DNA of 64,000 bases, from contig CBDBCY010000004.1 of assembly GCA_965203555.1 (NCBI GenBank), positions 1,376,001 to 1,440,000 of the forward strand, written 5' to 3'. Of the stretch, positions 1 through 64,000 are shown piece after piece (within the stretch, counting starts at the first letter, position 1; the number at the start of each line of letters is the position of its first letter). The notes under the pieces are model-generated. The model made no database searches. It saw only the letters and a program-made list of their open reading frames with translations, and was not told the origin of the DNA. The DNA is from Acidimicrobiia bacterium. GTDB taxonomy: Bacteria > Actinomycetota > Acidimicrobiia > Spongiisociales > ZC4RG35. A program made the position numbers and the translations under genes.

Positions 1-147
1 AAAAAGGCCTCCGACAACCTGGGAATCGTCGCCAAGGAACAAGCAGTTTCGCACCACCAACTGAGAACCGAGGCCCGCCAAGTCGTGGCCGAAGAGTTGA
101 AGCGAAGAGGTGAGAGTCAACTGCTTTCCTTGCTGGGAGAGTCGTGA
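1..147 (+). CDS. 3' end of an unidentified CDS entering the window
   Basis: Frame 1 is open from base 1 (KKASDNLGIV...LLSLLGES) to TGA at 145-147. Confidence 0.55.
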   Translation, partial: KKASDNLGIVAKEQAVSHHQLRTEARQVVAEELKRRGESQLLSLLGES

Positions 148-185
148 GACAAGCACCGCACCGGTCGGGCATTGGAGAGACCGCC

Positions 186-1280
186 ATGGCGCGGGGGCCT
201 TCCTACACGGGAAACAACCTGGTCAACCTGGTGGCGGAATTGGAACGCCGACTCACGGGCCGCTCTCCGACCAGGAGATTGCGCTCCGACCTTGCCGGGC
301 TGATTCCGCATGCTCGCCACTATCTGCTGGTGATCATTGACGGATTGGGGTCCGGGCAACTTTCCCACCCACACGCACGGGCGCTTCGAGACTCGCAGCG
401 GGCCAGCCTGGAGGCGCCGTTTCCCACCACCACCTCGGTCAGCCTGTCATCGATCTGCACCGGGCTCACCCCCTTGCAGCACGGGGCGATCGGCTATCGG
501 CAGTGGTTCCCCGATTTGGGCAAGGTGGTCAGCCTGCTGCGCTGGACCGATCTCTCCGGCAAACATGTGCCCTACCACACCGCTTCATTCCTGCCCGCTC
601 CCAACCTGTGGGAACGGCTCGCCGCTCGCCGGGTAGGCGGGATGATCGTCCAGCCGGCCGCATTCTTCAACACCCCGTTGAGCCGGATGCTCTACCGGGG
701 AGCGCAGATGCGGGGGTACTCCTCTCCGATGGAAGTCGACCCGACCTATCTGGTAAATCGCTCCAGGCGAACCCTGGCCATGATCTACTACCACGCGGTG
801 GACGTGGCAGCGCATGAAACAGGTCAGCAATCCGAACGATACGCCCAGGCGATTAGCGGCGCCGCCAGCCTCTGGAAAAGGTTGGCCAACCGCCTCCCCC
901 CGGATACGGCGATGGTCGGAACCTCCGACCATGGGCACTGCGACATCCCGCCGGAAGGCAAATTCATACTCGACAGGACCGCCACCGCCGGTCTGCGCTG
1001 GTGGGGCGACAGCCGATCTCTCATGTTGAGCGGCCCGCTGAACCGGATCACCGAACTGGCCGATCAAACAGGCTCGGAGGTAATTTCCGTCCATCAACTG
1101 CGTACCTGGCTGGGGCGGGGCAGAGAACACCCCGACCTCGAGTCCCGCCTACCCGAGGCTGTGCTGCTCGCCTCCCCAGGAACCGGCATCTTCCCCAAAG
1201 GCATGGACACCCGAAAAACCGGGCACCACGGCGGCCTCACCTCCTCCGAGACGCGAATCCCCCTGCTGGTGACCGACTGA
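186..1280 (+). CDS. Alkaline phosphatase superfamily protein (nucleotide pyrophosphatase/phosphodiesterase type)
   Basis: LLVIIDGLG, PFPTTT nucleophile motif, DVAAH, TSDHGH and GHHGG metal-binding motifs. Confidence 0.85.
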   Translation: MARGPSYTGNNLVNLVAELERRLTGRSPTRRLRSDLAGLIPHARHYLLVIIDGLGSGQLSHPHARALRDSQRASLEAPFPTTTSVSLSSICTGLTPLQHGAIGYRQWFPDLGKVVSLLRWTDLSGKHVPYHTASFLPAPNLWERLAARRVGGMIVQPAAFFNTPLSRMLYRGAQMRGYSSPMEVDPTYLVNRSRRTLAMIYYHAVDVAAHETGQQSERYAQAISGAASLWKRLANRLPPDTAMVGTSDHGHCDIPPEGKFILDRTATAGLRWWGDSRSLMLSGPLNRITELADQTGSEVISVHQLRTWLGRGREHPDLESRLPEAVLLASPGTGIFPKGMDTRKTGHHGGLTSSETRIPLLVTD

Positions 1281-1493
1281 AAACACCCCGAAGCCGCAAG
1301 CCGTGACCAGGTCCGTTTGCAACAGCCCATAGCAGGACCGTCCCCTCCCTGAATTCTCGACTTACGCCGGTTACACACCGCACGATCCGGTGGACCTCAC
1401 CGTGATCGGGACGCGCGAGATCATCGCCGCCCATAGCCAACCAGTGGCCTGACGGGTCGAAATATCGGCAAAGAGGGAGAGCCCAAGACAGTA

Positions 1494-1700
1494 ATGAAGC
1501 TGGAAGAACTGACGCCCAGGCACGATGCTGGAAGGGTTGACGGTCTCCTGTCCTGGTACGGGACCGACACGGTCAGGGTCCTCTACCGCACCGACGACGG
1601 AGTGGACGAGCGGCTCCTGTCCCGCGCAGACGAGGAGAGGCTGTGGCCCGCTCCCCAGGAGCGGACCCGGAAACTCAACGCCCCGGGACACGCGAGCCTC
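1494..1700 (+). pseudogene. Degenerate N-terminal fragment of an SNF2-type helicase of the kind found with DUF499/DUF1156
   Basis: MKLEELTP..V.GL..W.GTD.V...YRT.DG..ERLL.R.DE.RL resembles the N-terminus of these helicases as I recall it; no helicase motifs follow. Confidence 0.5.
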
Positions 1701-1973
1701 ATCCAACTTGCTCAAGGGACAGTTGCTCCAACCCATTCGCACAGGGTCATGAGATCCCATGCCCTCGTCCGACCACGCAGGAAGGTCGGACTGTCTCAGC
1801 AGAATGTGGCTTCTCTTGCAGTGACGCGGCCGCTAACGGGAACGTCTGCTCTGATTGCCCTTCCTCAACCCCTCGTCCTACGTCCAGCCGGTGACCATGG
1901 CGGATGGGAATGCCCGTGAGGGACTCTTCTCGGTAGTACGATCAGTGTGAAATATTCGCTGAGGAGGTCCTTT

Positions 1974-2528
1974 ATGCAAGTCACACCGATAGCTGTTGTT
2001 TCACGCCGGTTGCTGCTGTTCCTGGTCGCTTTCCTGGCGGCGATGGCGACAGCGGCCTGTGACTCCTCCCCGTCGGAAGTGGGAGCGCGAGCCTCGGCTT
2101 CCCTTTCGGGAGCCGACGGCGCCGCCATGGGCACGGTGGAACTGACGCAGGGACCGCATGGGGTGCTGATCTCAGCGGACGTGAGCGGACTGACTCCCGG
2201 CGCGCATGGATTCCACATTCACACCACGGGGGCCTGCACCCCGGATTTCTCGGCGGCGGGCGGCCATTTCAGTCCCGGTGGCGAGGGCCACGGCCTGCTG
2301 CATGCCGACGGATCGCACGCCGGTGACCTGCCCAACATCTACGCCGGCGCCGACGGAACAGCACGGGCCGACCATTTCACCGCCAAGGTAACCCTGGCGG
2401 AGGACGCCGAGACCTCCCTCTTCGACGCCGACGGCTCGGCCATCATCATCCACGCCAAGCCCGACAGCTACGGCGCGGATCCCGCCGCCGGAGACCGCGT
2501 GGCCTGCGGGGTGATCACGCAGGGGTGA
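1974..2528 (+). CDS. sodC: Cu/Zn superoxide dismutase, lipoprotein
   Basis: HGFHIH, AGGHF, HAGDLPN, IIIHA and GDRVACGVI motifs; signal peptide ending in a lipobox-like TAAC. Confidence 0.93.
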   Translation: MQVTPIAVVSRRLLLFLVAFLAAMATAACDSSPSEVGARASASLSGADGAAMGTVELTQGPHGVLISADVSGLTPGAHGFHIHTTGACTPDFSAAGGHFSPGGEGHGLLHADGSHAGDLPNIYAGADGTARADHFTAKVTLAEDAETSLFDADGSAIIIHAKPDSYGADPAAGDRVACGVITQG

Positions 2529-2932
2529 AACGTCCCGACGCCCCGGAAGGCCCCGACCAAGACCCGGATCCCGTGCCTCCCGGCGTGGCGGCGGGCGTTC
2601 CCACGGGAACTGCGTTCGGAGGAAGAAAGGTGATAGGCATTGGGGCCGGGCTCTGGCTTCAATCAAGGGAGAGAACCCCGCTGAGCATTGGGACTCTCTG
2701 AGATCAGCAGCCGCAGTTTGGATCCAGTGGGGAATCGAAAGGGTCTTCTCCTGCGTGAACCCGTATTGGTGGATTGAGCCCACCCTTTTCTGTCTCAAGG
2801 ACTCATTGGACTACCAACCCATCAGTCCACAGAGCAAACCACTGCAACTGCATGGCCTTTCGCGGCAGGGACGTCGAACAGTCGTGAAACACGCCAGATC
2901 TCAAAACTGGGGTCGTCCCCTCGCCTCCATTC

Positions 2933-2970
2933 TCATGTAGTCACTACAATCTCTATTGGTGACTACATGA
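2933..2970. promoter_or_regulatory. Probable toxin-antitoxin operator, perfect 12-bp inverted repeat
   Basis: TCATGTAGTCAC (2933-2944) and GTGACTACATGA (2959-2970), overlapping the antitoxin ATG. Confidence 0.75.
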
Positions 2971-3221
2971 ACGTGGGAATAAGAGAACTGAAGGCTCGGC
3001 TCTCTGAGTACGTCAAGCGAGCCGGCAACGGCGAACACATCCTGGTCACTGACCGGGGCAGGCCGGTGGCCCGGCTGGTCAGTCTTGGCGGGGTGTCTGC
3101 GGTGGACCGGGGTATTGCCGAAGGGTGGATCACTGCCCCATCGAGCGGCGGGTTACAGCCCGTCGTTCGGCTGCGGGCCACTCGCACCACTGCCGACGTG
3201 CTGGACGAGGATCGCGGATGA
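2967..3221 (+). CDS. Phd/YefM family antitoxin
   Basis: MNVGIRELKARLSEYV...ILVTDRGRPVARL signature. Confidence 0.9.
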   Translation: MNVGIRELKARLSEYVKRAGNGEHILVTDRGRPVARLVSLGGVSAVDRGIAEGWITAPSSGGLQPVVRLRATRTTADVLDEDRG

Positions 3222-3619
3222 CGCTCTACGTCGACACCAGCGCTCTGATGAAGCGGTACATCGACGAACCTGACTCTGACCTCGCAGCCGAGATGATGCT
3301 GTCCGATCCGGTGCTCGTCACCTCCCGACTCACCGAGATCGAGTTGCGGCGCAACCTCACCAGACTCCTCTCCGGGAAGGATATTCTTGGTGTCCGCCGC
3401 CGGGTTCAAGCCGACCTGTACAGTTTTGCTCTGGTTGATCTCGATGCCAGAACTTGTAATGAGGCGGCGCGGGTCGCCGAGCAAACCCTGTGCCGCTCCC
3501 TTGACGCCCTGCACATTGCGGCGGCGTTGCGCTGCGGTGACTCAACCACTTTTCTCACCTTTGACATCCGACAGGCACAGGCCGCCCGATCCGCGGGCCT
3601 GACGGCGATCGGGGTCTAG
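3218..3619 (+). CDS. vapC: VapC-family PIN toxin
   Basis: LYVDTSAL, LDALHIAAA and FLTFD motifs; ATGA overlap with the antitoxin. Confidence 0.9.
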   Translation: MTLYVDTSALMKRYIDEPDSDLAAEMMLSDPVLVTSRLTEIELRRNLTRLLSGKDILGVRRRVQADLYSFALVDLDARTCNEAARVAEQTLCRSLDALHIAAALRCGDSTTFLTFDIRQAQAARSAGLTAIGV

Positions 3620-3703
3620 CCAACATCGGCGGATTGCATGACCTCATGGAGTTGGTTCAAAAGGCAGCCAGGAGGTTCCTGACGCCCTGCGCCGACGAAG
3701 AAA

Positions 3704-3725
3704 CGTCACACAATGTTGATACATT
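3704..3725 (+). promoter_or_regulatory. RecA-NDp/PafBC-like promoter of the UvrD gene
   Basis: CGTCAC-N10-TACATT, 7 nt upstream of an in-frame ATG at 3733 (leaderless). Confidence 0.6.
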
Positions 3726-3732
3726 GATCGAG

Positions 3733-6700
3733 ATGACATTTCCGGGACCCGAGTTGCTGGGAAGAGGGGTGGTGGTGCCCGCAGGTAGCCGCTCGCCACT
3801 GGAGGGCACACCAACAGTGGTGGTTGACGAGCGGGTGCTGGCCAACCCTCAGGCACTGGAGGAACTGGTCGACGAGCTTCACCGGGCTTGGGTGCAGCGG
3901 CGTCCGGTGACGGTGGAGCTTGACGTGGATGCATCCGAGGTGCGCCGGCCGGTGGTGGAAAAACGGGCGCCGTGGATGCTCGGCCCCCGCTATCTCCCCC
4001 TGCTGGAAAGACTTCACTTCCTGGTGTGGGCCAACAACTGGGACGCCCGAAACGGCGAGCCGATCTGGTGGTGGGGCCGCAAGGCGGCGCGGCTGGGAGC
4101 GCGGATCGGCGGGCCGGCCGACATCATCCTGCCGGGGGGAGAGCATGCCTGGGTGGACGGAGGCCCGCGTTCTCCCCTGGATGTTCCGGTCGTTCATTCT
4201 CAGACAGTGGAACAGGGACGGTTGACCATCCAACCCCCCGCCACCGGATCGCGGGCCGACCTGGCCGACGACCAGCGGGCGGCGGTGGAGCACCCTGGCG
4301 GGTCGGTGCGGGTGATCGCCCCGGCCGGATCGGGAAAGACCCGCACGCTCGGCGCCCGCCTTCTTCACCTGGTCGATGACCGAGGCGTCGAGCCGGGAAT
4401 CGTCACGGCGGTGGCCTACAACAACCGGGCCGCCCGGGAGATGCGAGAACGTCTGCGCCGACACGACCTGCACATCCGCACCATCCACTCTCTGGGGTGG
4501 GCGATTATCCGCGAGGTGCGGCCCGACGCCACTTTGCTCGACGAGCGGGGAGTTCGAGCCAGGATCAGGAACATGGTCCCGAAGCGACCCCAACCCAACA
4601 CCGACGTCATCGGTCCCTACCTGGAGGGTCTGTCCGAGATCCGCATAGCCCTGCGGGACCCGACCGAGGTGGAGGAGAACCGAAGCGACGTGGAGGGATT
4701 GGCCGGGCTCTTCCGAAGCTACCGCTCCCTGCTTCACAGCAGGAATGAAATCGACTACGACGAACAGATCTACGGCGCCATCGAACTGCTGCTGGCGGAG
4801 CCGGACCTTCGGGGTCGTTGGCAGAGGCGTTGCCGGCATCTGCTGGTCGACGAATTCCAGGACCTGACGCCGGCGTACCTCCTGCTGCTGCGATTACTGG
4901 CCTCCCCGGAACTCAGTGTGTTCGGAGTCGGCGACGACGATCAGACCATCTACGGATATGCGGGCGCCGATCCGAGGTTCCTGATCGACTTCGACCGGTA
5001 CTTTCCCGGCGCCGGCGTCAGCGCCCTGACCATCAACTACCGCTGTCCCTCCGAAGTGGTCACCGCCGCATCCCGATTGCTGTCTCACAACCGGATCCGG
5101 GTGACCAAGACCATCGAGGCGGCTCCCGACTCCGGGCGCGGAAGCTTTCGGGTCATCACGCCCGGCCGCGGGCAAATGGCGGTGGACGCCGAGAAGATAA
5201 TCACCAAATGGCTCACCGAGGAGGATGTGCCGCCCGGCAAGATCGCCGTTCTGGCCAGGGTCAACTCGGCATTGCTTCCGATATTGGCGGCGCTCGACAA
5301 GAGAGGTGTCCCGTTTCGCTCGCAACTCGATACCGGTCTTCTGAACCGGACGACCATGCGAGCCACCCTGGCATGGATCCGGTTGGCGCTGCACACCGAT
5401 TCGATGACCAGAAGTGACCTCATGGAAGCGGTGCGCCGCCCTGCCCGCCGGATCAACCGGTTGGCTTCCGAACTGATACCTCCCGGCAACACTTCACTGA
5501 CCGGACTGGCCGCGCTCGGACGGAGACTGGACGACCGGAAGGCAGCCACGTGGAGGCGGTTCGTCAACGCCATCGAAGAGGCGGCGCAGGTGGCGAAACA
5601 GGGCGACTCCGGTGTGCTGCTGGACTTTCTGTCCGGGGAGATCGGCCTGGGCAGGGTGGCCCATACCCTGGACGCCAAACGCGGCAAAGCCGATCGCTCC
5701 ACCCATACCGATGATCTGGTGGCGCTGCGCCGTGCCGCCGTCTCCTACCCTGATCTGCCGACCTTCGAGTCGAGCCTCCGCCGGCTGTTGGGTCGGGGAC
5801 CGTCCCAGGAACCGGGTGTCCTGGCCACCTCCATCCACCGAGTGAAAGGACTGGAGTGGGACCGGGTGGTCGTATTCGGGGTGGATGCAGGATTGGTCCC
5901 CCATCTGCTGTCAAAGGACATCGAAGAGGAACGCCGGGTCCTCCATGTAGCCATCACCAGATGCCGCGACGAGGCGGTGGTGGTGGCCGAGAGAGGAAGG
6001 GAGTCTCCATTCCTTCCGGAATTGACCAGGACGTTCAGCCCGGTCCCGGACCGGATTCCCGGCCACCTGCTTGCACCACACCCAACCGCGGTCACCTCCG
6101 GCGGAACCCGCCCACAACAGGGTGATCCGCAGACTCCGCGGAGTCGGCGGACGGAGGACGCCGCCGAGCAGGATGCTCCGTTTGACGCCGTGCTGTATGA
6201 GAGCCTCCGCCAGTGGCGCTTGGCGGTGGCGCGGGAGCACAATATTGCAGCCTTCATTGTTCTGTACAACCGCACCCTGGAGGAAATCGCTCGAACCCAG
6301 CCCCGCACCGAGACCGAACTCCTGCAGGTAACGGGCATCGGCCCCCGGAAACTGGCCGAATACGGTCGGGACATCCTCCGGATCGTTACCTCGCACGACG
6401 CGCAATCCGAAGAGTTGGCGGAGAATTCCGAAACCAGGACGCCTCGGGCCGCCCGAACCCCCGCGCAACCGGCCGGCCCGCCACCGCCCGGCCCGCCACC
6501 GCCCGACCCCGTCCCAACCGCCGACAATGCCCTGCTCGATGCACTTCGACGGTGGCGTGCGGATATGGCCCGGCGCAACCAACTGCCCGCCTACGCCATC
6601 CTCAACAATCGCACCTTGGAGGAGGTCTGCAGAATCCAGCCGAACACGGAAACGGACCTTCTCCGGATATATGGGATCGGCCCTCAGAAACTAGCCAAGT

Positions 6701-6744
6701 ACGGACAGGACGTGCTGCAGTTGGTGAGGTCGCACCAATCTTGA
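3733..6744 (+). CDS. UvrD/Rep family helicase with N-terminal extension and two C-terminal HRDC domains
   Basis: APAGSGKT, LLVDEFQD, GDDDQTIY, SIHRVKGLEW and VAITR motifs; two LR.WR...A..IL.NRTLEE...GIGP.KL..YG repeats. Confidence 0.9.
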   Translation: MTFPGPELLGRGVVVPAGSRSPLEGTPTVVVDERVLANPQALEELVDELHRAWVQRRPVTVELDVDASEVRRPVVEKRAPWMLGPRYLPLLERLHFLVWANNWDARNGEPIWWWGRKAARLGARIGGPADIILPGGEHAWVDGGPRSPLDVPVVHSQTVEQGRLTIQPPATGSRADLADDQRAAVEHPGGSVRVIAPAGSGKTRTLGARLLHLVDDRGVEPGIVTAVAYNNRAAREMRERLRRHDLHIRTIHSLGWAIIREVRPDATLLDERGVRARIRNMVPKRPQPNTDVIGPYLEGLSEIRIALRDPTEVEENRSDVEGLAGLFRSYRSLLHSRNEIDYDEQIYGAIELLLAEPDLRGRWQRRCRHLLVDEFQDLTPAYLLLLRLLASPELSVFGVGDDDQTIYGYAGADPRFLIDFDRYFPGAGVSALTINYRCPSEVVTAASRLLSHNRIRVTKTIEAAPDSGRGSFRVITPGRGQMAVDAEKIITKWLTEEDVPPGKIAVLARVNSALLPILAALDKRGVPFRSQLDTGLLNRTTMRATLAWIRLALHTDSMTRSDLMEAVRRPARRINRLASELIPPGNTSLTGLAALGRRLDDRKAATWRRFVNAIEEAAQVAKQGDSGVLLDFLSGEIGLGRVAHTLDAKRGKADRSTHTDDLVALRRAAVSYPDLPTFESSLRRLLGRGPSQEPGVLATSIHRVKGLEWDRVVVFGVDAGLVPHLLSKDIEEERRVLHVAITRCRDEAVVVAERGRESPFLPELTRTFSPVPDRIPGHLLAPHPTAVTSGGTRPQQGDPQTPRSRRTEDAAEQDAPFDAVLYESLRQWRLAVAREHNIAAFIVLYNRTLEEIARTQPRTETELLQVTGIGPRKLAEYGRDILRIVTSHDAQSEELAENSETRTPRAARTPAQPAGPPPPGPPPPDPVPTADNALLDALRRWRADMARRNQLPAYAILNNRTLEEVCRIQPNTETDLLRIYGIGPQKLAKYGQDVLQLVRSHQS

Positions 6745-6841
6745 TAGAGACCTGGGATCAACCCCAAGTGCAACAAGACCCGCTCGGGGAAAACCATGCG
6801 TCGCCTTCTCAAGAAAAGGCAAAAGTACCTTCGGCGACAGC

Positions 6842-7036
6842 TTGCCGTTTGTCCCACTGGTGCTCCATAGTGACTGATAGCCGAAACTCCCACGGCCCGA
6901 TACGGCGTCGCTCGGGCACAGGGATCATATTGCCGAAACGCCCCTTCCCAAGGGATCGGTCAAACGCGTCTCGGCCCAAGGGGGTGGTGGTGGGAGTTGG
7001 GCCCAATGAAGAAACCGACAGCAAACGTTTTTCGCG
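6842..7036 (+). ncRNA. Dispersed promoter plus structured-RNA element, copy D
   Basis: TGTCCC-N10-CATAGT; hairpin GCCCG/CGGGC with CGGCGTCG loop; GGGATCATA; stem GCCGAAACGC/GCGTCTCGGC; GGTGGTGG...GGGCCC tail; TTTCGCG. Confidence 0.6.
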
Positions 7037-7144
7037 GGTTAGCGTGCGAGAGCCACGGGGAGGACGGTCAGCAACGCTTGTTACCCGGTAAGAGTCCTAG
7101 CCTTGCATTCATCCTACGGGAAACAATCGAGAGGAGCGCCGGAG

Positions 7145-7558
7145 ATGCACCACTGGAACGAATGGAACCAACAGGTCATCAAGGAATTCCGAACCAAGGG
7201 AGGAAGAGCGGAGGGAATGCTGAAGGGAATGCCCCTGTTGCTGTTGCATCACATTGGCGCCAAGACGCAAACCAGGCGCATAAGTCCGCTCGTGTACCTG
7301 GCAGTCGCAGGGGGCTATGCCATTTTTGCCTCGAAGGGGGGACATCCCACCAACCCCGACTGGTATCACAACCTGCTCTCCAACCCCGAGACCGAGGTGG
7401 AGGTCGGTGAGGAGACTGTCCCGGTGCGGGCCCGGATAACGGAGGGAGCGGAGCGGGAGCGGATCTGGACCAGGCAAAAAGAGCTCTATACCAACTTCGC
7501 CGACTACGAAGCGAAAACCTCCCGCCAGATTCCAGTCATAGTGCTCGACCGGATCTGA
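7145..7558 (+). CDS. F420-dependent Ddn-like nitroreductase family protein
   Basis: PLLLLHHIGAKT, FASKGG.PTNP.WYHNL and RQIPVIVL motifs. Confidence 0.9.
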   Translation: MHHWNEWNQQVIKEFRTKGGRAEGMLKGMPLLLLHHIGAKTQTRRISPLVYLAVAGGYAIFASKGGHPTNPDWYHNLLSNPETEVEVGEETVPVRARITEGAERERIWTRQKELYTNFADYEAKTSRQIPVIVLDRI

Positions 7559-7656
7559 AGCCCCGCCGGGACCCCCTCCCGCGCGGCGCCGATTCTCCCT
7601 TCTTGCAACTCTCTAGCCTTATCTCTTAGAAGCACCACAGAAAGGAACAGAACAGG

Positions 7657-8070
7657 ATGCGCGACTACAACGCGTGGAACAAGGAAGTGATCGAGGAATT
7701 CCGGGCGAATGGCGGATGGGCCGGAGGGATGCTGAAGGGAATGCCGCTTCTGCTGCTGTACAACCTCGGCGCCAGGACCGGCGCCCTGCGGATCAACCCG
7801 CTCGCCTACCAGAAGGTGGAGGGCGGCTATGCCATTTTCGGCTCCAAGGGCGGTTCTCCCACCAATCCCGCCTGGTATCACAACCTGATGGCCAACCCCC
7901 AGGTCAAGGTGGAGCTCGGCACGGAGAGCTTCATGGTCAGAGCCCGTCTGACGGAAGGTGAAGAGCGGGAGCGGATCTGGACCCAACAGAAGATCGACTT
8001 CCCACAGTTCGCCGAGTACGAAACCAAGACCTCCCGCCAGATCCCGGTGATCGTGCTCGAACCCATCTAG
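7657..8070 (+). CDS. F420-dependent Ddn-like nitroreductase family protein, tandem paralog
   Basis: Same motifs; closely similar to 7145-7558. Confidence 0.9.
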   Translation: MRDYNAWNKEVIEEFRANGGWAGGMLKGMPLLLLYNLGARTGALRINPLAYQKVEGGYAIFGSKGGSPTNPAWYHNLMANPQVKVELGTESFMVRARLTEGEERERIWTQQKIDFPQFAEYETKTSRQIPVIVLEPI

Positions 8071-8107
8071 GTCCGGTTTCCCTGGAGAACTGCGAAGAGG
8101 TCGCCTG

Positions 8108-9730
8108 ATGTACCGGCATCCGATCCGCTGGGAGTCGCGGCGCTCGCCGATTCTTTCCACCCGCGGCGCGGTCGCCTCCAGTCAGCCGCTGGCCACCATG
8201 GCCGGGGTGACGGTCCTGCAGGCCGGCGGCAACGCCGCCGACGCGGCGGTTGCGGCGGCTGCGGCTCTGGCGGTGGCGGAACCGGGCTCTACCGGTATCG
8301 GAGGCGACTGCTTCGCGCTCTTCCACAGGGCTTGCGACGGTGCGGTCCACGCGGTGAACGGCAGCGGAAGAAGCCCCGGGGAACTGACGCCCGAACGCGC
8401 CGGGGGTCCAAATGGCTTTGATCCCCAGGGCGCCATGGCGGTGACAGTCCCGGGGACGATCGCAGGGTGGGCGGACACTGTTGAACGGTTCGGCACGATG
8501 CCGCTGGCCGAGGTGCTGGCGCCCGCCATCAAGCTGGCCGAGGACGGGTTCCCGGTCACGCCCATCATCAGCCGCGGTTGGCAACGGCAGGAGGGACTCT
8601 TGAGAAGCAGGGGTCCGGCCGGCCACGATCTGCTGCTCGGCAATCGCGCCCCGCGGGCCGGGGAGATCTGGAGCAATCCCCCCATCGCCGGTGTGATGAG
8701 GACTGTGTCCGAAGGGGGTCCCGCCGCCTTCTACGACGGCGCTGCGGCCCGCCGGATAGTCGAGGCCATTCAGATGAACGGCGGTTGCATGACCATGGAT
8801 GACCTGCGGGATCACCGTTCCACCTTCGAAGCTCCGATCTCCACCACCTACCGCCACCACACCATCTACGAGTGCCCACCCAACGGGCAGGGCGTCACCG
8901 CGCTGATGGCCTTGAACATCCTGGAGGGATACGACCTGGCTTCAACCCGTCCACGGTCGGTGGAGGCGCTTCACCCTGTCATCGAAGCGATCCGCCTCGC
9001 CTTCGCCGATGCCCGCGCCTACATTGCCGACCCGGCCCGTGTCCGGGTGCCGATCGATGCGATGCTGAGCAAGCGATACGCGGCCGGGCGACGGAGGCTC
9101 ATCTCGGCCGACGCCGCCCTCGGATTGGCCGCGGCAGGGTCAATGCCCGGCGGGGCCGACACGGTGTACCTGTGCGCCGTCGACGGCGAGGGCAACGCCT
9201 GCTCCTTCATCAACAGCAACTATCACGGGTTCGGAACCGGCATAGTGCCCCGCAACTGCGGTTTCAGCCTGCAGAACCGGGGCGCCGGATTCACTCTGGA
9301 GCCCGGTCATCCCAACGCCCTGGGGGCGGGCAAGCGTCCCTACCACACCATCATGCCCGCCATGCTCACCCGCCCCGACGGATCGCTGTTCGGCCCGTTC
9401 GGCGTGATGGGCGGATGGAACCAGCCGCAGGGTCACACGCAGGTTGTGATCAGCCTGATCGACCGTGAAATGGATCCGCAGGCCGCCATCGACGAACCGC
9501 GCTTTTCGATCTTCGCCGATCCTCCCAACGGTGACGTCTGGGTGGAGGACGCGATACCCGCCTCCACCATCAGTGGCCTCGCCCAACTCGGGCATCCGGT
9601 TCGACCGGCATCGGGCGTCCTTCGCGCCGGGGTGGTCGGCCAGGGACAGATCATCGTCCGGGACCCCGAAAGCGGCGTTCTGTGGGCGGGTTCCGATCCC
9701 CGGGGGGACGGCTGCGCGATCGGCATCTGA
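8108..9730 (+). CDS. ggt: Gamma-glutamyltransferase family protein
   Basis: GGNAADAA, DTVYLCAVD nucleophile Thr, KRPYHTI, GVMGG..QPQGH and GSDPRGDG motifs. Confidence 0.9.
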   Translation: MYRHPIRWESRRSPILSTRGAVASSQPLATMAGVTVLQAGGNAADAAVAAAAALAVAEPGSTGIGGDCFALFHRACDGAVHAVNGSGRSPGELTPERAGGPNGFDPQGAMAVTVPGTIAGWADTVERFGTMPLAEVLAPAIKLAEDGFPVTPIISRGWQRQEGLLRSRGPAGHDLLLGNRAPRAGEIWSNPPIAGVMRTVSEGGPAAFYDGAAARRIVEAIQMNGGCMTMDDLRDHRSTFEAPISTTYRHHTIYECPPNGQGVTALMALNILEGYDLASTRPRSVEALHPVIEAIRLAFADARAYIADPARVRVPIDAMLSKRYAAGRRRLISADAALGLAAAGSMPGGADTVYLCAVDGEGNACSFINSNYHGFGTGIVPRNCGFSLQNRGAGFTLEPGHPNALGAGKRPYHTIMPAMLTRPDGSLFGPFGVMGGWNQPQGHTQVVISLIDREMDPQAAIDEPRFSIFADPPNGDVWVEDAIPASTISGLAQLGHPVRPASGVLRAGVVGQGQIIVRDPESGVLWAGSDPRGDGCAIGI

Positions 9731-9824
9731 GCCCGATTCGGCGGGCCTTCGATGCGGCAGGGTCGATGAAAAAAGCTCGTATCCCGGCCGGTCGCGGACC
9801 TCTCCGATCCGGCCGGGGAGTGTG

Positions 9825-11288
9825 TCATCCGCTCCCGGCCTCGGCGTCCGAACAAGATGCGGCGAGAACGCAGGGGTGAACCTCGATGATCGCCCGCAGA
9901 GGTAAATACCGAACGCCCCACTGCTCGGTGGATTCCTGCCCTTCCTGGCTGATGGTCCGGGTTACCCTCACTGTCCAGCCGTGCACCGCCGGCTGACGGT
10001 ATCTTCGCTGATCCACCGCCAACCTCGGATTGGCGCGATACAACGGTTCGGGCGGCGACCTCCAGTTGAGTCGCCTGGATACTTCGGCGGTCACCACTCT
10101 CGCTTGCGACCCTCCCGGCGTCACCACCTCCAATCGACCCTCCTTGTCCTTCCATTCCCCCACCACGAACCTGCCGTCGTTGTCACCGAAGAACTTCACG
10201 GTCAGAGACGTATCCGTGTACTCGGTCTTGATTATCACATTCCGGGAGGTGTCGTTCCGAAACACCAGGTCCAGGTACGGCCAGTTGATGGTGGCTTCTA
10301 TGCCCTCCGGATAGCGTGAGAAGTAGCTGCTGTGGGGCTTGTGCTCGACGTCCTGGTAACCACCCCAGAAGACCGCGTTGTAGAACGTGGTGGCGAATTG
10401 GCTTACCCCTCCCCCCACGGTGCTGACCAGCGTTCCGTTGATCAGGGTGCCCGCTCCCAGGAAACCCTTGCTCCTGGTCCGCTGCCCGACATGATCGTTG
10501 AGGCTGAAGGTCTCGCCGGGCGGCACCACCGCGCCGTCGACGGCATCGGCGAACAAATGGATGTTGGTCACCCGGGCATGGCAGCACGGGTGATGGGTGG
10601 TGTACTGTGAAACCAGGTGAAGGACTCCCTGACCGTCGGCGTCCTCTATGAATTCGATTGTGGGAACCAACTTAAGCGCCCGAGCGAGAAAAGTCGCCAT
10701 CTGGGCGCGGGTTACGGTACCTGCGGGACAGTACCTCGCCGGAGCCACGCCGCATCCCACGGTGATGCCCGAAGCGGCCAACGCGTTGATGTCCTCCTCG
10801 TGAGGATTGCCCGCCGTGTCGGCAAACCCGGCGGAGTCGGCCGGTTCGAGCGCAAAGGCGCGGGTCAGGAAACTGGCCATTTCGGCGCGGGTGACCGACT
10901 GGCTGGGGCAGTACATAAGGGGATCAACCTCACAACCCACGGTGATCCCCAACTCCGCGAGTCTCTCCACATAGCCCGCCCACCACGCGCCCTTCTCCAC
11001 GTCGGCGAAGATCGTAAACTCGGTTTCAGGGGGCGACTGACCGTCCACAGCCCGCACCAACCACACCGCCATCACCCAACGACTCAGCGGCTCGTCGGGG
11101 CAAAATGCTCCCTCGGCGCACCCGGTGTCGGCAAGAATGCCGTCGGCTTCGAGCGCCTCCACAGCTGCCGCGTGCGGCCCCGCCGCAGCGACGTCGGCGA
11201 AATCAGACACGCGGGCGGCGGCAGGCGGTAGCGCCGTTGTCGCCACGACAACGGACACCAAAATCAAATTAATGGAGAAACGAAACAT
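9825..11288 (-). CDS. Secreted protein with three SLH domains and a VanW domain
   Basis: Signal peptide; three F.D...C..YCP...TRA.MA SLH repeats; VGGGVSQFATT.YNA, HKPHS, EATI and DLVFRND VanW motifs. Confidence 0.85.
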   Translation of the reverse strand: MFRFSINLILVSVVVATTALPPAAARVSDFADVAAAGPHAAAVEALEADGILADTGCAEGAFCPDEPLSRWVMAVWLVRAVDGQSPPETEFTIFADVEKGAWWAGYVERLAELGITVGCEVDPLMYCPSQSVTRAEMASFLTRAFALEPADSAGFADTAGNPHEEDINALAASGITVGCGVAPARYCPAGTVTRAQMATFLARALKLVPTIEFIEDADGQGVLHLVSQYTTHHPCCHARVTNIHLFADAVDGAVVPPGETFSLNDHVGQRTRSKGFLGAGTLINGTLVSTVGGGVSQFATTFYNAVFWGGYQDVEHKPHSSYFSRYPEGIEATINWPYLDLVFRNDTSRNVIIKTEYTDTSLTVKFFGDNDGRFVVGEWKDKEGRLEVVTPGGSQARVVTAEVSRRLNWRSPPEPLYRANPRLAVDQRRYRQPAVHGWTVRVTRTISQEGQESTEQWGVRYLPLRAIIEVHPCVLAASCSDAEAGSG

Positions 11289-11686
11289 TTCCTAAACCTT
11301 CAACTAGAGGTTTATATTCTTGTGCAACAGGAGACTATACCTAAAGACTCGCGAAAAACCCCTGCCGTTACAGATATCGTGCCGTTTTACTCCCGAATAT
11401 CGCGAAAAACGCCGCCGAATGACGGGAAAAGACCGGGACTGGGAGATAATCAACTCAGGAGATCGATACCTCTGGGTAAGGTGAATACCGACCAGCCTTG
11501 CCTTTTGACAAGGGAGCGAAGTAAGAAACCTACGGTGCCGGACCTCATCGGAAAGGGTTTTTCCAAGCCGAAACCAATCCGATCGCCTCTTCCGTGCATT
11601 TCGCCTCCCGCCTCTCTTCGCTAGATTCACATCCGACCCCCGCCGGGCGGCCCAGCATCCACCCACCATCGCAGAAACGTAGCCCC

Positions 11687-12943
11687 ATGAGACATCCCCC
11701 GGAAAAACCCCTCGCTCCACACCCCGCCGGGAACCCGATTCCCTGGGCCGTGGTCCTGGCCGGGGCGGCCATCGCCTTCCTGGTAATGGGGACCCGCCAG
11801 ACATTCGGCATCTTCTTGACGGCGGTGACCGAAGAACTGGGGTCGGGACGGGAACCCTACAGCTTGGCGGTGGCCATCCTCAGTCTCCTGATGGGTGTCC
11901 CCGCCGGCGGCTACCTGGCTGATCGGTTCAACCCTCGCTGGGTGCTGTTGAGCTTTTCCGTGATCTTTGGGATCGCCATGCTGGGGGTTGCCCGTCTCTC
12001 ATCCGCGGCCGGTCTGCTGTTCTTTTTGGGGATACTGGGAGGAATCGGTTTCAGCGGAGTGTCTCTGGCGCTGGTAATGGGCGCGGTGGGCAAACTGGTT
12101 CCGGCGCACCGCCGGTCATCGATGCTGGGGGTGATAACGGCCGGCGCCTCGGTGGGGATGTTCCTGACCGTGCCGATCGCCCAGGTGGGCCGTGAAGAGA
12201 TCGGATGGCGATGGAGCTTTGGCGTCATCGCCGTTTCGGGCCTGCTCATCGCGGCCCTGGCGTTCTTCTTTCCCGGACGCGGCGGTGGGGCGCCCCACAG
12301 CGAGGACGCGGTTGACGAGACATTCGTGGAGACTCTCCGCAACGCTCGGCGCAACCGAAGCTACCTGCTGCTCATCTCCGGATTCTTCGTCTGCGGGTTT
12401 CACGTCAGCTTCATAGCGATCCATCTTCCCGCCTACCTGACCGACAGCGGGCTCAGCGGCCGCGTGGCGTCCCTGGCTTTGGCGATGATCGGACTGTTCA
12501 ACATCATCGGCTCGCCCTTTTTCGGACGATTGGGAGACAGCTATCGAAAACGCACCCTGCTTTCGGTGCTCTACGGCCTCCGGGGGGTGCTGATGGTCGC
12601 CTTACTGCTGGCGCCTCTGACTCCGTTCACCGCCATCCTGTTCGGCGCCGCCATGGGACTGGTGTGGCTGGGCACCGTTCCCCTCACCTCGGCCACCGTG
12701 GCTCACCTACTGGGTGCCCGCTACCTGACCACCATGTTCGGACTGGTGTTCTTCTCCCACCAGGTGGGAGGGTTCCTGGGGGTGTGGCTGGGAGGACGGG
12801 TATTCGACGCCACCGGCTCCTACCTTCCGATCTGGCTGATCGCCATCGGCCTGGCCGCCGCCGCAGTGCTTATCCATCTCCCCATCCAGGATCAGAGCCG
12901 GGTATTGCGGGCCGCACCCGCCGTGGCGGAAGCGAAGACGTGA
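11687..12943 (+). CDS. MFS transporter
   Basis: About 12 hydrophobic segments; GYLADRF, FFVCGFH and FFSHQVG motifs. Confidence 0.9.
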   Translation: MRHPPEKPLAPHPAGNPIPWAVVLAGAAIAFLVMGTRQTFGIFLTAVTEELGSGREPYSLAVAILSLLMGVPAGGYLADRFNPRWVLLSFSVIFGIAMLGVARLSSAAGLLFFLGILGGIGFSGVSLALVMGAVGKLVPAHRRSSMLGVITAGASVGMFLTVPIAQVGREEIGWRWSFGVIAVSGLLIAALAFFFPGRGGGAPHSEDAVDETFVETLRNARRNRSYLLLISGFFVCGFHVSFIAIHLPAYLTDSGLSGRVASLALAMIGLFNIIGSPFFGRLGDSYRKRTLLSVLYGLRGVLMVALLLAPLTPFTAILFGAAMGLVWLGTVPLTSATVAHLLGARYLTTMFGLVFFSHQVGGFLGVWLGGRVFDATGSYLPIWLIAIGLAAAAVLIHLPIQDQSRVLRAAPAVAEAKT

Positions 12944-12947
12944 CGGG

Positions 12948-14195
12948 GTGACCGTCACGCCCTCCGGGGTGCCCGACGCCGGCCCGGAGAAACTTGGCGC
13001 CGCCGCCTCATCTCGGATCCCGTGGGCGATGGTGCTGGCCGGGGCGGTGATCGGTCTGTTGTCCATGGGGATTCGCCAGTCGCTGGGGGTGTTCCTCCTG
13101 GCGGTCTCTGAGGACCTGGGACCGGGACGGGAGCCGTTCAGCCTGGCGGTGGCGGTGCTCAGCTTCCTGATGGGTTTGCCGGTTGCCGGGTACCTGGCGG
13201 ACCGCTACGACCACCGACGGGTCCTCTGGGTGTGCTCTCTCCTCTACGGCGGGGCCATGGTGATGGTCTCCCAACTCCACTCCTCGGCGGGCCTGGTGCT
13301 CTATCTGGGGGTGGTGGCGGGCCTCGGCACCAGCGGCCTGTCCTTCGGCGTGCTGATGGGCGCCGTGGGAAGGCTGGTGCCCGTGGATCGGCGGTCGGCG
13401 ATGATGGGAGTGGTTGCGGCCGGAACCTCGATGGGAATGCTGCTGGTGGCGCCCGCCGCCCAGTTCGGCCTGGAGGCATTCGGCTGGCGGGCTTCGTTCG
13501 CCACCATGGGGGCTGTGGTCCTGGTCATGAGTTCCCTGGCGTTCCTGTTTCCCCGCCAGGCGACCATGCAGGCCGCACAGGACGGATTCATCGACGAGCC
13601 CTTTTCCGTCGCCGTGCGCAAGGCCCGCCGGAACCGGAGCTACCTGCTGCTCACCGCCGGTTTCTTCGTGAACGGGTTCCACATCGGGATGATCGTCACC
13701 CATCTTCCCGCCTATCTGATAGACGGAGGGATATCCGGGACGGTGGCATCGGTGGTGCTGGCGGTGATCGGCGGAATCAACGTTTTCAGCTCACCCCTGT
13801 TCGGGCGGCTGGGCGACAGGCTGCGCAAACGAAACCTGCTGATGCTCATCTACGGGACGAGGGCCGTGCTGATCGCCGCGCTGCTGATCCTTCCCCTCAG
13901 CACGGCGACGGCCCTCGGGTTCGGCGTCTGCATCGGGGTGATGTGGATGGGTGCGGTGCCGCTGACCTCGGCCACGGTAGCTCATCTGCTGGGCGCCCGT
14001 TACCTCTCGGCACTCTTCGGCGTGGTCTTCTTCTCCCACCAGATCGGCGCCTCCATAGGAGGATGGCTGCCCGGCCGGGTGTTCGACGCCACCGGCTCCT
14101 ACCTGCCGGTCTGGCTGCTGGCCATCGGGCTCTCGGTGGCGGCCTTCTTCATCCACCTCCCCATCCGGGACCGAGGCGCCGCCGCCGGAGGCTAG
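12948..14195 (+). CDS. MFS transporter, tandem paralog
   Basis: Collinear and closely similar to the upstream MFS. Confidence 0.9.
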   Translation: MTVTPSGVPDAGPEKLGAAASSRIPWAMVLAGAVIGLLSMGIRQSLGVFLLAVSEDLGPGREPFSLAVAVLSFLMGLPVAGYLADRYDHRRVLWVCSLLYGGAMVMVSQLHSSAGLVLYLGVVAGLGTSGLSFGVLMGAVGRLVPVDRRSAMMGVVAAGTSMGMLLVAPAAQFGLEAFGWRASFATMGAVVLVMSSLAFLFPRQATMQAAQDGFIDEPFSVAVRKARRNRSYLLLTAGFFVNGFHIGMIVTHLPAYLIDGGISGTVASVVLAVIGGINVFSSPLFGRLGDRLRKRNLLMLIYGTRAVLIAALLILPLSTATALGFGVCIGVMWMGAVPLTSATVAHLLGARYLSALFGVVFFSHQIGASIGGWLPGRVFDATGSYLPVWLLAIGLSVAAFFIHLPIRDRGAAAGG

Positions 14196-14329
14196 GGTGT
14201 CCCCCCACAACCGTCACCTCGCCACAGGATCCTTGCGTTCGGCCCTCGGATGAGAGGCACGCCGCTGCTCCGTGCGGCGTGGTCAAGGGCATAAGTCAAC
14301 ATGGTATGGAACGCCCGGGTGGAACCCAC

Positions 14330-14570
14330 CCAGTTCCATTCGTCCCGGCGGCCCCGCAGGGTAGTGTCCGACACCCGCCCGCCCATCAGTCGTTCGGTGG
14401 TCACCCATGAACAACCGGTCACCAACCGGATCAGAATCCTCTCGAAACACACCCGATCCCGAATGCGGGGGTTGTGGCATCCCAGCGGATGGGTGTCCTC
14501 CCGTTCCGGTAACCGGCCTTTCACCGCTTCCCACACCATTTCCACCACTTTTAGGATCAAGCGCACGCAT
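14330..14570 (-). pseudogene. Truncated, frameshifted IS5-family transposase
   Basis: MRALDP then a shift in an A-run to VVEMVWEAV...HPLGCHNPRI.DRVCF..IL.RLVTGCSW...SDTTLR.RRDEW; no DDE domain follows. Confidence 0.75.
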
Positions 14571-14734
14571 AATTAGAGTCCTCCACCAGTTGGGGGTTGA
14601 GATTACAACTCCGTATCAAAACGGAGCCAACACCTCAACTGGTGGATTTACACCTACCCGCGAGGCCCTAAGGCACCCATCGGTAAAAGATTTAGTGTTT
14701 TTTTTTGACAGGTTGGTGATGTTGGGGGGTGTTT

Positions 14735-14756
14735 TGTCACACCGGTTTGGCATGCT
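14735..14756 (+). promoter_or_regulatory. RecA-NDp/PafBC-like promoter of the DUF222-HNH gene
   Basis: TGTCAC-N10-CATGCT, 6 nt before ATG 14763. Confidence 0.65.
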
Positions 14757-14762
14757 GTGTTC

Positions 14763-15983
14763 ATGGTTAGAACAGCAGTGAAGGGGCGGGTCGTCAACGA
14801 GATCGAGGTGGTCTTGCCGAACCTGTCGGTGGGCGATGCCACCTTGGAACAGTTACAGGATCGGTTGGTTTCCACTTTCCGAGCCGAGAACCAGGCGGCT
14901 GCGGTCCGTGCGGAGACGTTGGCGGAGTTAACCCGCCGAGAAGGAGCTCATTTGACGGAGAACACCCTCCGGGAGGCGGGTTTGCGACCCCGCCGCAAGG
15001 CCCGCTCCGAGGTAGAGACCGCCAAAGAACTAGAAGAGCTACCCAAGACATCAGAGGGCCTGCGCGAGGGGAAGATCCCCTATGACAACGCCCGTATCCT
15101 GGCCAGGGCCTCCCAACGGGGAGAGATAGACGAGAACGACCTGGTGCCCAAGGCTCGCACCCAGCCTCCGGACAAGTTCGCGGGAACGGTCCGTAAGTAT
15201 GAGCAGGAGCGGTCCGAAGATGATGGTGTGTCGCGCCTGGAGCATCAGAAGTCCCGGCGGTATGCCAAGATCCGCACCGACCTGAACGATGGCATGACGG
15301 TGTTGTACGGTCGGTTCGATCCTCTCACGGGTGCTCTCCTCGAGACCGCTCTGTCACAGAAGATGAACGAACTATGGCGTGAAGAAGACCCCCGTGCGAG
15401 GCGGACCCCCGGCCAACGGATGGCCGATGCCCTGGCGGGGTTGGTCACCCGAGAAGACACCGACGAAGAAAACAGTAGCCCGAGGGGGCCGAGGTTGTTG
15501 CTGATCGCCGACTACGACGTGGTCTCCCGGGAGCTACGCAACGGACGCCTCGGCGACGGGACCCCCATCCCCGTGGAAAAGATCCGGGACCTGGCCTGCC
15601 AATCCGACATTTTGCCCGGGATCTTCCGCGGGGTGTCACAACCATTGGACCTGGGACGGTCACGACGGACCGCCAGCGCCGCCCAACGCACAGCTCTCAT
15701 AGCCCGGGACAAGGCGTGTGTGGGATGCGGCGCCACCTCGAACTGGTGTCAGGCCCATCACATAGTCCCGTGGGCAATACAGGGCAACACCGACCTCGAC
15801 GATATGTGTTTGTTGTGCTCCCGCTGTCACCACAAGGTCCACGACGACCAATGGGTCGTGCGCCGGTCACCAACCGGCAAATACTCACTCCGACCGCCCC
15901 TGAAACACCACCGGAGAACACGCACCCGCAACAAAACCCAATACCGACGACACCCCCGGAGCGGCTTCAAACAACGAAAATGA
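14763..15983 (+). CDS. DUF222 (13E12-like) protein with C-terminal HNH endonuclease
   Basis: QRMADAL, LACQS, PLDLGRSRR...QRTALIARDKACVGC, CQAHHI.PW..G.TDLD...LCSRCHHKVH. Confidence 0.88.
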   Translation: MVRTAVKGRVVNEIEVVLPNLSVGDATLEQLQDRLVSTFRAENQAAAVRAETLAELTRREGAHLTENTLREAGLRPRRKARSEVETAKELEELPKTSEGLREGKIPYDNARILARASQRGEIDENDLVPKARTQPPDKFAGTVRKYEQERSEDDGVSRLEHQKSRRYAKIRTDLNDGMTVLYGRFDPLTGALLETALSQKMNELWREEDPRARRTPGQRMADALAGLVTREDTDEENSSPRGPRLLLIADYDVVSRELRNGRLGDGTPIPVEKIRDLACQSDILPGIFRGVSQPLDLGRSRRTASAAQRTALIARDKACVGCGATSNWCQAHHIVPWAIQGNTDLDDMCLLCSRCHHKVHDDQWVVRRSPTGKYSLRPPLKHHRRTRTRNKTQYRRHPRSGFKQRK

Positions 15984-15999
15984 ATCACTTGTCACAGGC

Positions 16000-16221
16000 T
16001 GTGAAAAAACAAGCGCCAAGAGGTTGATTACGTCCCACCAACAGCCCACACTGAAAGAAGCTAAACACCAAGACAGTTCGCTCAGACGTCAAGGGAACCG
16101 TCAAAGGGATCAAAGGGTCCACCGCCCCAATAGCCACACCCCAGGCTGCCCGGAACGCGACCGACCCACGGAAAGGTGGTGGCGGGGGAGGGAACCCATA
16201 ATTGGGGATCACAATTTCGCG
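16000..16221 (+). ncRNA. Dispersed promoter plus structured-RNA element, copy A, immediately 3' of the HNH gene
   Basis: TGTGAAAAAA; CGTCCC-N10-CACACT; CTAAACACCA; GTTC/GAAC stem around GACGTC; GGGATCAAA; GGGTC/GACCC stem; GGTGGTGGCGGGGGAGGGAACCC; ATTTCGCG. Confidence 0.6.
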
Positions 16222-16328
16222 ATTTTTCTGCCGTGATCGCGGATTGGCTGATCGTCCGGCCATCCTGCCGCAGACCGCTCGTCCGGCATTTACTCCTTGC
16301 CCGGGTCGTTCGCCCGAAACAGGGCCGG

Positions 16329-17333
16329 CTAAATGGTTCCGATCTGCACGGGGCCGCCGTTGTCGTGGGAACATTGGGCGGCCTCGGCCAGCGCCAGAGC
16401 AGCATATCCGTCCCTCCCGGTGGCGGCGGCCGAATTCTCTCCCCCTCGGACCAGCGCCAGGAACTCCTGCCACTGTCGCAGGTAGGACTCCTGGTAGCGC
16501 TCGATGAAGAAGTGGTGGAGCGCCGGTGTGGAGAACCCGCCGGCGGTGGCCAGACGGGTTTGCCGCGCCGGTGGGTCCACCGAGGCGATCTGGCCCTTCG
16601 ACCCGTTCACCTCGATGCGTTGCTCGTACCCGTACGCGGCGGCCCGGCTGTTCACGATCAGGCCCAATGCGCCGCTTTCATAGCGAAGGGAGATGAACGC
16701 CAGGTCCACGTCACCCAACTCCCCCGCCTCGGGGATGACCAGGCTGGTGGCGGTGACATTGACCTCCACCACCTCCTCGCCCAGCAGGTACCGCGCCATG
16801 TCGAAGTCGTGGATGGCCATGTCCCGGAACAGTCCTCCCGACACCGGCAGATAGTCGGCGGGCGGGGGCGCCGGATCCCGGCTGATTATCAACACCTGCC
16901 AGGGGGTCCCGATCTCACCCCGGACGATGCCGTCCCGCACCGCCCGGTGCCCGGGGTCGAGGCGGCGGTTGAAGCCCACCACCAGGGGGATCCCGGCCGT
17001 TTCGGCTGCCTCCACCGCCTCGGCGGCCTCGGCCAGGTCCAGGGAGATCGGCTTCTCGCAGAAGGCGGCGATCCCCGCCCGGGCGGCCATCTTGATGTAG
17101 CGGGGATGGGTGGGGGTGGAGGAACAGATCGCCACCGCGTCTATCCCCGACTCGAACAATGCGGCCTCGTCCTCCACGGTCCGCACACCCGTCTCCACCT
17201 CCGCCCGGCGAGCGACCTCGGGGACCGGTTCGTAGAGCGCGGCCAACTCCGCGCCGTCCACAAACCGGGAAAGAAGACCGGCGTGCATGGCGCCGATCCT
17301 GCCGTATCCGATCAGCCCGACCCTAAGGGTCAT
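16329..17333 (-). CDS. iolG: Inositol 2-dehydrogenase-like Gfo/Idh/MocA oxidoreductase
   Basis: GLIGYGRIG, CEKPIS, GFNRRLD, SGGLFRDMAIHDFD and YGYEQRIE motifs. Confidence 0.8.
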   Translation of the reverse strand: MTLRVGLIGYGRIGAMHAGLLSRFVDGAELAALYEPVPEVARRAEVETGVRTVEDEAALFESGIDAVAICSSTPTHPRYIKMAARAGIAAFCEKPISLDLAEAAEAVEAAETAGIPLVVGFNRRLDPGHRAVRDGIVRGEIGTPWQVLIISRDPAPPPADYLPVSGGLFRDMAIHDFDMARYLLGEEVVEVNVTATSLVIPEAGELGDVDLAFISLRYESGALGLIVNSRAAAYGYEQRIEVNGSKGQIASVDPPARQTRLATAGGFSTPALHHFFIERYQESYLRQWQEFLALVRGGENSAAATGRDGYAALALAEAAQCSHDNGGPVQIGTI

Positions 17334-17398
17334 CTCGTCTCCTCTTCCTGCCGGTCACCGAGGCCTCGGCGCGCGCCAGGGTTTCTCGTCTGGGTTCG

Positions 17399-18259
17399 TC
17401 AGTCCTCGGCCACCACCGGGTTGCGGAGCACCCCCAGCCCGTCGATGTCCACCTCGGCCACATCCCCAGGCCGCAGCCAGCGGGGAGGAGTGCGGGCCAT
17501 TCCCACACCCGGCGGGGTGCCGGTGGCGATCACGTCGCCGGTCTCGAGCATCATCACCGAACTCAACTCGGCGATGAGGGTGGGGATGTCGAAGATCATG
17601 TCCCTGGTGTTGGCCTCCTGGAGGGTCTCACCGCTCACCCGGCAGCGAATGCCCAGGTTGTGCGGGTCGGGGACCTCGTCGGCGGTGACCAAAGCCGGGC
17701 CCATCGGCGAGAAGGTGTCGAAATTCTTGCCGAGGGTCCACTGGGAAGTGCGCATCTGGTAGTCGCGAGCCGAGACGTCGTGGAAAGGCAGGTACCCGAC
17801 CACATGGTCATAGGCGCGCTCGGGCGGGACATTCCTCCCCGGCGCTCCGATCACCACCCCGAGTTCGGCTTCGTAGTCCACCTTCCGGCTGATCCTGGGC
17901 AGCACGATCGGCGCGTCCGGTCCTACGATGGTGGTGGAATACTTGGCGAACACGATCACATTCTCGGGAGGTTCGTTGCCCGTCTCCCGGGCATGAGCGG
18001 CGTAGTTCTCGCCGATCCCGAACATCTTGGGCGGGTTGAGGATCGGCGCCAACAGCTCGATCTCGTCATCGCCCAACCTTGCGCCGCTGAAACCGGCCAC
18101 CGCCGCGGCGGCACGCTCCAGCGCCTGCGGCCCCCCTTCCAGCAGCGCCACCATCTCGGTGGGGAGTCCGGCGTCGGCCTGGCTGAGATCCACCACGCCG
18201 TCGGCGGTCTGGGCACCGATCCTGGTGGTTCCGGCTTGTTTGAATGTCACTAAACGCAT
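17399..18259 (-). CDS. Fumarylacetoacetate hydrolase family protein
   Basis: NYAAHARE, VDYEAELGVVIG, DVSARD, GKNFDTF and TGTPPGVG motifs. Confidence 0.9.
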   Translation of the reverse strand: MRLVTFKQAGTTRIGAQTADGVVDLSQADAGLPTEMVALLEGGPQALERAAAAVAGFSGARLGDDEIELLAPILNPPKMFGIGENYAAHARETGNEPPENVIVFAKYSTTIVGPDAPIVLPRISRKVDYEAELGVVIGAPGRNVPPERAYDHVVGYLPFHDVSARDYQMRTSQWTLGKNFDTFSPMGPALVTADEVPDPHNLGIRCRVSGETLQEANTRDMIFDIPTLIAELSSVMMLETGDVIATGTPPGVGMARTPPRWLRPGDVAEVDIDGLGVLRNPVVAED

Positions 18260-18360
18260 GGCCCCTCACTTTACCTGCCCTGTTCCCCCCTCCCGCCAAC
18301 GGTTCCGGCCCTTCGGGCGCCATCCTGACGAGGGGCGGGACGGGATTAAGATAGACCGGC

Positions 18361-19386
18361 ATGAACGAGATGCGTTCCCTGCTCTTTCATGGCCCGGAGC
18401 AGCCTCCCGAGCGCCGGTTCACCGTCGAGAAGGCGCCGATACCCGAGCCCGGACCGGGCGAGGTCCGGATCCGGATTGCCAGGGTGGGCCTGTGCGGCAG
18501 CGACCTGCACGGCTACACCGGCGAATCGGGCCGGAGGGTGGCCGGAATGGTGATGGGACACGAGGCCAGCGGTTGGATAGACGCCCTGGGCGAGGGCGTT
18601 TCGGGTCCCGCTCCGGGTACCCACGTCACTTTCAATCCGGCCCTGCCGTGCAACGGCGCCTGCGGCCACGCCATAGAGAGCCGCTGCGAATTGCTGGAGG
18701 TGGTGGGGGTGACCCCCCACATCGCCGGGGCATTCGCCGATTATCTGGTGATCGGCGCCGGTCGGGTGGTCCCCATCCCGGATCTCACCCCGGAGCAGGG
18801 AGCGGTGATCGAGCCGATGGCGGTGGGACTGCATGCCGCCAACCAACTGGGCGCCACACCGGATGACCGTGTGCTGGTGGTGGGCGGGGGGATGATCGGA
18901 CAGGTCACCGCCCATGCCATCCGATCCCTCGGGGCGGGCGAGATAGTGATCTCCGAACCCCACCCGAGGAGGCGCGAGATCGCCGAAGCCGCCGGATTCA
19001 CAACTCTCCACCCCGATGAGGTCCAGGCCAACGGCCCCTTCGACCGGGCGATGGACGCGGTGGCGATCTCGGCCACGGTGAGCGCCGCGCTCGACGCGGT
19101 CCCCAAAGGGGGCGTGGTGTGCATCGTCGGCCTGGGGATGCCCCAGGTGACCATCCCGCTCTTCTCGATCGTGGTGGGGGAGCGAATCGTGGTGGGCTCC
19201 TACTGCTACTCGGACGCCACCTTCATCGAGACCGCCCGGAGGCTGTCGGACGGCAGCCTCGATCCGGCGGCCCTGATCGGACCCACGGTGAGCATGGAGG
19301 ACTTCCCCCAGGCCTTCGAGGGACTGGCCACCGGCGCCATCTCCGAAGTGAAGGTGTTGATGACCACCGGCCCGGCCTCCAACTAG
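18361..19386 (+). CDS. Zinc-dependent MDR alcohol/sugar dehydrogenase
   Basis: GLCGSDLH, GHEASG, Cys cluster and VVGGGMIG motifs. Confidence 0.88.
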   Translation: MNEMRSLLFHGPEQPPERRFTVEKAPIPEPGPGEVRIRIARVGLCGSDLHGYTGESGRRVAGMVMGHEASGWIDALGEGVSGPAPGTHVTFNPALPCNGACGHAIESRCELLEVVGVTPHIAGAFADYLVIGAGRVVPIPDLTPEQGAVIEPMAVGLHAANQLGATPDDRVLVVGGGMIGQVTAHAIRSLGAGEIVISEPHPRRREIAEAAGFTTLHPDEVQANGPFDRAMDAVAISATVSAALDAVPKGGVVCIVGLGMPQVTIPLFSIVVGERIVVGSYCYSDATFIETARRLSDGSLDPAALIGPTVSMEDFPQAFEGLATGAISEVKVLMTTGPASN

Positions 19387-19393
19387 GGAAACC

Positions 19394-20218
19394 ATGCCTC
19401 TTGTCTCCCTCCCCACCGGGATCGAGATGTTCTACCAGGTGGAAGGATCCGGGGAGCCGGTGCTGCTGATCATGGGCACCGCCGCCGATCACACCCCCTG
19501 GGCACGCCAGGTGGCCGACTACCGGGACCACTTCACGGTGATCACCTACGACCACCGGGGTACGGGTCGCTCAACCCACCCGCCCGATCCCCGCACCTAC
19601 TCCATGAGGGTGCTGGCGGACGACGCCGCCGCCCTGCTGGACCATCTCGACCTGGGGCCGGCCCATGTATCCGGACTCTCCCTGGGCAGCGCCACCGCCC
19701 AGGAACTGGCCATCAATCACCCCGGAAAGGTGCGGTCACTGCAACTGCATTGCACCTGGGCGTATTCCGACGAGTGGTTCTGCCGGATGATCGACTCGAT
19801 GGAATTCATGGTGCGCAACGACGACTTCGCGGCATACATACGCTGTGCCCTGATGTGGGTGGCCAGCCCGGACTTCATCAACAACCGCCCCGAGGACGTC
19901 GATGCCTTCGAGACCGGCTTCATCCTGGAAAACCCCCACCCGCCCTCCAAGGAGGGGATGATGGGGCACTTCCGGGCGGACAAGACCCACGACACCCTCG
20001 ATCGGCTCGATCGGATCACCGCCCCCACCCTGATCACCTCCGGGGAGATGGACCACCAGGTGCCCACCCGGTACGGGAGGCAGGTTCACAGTCGCATACC
20101 TCAATCCTGCTTGCACGTGTTCACCGGTCCCCGGTCCAGCCACATCGCCTTCCACGAGATGCCGCAAGAGTGGAATGCCTTCACCCTCGACTGGTTGAAA
20201 CGTCACGCCGATGAATGA
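19394..20218 (+). CDS. Alpha/beta hydrolase
   Basis: YDHRGTGRS; GLSLG nucleophile elbow; C-terminal Asp and His. Confidence 0.88.
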   Translation: MPLVSLPTGIEMFYQVEGSGEPVLLIMGTAADHTPWARQVADYRDHFTVITYDHRGTGRSTHPPDPRTYSMRVLADDAAALLDHLDLGPAHVSGLSLGSATAQELAINHPGKVRSLQLHCTWAYSDEWFCRMIDSMEFMVRNDDFAAYIRCALMWVASPDFINNRPEDVDAFETGFILENPHPPSKEGMMGHFRADKTHDTLDRLDRITAPTLITSGEMDHQVPTRYGRQVHSRIPQSCLHVFTGPRSSHIAFHEMPQEWNAFTLDWLKRHADE

Positions 20219-20359
20219 GACCGATCAATCCGATCTTCCAACCGCCGGGGGATGCCCGGGGGGATGAGCGCCCCATCCGGATCCGGGGAAACAAGGCATC
20301 GTTCGCCAACCTCCGGTATTTGACAGAAGTGAAGTTTTGGGGCGGGGAAGCTCCCCTTC

Positions 20360-20558
20360 GGGCCCATCCCCCGCCTCCACCTTTGCCATGGGTCCCGAGA
20401 GGCCGCGTCCAGCCGCAACCGGGCCGGCCTACCGGACAGTTTGATCCCTCGAAGCGGTCCGAACGACGCCGGAGCGGACCGTTTTGGTGTTTAGGTCCTG
20501 TCAATATGAACCACCGGTGGGACAGAATAAACCTCTGCGCCTGCTCTTTTTTCACAAC
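20360..20558 (-). ncRNA. Dispersed promoter plus structured-RNA element, copy B
   Basis: On the minus strand: TGTGAAAAAA; TGTCCC-N10-CATATT; CTAAACACCA; GGTCCG/CGGACC with CGGCGTCG loop; GGGATCAAA; AGGCCG/CGGCCT stem; GGTGGAGGCGGGG...GGGCCC. Confidence 0.62.
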
Positions 20559-20654
20559 TTCCCGGAAAAGGTGAGAGGAGTAAAGGGTCCACCGCCACCC
20601 GGAGCGCCCAGGACGCGGAATCTTCCGGCGCCCGCCCACGGTTGACAGCCGAGC

Positions 20655-21614
20655 ATGGGGACCGGAGGGGAATCGGATGGGATATTGGAGCACACTTGCG
20701 GTAGCGTCCGAGATGACGTGCTCCAGCTGGCCAAGACCCGGATAAGCGACTCTGTGGCGGGGTTGTTCGCCCACGGCGAGCGTCCGCTTCAGGACACGGC
20801 CCGTTTCGCCGGCGACCCCGGTCTGTGCGGTCCCGGCTCGGTCAGTTGGAGGGTCGTCGGAGACATCTCCGCATTCCTGGGGGGAATCCGGGCGTTGCTC
20901 GTTCAATCCGCCCATCCCGAGGTGGTCGCCGGGGTGGAGGATCACAGCCGCTACCGGGAGGACCCGTTGGGACGGCTCAACCGCACCTCGTTTTTCGTCA
21001 CCACCGCCACCTTCGGCGCCATGCCGGAGGTGGACGCGGCCGTCAATCGGGTCCGCGCCGCCCATCAGGGCGTTGAGGGCCTTTCGTCTCGAAACCGCCC
21101 CTACGACGCTTTCATGCCGGATCTGGCCGCGTGGGTGCACAACACCCTCACCGAATCCTTCCTGGTGGCCTACCGGGAGTTCGGACCGGGACTCACCGCC
21201 GCCCAGGCGGACCGGTTCGTGGCGGAGCAGACACGAATCGGAGCGATGATGGGGGCCGACCCTCTCCCCGAAACCGCCGCCGAACTCATGGAATGGGTGC
21301 GATTCCATCCGGCGCCGGCGCCCAGTGCGGGGATGCGAGGAGCGGTCAGCTTCCTGCGCCGGCCCCCCATCCCCACGCCCCACAGATGGGGCTACCAGGT
21401 GTTGATGCAGGGAGCGGTCGCCACCATCCCCGCGGAGATACGGAAGGTCCTGGACCTGAAGGCCAGACCCGGGGCACGTTCGGGCGCGGTCGCCCTGAGC
21501 CGGGGACTTCGGTGGGCGATGCGCAACAGCCCGGCTTGGAGGGCATCGCTCGACCGTTGTGGTGAGTCCTACGATCCGAGGTTGTTCCGCCAATTCCCGG
21601 TCTCTCCCCGTTGA
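20655..21614 (+). CDS. DUF2236 / MpaB-like oxygenase family protein
   Basis: GPGSVSWRV, GGIRALLVQSAHP.V.AGV.DHS, RVRAAH and WVHNTL motifs; start uncertain. Confidence 0.85.
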   Translation: MGTGGESDGILEHTCGSVRDDVLQLAKTRISDSVAGLFAHGERPLQDTARFAGDPGLCGPGSVSWRVVGDISAFLGGIRALLVQSAHPEVVAGVEDHSRYREDPLGRLNRTSFFVTTATFGAMPEVDAAVNRVRAAHQGVEGLSSRNRPYDAFMPDLAAWVHNTLTESFLVAYREFGPGLTAAQADRFVAEQTRIGAMMGADPLPETAAELMEWVRFHPAPAPSAGMRGAVSFLRRPPIPTPHRWGYQVLMQGAVATIPAEIRKVLDLKARPGARSGAVALSRGLRWAMRNSPAWRASLDRCGESYDPRLFRQFPVSPR

Positions 21615-21817
21615 TCCGACAGGATGGTCCCGGGGGCCGGCCGTGTTCGGACCTTTTGAAAGGCGACGGCCGGCGCTTTGCAGCCGGCTTTCCAATCGGA
21701 ACACGGATTGGCGGCCCGTGAAGGCGACCAACCCGGAACAAACTAAGATACCGGCACAACCAAGGGCATTCTCGCTCAATCCCACCCGAGTTCCCTGAAG
21801 AAAGGCCAAACCTGGCA

Positions 21818-22693
21818 GTGAAATACCGTGCGCCCACCTCGATTGAAGAAGCCGTGGCGCTCTTGGATTCCAACCCCGGAGCTGCGGTATTCGCAGGAGC
21901 CACCGACCTTATACCGCAAATCCAGGCCGGGCGTCCTGAGCCGTCCATGGTGGTGGATCTCAAAGGACTTCCCCAAACCGGCGTGCTGGAAAGTCAGAAC
22001 GGTTACTGGCGGGTGGGCGCCGCCGTTCCCGCCGCCCGCCTGACCTCCCACCGGGAACTGGTCGCCGCTTTCCCGGGTCTGGTGGAGGGCGCGGCTTTGA
22101 TCGGATCCGACCAGATCCAGGGCCGGGCCACCCTGGGGGGCAACCTGTGCAACGCCTCTCCCGCCGCCGATTCGGTTCCCCCGCTGGTGGCTCTCGACGC
22201 CACGGCCGTAATCGTCGGACCCGCAGGTACGCGGTCCGTTCCCGTGTCGGAAGTGGTGGTCGGCCCGGGAGCCACTTCACTGCGCCGCGCCGAGTTCATA
22301 ACCGAGTTTCGCATCCCCGCCCCGGCCGCCGGGTCATCGGACGCCTACGAACGCTTCATTCCCCGCACCGAGATGGATATCGCGGTAGTGGGCGCCGCGG
22401 CCCGTATCCGGCTGGACGGCCGGGGCAGGTGCCGGGAGGCGACCGTGGTGCTCGCCGCGGTGGCGCCCACCGTGGTGGAGGTGAGCGCCGCCCAGGAGAT
22501 ACTGCGGGGTCAGCGGATCGACGCGGCCCCGAACGGGGAGGCCTTCTGGGAAGAACTGGGAGAAGCGGCGGTGGCGTGTTGCAATCCCATCGATGACAAG
22601 CGCGGCACCGTCGAATTCCGGCGCCGGGTGGCAGGCGTACTGGCCCGCCGGACAGTCGCCGTCGCCGCCCGCCGCGCCAGGGAGGCAATGTGA
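21818..22693 (+). CDS. Xanthine dehydrogenase family FAD-binding subunit
   Basis: AGATDL, ATLGGNLCNASPAAD and PIDDKRGTVEFRR motifs. Confidence 0.9.
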   Translation: MKYRAPTSIEEAVALLDSNPGAAVFAGATDLIPQIQAGRPEPSMVVDLKGLPQTGVLESQNGYWRVGAAVPAARLTSHRELVAAFPGLVEGAALIGSDQIQGRATLGGNLCNASPAADSVPPLVALDATAVIVGPAGTRSVPVSEVVVGPGATSLRRAEFITEFRIPAPAAGSSDAYERFIPRTEMDIAVVGAAARIRLDGRGRCREATVVLAAVAPTVVEVSAAQEILRGQRIDAAPNGEAFWEELGEAAVACCNPIDDKRGTVEFRRRVAGVLARRTVAVAARRAREAM

Positions 22694-23187
22694 GCAGAAC
22701 CCATGTCACCTGCGTGGTCAACGGCGACCCGGTCGATTTTCTGTGCCACGACTACCAGACCCTGCTCAGCGCCCTTCGCGACGAGCTGGGGATGACCGGA
22801 ACCAAGGAGGGTTGCGGCACCGGGGACTGCGGCGCCTGCTCGGTGATCCTGGACGGCCAACTGGTCTGCTCCTGCCTCGTGTTCGCCCCCGAAGCGCAAG
22901 GCCGGAACATCGAGACCATCGAGGGAATGGCCGACGGCCGGCATCTTCATCCCCTGCAGGAAAGCTTCCTGGAGGGAGCGGCCTTCCAATGCGGGGTATG
23001 CACCCCCGGGTTCCTGATGGCCGCCAAGGCTCTGTTGGATAACAACCCCTCCCCCACCGAGACCGAGGTCCGCTACGGGGTGGCCGGGAATCTGTGCCGC
23101 TGCACGGGATATGACAAGATCGTCCGCTCCATCCTGGACGCCGCCGCCCGGATGAGAGAACCGCACGCTCGAGAGGAGACGACATGA
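22690..23187 (+). CDS. Xanthine dehydrogenase family 2Fe-2S subunit
   Basis: GTKEGCGTGDCGAC, QCGVCTPG and GNLCRCTGY motifs. Confidence 0.93.
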   Translation: MSRTHVTCVVNGDPVDFLCHDYQTLLSALRDELGMTGTKEGCGTGDCGACSVILDGQLVCSCLVFAPEAQGRNIETIEGMADGRHLHPLQESFLEGAAFQCGVCTPGFLMAAKALLDNNPSPTETEVRYGVAGNLCRCTGYDKIVRSILDAAARMREPHAREETT

Positions 23188-25439
23188 CCGCCACCCGCAC
23201 CGCCTACAAGTGGGTGGGCACCCGCCCGGTACGTCACGACGGGCTGGACAAGGTAACCGGCCGGGCGCGCTTCGGGGCTGACTTCGCCACCGCCGGCATG
23301 CTCCACGGCGCAGTGCTGCGAAGTCCGCACGCTCACGCCCTGATCCACTCCGTCGACTTCTCCGAGGCCCTGGCTCTACCCGGGGTCAAGGCGATCATCA
23401 CCAGCGCCGATCTGCCCGAACTCGGTGACGATCGGGTCGAGGGCGGTGAGGGCAACGCCACCTACCGGGACCTTTCCCGCAACATCCTGGCGCGGGACAA
23501 GGTGCTGTATGAGGGACACGCGGTGGCGGCAGTGGCGGCCACCACCCTCCGGATCGCCAGGGAGGCTGTAGGGCTCATCCACGTCGACTACGAGGGGCTG
23601 ACGCCGGTGCTCACTCTCGAGCAGGCCATGGAGGAGGATGCGCCGCTGCTGCACGACGATCTGTTCACATCCGGGCTGGAGTCCCCTCCCGAGAGGGCCT
23701 CCAACATCGCCGCTCGCCACGTCACGTCCCGCGGCGACCCCGATGCCGCCTGGGAGGAGGCGGACGTGGTGGTGGAACGGGAATACTTCACCAAAGCCGT
23801 CCACCAGGGCTACATAGAGCCCCATGCGGTGGTCGCCCAGATCGGCGAGGACGGCAAGGGAACGGTCTGGGGCTCGTCGCAGGGCCACTTCGTGATACGC
23901 ACCCTCACCGCCAACGTTTTGGGATGGGACCCGGGCGACATGAAGTTCATCCCCGCCGAGATCGGGGGAGGATTCGGCGGCAAGACCACCATCTACCTCG
24001 AACCCCTGGCGGCATTGCTGTCACGGCGAGCGGGGCGGCCGGTCAAGATGGTGATGACTCGACACGAGGTGTTCCGGGCCACCGGTCCCACTTCCGCCGC
24101 CTGGATGAAAGTCAAGATGGGTGCCCGCCGCGACGGGAAGCTGGTGGCGGCCCAGGCCTGGATGGCATATGAGGCGGGCGCCTTTCCGGGATCTCCGGTA
24201 GACCTGGGAGTCATGGGGATCTTCGCCCCCTACGACATTCCCAACGTGTACATGGAGGGTTACGACGTGTTGGTCAACAAACCCAAGGTGGCCGCCTACC
24301 GGGCTCCGGGCGCGCCGATGGCGGGCTTCGCCGCCGAGTCGGTCATCGACGAACTGGCCGAAGAACTTGGAATCGATCCCGTGGAGATCCGGCTCCGCAA
24401 CGCGGTCGCCGAAGGCGTGAGGGCGGTCTACGGACCCAAGTACCGCAAGATCGGGCTGGTCGAAACCCTGGAGGCCGCTCGTGATCACCCCCACTACTCG
24501 GCGCCGCTCGGCCCCTGGCAGGGAAGGGGAGTGGCGTGCGGATGGTGGATGAACTACGGAGGGGAGACCACCGCCACGGTGAGCATCAACCTGGACGGCA
24601 CGGCGGTGGTGATGTCCGGCTGCCCCGACATAGGAGGTTCCCGCGCCTCGCTGGCCCAGATGGCCGCCGAGGAACTGGGCATCGACGTGCACCGTATCGA
24701 ACCGGTGGTGGCGGACACCCACTCCATCGGTTACAACGACCTCACCGGAGGCAGCCGGGTCACCTTCGCGGTGGGGATCGCGGTGGTAGAGGCCGCTCGC
24801 GAGTTGATCGACGACATGTGCTCCCGGGCCGCCCGGATATGGGATGTTCCCCGCCGAGAAGTGGAGTGGGTGGACGGTCGCGCCCAGAGCGTCGACGGGG
24901 TCTTCCCGCCGCTCACCCTGGAGGAGTTGACCGCCGGATCGGCCCGCACCGGTGGGCCGCTGTCGGCCACCAAGACCGTGAACCCCCGCGGGGTGGGGGT
25001 GGCTTTCTCCACCCAGATCTGCGACGTCGAGGTGGATCCCGAAACCGGAAGAGTGACCATCCTGCGCTACACGGTCACCCAGGACGCCGGGAGGGCCATT
25101 CATCCCGACTATGTCGAAGGCCAGATGCAGGGAGGTGCGGTGCAGGGCATCGGATGGGCCCTCAACGAGGAGTACATATTCGATGGGGAGGGGGTGATGG
25201 AAAACCCCGGGTTCCTCGACTACCGGATGCCGGTGGCCTCCGACCTGCCCATGATCGACACCGTGATAGTGGAGGTGCCCAACCCCGACCATCCGTACGG
25301 GGTGAGGGGGGTGGGAGAGGTGGGGATCGTCCCTCCCCTGGCGGCGGTGGCCAACGCAGTCTATGGCGCCACGGGAAAACGGATCAGAGAACTTCCGATG
25401 TCTCCGGTAAAGGTCCTGGAAGCACTGTCCTCGGACTGA
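23184..25439 (+). CDS. Xanthine dehydrogenase family molybdopterin-binding subunit
   Basis: LRSPHAHA, IGGGFGGK, AYRAPG, EGQMQGG.VQGIG and GVRGVGE motifs. Confidence 0.93.
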   Translation: MTATRTAYKWVGTRPVRHDGLDKVTGRARFGADFATAGMLHGAVLRSPHAHALIHSVDFSEALALPGVKAIITSADLPELGDDRVEGGEGNATYRDLSRNILARDKVLYEGHAVAAVAATTLRIAREAVGLIHVDYEGLTPVLTLEQAMEEDAPLLHDDLFTSGLESPPERASNIAARHVTSRGDPDAAWEEADVVVEREYFTKAVHQGYIEPHAVVAQIGEDGKGTVWGSSQGHFVIRTLTANVLGWDPGDMKFIPAEIGGGFGGKTTIYLEPLAALLSRRAGRPVKMVMTRHEVFRATGPTSAAWMKVKMGARRDGKLVAAQAWMAYEAGAFPGSPVDLGVMGIFAPYDIPNVYMEGYDVLVNKPKVAAYRAPGAPMAGFAAESVIDELAEELGIDPVEIRLRNAVAEGVRAVYGPKYRKIGLVETLEAARDHPHYSAPLGPWQGRGVACGWWMNYGGETTATVSINLDGTAVVMSGCPDIGGSRASLAQMAAEELGIDVHRIEPVVADTHSIGYNDLTGGSRVTFAVGIAVVEAARELIDDMCSRAARIWDVPRREVEWVDGRAQSVDGVFPPLTLEELTAGSARTGGPLSATKTVNPRGVGVAFSTQICDVEVDPETGRVTILRYTVTQDAGRAIHPDYVEGQMQGGAVQGIGWALNEEYIFDGEGVMENPGFLDYRMPVASDLPMIDTVIVEVPNPDHPYGVRGVGEVGIVPPLAAVANAVYGATGKRIRELPMSPVKVLEALSSD

Positions 25440-25681
25440 TGGCCGTAGTTTTCTTCCCCAGGGCTCTCCAGGGTCTGACCGGAGGAGCGAAGAAGTGGGA
25501 AGCCGAAGCTTCCTCCATGCGGGAGCTGGGGGCAAGGTTGGAGGAAGCCTTCCCCGGAATCGGAGTGCAGTTGAAGTCGGCGGCCGTGGCCATCGACGGA
25601 GATGTGGCGCCCGGCGCCTGGTTGGAAGCGCTGGAACCGGACAGCGAGATACACTTCCTCCCCGCCCTCGGCGGCGGCTAG
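25439..25681 (+). CDS. MoaD/ThiS family sulfur carrier
   Basis: 80 aa; VAIDG...IHFLPALGGG with C-terminal GG; TGATG coupling to the upstream gene. Confidence 0.85.
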   Translation: MAVVFFPRALQGLTGGAKKWEAEASSMRELGARLEEAFPGIGVQLKSAAVAIDGDVAPGAWLEALEPDSEIHFLPALGGG

Positions 25682-25688
25682 CCGACCG

Positions 25689-26687
25689 GTGGGCAACTCC
25701 TCTCTGCTGGTGTGCGGGGACGCTTCGGTCGACATCAGTCTGCGGATCGAAGACCTCCCCGCCGCCGGGCTGGACGTTTCGGCCCGCCACCCGTCGGTGA
25801 CGGTCGGGGGTTCGGCGGCCAACTGCGCGGCGGCCGCCGCCCGCCTGGGGGTCAAAGTGGACCTCGTGGCGCGGATCGGCGACGACCTGTTCGCGCAGGT
25901 CATAGTCGACGACCTTCTCTTGCAGAGGGTCGGAATCTCGGGACTGCAGGTTGTGAAAGGACAGTCGGCACTGGTGGTGGCACTGATAGATCCTCAAGGG
26001 CAACGCACTTTCATCTCCGCCCGCGGGCCCGCCTCCGGCCGCATTCCGGCCGACTTCTACATTCCCCTCCTCGATGAAGCAACTCTCGTGCATGTGAGCG
26101 GCTACGCCTTCCAGGACCGGGAATCGCGGTCCGCCGCCCTGCACCTGCTGGAGGAGGCCCGGCGGCGAGGTCTGTCGACATCGGTGGACCCGTCCCCTCT
26201 GTTCGCCGAGCACTACGACCCCGATTACGGCTGGCTGCAGGGAATCGACTATCTGTTCCCCAACGCCTACGAAGCCACCGCCATTACCGGAGTTGCCTCA
26301 CCCCGAGGCGCGGCACAGGCCCTTCACGGTTTTGGCGCAAAGGCGGTGGTGGTAACAATGGGAGCCGATGGCTGCCTGCTCAACGACGAAAACGGCGTCG
26401 CCCACTTCCCGGCGGTCAGGGAATTCCCGGTCGTCGACACCACGGGGGCGGGAGATGGCTTCGCCGGGGGGTTTCTGGCGGTCACGCTTTCCGGGGGCAC
26501 TCCCCGCCAGGGATGCCGGGTGGGGAACCTGGTAGCCGCCCGGGTGATCGCCGAGGCGGGCGGACACTCCGCGGTTGCCTCTCCGGGACAATTGCGGAGG
26601 ATGGCCGACCGGTTGGGGGACCCGCAACTCAAAAAAGCGATCCAGGTTCTGGCCAGGTCCGGGCCGGAGGACGGAAGCAACCGATGA
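25689..26687 (+). CDS. PfkB-family kinase, possible pseudouridine kinase
   Basis: GGSAANCA and VDTTGAGDGFAGG motifs; directly upstream of psuG. Confidence 0.85.
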   Translation: MGNSSLLVCGDASVDISLRIEDLPAAGLDVSARHPSVTVGGSAANCAAAAARLGVKVDLVARIGDDLFAQVIVDDLLLQRVGISGLQVVKGQSALVVALIDPQGQRTFISARGPASGRIPADFYIPLLDEATLVHVSGYAFQDRESRSAALHLLEEARRRGLSTSVDPSPLFAEHYDPDYGWLQGIDYLFPNAYEATAITGVASPRGAAQALHGFGAKAVVVTMGADGCLLNDENGVAHFPAVREFPVVDTTGAGDGFAGGFLAVTLSGGTPRQGCRVGNLVAARVIAEAGGHSAVASPGQLRRMADRLGDPQLKKAIQVLARSGPEDGSNR

Positions 26688-27595
26688 ATGCCCCGATACG
26701 CCTGGGAGACGAAGTGCGGGAGACATTGGAGACCGGGGGGCCGGTGGTGGCGCTCGAGACAAGCATCGTCACCCAGGGCATGCCGTTTCCAACCAACCTG
26801 GAAACGGCGGTGGCCACCCAGGAAGCGGTGCGCCGCGGAGGGGCGGTGCCCGCTCTGATCGGGGTACTCGGCGGGGAACTGGTGTGCGGGCTCACCGGGG
26901 ACGAACTGGAGCGCCTGGGCACCTCCCCTGAAGCCGCCAAGGTCCAGAAGAGGGACCTGCCCCGCATAATCGCCGAGGGGGGCGACGGAGGGGTCACGGT
27001 GGGAGCATCCCTGTTCACGGCCGCCCGCTGCGGGATCGAGGTGTTCGTGACTGGCGGCATCGGAGGCGTATCACCGGGAGCGGGGACCTCCTTCGACGTC
27101 TCCGCCGACCTGCTGGCAATAGCCCGGCATCGGTGCATCACGGTGTGCGCCGGGACCAAGGCGTTCATGGACGTGGCCGCCACGCTTGAGTACCTGGAGA
27201 CGCTCAGCGTGCCGGTGGCGGTGTGGAAGTCTCACCGCTTCCCCTGGTTCTACAGCGCCGACAGCGGGGTGGAGGTGGAATGGCGGGTGGACGAGGCGCG
27301 AGCGATGGCGCAGGCGTTCCGGGCGGGGCGGCGGCTGGGCTGGCAGGGCGGGATGCTGCTGGGCGTTCCGATCCCCCCCGAGCACGCCCTGGACGAAGAA
27401 ACCACGCAAGCCGCGGTGGAATACGCACTGGCGGAACTGGAACGACGGCACATTGCCGGAAAGGAAGCCACCCCGTTCCTACTGCAGGCAGTCTTCGACC
27501 ACACCCACGGCGCCTCTCTGGTCGCCAACACCGCCCTGGTGCAACACAACGCACAGGTGGGCGCCCAACTGGCCTCCGCCCTGGCCGGATACTGA
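26684..27595 (+). CDS. psuG: Pseudouridine-5'-phosphate glycosidase (IndA/PsuG)
   Basis: PVVALETSI...GMPFP.N, FVTGGIGGV, DVSADL, VCAG.K..D...TLEYLET, GK.ATPFLL and SL.AN.ALV.HNA motifs. Confidence 0.88.
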   Translation: MNAPIRLGDEVRETLETGGPVVALETSIVTQGMPFPTNLETAVATQEAVRRGGAVPALIGVLGGELVCGLTGDELERLGTSPEAAKVQKRDLPRIIAEGGDGGVTVGASLFTAARCGIEVFVTGGIGGVSPGAGTSFDVSADLLAIARHRCITVCAGTKAFMDVAATLEYLETLSVPVAVWKSHRFPWFYSADSGVEVEWRVDEARAMAQAFRAGRRLGWQGGMLLGVPIPPEHALDEETTQAAVEYALAELERRHIAGKEATPFLLQAVFDHTHGASLVANTALVQHNAQVGAQLASALAGY

Positions 27596-27607
27596 AAGAA
27601 TGCCGAG

Positions 27608-27818
27608 GCTTCACTGTTCCCCGCAATCCTGACCACCAAACCCAAGCGACACAGCACCGCGGCCAGACCCTGCCGCTAACCGAGGCCACTCGCCGGAAGC
27701 GGGTCAGTTGCTACCGCCCATCCAAGCTGGCCTCCGCCCTGGCCTGGATAGACGTACTGCTTAAAGTAGTCCATGCCGGAGAGCTTCACTGTTCCCCGCA
27801 ATCCTGACCACCAAACCC
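27608..27818 (+). repeat. 36-bp perfect direct repeat (27608-27643 and 27783-27818) within a larger imperfect duplication of the psuG 3' end
   Basis: GCTTCACTGTTCCCCGCAATCCTGACCACCAAACCC occurs twice, each preceded by CTGGCCTCCGCCCTGGCC. Confidence 0.9.
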
Positions 27819-27829
27819 TGGACATCTAG

Positions 27830-28136
27830 TGTCCGCTCCTGCTGCCGGTGCCTGCTCGGCCGCTAACGCGTCGATATCGACGCGTTGTTTGTGCAGGTGG
27901 CGTTCCAACGCCGCGATGATGCGTCCCAGTTGTCCGGTTTCGCGCAACGCGGTGACCTTTTCCCAGGCGAAGAAGCGGTCGTTGTTTGTGCGGTGTTCCA
28001 ACCGAGTTGTCCGGTTTCGCGCAACGCGGTGACCTTTCCCAGGCGAAGAAGGGCGTACTTTCGATGCGTCCGATTCCAACGACAGGTACTCGTACACCTT
28101 GTCGCCCCTTCGACGGCGGGTCGTCTTAACGAACAT
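27830..28136 (-). pseudogene. IS1634-like transposase N-terminal remnant with an internal ~47-bp duplication
   Basis: MFVKTTRRRRGDKVYEYLSL and LG.V..LRETGQLGRII motifs; duplicated segment at 27928-27975 and 28005-28051. Confidence 0.65.
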
Positions 28137-28605
28137 ACCCCACAAAAACCCGCAACCCGTCCCACCAACACAATGTCGCCACTCCGACAGCTTCTTCACC
28201 GAGACCACCCCCCACCACCAGCTCCCCGACGGTGTCAACCACCACCTTGGTCACCCGTACACCACGCAGGTGCAACCGGACCGGCATAACATCAGCATTC
28301 ATTGAGGCCTCCTGGATAGGCGATTCGCTTACACCACCTATTCCAGCGAGGCCTCAACCCCTAACCAAGGACCCCCTCCCTAACCCTGCTCCCCACAAAT
28401 ACGCGCAGCCTCACAAAAACGCGCAGCCTCCAAAATACTCTTGGTAGGGCGCTACTACCGTCACGTCGTCGTTGATTCGTTGAATGTCCCAAAACTCAGT
28501 CATCCACCACGACAACCATAGGAGCATCGAAGACCCAGTTTGGAGTGATTGATGGCGATTACAGTTTTTCCGAACAGGGAAACCTCATGGACGGATCCTC
28601 TTTGG

Positions 28606-29808
28606 TTACCCGTCCTTCATAGTGGTGGTGGGGGCATCTTCGGGTATCGAAGAAGACGGCGGTGGGTCCTCACCGGGAACAGGAGGAGTCTGCTCGTCGT
28701 CGGAACCGTTCTCTCCGGTCCTGGCAGGAGGCGACACAGGCTGGTCTGCTCCAGGTGCAGGGGGCGGCCCAAAAGTGGGATGCTGCACATCGCCCGCGAC
28801 AGATTCGTCGGTAACATAAACCGCCCCGATCGCCTTGTAATGGGTACGAAGATCGTTGGCGTCAGACACCAAAAGCGGCAAAGAAGGATCGGTCCCGATC
28901 CGCCCACCCGTGACCGCGTTCCGGTTTATGGCGGCTGCGGCTATTCTCCGCTCCAACTCGGCCAAAGGAATGTTCCCCTCGGCACGCTTCACCGGATCCC
29001 TGATCTTTGTGCTGCTTTCTGCCACCGCTCTTATGGTTCCGTCTTCGTCCCTTTGAACGAACCAGCGACCAAACGGATTTCTGGCAACAAACGCCTCCAG
29101 GGTTATAGCAAACGGAAGGCCGAGGAACAGCACCATTTCCCTTCCCTCATAGGTTTGAGCCACCCACTCTGCCGGGTCATCAAACAGATTGGCGATCCAA
29201 ACATCCTCACCTCCGTAGAAGTCAATAGTATCCTCTCGGTCCATATAGCCTTCTCGGTCCGAAAACGTTGTCACGTTGACGTACAAGCTCACCGGCAGTA
29301 CCGGAGGGCCCTCTCCCACCAGATACTCGTTTACTCTGACATCAACAAAACAATGAACACGGATCAAACCCTCGTTGATCCTATTGGTGTAGTAGGTGGC
29401 AAGTTTCATGTAATAGTCGTTGCAGCGGGTCGTGCCCACCAGAACAGTCCCCCTGATCACTATATGCGTGATCAGACTCGGGAACAGATCCGAGTACGCA
29501 AAAGCCTTTCCTAACATAACGTCTTTGATCGACGTCACCTCGTCGATTGGCATAGGAGTAGCAGCAACCGTGTCGTTCTCACTATCATCGGATGCAGGGA
29601 GTGGTTCTCTCGGGCCAAGCGCGCAAGGATCCGCATCCGTGTCCGCAAGGGGCACGCAAGGAGGGATCATCTCTTCCAAATACACCGGCGGTTCCACCGC
29701 AACAGTCAAGCCTTCAGACACCCCCGCATTCTCGGGTGAGACCCCGGTATCACACGCCGAGGCGAACACCAACACCAGACATGTCAACACTCGTGTGACA
29801 TTTACCAT
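28606..29808 (-). CDS. Uncharacterised lipoprotein
   Basis: 400-aa ORF; lipobox-like ASAC; Cys pairs; Pro-rich tail. Confidence 0.75.
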   Translation of the reverse strand: MVNVTRVLTCLVLVFASACDTGVSPENAGVSEGLTVAVEPPVYLEEMIPPCVPLADTDADPCALGPREPLPASDDSENDTVAATPMPIDEVTSIKDVMLGKAFAYSDLFPSLITHIVIRGTVLVGTTRCNDYYMKLATYYTNRINEGLIRVHCFVDVRVNEYLVGEGPPVLPVSLYVNVTTFSDREGYMDREDTIDFYGGEDVWIANLFDDPAEWVAQTYEGREMVLFLGLPFAITLEAFVARNPFGRWFVQRDEDGTIRAVAESSTKIRDPVKRAEGNIPLAELERRIAAAAINRNAVTGGRIGTDPSLPLLVSDANDLRTHYKAIGAVYVTDESVAGDVQHPTFGPPPAPGADQPVSPPARTGENGSDDEQTPPVPGEDPPPSSSIPEDAPTTTMKDG

Positions 29809-29822
29809 CTCATTCTCCTTAA

Positions 29823-32346
29823 CTAACCACCAAGACTCTGATGGACAGCTTTCACAGCCGCCACGTCGTACTCGGTCGGGCTACACGGATAGCCTAGGTC
29901 ATAATCCATAACTGTGTCCGTAACCACCTGTCCATCATCTGGAGTGTCGTGCAAGCCAAAAGCATGACCACCCTCGTGCAAATTAATCCCCGCGTAGAAG
30001 GCACAGGACCTCAATGGGTTACGAGCCCGCTGGAGCAGAGCGTCATAAAGACTGATCTTGATATGAGACATAACCCCTTTACTTTTATCGGGATCGCTCC
30101 GCGGGCCATTGTCTGCACAGCCCGCAGCAATATCGCCGCTTTTTAGGGAACATCGCATCCTCATCTCATCCTCATTCGCGAACTCGACCGTGCTGCCGGC
30201 ACGGGTTTCATAGGCTTCTGCGCAGAGGTTGCCGGATGTGACCTGTGTGGCCCTGACCATCCCATGCGTACTGGTTTCCCACACCTCAAGGCTGCTGTTA
30301 AGAGCGTTTATCGCAGTGACTCGCTCGTTCGGTCTCGTTCTCGGATCGTCAGCTGGCAAGGTATTGACACAGATGACATAGCGATAATCCCTAAATGTTG
30401 GCTGGACCCAGATTCTGACCGGACCCACAAAACTGCCAAAACCCGGACGATTGGTTAAGGCAACCGTTGTCGGATACACGTAGACGCTATCTGTCCAGTT
30501 CTGTGTTTGGGCAGTGCCTACTTTGGTCTTCATTTGTATTGTATACAACTGGCTCAACGTCAAGTTGGAAATGGTATGGCTGCTCCGTCCCGCGGGAACT
30601 GGGACTTCGGTCCAGTTCGGGCAGGAAGTCACTTCACAGTGTGCCTGATATCGGATGATGTAGCCTGTGTCAATAGGAGCACCCGACCACTCGACCAACG
30701 CCTGGCCACCACTGGAAAGAGTCGTACTGTCGCCGTTGGCTTTGAGGTTGGTGGGTAATTTTAGCTTGAACCACTCGATATCAATCGTAAAGACGTCGGT
30801 GGTGTCGGTGTCTTCGGTGCTTACTTCTATGGTGTAGGAAGAGTGGGTGACCCCCAACGCTGTCACCATCCGACCGCTGTACCAGACTTCACTTACGGAT
30901 CGTCGACTGGAGCCGTCTATTGTTTCGATAGGCTTCAACGAGGAGCTACCTGCCAAAGTGATTTTGAAGTCGGTTGCGGATGTGACGTTGATAGCAACGG
31001 GAAAGTGGTCGGTGCTGTTGGGCAGGGTGATGCGATATCGTTTAGCGCTGAACACCCCCGTGTCGGTCCTCCGGTACAGATCCTCGCGGTCCACAAACCA
31101 TTTGTCCTGTTTTTTGGTTTTCATGTCCACCGGCACGTCAACCGTGCACGTCGGATCGGCGACCGGCACTAACGCCGATCCCCATTGTGACCATCCGGCA
31201 GATGTGAACACACGGGCAAACAGCACCGCCGCAGATGTGTGATAACATTCGTCGTTGCCGTCACCGGTGGTCACATCCCAATCTCGAAAAACTGGTATCA
31301 CCCACTCAGTGTCAGTCTGCTCGTCTTCTTGCTTGTCCGACTCGATCTTGTCCCCGGCCCTGTTGCGACATGACGCATATCGCTGCACGTTTCTAAAACC
31401 GAGAGAATGCCCAACGCGTGCCGACACCTCCACCGTGTCCCCAAAGGCGACCGGACTCTGAGCATCATGGGACACGTTCGTGAACGTGGGCGCCGCCGGC
31501 GCCAGGTCGATGCTCACGGGATGATACACCCAGTCGGACCACTCGGTAGAGGCCGATTTGACCCGCACCAACAACCACGCCTGCGCCGCCTGTGGTCGGC
31601 TGAAACACTGATCGTCGTCTCCCCCGGTCGTCACCGTCCACGAGGCGGTCTCGTCCAAACCCGACACAGTCGGACTGGCGGGCCAGGTGTTCCCCACCGC
31701 CGAGACAAAACGTTCACCATTCGCCTCCCAACACACATACCTGTACTCCCAGGCCGTGAACACCTTCGACGACGCAACGGTCATCGAGACACTGCTCACG
31801 GCATTGTACGAAATCGAAGCGGCAGACGGGCTGCCGAGCGTGGGGGTGGGATGCAGATTGGAAGGTGGAGGATCAATCATGGCGTCGTGCTGTCCCCACT
31901 CTGACCAGCCACTGTCAGTCCGCACCCGAACAAGCAGCGAGACCGGACCGCCGTAGCATTCGGCGGGTCCGCTCCCGGTGGTCACCTTCTCCCATCTCAA
32001 CACCACCGCCCATCTGATACCGGCCGGAAAAGACTCCAAAGACCTTTCCCTGGGAACAGTCTGGTATGAGCGCCCGCCCCCCTGCGTGGGACTTGTAATA
32101 GTGCTCCACCCCAGTGAACTGCTCCCCATGATAAATCAACAACGTCACCCGACTGACACCACGAAAAGGCAACCTGTTCACGCCCTGAAAACTGGGAGCA
32201 TCAGGCACCATAGTCGTAGTGGCGGCAGGCACCGTAGTCGTAGTGGTAGTGGTCGTGGTGGTAGAAGAAGTAGCAGTGGTGTCGGCAGGGGCCGTGCACT
32301 GATACAAATCCTTGATAGCACCCCCGATCCACTTCTGACCCGTCCT
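29823..32346 (-). CDS. Multidomain metzincin-type protease, apparently 5'-truncated and frameshifted near 32080 (three ~110-aa repeats, FN3-like region, HExxH domain)
   Basis: HEGGHAFGLHD plus Met-turn TVMDY; three W.VTTG..C..L..RV...WS.W repeats; the first repeat and a Thr linker lie in the 31915-32448 frame. Confidence 0.65.
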
Positions 32347-32493
32347 CGATCTCTGTCTTTCGCGGGGATTGTCGCTCGGGACTGTACCGGGTGAAAGAGG
32401 CCGGTCAACAAGTACCCCGACCTCAATGTGGCGATGCGCCCGCCGCAAACTAGCCTTGGTTGGTCAATTGATTGAACCGAAGGTCCGGTATTC

Positions 32494-33942
32494 ATGAACA
32501 AGACACGACTGGCGAGCCTATGTGTTGCTGCCCTGCTCGTGGCGGCCTCCTGCGGCGGAGCGGAGGACTCCGGTTCTCGGACGCCGACCACTGCTCGTGA
32601 GACCGATTGGGGATCGGGTATGACCTATGACGATTGCGGTGAACGGGGCCTGACCGATTACGGCCTTCGGACCGGTCAGAAGTGGATCGGGGACTTCTAC
32701 GCCGACCTGTACGAGTGCACGGCGCCCATCACCACAGCCGCCGGTTCCCAGCCGATCAGCGATTCCGCTCCCCCACCCACTACGAAGCCCGGAACGACCT
32801 CCCCCCAGCCACCGGCGACCTCCACCTCCACCACAACCCTGCTGCCCCTGCGCGGACTGCGCTATGAACTGGTTTTTGCCGGTGTCCGTGAGACCCTGGA
32901 CGACGAAGACGCCATGCCTCTGGAAATCGTGGGGCGACCGGGCGGCCGGTTCAACTACATGATCACCCGCGAGGGAAGGGTGTGGATCGTCGAGGAAGAC
33001 ACTTTCTCCAACCCGCCGGTGCTGGATCTGAGGGACTCTATCGCGATCGGATCCGAAACGGGACTGCTGGGACTGGCCCTCCACCCCACCGATCCGCAGC
33101 GGATGTTCCTCTATTACACCGACTTGGAGTTCGACATCATTCTCGCTGAATACCAACTCGATGACGAGTTGAGGAGAGCGATCCCCTCCAGCGCCAAGAC
33201 CTTGATGAAGATCCCCACCCGCAGTGACTTCCACAAGGGTGGAATGATCTCATTCGGCCCGGACGGCTATCTGTATATCGGGGTCGGGGACGACGGATAC
33301 AGCTTCAACGGCCAAGACCACACTACCTTGCTGGGCTCCATACTCCGCATCGATGTCGACGGAGGAGACCCCTATGGCATCCCCACCGACCAACCCCCTC
33401 TCAGCCCGGAGGCTCCGGAGGTATACCTGTACGGGATCCGCAACCCCTGGCGGTTCTGGATAGACCCGACGACCAATCTGATCTTCATAGGCGATGTCGG
33501 AGCCGATGCCTTTGAAGAGATCGATATAACTTCGCTCGACACGTCCGGCGCCAACTTCGGATGGTCGGTTCTGGAAGGACACCAATGGGGGCCCTTCAAC
33601 GAGGGGACCGCCTGCAGGGAGAACCCGGGAACGTGCGACACCAGTGGCTTCACTCCTCCCGCCCTGGCCCTTCGCCACAGTCCCGAGGTCTGCGCCGTCA
33701 TAAGCGGGATGGTGTACCGGGGGCAGGCCATCCCCGAACTCGACGGACACTACTTTTACTCGGATGCCTGCGGCGGCTTTCTCCGTAGCTTCCGATGGAA
33801 CGGGACACTGGCTGTGGACCTACGAGACTGGACCGAGCAGGTGGAGGCTCGAAAGCGGGTGCTCTCGTTCGGGGTGGACACCCAGGGAGAGATGTACGTG
33901 ATGACCGCCGACGACGTTTTCAGGTTGACGCCCGTCCGCTGA
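32494..33942 (+). CDS. PQQ-dependent glucose/sorbosone dehydrogenase family lipoprotein
   Basis: Lipobox AASC; ETGLLGLALHP, HKGG.I.FGPDGYLYIGVGD, GSILRID, YGIRNPWR and DVG...EEID motifs. Confidence 0.87.
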   Translation: MNKTRLASLCVAALLVAASCGGAEDSGSRTPTTARETDWGSGMTYDDCGERGLTDYGLRTGQKWIGDFYADLYECTAPITTAAGSQPISDSAPPPTTKPGTTSPQPPATSTSTTTLLPLRGLRYELVFAGVRETLDDEDAMPLEIVGRPGGRFNYMITREGRVWIVEEDTFSNPPVLDLRDSIAIGSETGLLGLALHPTDPQRMFLYYTDLEFDIILAEYQLDDELRRAIPSSAKTLMKIPTRSDFHKGGMISFGPDGYLYIGVGDDGYSFNGQDHTTLLGSILRIDVDGGDPYGIPTDQPPLSPEAPEVYLYGIRNPWRFWIDPTTNLIFIGDVGADAFEEIDITSLDTSGANFGWSVLEGHQWGPFNEGTACRENPGTCDTSGFTPPALALRHSPEVCAVISGMVYRGQAIPELDGHYFYSDACGGFLRSFRWNGTLAVDLRDWTEQVEARKRVLSFGVDTQGEMYVMTADDVFRLTPVR

Positions 33943-33960
33943 CATAAACGCCGAAACCGC

Positions 33961-35970
33961 TTACCGCTGAAAGGTGATGCGCCACGAAGTGTCGACCAGA
34001 TCCGGGGGACAGGTCGCCCTGACGACAGTGGCGGGTGTCATCTCCAGGTATCCGACAGAGACCCAACCCTGGTAGGGATCGGTGTCGCCGCGCGCCATGT
34101 CGATCTGGCACCCATCTCCTTCGAAGACCGCCCGGACCAAGACGTCACCGACCTGAACCAGGAAGCCCGAGGTGTTGATCACCGGATCGAGGTCGGGCGC
34201 CAGGTGAAGGTTGGACTGCCAGCGAGAACTCGTTCTGTTGTAGAGACGGTCCCTGATGGTCAGAGACGACCCCGGCGTATAGGAGAAGGTTCTCTCGTGT
34301 CGAAGCAGTCCGGGGCGATCGACGAATCCCTCCACGACGAAACCGGAGTCGGTCGTCCTGATGGGTTGCAGGTGCGTCTCGGCGGGATCGACTTTGCGAG
34401 GATCAATCGGCCGTGACACGAGGCTCGGGATGTTGTGAGCCCGAGCGCTCAGGACGTAACTGCGCATGTGGTCCTTGTTGTAACCGTACTTACCGCTGTC
34501 GACAAAGATTTCGCGACCCCCTTCTATCAGCACGAAACCAAGGTCATCAGTGTGTTTGTGCCTGATGACCGCTCCCACCACGTTTACGAACATCGCGTTT
34601 ACAAACAGCATGCTGGACTCTTCGGCTCCAGGCAGGGAACGTATGATGGCGTACCCCGACTTCGTAAGATCGCGAACCGCCCAGCAACCCGCCTCTCCAT
34701 CGAGACAGTGCGGCTCGACCGGTCCGGTCAACGGCAACCCGATCCCTGCGCTGTCGCCCACCGGCACCCATCGTCCGTCGGGATAGGTCAACCAGGGGGT
34801 CACACGGGCGCCGTCCTCGATGAGGGTACGCACCCCTGGTAGCCGAGTCCGTTCCGCGATGCGAAGCCGTTGGAGGGCATCCAACACGATGCCGTGGTAG
34901 TTGGGTGAGTTCTCACGATGGACACTCTCGTCCGTGAACCACCGGTCCAGCAGCCTCGCGAAAGCCGTGTCCACATAGGATCGGGCGCTGTTGCAAACGC
35001 TTCGCCAACTGAGGACCGCGCACAGCAGGTTGAGGCCTGCAAGCTGAAACAGGCCGTGATTCCCCAGGGAAAGAAAACGAGGATCCAAAAGCTTTCGGAC
35101 ATGGAGTTCGGCCAACCGGGTCAGGGCGGCGAGATCGTCGTCTTCGATGTCGAGATTGCCGACGAATATATTGTCCAGCAAGAACGCCAGACGGGAGGCC
35201 CGGATGCCGGCGGCCATGTCATACCACTGGAAACGGCTCTCTCGATTGTCCTGGACATGGAACCGTTCCCAGTCGAGGGCAATGGCTGCGATGTGCTCGA
35301 GAGACCCGAGGTCACCGTCCTGGTAGGCGTATAGCCAGTACTCCATCATTACCCATGAATGAACGAGGAACTGCCAGTTGCGATCCTCGAAGGGATCGGC
35401 GGCCCAATCCATCGGGAGGGAGTAGTCCCACTCCGGGAGGTCCGGACGCGGCTGGAGTACACCCGGCGAGGGAGGCCGATGGTGCACCGACAATTCCTCG
35501 ACAACGACGCGGGGGCTGGAATAGTCGTCCGGCCGTAAAACGCCCGCCGGGACCGACCCCGAGGCAGGGGTTACGGCAGGCGCGGCGCAGTGATACAGAT
35601 TGGCATAGAAAGTGCCGTTCCTGATCCACCTCTTGCCCGTCACGGGACCGTAGTTCGTCAGGCCCCGCGACCGGCACTCCGAATACGGCGTACCCGATCC
35701 CCAATCAGGCTCCCGCGGAGTAGTCGCGGTGGGCGCCGTGCAGTGATACAGATTGGCATAGAAAGTGCCGTTCCTGATCCACCTCTTGCCCGTCACGGGA
35801 CCGTAGTTCGTCAGGCCCCGCGACCGGCACTCCGAATACGGCGTACCCGATCCCCAATCATGGTCCGACGCAAAAGCACTCGGAACACCATGGACCAGGG
35901 CACCCATCACCCCCACCAGCAACATAACCACCACCTCTCGGATCCCCGGCAAACCATGCCCACTCCTCAT
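33961..35970 (-). CDS. Secreted heparinase II/III-like polysaccharide lyase
   Basis: DRNW.F..H, NHGLFQ, HRENSPNYH, HKHTDDL, VDSGKYGYN and SARAHN motifs; signal peptide. Confidence 0.8.
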   Translation of the reverse strand: MRSGHGLPGIREVVVMLLVGVMGALVHGVPSAFASDHDWGSGTPYSECRSRGLTNYGPVTGKRWIRNGTFYANLYHCTAPTATTPREPDWGSGTPYSECRSRGLTNYGPVTGKRWIRNGTFYANLYHCAAPAVTPASGSVPAGVLRPDDYSSPRVVVEELSVHHRPPSPGVLQPRPDLPEWDYSLPMDWAADPFEDRNWQFLVHSWVMMEYWLYAYQDGDLGSLEHIAAIALDWERFHVQDNRESRFQWYDMAAGIRASRLAFLLDNIFVGNLDIEDDDLAALTRLAELHVRKLLDPRFLSLGNHGLFQLAGLNLLCAVLSWRSVCNSARSYVDTAFARLLDRWFTDESVHRENSPNYHGIVLDALQRLRIAERTRLPGVRTLIEDGARVTPWLTYPDGRWVPVGDSAGIGLPLTGPVEPHCLDGEAGCWAVRDLTKSGYAIIRSLPGAEESSMLFVNAMFVNVVGAVIRHKHTDDLGFVLIEGGREIFVDSGKYGYNKDHMRSYVLSARAHNIPSLVSRPIDPRKVDPAETHLQPIRTTDSGFVVEGFVDRPGLLRHERTFSYTPGSSLTIRDRLYNRTSSRWQSNLHLAPDLDPVINTSGFLVQVGDVLVRAVFEGDGCQIDMARGDTDPYQGWVSVGYLEMTPATVVRATCPPDLVDTSWRITFQR
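35587..35860 (-). repeat. Two identical 121-bp intragenic repeats (35587-35707 and 35740-35860) encoding the two-Cys module
   Basis: Exact nucleotide duplication with a 153-bp period. Confidence 0.92.
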
Positions 35971-36012
35971 GAACCGACAACCCTACAAGCGGATTCGCAG
36001 AATGCTCACTCC

Positions 36013-38454
36013 TCATGTGCCGCGTGTGCGGGGAGCGTAAAAGGGTCGGAGAGAGGCGGTGGCGGGAAGGCGCGTCCCGGCAACCTCGATCTCGTACTCC
36101 CCTGCCTCGAGCCAAGCCTTGGCGACACCATCGGAATGCTGCAGATACCCCATCGCCAGGCAGCGATCTTCGACGTAGCTCCACATGCCGGAGGTGGTGC
36201 GGCCCACCAACTCGCCGTTGCGGAAAATCGGCTCGTCGTGATAGAGCAACCGGTCCGGATCTTCCAGGCGAAACTGGACGAGTCGCTTGGGAAGAATCCG
36301 ACCGCGCTGACGCTCCAGCGCCTCCTTCCCGCAGAATCCGCCCGGCTTGTTCCAGTCCACTGCGAAACCCAGACCTGCTTCCAGGGGCGTGTCCTCGTCG
36401 GTGATGTCGTGTCCCCAGTGGCGGTAGCCGGCCTCCAGCCGGAGGGAGTTCATGGCGTGGTACCCGGCGTGGCGCAGACCATGGGCGGCGCCCTCGTCCA
36501 CCACCGCGTCGTAGAGTGAGACCGCTTGGTCGACCGGAACGTACAACTCCCAGCCCAGTTCCCCCACGTAGCTGACCCGCATCGCCAGCACCCGGTGTCC
36601 GGCCACCGTGATCTCCTGCGCCCCGCCGAAGGGGAAGGCATCATTCCCCAGGTCGGCGTCGGTGAGCGCCGACAACAGCGCCCTGGACCGGGGACCCATC
36701 ACCCCCAGTGTCGTCATGGAGGTAGTGATGTCCCGTATCCGAACATCGTGGCCCCGCGCAGCCCTGCGCAAGTGCGCCCAGTCCCGGGTGGGCGCACCGG
36801 AACCCGACACCACCAGGAACTTTTCTTCGGAGAGACGGGTCACCGTCAAATCGGCCTCTATCCCTCCCCGTGAGTTGAGCCACTGGGTGTAGACCACCTT
36901 GCCCACCGGACCGGGGACGCGCCCCGATGAAACCCACCCGAGCAGCCGGGCGGCATCGGGACCCTCCACGTCGAACTTGACGAACGAGGTCTGGTCGAAC
37001 AGTCCCACCGCGTTGCGCACCGCCAGGCACTCCTCGCCCGACGCCGCCCACCAGTTCTGCTTCCCGTAGGAATAGACGTAATGGCGCTCCATCCCCTCGG
37101 TGGCGAACCAATTGGGCCTCTCCCATCCCGACATCTCTCCGAACACCGCCCCGGCGGCGTCCAGCCGGTCGTGGAGGGCCGAGAGCTTGACGTCCCGGGC
37201 GCTCTGATACTGGTAGAACGGCCAGTGCATGGCGTACAGAAGACCGAGGCTCTCCGAAATCCGGTCCTCCAGGAACCCGAGTTCGGTCTGATGGGGCTGC
37301 GCCCGGCGGATGTCCACCGGCCACAGGTCGCTGGGAGGATGACCGTCGATGATCCAGTCGGCCAGCACCCACCCCACGCCTCCCGCCGACTGGATGCCCA
37401 CCGAGTTGAACCCGGCAGCCACAAAGCACCGGTCCACTTCGGGCGACTCGCCCAGGTAGTAGACCCCATCGGGAGTGAAAGCCTCCGGGCCGTTGAAAAA
37501 CAGTTGGATGCCCACCTCTCCCAGGGCGGGGACCCGGTGGATGGAACGCTCGAAGATGGGGCCCACATGATCCCAGTCCTCTGCAAGCACCCCGAAGCTG
37601 AAGTCGCGGGGAATCCCGTCGAGCTTCCACACCTTGCCGCGGGGTTCGAAGAAGCCGGTCATGATCTTGCCGGTCTCCTCCTTGAAGTAGGTGTAGTTGG
37701 TGGGATCCCGCAGGGTGGGCATCCCCGGCGGCACCCCGTCCATGGGTTCGGTTACCAGGTAGAAGTGCTCGCAGGCCTGAAGCGGCACATGCACACCGGC
37801 CGTGGCTGCCAGTTGGCGGGTCCACATGCCCGCCGCCAGCACCACGGTCTCGCACTCCACGTAACCGTGCTCGGTTTCCACCCCGACCACCCGTTCGTTC
37901 TCCACCCGGATCGAAGTCACCGCCACTTCCTCCAGGATCCGCACGCCGCGGTCCTTGGCTCCCTTGGCCAGCGACATGGTGGTGTCGACCGGGCTGGTCT
38001 GGCCGTCCTGGGGAATCCAGGCGGCGCCCACCAGATCGTCGGTGCGGATCAGGGGCCAACGCTCCCGCAACTCGTCGAAGTCCATCTCCCGCATCTCCAC
38101 CCCCACCGTGCGAGCCATGGACAGTCCGCGCATGATCTCCTCCCAACGCTCTGCGTCGGAAGCCACCGAAATGGAGCCCACCGCCCGATATCCGGTGGCC
38201 TGGCCGGTCTCGGACTCCAGGTCGGAGAACAGTTGCGCCGAGTAGGTGGCGAGGCGGGTGAGGCTGTAGGACGATTTGAGCTGGCTCACCAGCCCGGCGG
38301 CGTGCCAGGTGGTTCCGCCGGTCAGCTTCCCCTGCTCCAGCAGCAGAACATCGGTCACTCCCCTTCGAGCCAGGTGGTAGGCGACGCTGCACCCCACGAT
38401 CCCTCCGCCCACCACCACCACCTGGGCCCGGCCCGGCAAAGCCTTGGCGCCCAC
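36013..38454 (-). CDS. Dimethylglycine/sarcosine dehydrogenase-like FAD oxidoreductase with GcvT domain
   Basis: VVGGGIVG, GTTWHAAGL, GPEAFTPDG, GWERPNWF, SYVGELGWEL and LRLEAGY motifs. Confidence 0.9.
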   Translation of the reverse strand: MGAKALPGRAQVVVVGGGIVGCSVAYHLARRGVTDVLLLEQGKLTGGTTWHAAGLVSQLKSSYSLTRLATYSAQLFSDLESETGQATGYRAVGSISVASDAERWEEIMRGLSMARTVGVEMREMDFDELRERWPLIRTDDLVGAAWIPQDGQTSPVDTTMSLAKGAKDRGVRILEEVAVTSIRVENERVVGVETEHGYVECETVVLAAGMWTRQLAATAGVHVPLQACEHFYLVTEPMDGVPPGMPTLRDPTNYTYFKEETGKIMTGFFEPRGKVWKLDGIPRDFSFGVLAEDWDHVGPIFERSIHRVPALGEVGIQLFFNGPEAFTPDGVYYLGESPEVDRCFVAAGFNSVGIQSAGGVGWVLADWIIDGHPPSDLWPVDIRRAQPHQTELGFLEDRISESLGLLYAMHWPFYQYQSARDVKLSALHDRLDAAGAVFGEMSGWERPNWFATEGMERHYVYSYGKQNWWAASGEECLAVRNAVGLFDQTSFVKFDVEGPDAARLLGWVSSGRVPGPVGKVVYTQWLNSRGGIEADLTVTRLSEEKFLVVSGSGAPTRDWAHLRRAARGHDVRIRDITTSMTTLGVMGPRSRALLSALTDADLGNDAFPFGGAQEITVAGHRVLAMRVSYVGELGWELYVPVDQAVSLYDAVVDEGAAHGLRHAGYHAMNSLRLEAGYRHWGHDITDEDTPLEAGLGFAVDWNKPGGFCGKEALERQRGRILPKRLVQFRLEDPDRLLYHDEPIFRNGELVGRTTSGMWSYVEDRCLAMGYLQHSDGVAKAWLEAGEYEIEVAGTRLPATASLRPFYAPRTRGT

Positions 38455-38474
38455 CGCGGGCTCGGTGGCCGGAA

Positions 38475-58678: not shown

Positions 58679-61600
58679 ATGGGAACCGGAGCGGCCGATC
58701 TCACCGCCGGCCGGGCAGGGAAAGGGCTCCGCCACCTGAACCTGAAGGTCGGATACACCACCTCCGACCAACCCGTCAAGAATTTCTACATCCCAGTGCT
58801 GTCCCGGGCCACCGAGTTGGACCGCATGGCCGGGTACTTTTCGTCCGCCAGTCTCGCTCTCGCCGCCCGCGGACTGGCCGGGCTGATCCGCAACGGGGGC
58901 CGGATGCGGCTGCTGGTGGGGACCGACCTGAAGCCCGAGGACATCGCGGCGATCGAACGGGGCCACAGCCTGGAGTCGGTGGTCACCGAGCATCTTCTCG
59001 CCCTGCTGGAAGGGCGCCCGAGCGAATTGGAGAAGGAGCGACTCAAGGCCCTCTCCTGGATGGTGGCCGACGGAACCCTACAGATCAGAGTGGTGGTCCC
59101 CCGACCCGGGGCCGGCTACTTTCACTCCAAGAACGGCATCGCCACCGACCATCGGGGAGACCGGATCGCCTGGCAGGGAAGCAACAACGAGACCCCCCAC
59201 GGCTGGATAAACAACTACGAGCAGTTCTCGGTGTTCAACAGTTGGGGCACCGAAGACCACGTCGAGTTCGTAGAGGGAGAGTTCCAGCAGGCCTGGAAAG
59301 GCAGGCTGTCCGGGATACATCACTCTCCCCGTCCCCGAAGCGGCCCGTCGCAGGCTCCTCCAATACCGACCGCAGGCACCCCCCGATCGCGACCCCGAGG
59401 AGCCCGATCCCAGGCTCAACGCCCGCCAGGCCGTGATTGCGGCTTGGCTGAGAGACGTTCCCCACCTGCTGGGCATGGAAGGACGGATCGGACCAACCGC
59501 CGCTATCCGGCCCTGGCCGCACCAGCGACTGGTGGCCGACCAGGTGGTGAGCACCTTCCCCGAGAGGTACCTGCTGGCCGACGAGGTGGGGCTCGGCAAG
59601 ACCATCGAGGTGGGGCTGGTACTGCGCGATCTGGTCCTCTCCGAACGGGTGCGCCGGTGCCTGATCCTCGCTCCCGCGTCGGTGCTGCGCCAGTGGCAGG
59701 AGGAACTTTGGGAGAAGTTCGGGATGGCGGTCCCCCGGTATGAGGGAGGGAAGCTGATCGATCCCAGCCCCGGCGCGGGCGCGTCCGGCCCGGGGGCCAG
59801 GGCCGGCTGGCTGGACGAACCGATGGTGCTGGTCTCGAGCCAACTCGCCAAACGAAAGGAACGCCGCGCCGAGCTGTGGGAGAGATCCGACTGGGACATG
59901 GTGGTGGTCGACGAGGCCCACCACGCCCGGCGTAAGGGCCACAACGAGCCGAGGCGTCGACCCAACCGCCTCCTGGAGCTGCTGGAAGGAGTCGGCGGTC
60001 AACCCGGACTCGCCCGCAAGACCCGGGGGCTGCTGCTCCTCACCGCCACCCCCATGCAGGTACACCCGATAGAGGTATGGGACCTGCTCACTCAACTGGG
60101 ACTGCCTGGACGCTGGGGTGCCGATGAGACGAACTTCCTGCGCTACTTCCAAGAGCTGCGGAGAGCCGCCGGCGAGTGGGAGGAGGTGAACTGGCGGCTG
60201 GTGGGGGCCATGGCATCCGACGAACTCCGACACGGCGGCCCTGTCCATCGCGAAATAGAACAATACGTCAAGAACAGGCTGGGTTGGGCGGGGTGGGAAC
60301 GCCTCCGCCGGTATCCCGACCGGCCGGGCCGGATCCCCGCCATCCGGGACCCCGGGGAGCGGGCCGCCCTGCTTCGGATGTTCGGCCATCTCACGCCGCT
60401 GCGTCGCCGCATGCACCGCAACACCCGGCAACTGCTGCGGGAATATCGCGACCGGGGGATACTGGACGCCCGGCTGGCCGAGCGGCGTCCCCAACCGCGC
60501 TGGGTGACCATGTCGCCGGCGGAGCGAGCCCTGTACGACCGGGTGGAGGAGTACATCTCCGACTTCTATGCCCGCTACGAGGGCCGGCGCAGAGGCCTGG
60601 GATTCGTGATGACCGTCTACCGGCGACGGCTGACCAGTTCCTTCCACGCCCTGGAACAGAGCCTGCGCCGCCGCCTCGAATTCCTCCGCGGAGAGAGTTC
60701 CACCTGGGCCACCGACGAGGACCTGGAGGAAGACGACCTGCAGACCGACGTCTCCGAGGAGATCGAGGACGATCCCGGCGGTCTCCGATCGCTGTACGCC
60801 GAGGAGATCGGGTACGTGGAGGACTTCCTCGGCGCCCTGGGGAACCTGGGGACCGACACCAAGTACGCCCGCCTGGCGGACGACGTCGACCGAGCCCTGG
60901 CCCGGCGCCCCAACATGGTGATCTTCACCCAGTACACCGACACCATGGACTACCTCCGAGCGCATCTGCGGGCGGTGTACGGGCGCCGTGTCGCCTGCTA
61001 CTCAGGACGGGGCGGGGAGCGATGGACCGGGGCGGAATGGGAACAGGTCGGCAAGGAACAGATCAAGGGCGCCTTCCGGAACGGTGAGATCCAGATCCTG
61101 CTGGGCACCGACGCCATGGCCGAGGGACTCAACCTGCAGTCCTGCGGGGTGGAGATCAACTACGACGTGCCCTGGAACCCGATGCGCCTGGAGCAACGGA
61201 TCGGGCGGGTGGACCGCATCGGACAGCGGTTCCCCACCGTCTGGATCTGGAATTACTTTCTGGAGGACACCATCGAAGCGGAGGTCTACCGACGGCTGAT
61301 GGACCGCATCGACTGGTTCCAGAGCGTGGTGGGCGCCCTCCAACCCATCCTGCACCGGGTGGACCGTACCATCCGCAGCCTGGCGATGCAGACCCCGGCG
61401 CAGCGGCGCGGGCGGATCGAACAGGAACTGGCCGAGATCGACGACCAGGTCACCGCCGCCGAGGGGGGTTTCGATCCCACCGATCACCTCACCCGCACCA
61501 CCCCGTCGTCGCCGCCGCCCCCACCGGCCACCCCCGACCAACTCCGGCGCTTCTTCACCGAGTCCTCCCCCACGCTCCGAACCCGCCTTCGTCCCCATCC

Positions 61601-62312
61601 CGATCTCCCCGGTGCCTACCGGGTGAGGTGGGAGAACCGGGACACAACAGCCACCTTCTCGCCCGACCTGGCCCGCCGCCACCCCGACACCCTGCGGTTG
61701 CTGACCTTCGGCGACCCGTTGTTCGAGCACCTGCTGGGCGAGGTCGACGATGCCGCACCGTCGCGGTTCGGCCTGGCGCGACTGCAAGCCCGGCTGGAGG
61801 GACGACGCCGGATCGGCTGGTATCGCAACCGGCAGGGCCGCCCCTCTCTCATCGAGTCGATGTCGGAGCTGGAGGACGCCCTGGACCGAGCGCCCGACCG
61901 GCCCGCCCTCGGGGAGGAGGCGGCCCGAGACGCCTTCGACGCGCAGCTCGCCCAGGAGACCGACCGCCGCCGCCGGGCGGAGACCGCAATCGCCGAGGAA
62001 CAGCGTTCGGCGCTGCTGGAAGAGGCCCGCCGCCTGCTTGCCCGCGCCGCCTGCACCTGGGCCGCCCGCCGGGCCAACCTGTTCGCAGCGGAGACCGCCT
62101 CATTGCCGGATAACACCATCGAGGCCATGGCCGGCGCCGAGGGTTACCCCTGGGCCGGCCTGCTGGCGCTGCTCGGCGCCCCCACCCCTCCGTCGCCCGA
62201 CGCCGAGCAGTGGCAGGAGGCATCCACCCTGACCGACCGCCAGCTACAGGCCCGCCACCGCTCCCTCAAAACCCGAGCCGAACTACTCCTCCACCGCCTC
62301 GCCGCCACCTGA
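58679..62312 (+). CDS. PLD nuclease-SNF2 helicase fusion, frameshifted near 59311
   Basis: GYFSS, FHSK and GSNNET PLD motifs; LADEVGLGKT, VDEAHHAR, LTATPMQ, EGLNLQ and PWNPMRLEQRIGRVDRIGQ; deleting one base in CCGGG joins the frames. Confidence 0.88.
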
Positions 62313-62410
62313 TTCAGCCCGCAGGACCACCGAGAAAACTCCCCAGTGCCCCTCCCGCCCCCGTTGCCACTCATCGAGCAACCCGGAGGCGTCTCCGGGC
62401 ACTTTGATTA

Positions 62411-62473
62411 ATCTTATGCTCAGGAACCATAAGATCAATAAGATGCTGATAGAAACATAAGATCAGGTAAGAT
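62411..62473. promoter_or_regulatory. AT-rich operator-like region with repeated TAAGAT
   Basis: ATCTTATG-N9-CATAAGAT inverted repeat plus three more TAAGAT copies before ATG 62482. Confidence 0.6.
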
Positions 62474-62481
62474 TCATCAAA

Positions 62482-63651
62482 ATGGAGGGTCTCGACAACC
62501 CCTACCGCCCCGGCGCCGGGACTCCCCCACCCGCCCTGATCGGCCGTGAGGAACTGACGGACGGTTTCGAAATGGCTGTGCGGCGGGCACTGGCCGGACG
62601 ACCGGGCAAGAGCTACATGCCCATCGGATTGCACGGCGTCGGCAAGACCGTGCTGCTGAACCGATTCGCCCAGATCGCCGAGAACCACGGCATGAAGGTC
62701 GGATTCATCGAAGCGCCGGAAGGTGACGACTTTCTCCACATCCTGGCGATCAGGTTGCGCAGGGTGCTGCTGCAACTGGGCAGAAGAAGAGTCCGAAGAG
62801 CAGTGAGCAGAGCCCTGGGGGCGCTCAAGTCGTTCACCCTGCAACTTCCGGATGGCTCTTCGATCGCGCTGGGGGTGGACGCCCTGTTCGGCCAAGCCGA
62901 CTCCGGCATTCTGTCCGAGGACCTTACCGACGTCCTGGTCTCGGTCGGAGAAGCCGCCCGGGAGTGCGGGTCCGGCCTCGTCTTGGCCGTGGACGAGATA
63001 CAGTACCTGTCCGCCGTAGAACTGGGAGGATTGATCGCCGCCATCCACCGGACCACCCAACTGGAATTGCCGGTGGTCCTGGTCGGCGCCGGACTACCGC
63101 AGCTGCCCGGGATCGCCGGGAATGCCAAGTCCTACGCCGAACGCCTCTTCGAATTTCCCGAGATCGGATCGCTGTCGCCCGAACAGGCCGCCGACGCCCT
63201 CCTCCTGCCTGCCCGCCAACTCGGAGTGGACTTCGAGCCCGCCGCCTTGCAGTACCTGGCCGACCGCTCGCACGGTTATCCGTACTTCCTCCAAGAGTGG
63301 GGTCACCATGTGTGGAACGGGGCGCCGGGCAGCCCGATAACCAGGGAGGACGCCGTCTCGGTTCGCCAGGAGGTGATCGCCACGCTGGACAGGAACTTCT
63401 TCCTGGTCCGCACCGATCGACTGACGCCGAAAGAACGAGAATACCTGCGGGCCATGGCCGAACTGGGACCCGGTCCCCACCGCTCCGGTGACATAGCAGC
63501 CGAACTCGGAGTGAAAGTCGAATCGGTGGGGCCGCGACGATCCGCCCTCATCGCCAAGGGAATGCTCTACAGCCCCGCTCACGGCGACACCGCCTTCACC
63601 GTTCCCCTCCTCGACAGTTTCCTGCGCAGACGCTTCCCCTTGGCGAAATAG
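62482..63651 (+). CDS. AAA_16-type ATPase with C-terminal winged helix
   Basis: NPYRPGAG.PP..L.GRE, GLHGVGKT, VDEIQ, GYPYFLQ and R..LI.KG..YSP..G...FTVP motifs. Confidence 0.85.
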   Translation: MEGLDNPYRPGAGTPPPALIGREELTDGFEMAVRRALAGRPGKSYMPIGLHGVGKTVLLNRFAQIAENHGMKVGFIEAPEGDDFLHILAIRLRRVLLQLGRRRVRRAVSRALGALKSFTLQLPDGSSIALGVDALFGQADSGILSEDLTDVLVSVGEAARECGSGLVLAVDEIQYLSAVELGGLIAAIHRTTQLELPVVLVGAGLPQLPGIAGNAKSYAERLFEFPEIGSLSPEQAADALLLPARQLGVDFEPAALQYLADRSHGYPYFLQEWGHHVWNGAPGSPITREDAVSVRQEVIATLDRNFFLVRTDRLTPKEREYLRAMAELGPGPHRSGDIAAELGVKVESVGPRRSALIAKGMLYSPAHGDTAFTVPLLDSFLRRRFPLAK

Positions 63652-63837
63652 CCGACAGTCCGCAAGGATGACCTCGAGAGGTGCTGAGGGCGGTGACCCT
63701 TATAATCTTCAGAGGAATGATCCTTCTGCCCCGACAGTTGTCATCAGAGACACGATTAGGATCACAACATAGGATTCCCCCTTATGGGCAGGGGGATAGG
63801 AAAGGCATCGCCCGTGCCGATCCGCCTCAACGAGAAA

Positions 63838-63891
63838 GGGGCGTCGGTAACTAAGTCCGGCCTAGAGACTTTTAGGATCGCCCGACGCCCC
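63838..63891 (-). terminator. Probable terminator or structured element after the minus-strand gene at the window end
   Basis: GGGGCGTCGG/CCGACGCCCC arms followed by TTTC on the minus strand; the loop is long. Confidence 0.4.
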
Positions 63892-63911
63892 GGACTCAAT
63901 CCTACCGAGTG

Positions 63912-64000
63912 TCACACCCTTCTGTTAGCCAACCTGTTCGCATGGCGCACCAACGCCTTCTCCCCAAGAAGCTCGTCAACCACCCTCACGGCATGAGCCT
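63912..64000 (-). CDS. 3' end of an unidentified CDS
   Basis: AHAVRVVDELLGEKALVRHANRLANRRV* on the minus strand. Confidence 0.45.
   Translation of the reverse strand, partial: AHAVRVVDELLGEKALVRHANRLANRRV

What the first reader, a model, noticed from the sequence alone, without database searches (positions are those of the whole stretch)
14735..16221. DUF222-HNH nuclease gene followed directly by a copy of the RNA cassette: possible nuclease-RNA system
Copy A starts 16 bp after the HNH stop codon, on the same strand, and both carry the same promoter motif. The protein has an Arg-rich basic tail compatible with nucleic-acid binding. DUF222-HNH (13E12) genes are multicopy and damage-induced in mycobacteria, but I know of no RNA partner. 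By analogy to IscB/TnpB with omega RNAs, this could be an autonomous unit whose stand-alone cassettes are trans-acting RNAs or non-autonomous derivatives. This rests on one co-occurrence and is a hypothesis only.
Basis: inference. Interest (0 to 1): 0.72.

Follow-up and report, generated by a model that had tools for sequence, protein, structure and literature searches.

The report
HNH gene beside a mobile RNA cassette
A damage-inducible HNH nuclease gene sits flush against a small repeated non-coding element because it was inserted next to an element already there, and although such pairs recur far too often for chance, nothing shows that the RNA guides the nuclease.

Summary
Observation confirmed. 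A 408-aa DUF222-HNH gene (14757-15983, +) is followed about 16 bp later, on the same strand, by one copy of a ~230-bp repeat.

- **Copy numbers:** the genome holds 26 such HNH genes and about 49 cassettes.
- **Shared motif:** it fits the actinobacterial RecA-NDp/PafBC DNA-damage promoter. It also precedes recA, rmuC and dnaB, and a pafABC operon is present.
- **Cassette:** non-coding, absent from Rfam, in 16 of 16 genomes of the genus at 20-72 matches each.
- **Linkage is real:** 12 of 26 HNH genes here, and 31 of 68 in five relatives, have a cassette within 600 bp (random expectation 1.8 of 26).

Evidence against an IscB/TnpB-like unit:
- Arrangements vary.
- About 80% of cassettes stand alone.
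- DUF222 genes occur in 21 of 22 searched genomes without cassettes.
- Copy numbers are uncoupled.
- At two orthologous sites relatives carry the cassette alone or nothing, so the HNH arrived later.
- The variable regions show little excess of matches to the genome.

One divergent HNH lineage does travel with its own cassette variant. Best reading: two separate damage-regulated mobile elements, with HNH elements preferentially landing at, or spreading with, cassettes.

The parts
12948..14195 (+). Left flank gene, MFS transporter, used as an anchor for the orthologous-site comparison
   Evidence: Pfam MFS_1, 7.3e-43. Orthologues lie next to the Gfo gene in relatives.
14192..14566 (-). Fragment of an IS4/IS5-family transposase (DUF4096). 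It is part of the ~1.8-kb segment present here but missing at the orthologous site in relatives.
   Evidence: Pfam DUF4096, 30.7 bits, below the 34.3 cut-off. The segment is absent in G003, G010, G005, G006, G007 and G008.
14735..14756 (+). RecA-NDp/PafBC-type promoter of the HNH gene: TGTCACAC, 8 nt, CATGCT. The -10 hexamer ends 6 nt before ATG 14763, so the mRNA is probably leaderless (inferred).
   Evidence: Sequence. The same box, -10 and a 6-8 nt gap to ATG occur in 20 of 26 HNH genes. The consensus tTGTCRgtg-8nt-TannnT is quoted in the PMC5656591 introduction.
14757..15983 (+). DUF222-HNH ('13E12-type') endonuclease gene, 408 aa from GTG 14757. The likely real start is ATG 14763. It has a basic C-terminal tail.
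   Evidence: CxxC, HH and H columns are invariant in 20 homologues. The HNH part resembles group II intron maturase, IscB and McrA HNH domains only. It is 58-65% identical to most paralogues.
15990..16010 (+). 5' edge of cassette copy A: TTGTCACAGGCTGTGAAAAAA (the YTGYGAAA motif followed by an A-run). The HNH unit abuts it.
   Evidence: The same edge occurs in a solitary copy (C4:1829145) and in the cassette-only orthologous sites of G003 and G010.
16024..16052 (+). Cassette promoter: TTGATT, 17 nt, CACACT, with a degenerate PafBC-type box CGTCCCAC in the spacer
   Evidence: Alignment of 30 copies: TTGAC, TGTC(A/C)CA and CATAYT are the best-conserved 5' blocks. 21 of the 53 strict motif hits lie in cassettes.
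16059..16206 (+). Predicted non-coding RNA body (ends inferred): hairpin P2 arms at 16074-16080 and 16094-16100 with a conserved loop, AGGGATCA, a hypervariable middle, the G-rich GGTGGTGGCGGGGGAGGG at 16175-16192, and a small hairpin at 16195-16206
   Evidence: P2 is 90.9% paired, with 8 cells changed on both sides and 0 of 500 shuffles reaching its covariation score. There is no conserved reading frame: variable-region length mod 3 is 11/11/8. No Rfam family matches. The minimum-free-energy z-score of copy A is only -0.55.
16215..16222 (+). Tail motif TTTCGCGA, the inverted counterpart of the 5' TCGCGAAA/TTGTGAAA motif. Many copies have two, about 20 nt apart.
   Evidence: By regular expression, a 5' motif occurs in 23 of 48 copies, a 3' motif in 28 of 48, and both in 19 of 48.
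16329..17333 (-). Right flank gene, Gfo/Idh/MocA oxidoreductase, convergent with the cassette. It is the second anchor for the orthologous-site comparison.
   Evidence: Pfam.
6822..7006 (+). Solitary cassette copy
   Evidence: nhmmer 5.7e-22; R1 3.3e-22
20360..20552 (-). Solitary cassette copy. It is present at the same site in G008 and absent in G001.
43808..44017 (-). Solitary cassette copy (type with an extra hairpin)
48688..48903 (-). Divergent cassette copy (GGCGGCGGGTCGGGTGGG tail type)
   Evidence: nhmmer 1.1e-11. Not found by R1.

Best explanation
Two separate, DNA-damage-regulated selfish elements lie side by side. The gene is one of 26 DUF222-HNH ('13E12-type') endonuclease genes. 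The cassette is one of about 49 copies of a genus-restricted, gain/loss-polymorphic intergenic element. That element carries its own promoter and probably gives a ~150-nt non-coding RNA with one conserved hairpin and a G-rich 3' tail. The motif they share is the RecA-NDp/PafBC damage promoter, so both should be switched on together after DNA damage.

At this locus the cassette was there first. A ~1.8-kb segment (IS fragment plus HNH gene) was later inserted flush against its 5' edge. Across the genus, HNH genes sit next to cassettes far more often than chance allows. HNH elements therefore either prefer cassette edges as landing sites, or are copied together with an adjoining cassette once linked.

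Shown here: the families, copy numbers, motif, enrichment, presence/absence states, and lack of coding potential. Inferred: transcription and RNA ends, PafBC control, the order of events (by parsimony), and the targeting mechanism. The RNA's function is unknown. I see no evidence that it guides the nuclease.
For: **Families and copy numbers.** Pfam DUF222 plus HNH. 26 DUF222 matches in the genome. 48 nhmmer cassette copies plus 1 found by R1.

**Promoter.** The strict motif gives 53 hits against 4 for the reversed control: 21 in cassettes, 24 just upstream of HNH genes, 8 elsewhere. I scanned 14 of the 67 relaxed intergenic hits, those with a TGTCAC core. They include recA (35 nt upstream), RmuC, DnaB, an SMC_N/AAA_23 protein, DUF5131 and TnpB. 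The consensus tTGTCRgtg-8nt-TannnT comes from a passage of PMC5656591. [quoted passage not shown] A pafA-pafB-pafC operon is present.

**Cassette first.** In the MFS|Gfo intergenic region, G005, G006, G007 and G008 have 47-196 bp and no R1 match. G003 and G010 have the cassette alone (88.6 and 96.5 bits). The window has IS fragment, HNH and cassette. A second locus (C4:2819873) shows the same: G004 and G009 have the cassette only, G002 and G012 are empty, and G000 has both.

**Cassette gain and loss.** The copy at window 20360-20552 is present in G008 and absent in G001.

**Enrichment.** 12 of 26 HNH genes have a cassette within 600 bp, against a mean of 1.84 and a maximum of 8 in 2000 permutations. 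In five relatives the figure is 31 of 68: 21 downstream on the same strand, 8 upstream on the same strand, 2 upstream on the opposite strand (3 of the 71 rows were dropped as second stretches of a gene or below cut-off). In the window-type lineage, 6 of 21 loci have a downstream co-oriented cassette, and the 5 of those whose junction I printed, plus the window, show at least 4 unrelated junction sequences.

**Independence of the two elements.** DUF222 is in 40 of 41 genomes. The cassette is in 16 of 16 genomes of the genus but only 2 of 24 others, one of them weak. Matches per genome: G006 72 cassette against 5 DUF222, G004 28 against 2, G033 63 against 2.

**Non-coding.**
Against: - Transcription of the cassette is not shown.
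- The minimum-free-energy z-score of copy A is -0.55. Only one 7-bp helix has covariation support, and that rests on paralogues of a single genome.
- Copy A's own box is degenerate (CGTC, not TGTC).
- A divergent HNH lineage (C4:1669250 and its relatives) shares gene plus about 225-258 bp of cassette across non-syntenic loci. A profile built from four foreign copies ranks the own-genome partner first, 77 bits against 48 for the next. Five to six near-identical copies here include a convergent cassette in the repeat unit. So linkage can be stable, as a functional pair would be.
- 5-6 of the 12 adjacent pairs here are one recent amplification, and the pairs in relatives are not phylogenetically independent.
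- The order of events rests on parsimony without a species tree.
- Exact insertion boundaries and target duplications could not be resolved because the intergenic DNA is too diverged.
Confidence: 0.55

Rival explanations
1. Nuclease-RNA partnership. The cassette RNA is a cofactor or guide of the DUF222-HNH nuclease. HNH plus cassette is the autonomous unit, and solitary cassettes act in trans or are non-autonomous copies.
For: Strong, mostly co-oriented linkage: 12 of 26 here, and 31 of 68 in relatives with 29 of those 31 on the same strand. The divergent lineage carries its own cassette variant as a unit. Both are under the same damage promoter, so they would be co-expressed. The cassette has a hypervariable internal segment between conserved blocks. 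The protein has a basic tail.
Against: - No fixed architecture: four arrangements occur here.
- 14 of 26 HNH genes have no cassette within 600 bp.
- DUF222 is present in 21 of the 22 searched genomes that gave no cassette match.
- An 18-copy DUF222-HNH family elsewhere has no conserved 3' non-coding part.
- G033 has 63 cassette matches but only 2 weak DUF222 matches.
- The cassette predates the HNH at two loci.
- Variable regions show only a slight excess of matches to the genome, 71 against 35-54 in shuffles.
- Only DUF222 and HNH families matched, with no RuvC, and no structural match was found.
Confidence: 0.12
2. Autonomous/non-autonomous pair at the DNA level. Cassettes are MITE-like elements moved in trans by the DUF222-HNH protein, which recognises their TCGCGAAA/TTTCGCGA end motifs.
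For: Cassettes show presence/absence polymorphism. Inverted end motifs occur at both ends in 19 of 48 copies. A related inverted motif, TTTTCACAAC, lies upstream of the HNH promoters. Cassettes are high in copy number and restricted to the genus.
Against: - Copy numbers are uncoupled, and G033 has 63 cassette matches with almost no DUF222.
- The ends of the main-lineage HNH units (TAGGGCGTGTTCAC ... GTGAACACGCCCTA) differ from the cassette ends.
- No target-site duplication could be seen.
- HNH enzymes are not known transposases (recalled).
Confidence: 0.15
3. The cassette acts in cis on the neighbouring HNH gene. Convergent copies would act as antisense RNAs, and co-oriented copies as a terminator/insulator module that limits a potentially harmful nuclease.
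For: Seven convergent copies lie 97-146 bp from HNH stop codons, so their transcripts would run into the gene's 3' end. Copy A lies directly after the stop codon. No canonical terminator follows the HNH gene.
Against: About 80% of cassettes are not next to an HNH gene. Orientation relative to neighbouring genes is mixed: the upstream gene is co-oriented in 31 of 48 and the downstream gene in 20 of 48. The cassette was present before the HNH at two loci.
Confidence: 0.08
4. Coincidence. Both elements simply accumulate in the few intergenic regions that tolerate insertions.
For: All copies are intergenic, and 41 of 48 are clear of my crude gene calls. Other mobile DNA also sits at cassette edges: the IS fragment here and the single TnpB gene.
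Against: The observed 12 of 26 compares with a mean of 1.84 and a maximum of 8 when cassettes are placed at random among the 765 intergenic intervals of at least 230 bp. Strand co-orientation holds in 29 of 31 pairs in relatives. HNH stop codons repeatedly lie within about 3-50 nt of the cassette 5' edge.
Confidence: 0.05

Closest known systems
REP13E12 / 13E12 repeat family (DUF222-HNH genes) of Mycobacterium tuberculosis
   Same: Same Pfam architecture (DUF222 plus HNH) and multicopy. The promoter is of the RecA-NDp type. A passage of PMC3381160 states that 13E12 genes are damage-induced and contain RecA_NDp, and calls them insertion elements. PMC13157036 equates 13E12 with DUF222.
   Different: The host is a different class (Acidimicrobiia MAG relatives). 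There are 26 copies in 3.4 Mb. Many copies lie next to a second repeated non-coding element. My literature searches (listings and passages only) turned up no RNA or cassette partner for 13E12 genes.
IscB/HEARO and TnpB omega-RNA systems (OMEGA)
   Same: A mobile nuclease gene with an HNH domain sits next to a structured non-coding RNA that is multicopy in the genome. The HNH domain is weakly similar to IscB HNH.
   Different: The only families matched were DUF222 and HNH, so no RuvC or other IscB domain was found. The RNA has no fixed position, most RNA copies are solitary, no guide-like complementarity was found, and the RNA carries its own promoter. The only TnpB gene of the genome is a separate element.
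RecA-NDp / PafBC regulon promoters of Actinobacteria
   Same: The box TGTCAC, an 8-9 nt spacer and an NANNNT -10 hexamer match in geometry. The same motif precedes recA, rmuC and dnaB, and pafBC genes are present.
   Different: Here most strong instances (45 of 53) belong to two repeat families, not to repair genes. Cassette copies also have a good TTGAC -35 element. The last three box positions read CAC/CAG rather than gtg. Induction is untested.
Promoter-bearing miniature repeats such as MITEs or Correia-type elements (comparison recalled, not tested against sequences)
   Same: A short, high-copy, intergenic, lineage-restricted element with presence/absence polymorphism, inverted end motifs and an outward-acting promoter.
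   Different: Copies are only 65-75% alike, with conserved blocks around a hypervariable middle. A conserved hairpin and a G-rich tail suggest selection on an RNA. No target duplication was seen and no cognate transposase was identified.
Free-standing HNH homing endonuclease genes (recalled)
   Same: A selfish HNH gene inserted between genes. It spreads with variable amounts of flanking DNA and is found at a preferred kind of site.
   Different: The host is a bacterial chromosome rather than a phage. The large DUF222 N-terminal domain has no structural match. The target would be a dispersed repeat rather than an allelic site. Cleavage specificity is unknown.

Membership tests
DUF222-HNH / 13E12 family | DUF222 domain above Pfam's gathering score | tested here: met
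   97 bits against a cut-off of 24.4, residues 45-318
DUF222-HNH / 13E12 family | C-terminal HNH motif with zinc-binding cysteines | tested here: met
   PF01844 scores 29.5 bits against 21.4. C321, C324, H334, H335, C354, H358 and H362 are invariant in 20 homologues.
DUF222-HNH / 13E12 family | Multicopy and damage-inducible through RecA-NDp | tested here: inconclusive
   26 copies. The motif with the right geometry occurs in 20 of 26. Induction itself cannot be tested here.
IscB/TnpB-omega RNA (OMEGA) | RuvC-type nuclease domain in the protein | tested here: not met
   The Pfam scan gave only DUF222, HNH and HNH_2. Similarity to solved structures is confined to the HNH motif.
IscB/TnpB-omega RNA (OMEGA) | RNA at a fixed place relative to the gene in essentially all copies | tested here: not met
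   14 of 26 HNH genes have no cassette within 600 bp, and four arrangements occur among the other 12. 37 of 68 in relatives have none.
IscB/TnpB-omega RNA (OMEGA) | A guide segment matching target or flanking DNA | tested here: inconclusive
   Variable regions gave 71 short matches against 35-54 in mononucleotide shuffles, none convincing. Targets outside this genome were not searched.
RecA-NDp / PafBC-dependent promoter | tTGTCRgtg, 8 nt, TAnnnT upstream of the transcription start | tested here: met
   HNH: TGTCACAC-N8-CATGCT. Cassette consensus: TGTCACAG-N8/9-CATAYT. The consensus is quoted in PMC5656591. Copy A's box is degenerate.
RecA-NDp / PafBC-dependent promoter | Regulator present and motif in front of core repair genes | tested here: met
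   pafA, pafB (WYL, WCX) and pafC (HTH_PafC, WYL, WCX) are present. The motif precedes recA, rmuC, dnaB and an SMC-like gene.
RecA-NDp / PafBC-dependent promoter | PafBC-dependent induction by DNA damage | not testable with these tools
   No usable expression data; see Tried and rejected.
MITE-like non-autonomous element | Presence/absence polymorphism at orthologous sites | tested here: met
   Three sites. The copy upstream of pafA is present in 3 of the 7 genomes checked.
MITE-like non-autonomous element | Terminal inverted repeats and a target-site duplication | tested here: inconclusive
   The end motifs TCGCGAAA and TTTCGCGA occur together in 19 of 48 copies. No duplication is resolvable because the flanks are too diverged.
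Any described RNA family (Rfam 15) | Match at or near the gathering score | tested here: not met
   Nothing at the cassette at gathering thresholds, nor at E up to 10 in 14400-16500.
Structured non-coding RNA | Conserved secondary structure with covariation | tested here: inconclusive
   One 7-bp hairpin is 90.9% paired, with 3 pairs changed on both sides. RNAalifold finds nothing else on this alignment. The z-score of copy A is -0.55.

The most novel reading that the evidence does not exclude
The DUF222-HNH nuclease is directed to cassette loci by the cassette itself: by its damage-induced G-rich RNA, or by the R-loop or G-quadruplex that its transcription would create. This would be an HNH-only, RNA- or structure-directed homing system. 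The divergent lineage that carries its own cassette would be the autonomous form, and the roughly 40 solitary cassettes would be landing pads. It would give the long-unexplained 13E12 family a mechanism.
Probability: 0.1. Interest if true: 0.85.

Novelty: new variant of a known kind. Interest (0 to 1): 0.5.

Why it matters
DUF222-HNH ('13E12') genes are abundant in Actinobacteria, strongly induced by DNA damage and linked to genome rearrangements. How they move and what they cut is unknown.

This genus offers a natural experiment:
- dozens of copies;
- clear filled, half-filled and empty sites;
- a second repeat that marks where the HNH genes tend to land.

The cassette itself is an undescribed high-copy element. 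It places a RecA-NDp/PafBC-type promoter and a probable small RNA at 20-70 sites per genome. That could rewire the damage response of these sponge- and coral-associated bacteria.

If the linkage proved functional it would be a new kind of nuclease-RNA pairing. If not, it is still a usable handle on 13E12 mobility.

Tried and rejected
- **Expression.** One search for sequencing runs and one laying of contigs. The only RNA-library run (X9, held as contigs) covered 14668-14842, 15331-15470 and 15491-15524, and did not cover the cassette. Contigs show no RNA ends, DNA may be present in that library, and missing cover proves nothing. No conclusion on cassette transcription.
- **Protein structure.** The AlphaFold2 model has mean pLDDT 67 and the HNH part is poor. 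Foldseek against the PDB gave no match at E<=0.001. The domain's fold remains unassigned.
- **Solved structures by sequence.** Only the HNH motif matched, plus a weak ParB-like stretch at E 0.014.
- **Small protein in the cassette.** Rejected. The length of the variable region mod 3 is 11/11/8, and stop codons are scattered.
- **Long-range pairing of CACC with GGUG.** No compensating changes by eye. Not pursued.
- **Guide-like matches of variable regions.** 71 against 35-54 in shuffles. The best was 22 nt with 1 mismatch for copy A at C4:3076505, taken as chance.
- **'Master copy' upstream of pafA.** Rejected. It is present in G000, G005 and G011 but not in G002, G010, G013 or G014.
- **Exact insertion boundaries and target duplications.** Intergenic DNA was too diverged for both the HNH unit and the cassette.
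- **Consensus promoter and terminator scan of 14500-16500.** No sigma-70 consensus match, and no terminator after the HNH gene or the cassette.
- **Pyrrolysine.** The Rfam PYLIS_3 hit lies in an intact MttB-family ORF with no in-frame TAG.
Full report
**What is at the coordinates.** The window lies in a 3.4-Mb, 62% G+C genome. Its closest named relatives are Acidimicrobiia MAGs, several from sponge metagenome bins. ORF 14757-15983 (+) encodes 408 aa matching Pfam DUF222 (97 bits) and HNH (29.5 bits). The cysteines and histidines of the HNH motif are invariant among 20 homologues, and the last 30 residues are strongly basic. Directly after the stop codon (15981-15983), on the same strand, lies a ~230-bp element, from about 15990 to 16222. 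Upstream of the gene lies a fragment of an IS4/IS5 transposase (14192-14566, minus strand). The outer flanks are an MFS transporter gene and a convergent Gfo/Idh/MocA gene.

**The cassette is a real, large family.**
- Iterated nhmmer on the genome finds 48 copies at E<1e-3, and the covariance model R1 adds one more. Five lie in the window.
- Copies are only 65-75% alike but share ordered blocks: a 5' edge YTGYGAAA plus an A-run; TTGAC; TGTC(A/C)CA; CATAYTG; AAACACC; a hairpin CGGUCCG...CGGACCG with a conserved loop; AGGGAUCA; a 50-85-nt hypervariable stretch; GGUGGNGGCGGGGGAGGG; a short CCC-loop-GGG hairpin; and one or two TTTTCGCG motifs.
- The hairpin is 90.9% paired, with 8 cells changed on both sides. 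None of 500 shuffles reached its covariation score. The rows are paralogues of one genome, so this is modest support.
- RNAalifold finds nothing else on this alignment, and copy A folds no better than shuffles (z = -0.55).
- There is no conserved reading frame and no Rfam match.
- 41 of 48 copies lie clear of my crude gene calls. The upstream gene is co-oriented in 31 of 48 and the downstream gene in 20 of 48. It is therefore not a 5' leader of a particular gene.

**The shared motif is a DNA-damage promoter.**
- The HNH gene has TGTCACAC-N8-CATGCT at 14735-14756. Cassettes have TGTCACAG-N8/9-CATAYT inside a TTGAC-17-CATAYT promoter.
- A strict version of the motif occurs 53 times in the genome against 4 for a reversed control: 21 in cassettes, 24 just upstream of HNH genes, 8 elsewhere.
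- I then scanned a relaxed version and sent to Pfam 14 of its 67 intergenic hits, those with a TGTCAC core. They include recA (35 nt upstream), rmuC, dnaB, an SMC_N/AAA_23 gene, DUF5131 and the genome's only tnpB.
- The mycobacterial RecA-independent promoter consensus is 'tTGTCRgtg - 8 nt - TannnT' (PMC5656591, passage from the introduction). PafBC acts through it (PMC6789036 and PMC8223512, passages). The 13E12 genes of M. tuberculosis 'contain the RecA_NDp' and are damage-induced (PMC3381160, passages).
- This genome has a pafA-pafB-pafC operon.
- In 20 of 26 HNH genes the -10 hexamer ends 6-8 nt before an ATG. This suggests leaderless mRNAs and, here, a start at ATG 14763 (inference).
Induction itself is inferred.

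**Is the adjacency more than one co-occurrence? Yes.**
- The genome has 26 DUF222 genes. Most are 70-98% identical in protein. The window's copy is an outlier at 58-65%, and C4:1669250 is a second outlier at 44-50%.
- Twelve of 26 have a cassette within 600 bp. When 49 cassettes are placed at random in the 765 intergenic intervals of at least 230 bp, the mean is 1.84 and the maximum 8 in 2000 trials.
- The arrangements differ: seven downstream and convergent at 97-146 bp; two downstream and co-oriented (the window at 20 bp, and C4:1669250); two upstream and co-oriented at 226 and 269 bp; one upstream and divergent.
- Five of the convergent cases are one recent amplification whose repeat unit runs about 375 bp past the stop codon and includes the cassette. 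The independent events here number about seven.
- In five relatives with complete hit lists, 31 of 68 DUF222 genes have a cassette within about 600 bp: 21 downstream co-oriented, 8 upstream co-oriented, 2 upstream opposite. I dropped 3 of the 71 rows, as second stretches of one gene or below cut-off. These genomes are kin, so the counts are not independent.
- Among 21 loci of the window-type lineage from named MAGs, 6 have a co-oriented cassette just downstream. The 5 of those whose junction I printed, plus the window, show at least four unrelated junction sequences, which points to repeated juxtaposition.

**Who came first.**
- Using the MFS and Gfo genes as anchors, the orthologous intergenic region is 47-196 bp with no cassette match in G005, G006, G007 and G008. 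It holds a cassette alone in G003, the closest relative (92-94% identity in the flanks), and in G010 (R1 88.6 and 96.5 bits). Only in this genome does it hold IS fragment, HNH and cassette.
- The cassette 5' edge seen in G003 and G010 (..CTGTGAAAAAA / ..GTCGTGAAAAAAA) is where the extra ~1.8 kb ends in the window.
- A second locus behaves the same way. The cassette at C4:2819873 is present alone in G004 and G009 and absent in G002 and G012. In this genome it is followed by an HNH unit.
- By parsimony, without a species tree, cassettes were there first and HNH segments arrived beside them.
- Cassettes themselves come and go. The copy at window 20360-20552 is in G008 but not G001. The copy 94 bp upstream of pafA is in 3 of the 7 genomes checked.

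**Are the two elements interdependent? Mostly not.**
- R1 finds the cassette in 16 of 16 genomes of the genus (20-72 matches each, capped at 72). Outside the genus it appears in only 2 of 24 genomes of the order: G033 with 63 matches and G023 with one weak match.
- DUF222 is in 40 of 41 genomes. Both tallies include two genomes flagged unpublished, G027 and G038.
- Matches per genome do not track each other: G006 72 cassette against 5 DUF222, G004 28 against 2, G003 32 against 3, G033 63 against 2 weak.
- In another Acidimicrobiales genome, 18 DUF222-HNH copies share a unit that ends 0-20 bp after the stop codon, with no conserved 3' non-coding part.
- The variable cassette segments show only a slight excess of short matches elsewhere in the genome, 71 against 35-54 in shuffles.
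- The protein matched only DUF222 and HNH families, with no RuvC. Its N-terminal domain has no structural match.

**What speaks for a tighter bond.** The divergent lineage (C4:1669250 and its relatives in five genomes) shares gene plus about 225-258 bp of a distinct cassette variant across non-syntenic loci. A profile built from four foreign copies ranks the own-genome partner first among all cassettes, 77 bits against 48 for the next. Once linked, HNH and cassette can therefore be inherited or copied as one unit. Strand co-orientation in relatives (29 of 31) and HNH stop codons lying 3-50 nt from the cassette edge suggest a specific relation to that edge.

**Verdict.** The best-supported reading is two separate damage-regulated selfish elements. 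The HNH gene in the window was inserted at the 5' edge of an older cassette, and HNH elements in this genus preferentially land at, or spread along with, cassettes. The mechanism of that preference is unknown. It could be recognition of the edge motif, of transcription-induced structures in the G-rich tail, or copying by recombination with co-conversion of flanks. A guide-RNA nuclease in the IscB/TnpB sense fails the tests that could be run, but RNA binding was not testable. The cassette is, as far as my five literature searches show (listings and passages only, no supplements read), an undescribed element.

Noticed in passing
own genome, e.g. C4:1177482-1178726 and C4:2820355-2821590 with about 200 bp upstream and 35 bp downstream: Main-lineage DUF222-HNH genes sit in ~1.5-kb repeat units running from about -200 to +35 around the gene. 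The units are bounded by inverted repeats, TAGGGCGTGTTCAC ... GTGAACACGCCCTA. A strict regular expression finds both ends in 6 of 26, and more are visible by eye. This looks like an IS-like unit. My searches listed no paper describing it.
   Followed up: partly
own genome C2:86581-88196: The only TnpB gene of the genome (Cas12f1-like_TNB plus OrfB_IS605) has a TGTCACAC box at its 5' end. A cassette variant lies 92 bp downstream on the same strand, so a second kind of mobile nuclease gene also abuts a cassette edge.
   Followed up: partly
own genome C4:2616417-2620056 (locus L135): A cassette lies 94 bp upstream of, and co-oriented with, the pafA-pafB-pafC operon, which encodes the presumed regulator of the motif. 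Read-through could create feedback. The copy is present in G000, G005 and G011 but not in G002, G010, G013 or G014.
   Followed up: partly
window 38475-40025 (-), Rfam hit at 38879-38978: The Rfam PYLIS_3 match (60 bits, gathering score 38) lies inside an intact 516-aa MttB-family ORF with no in-frame TAG. This is a non-pyrrolysine MttB homologue, not evidence of pyrrolysine use.
   Followed up: yes
window 14601-14667: A ~65-bp piece just upstream of the HNH promoter continues into many different sequences in metagenome contigs: loose ends occur at 14601-14608 and at 14667 in three runs. It looks like the end of another repeat or IS.
   Followed up: no
downstream tails of cassettes, e.g. own genome C4:2445617-2445690 and C4:1242010-1242087: Many cassettes end with two direct TTTTCGCG motifs about 20 nt apart (TTTTCGCGGGATAGGG..TTTCGCGG). 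These are the inverted counterpart of the 5' GTCGCGAAAA. They could be binding sites for an unknown protein.
   Followed up: no
window 48688-48903 (-) and ten other places in the genome: A divergent cassette subtype with the tail GGCGGCGGGTCGGGAGGG is found by the nhmmer profile but not by R1 (11 copies, counted by eye). Six of them are the convergent partners of one HNH subfamily. In those, an AGGAGG-N-ATG follows the tail and opens a frame antisense to the HNH 3' end.
   Followed up: partly
window 35574-35866 and 27608-28040: A 153-bp tandem duplication that is 96% alike (35574-35713 and 35727-35866) has inverted partners near 32585-32735. Separately, exact 36-nt repeats lie 175 bp apart (27608 and 27783), with a second repeat pair at 27913 and 27990.
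   Followed up: no
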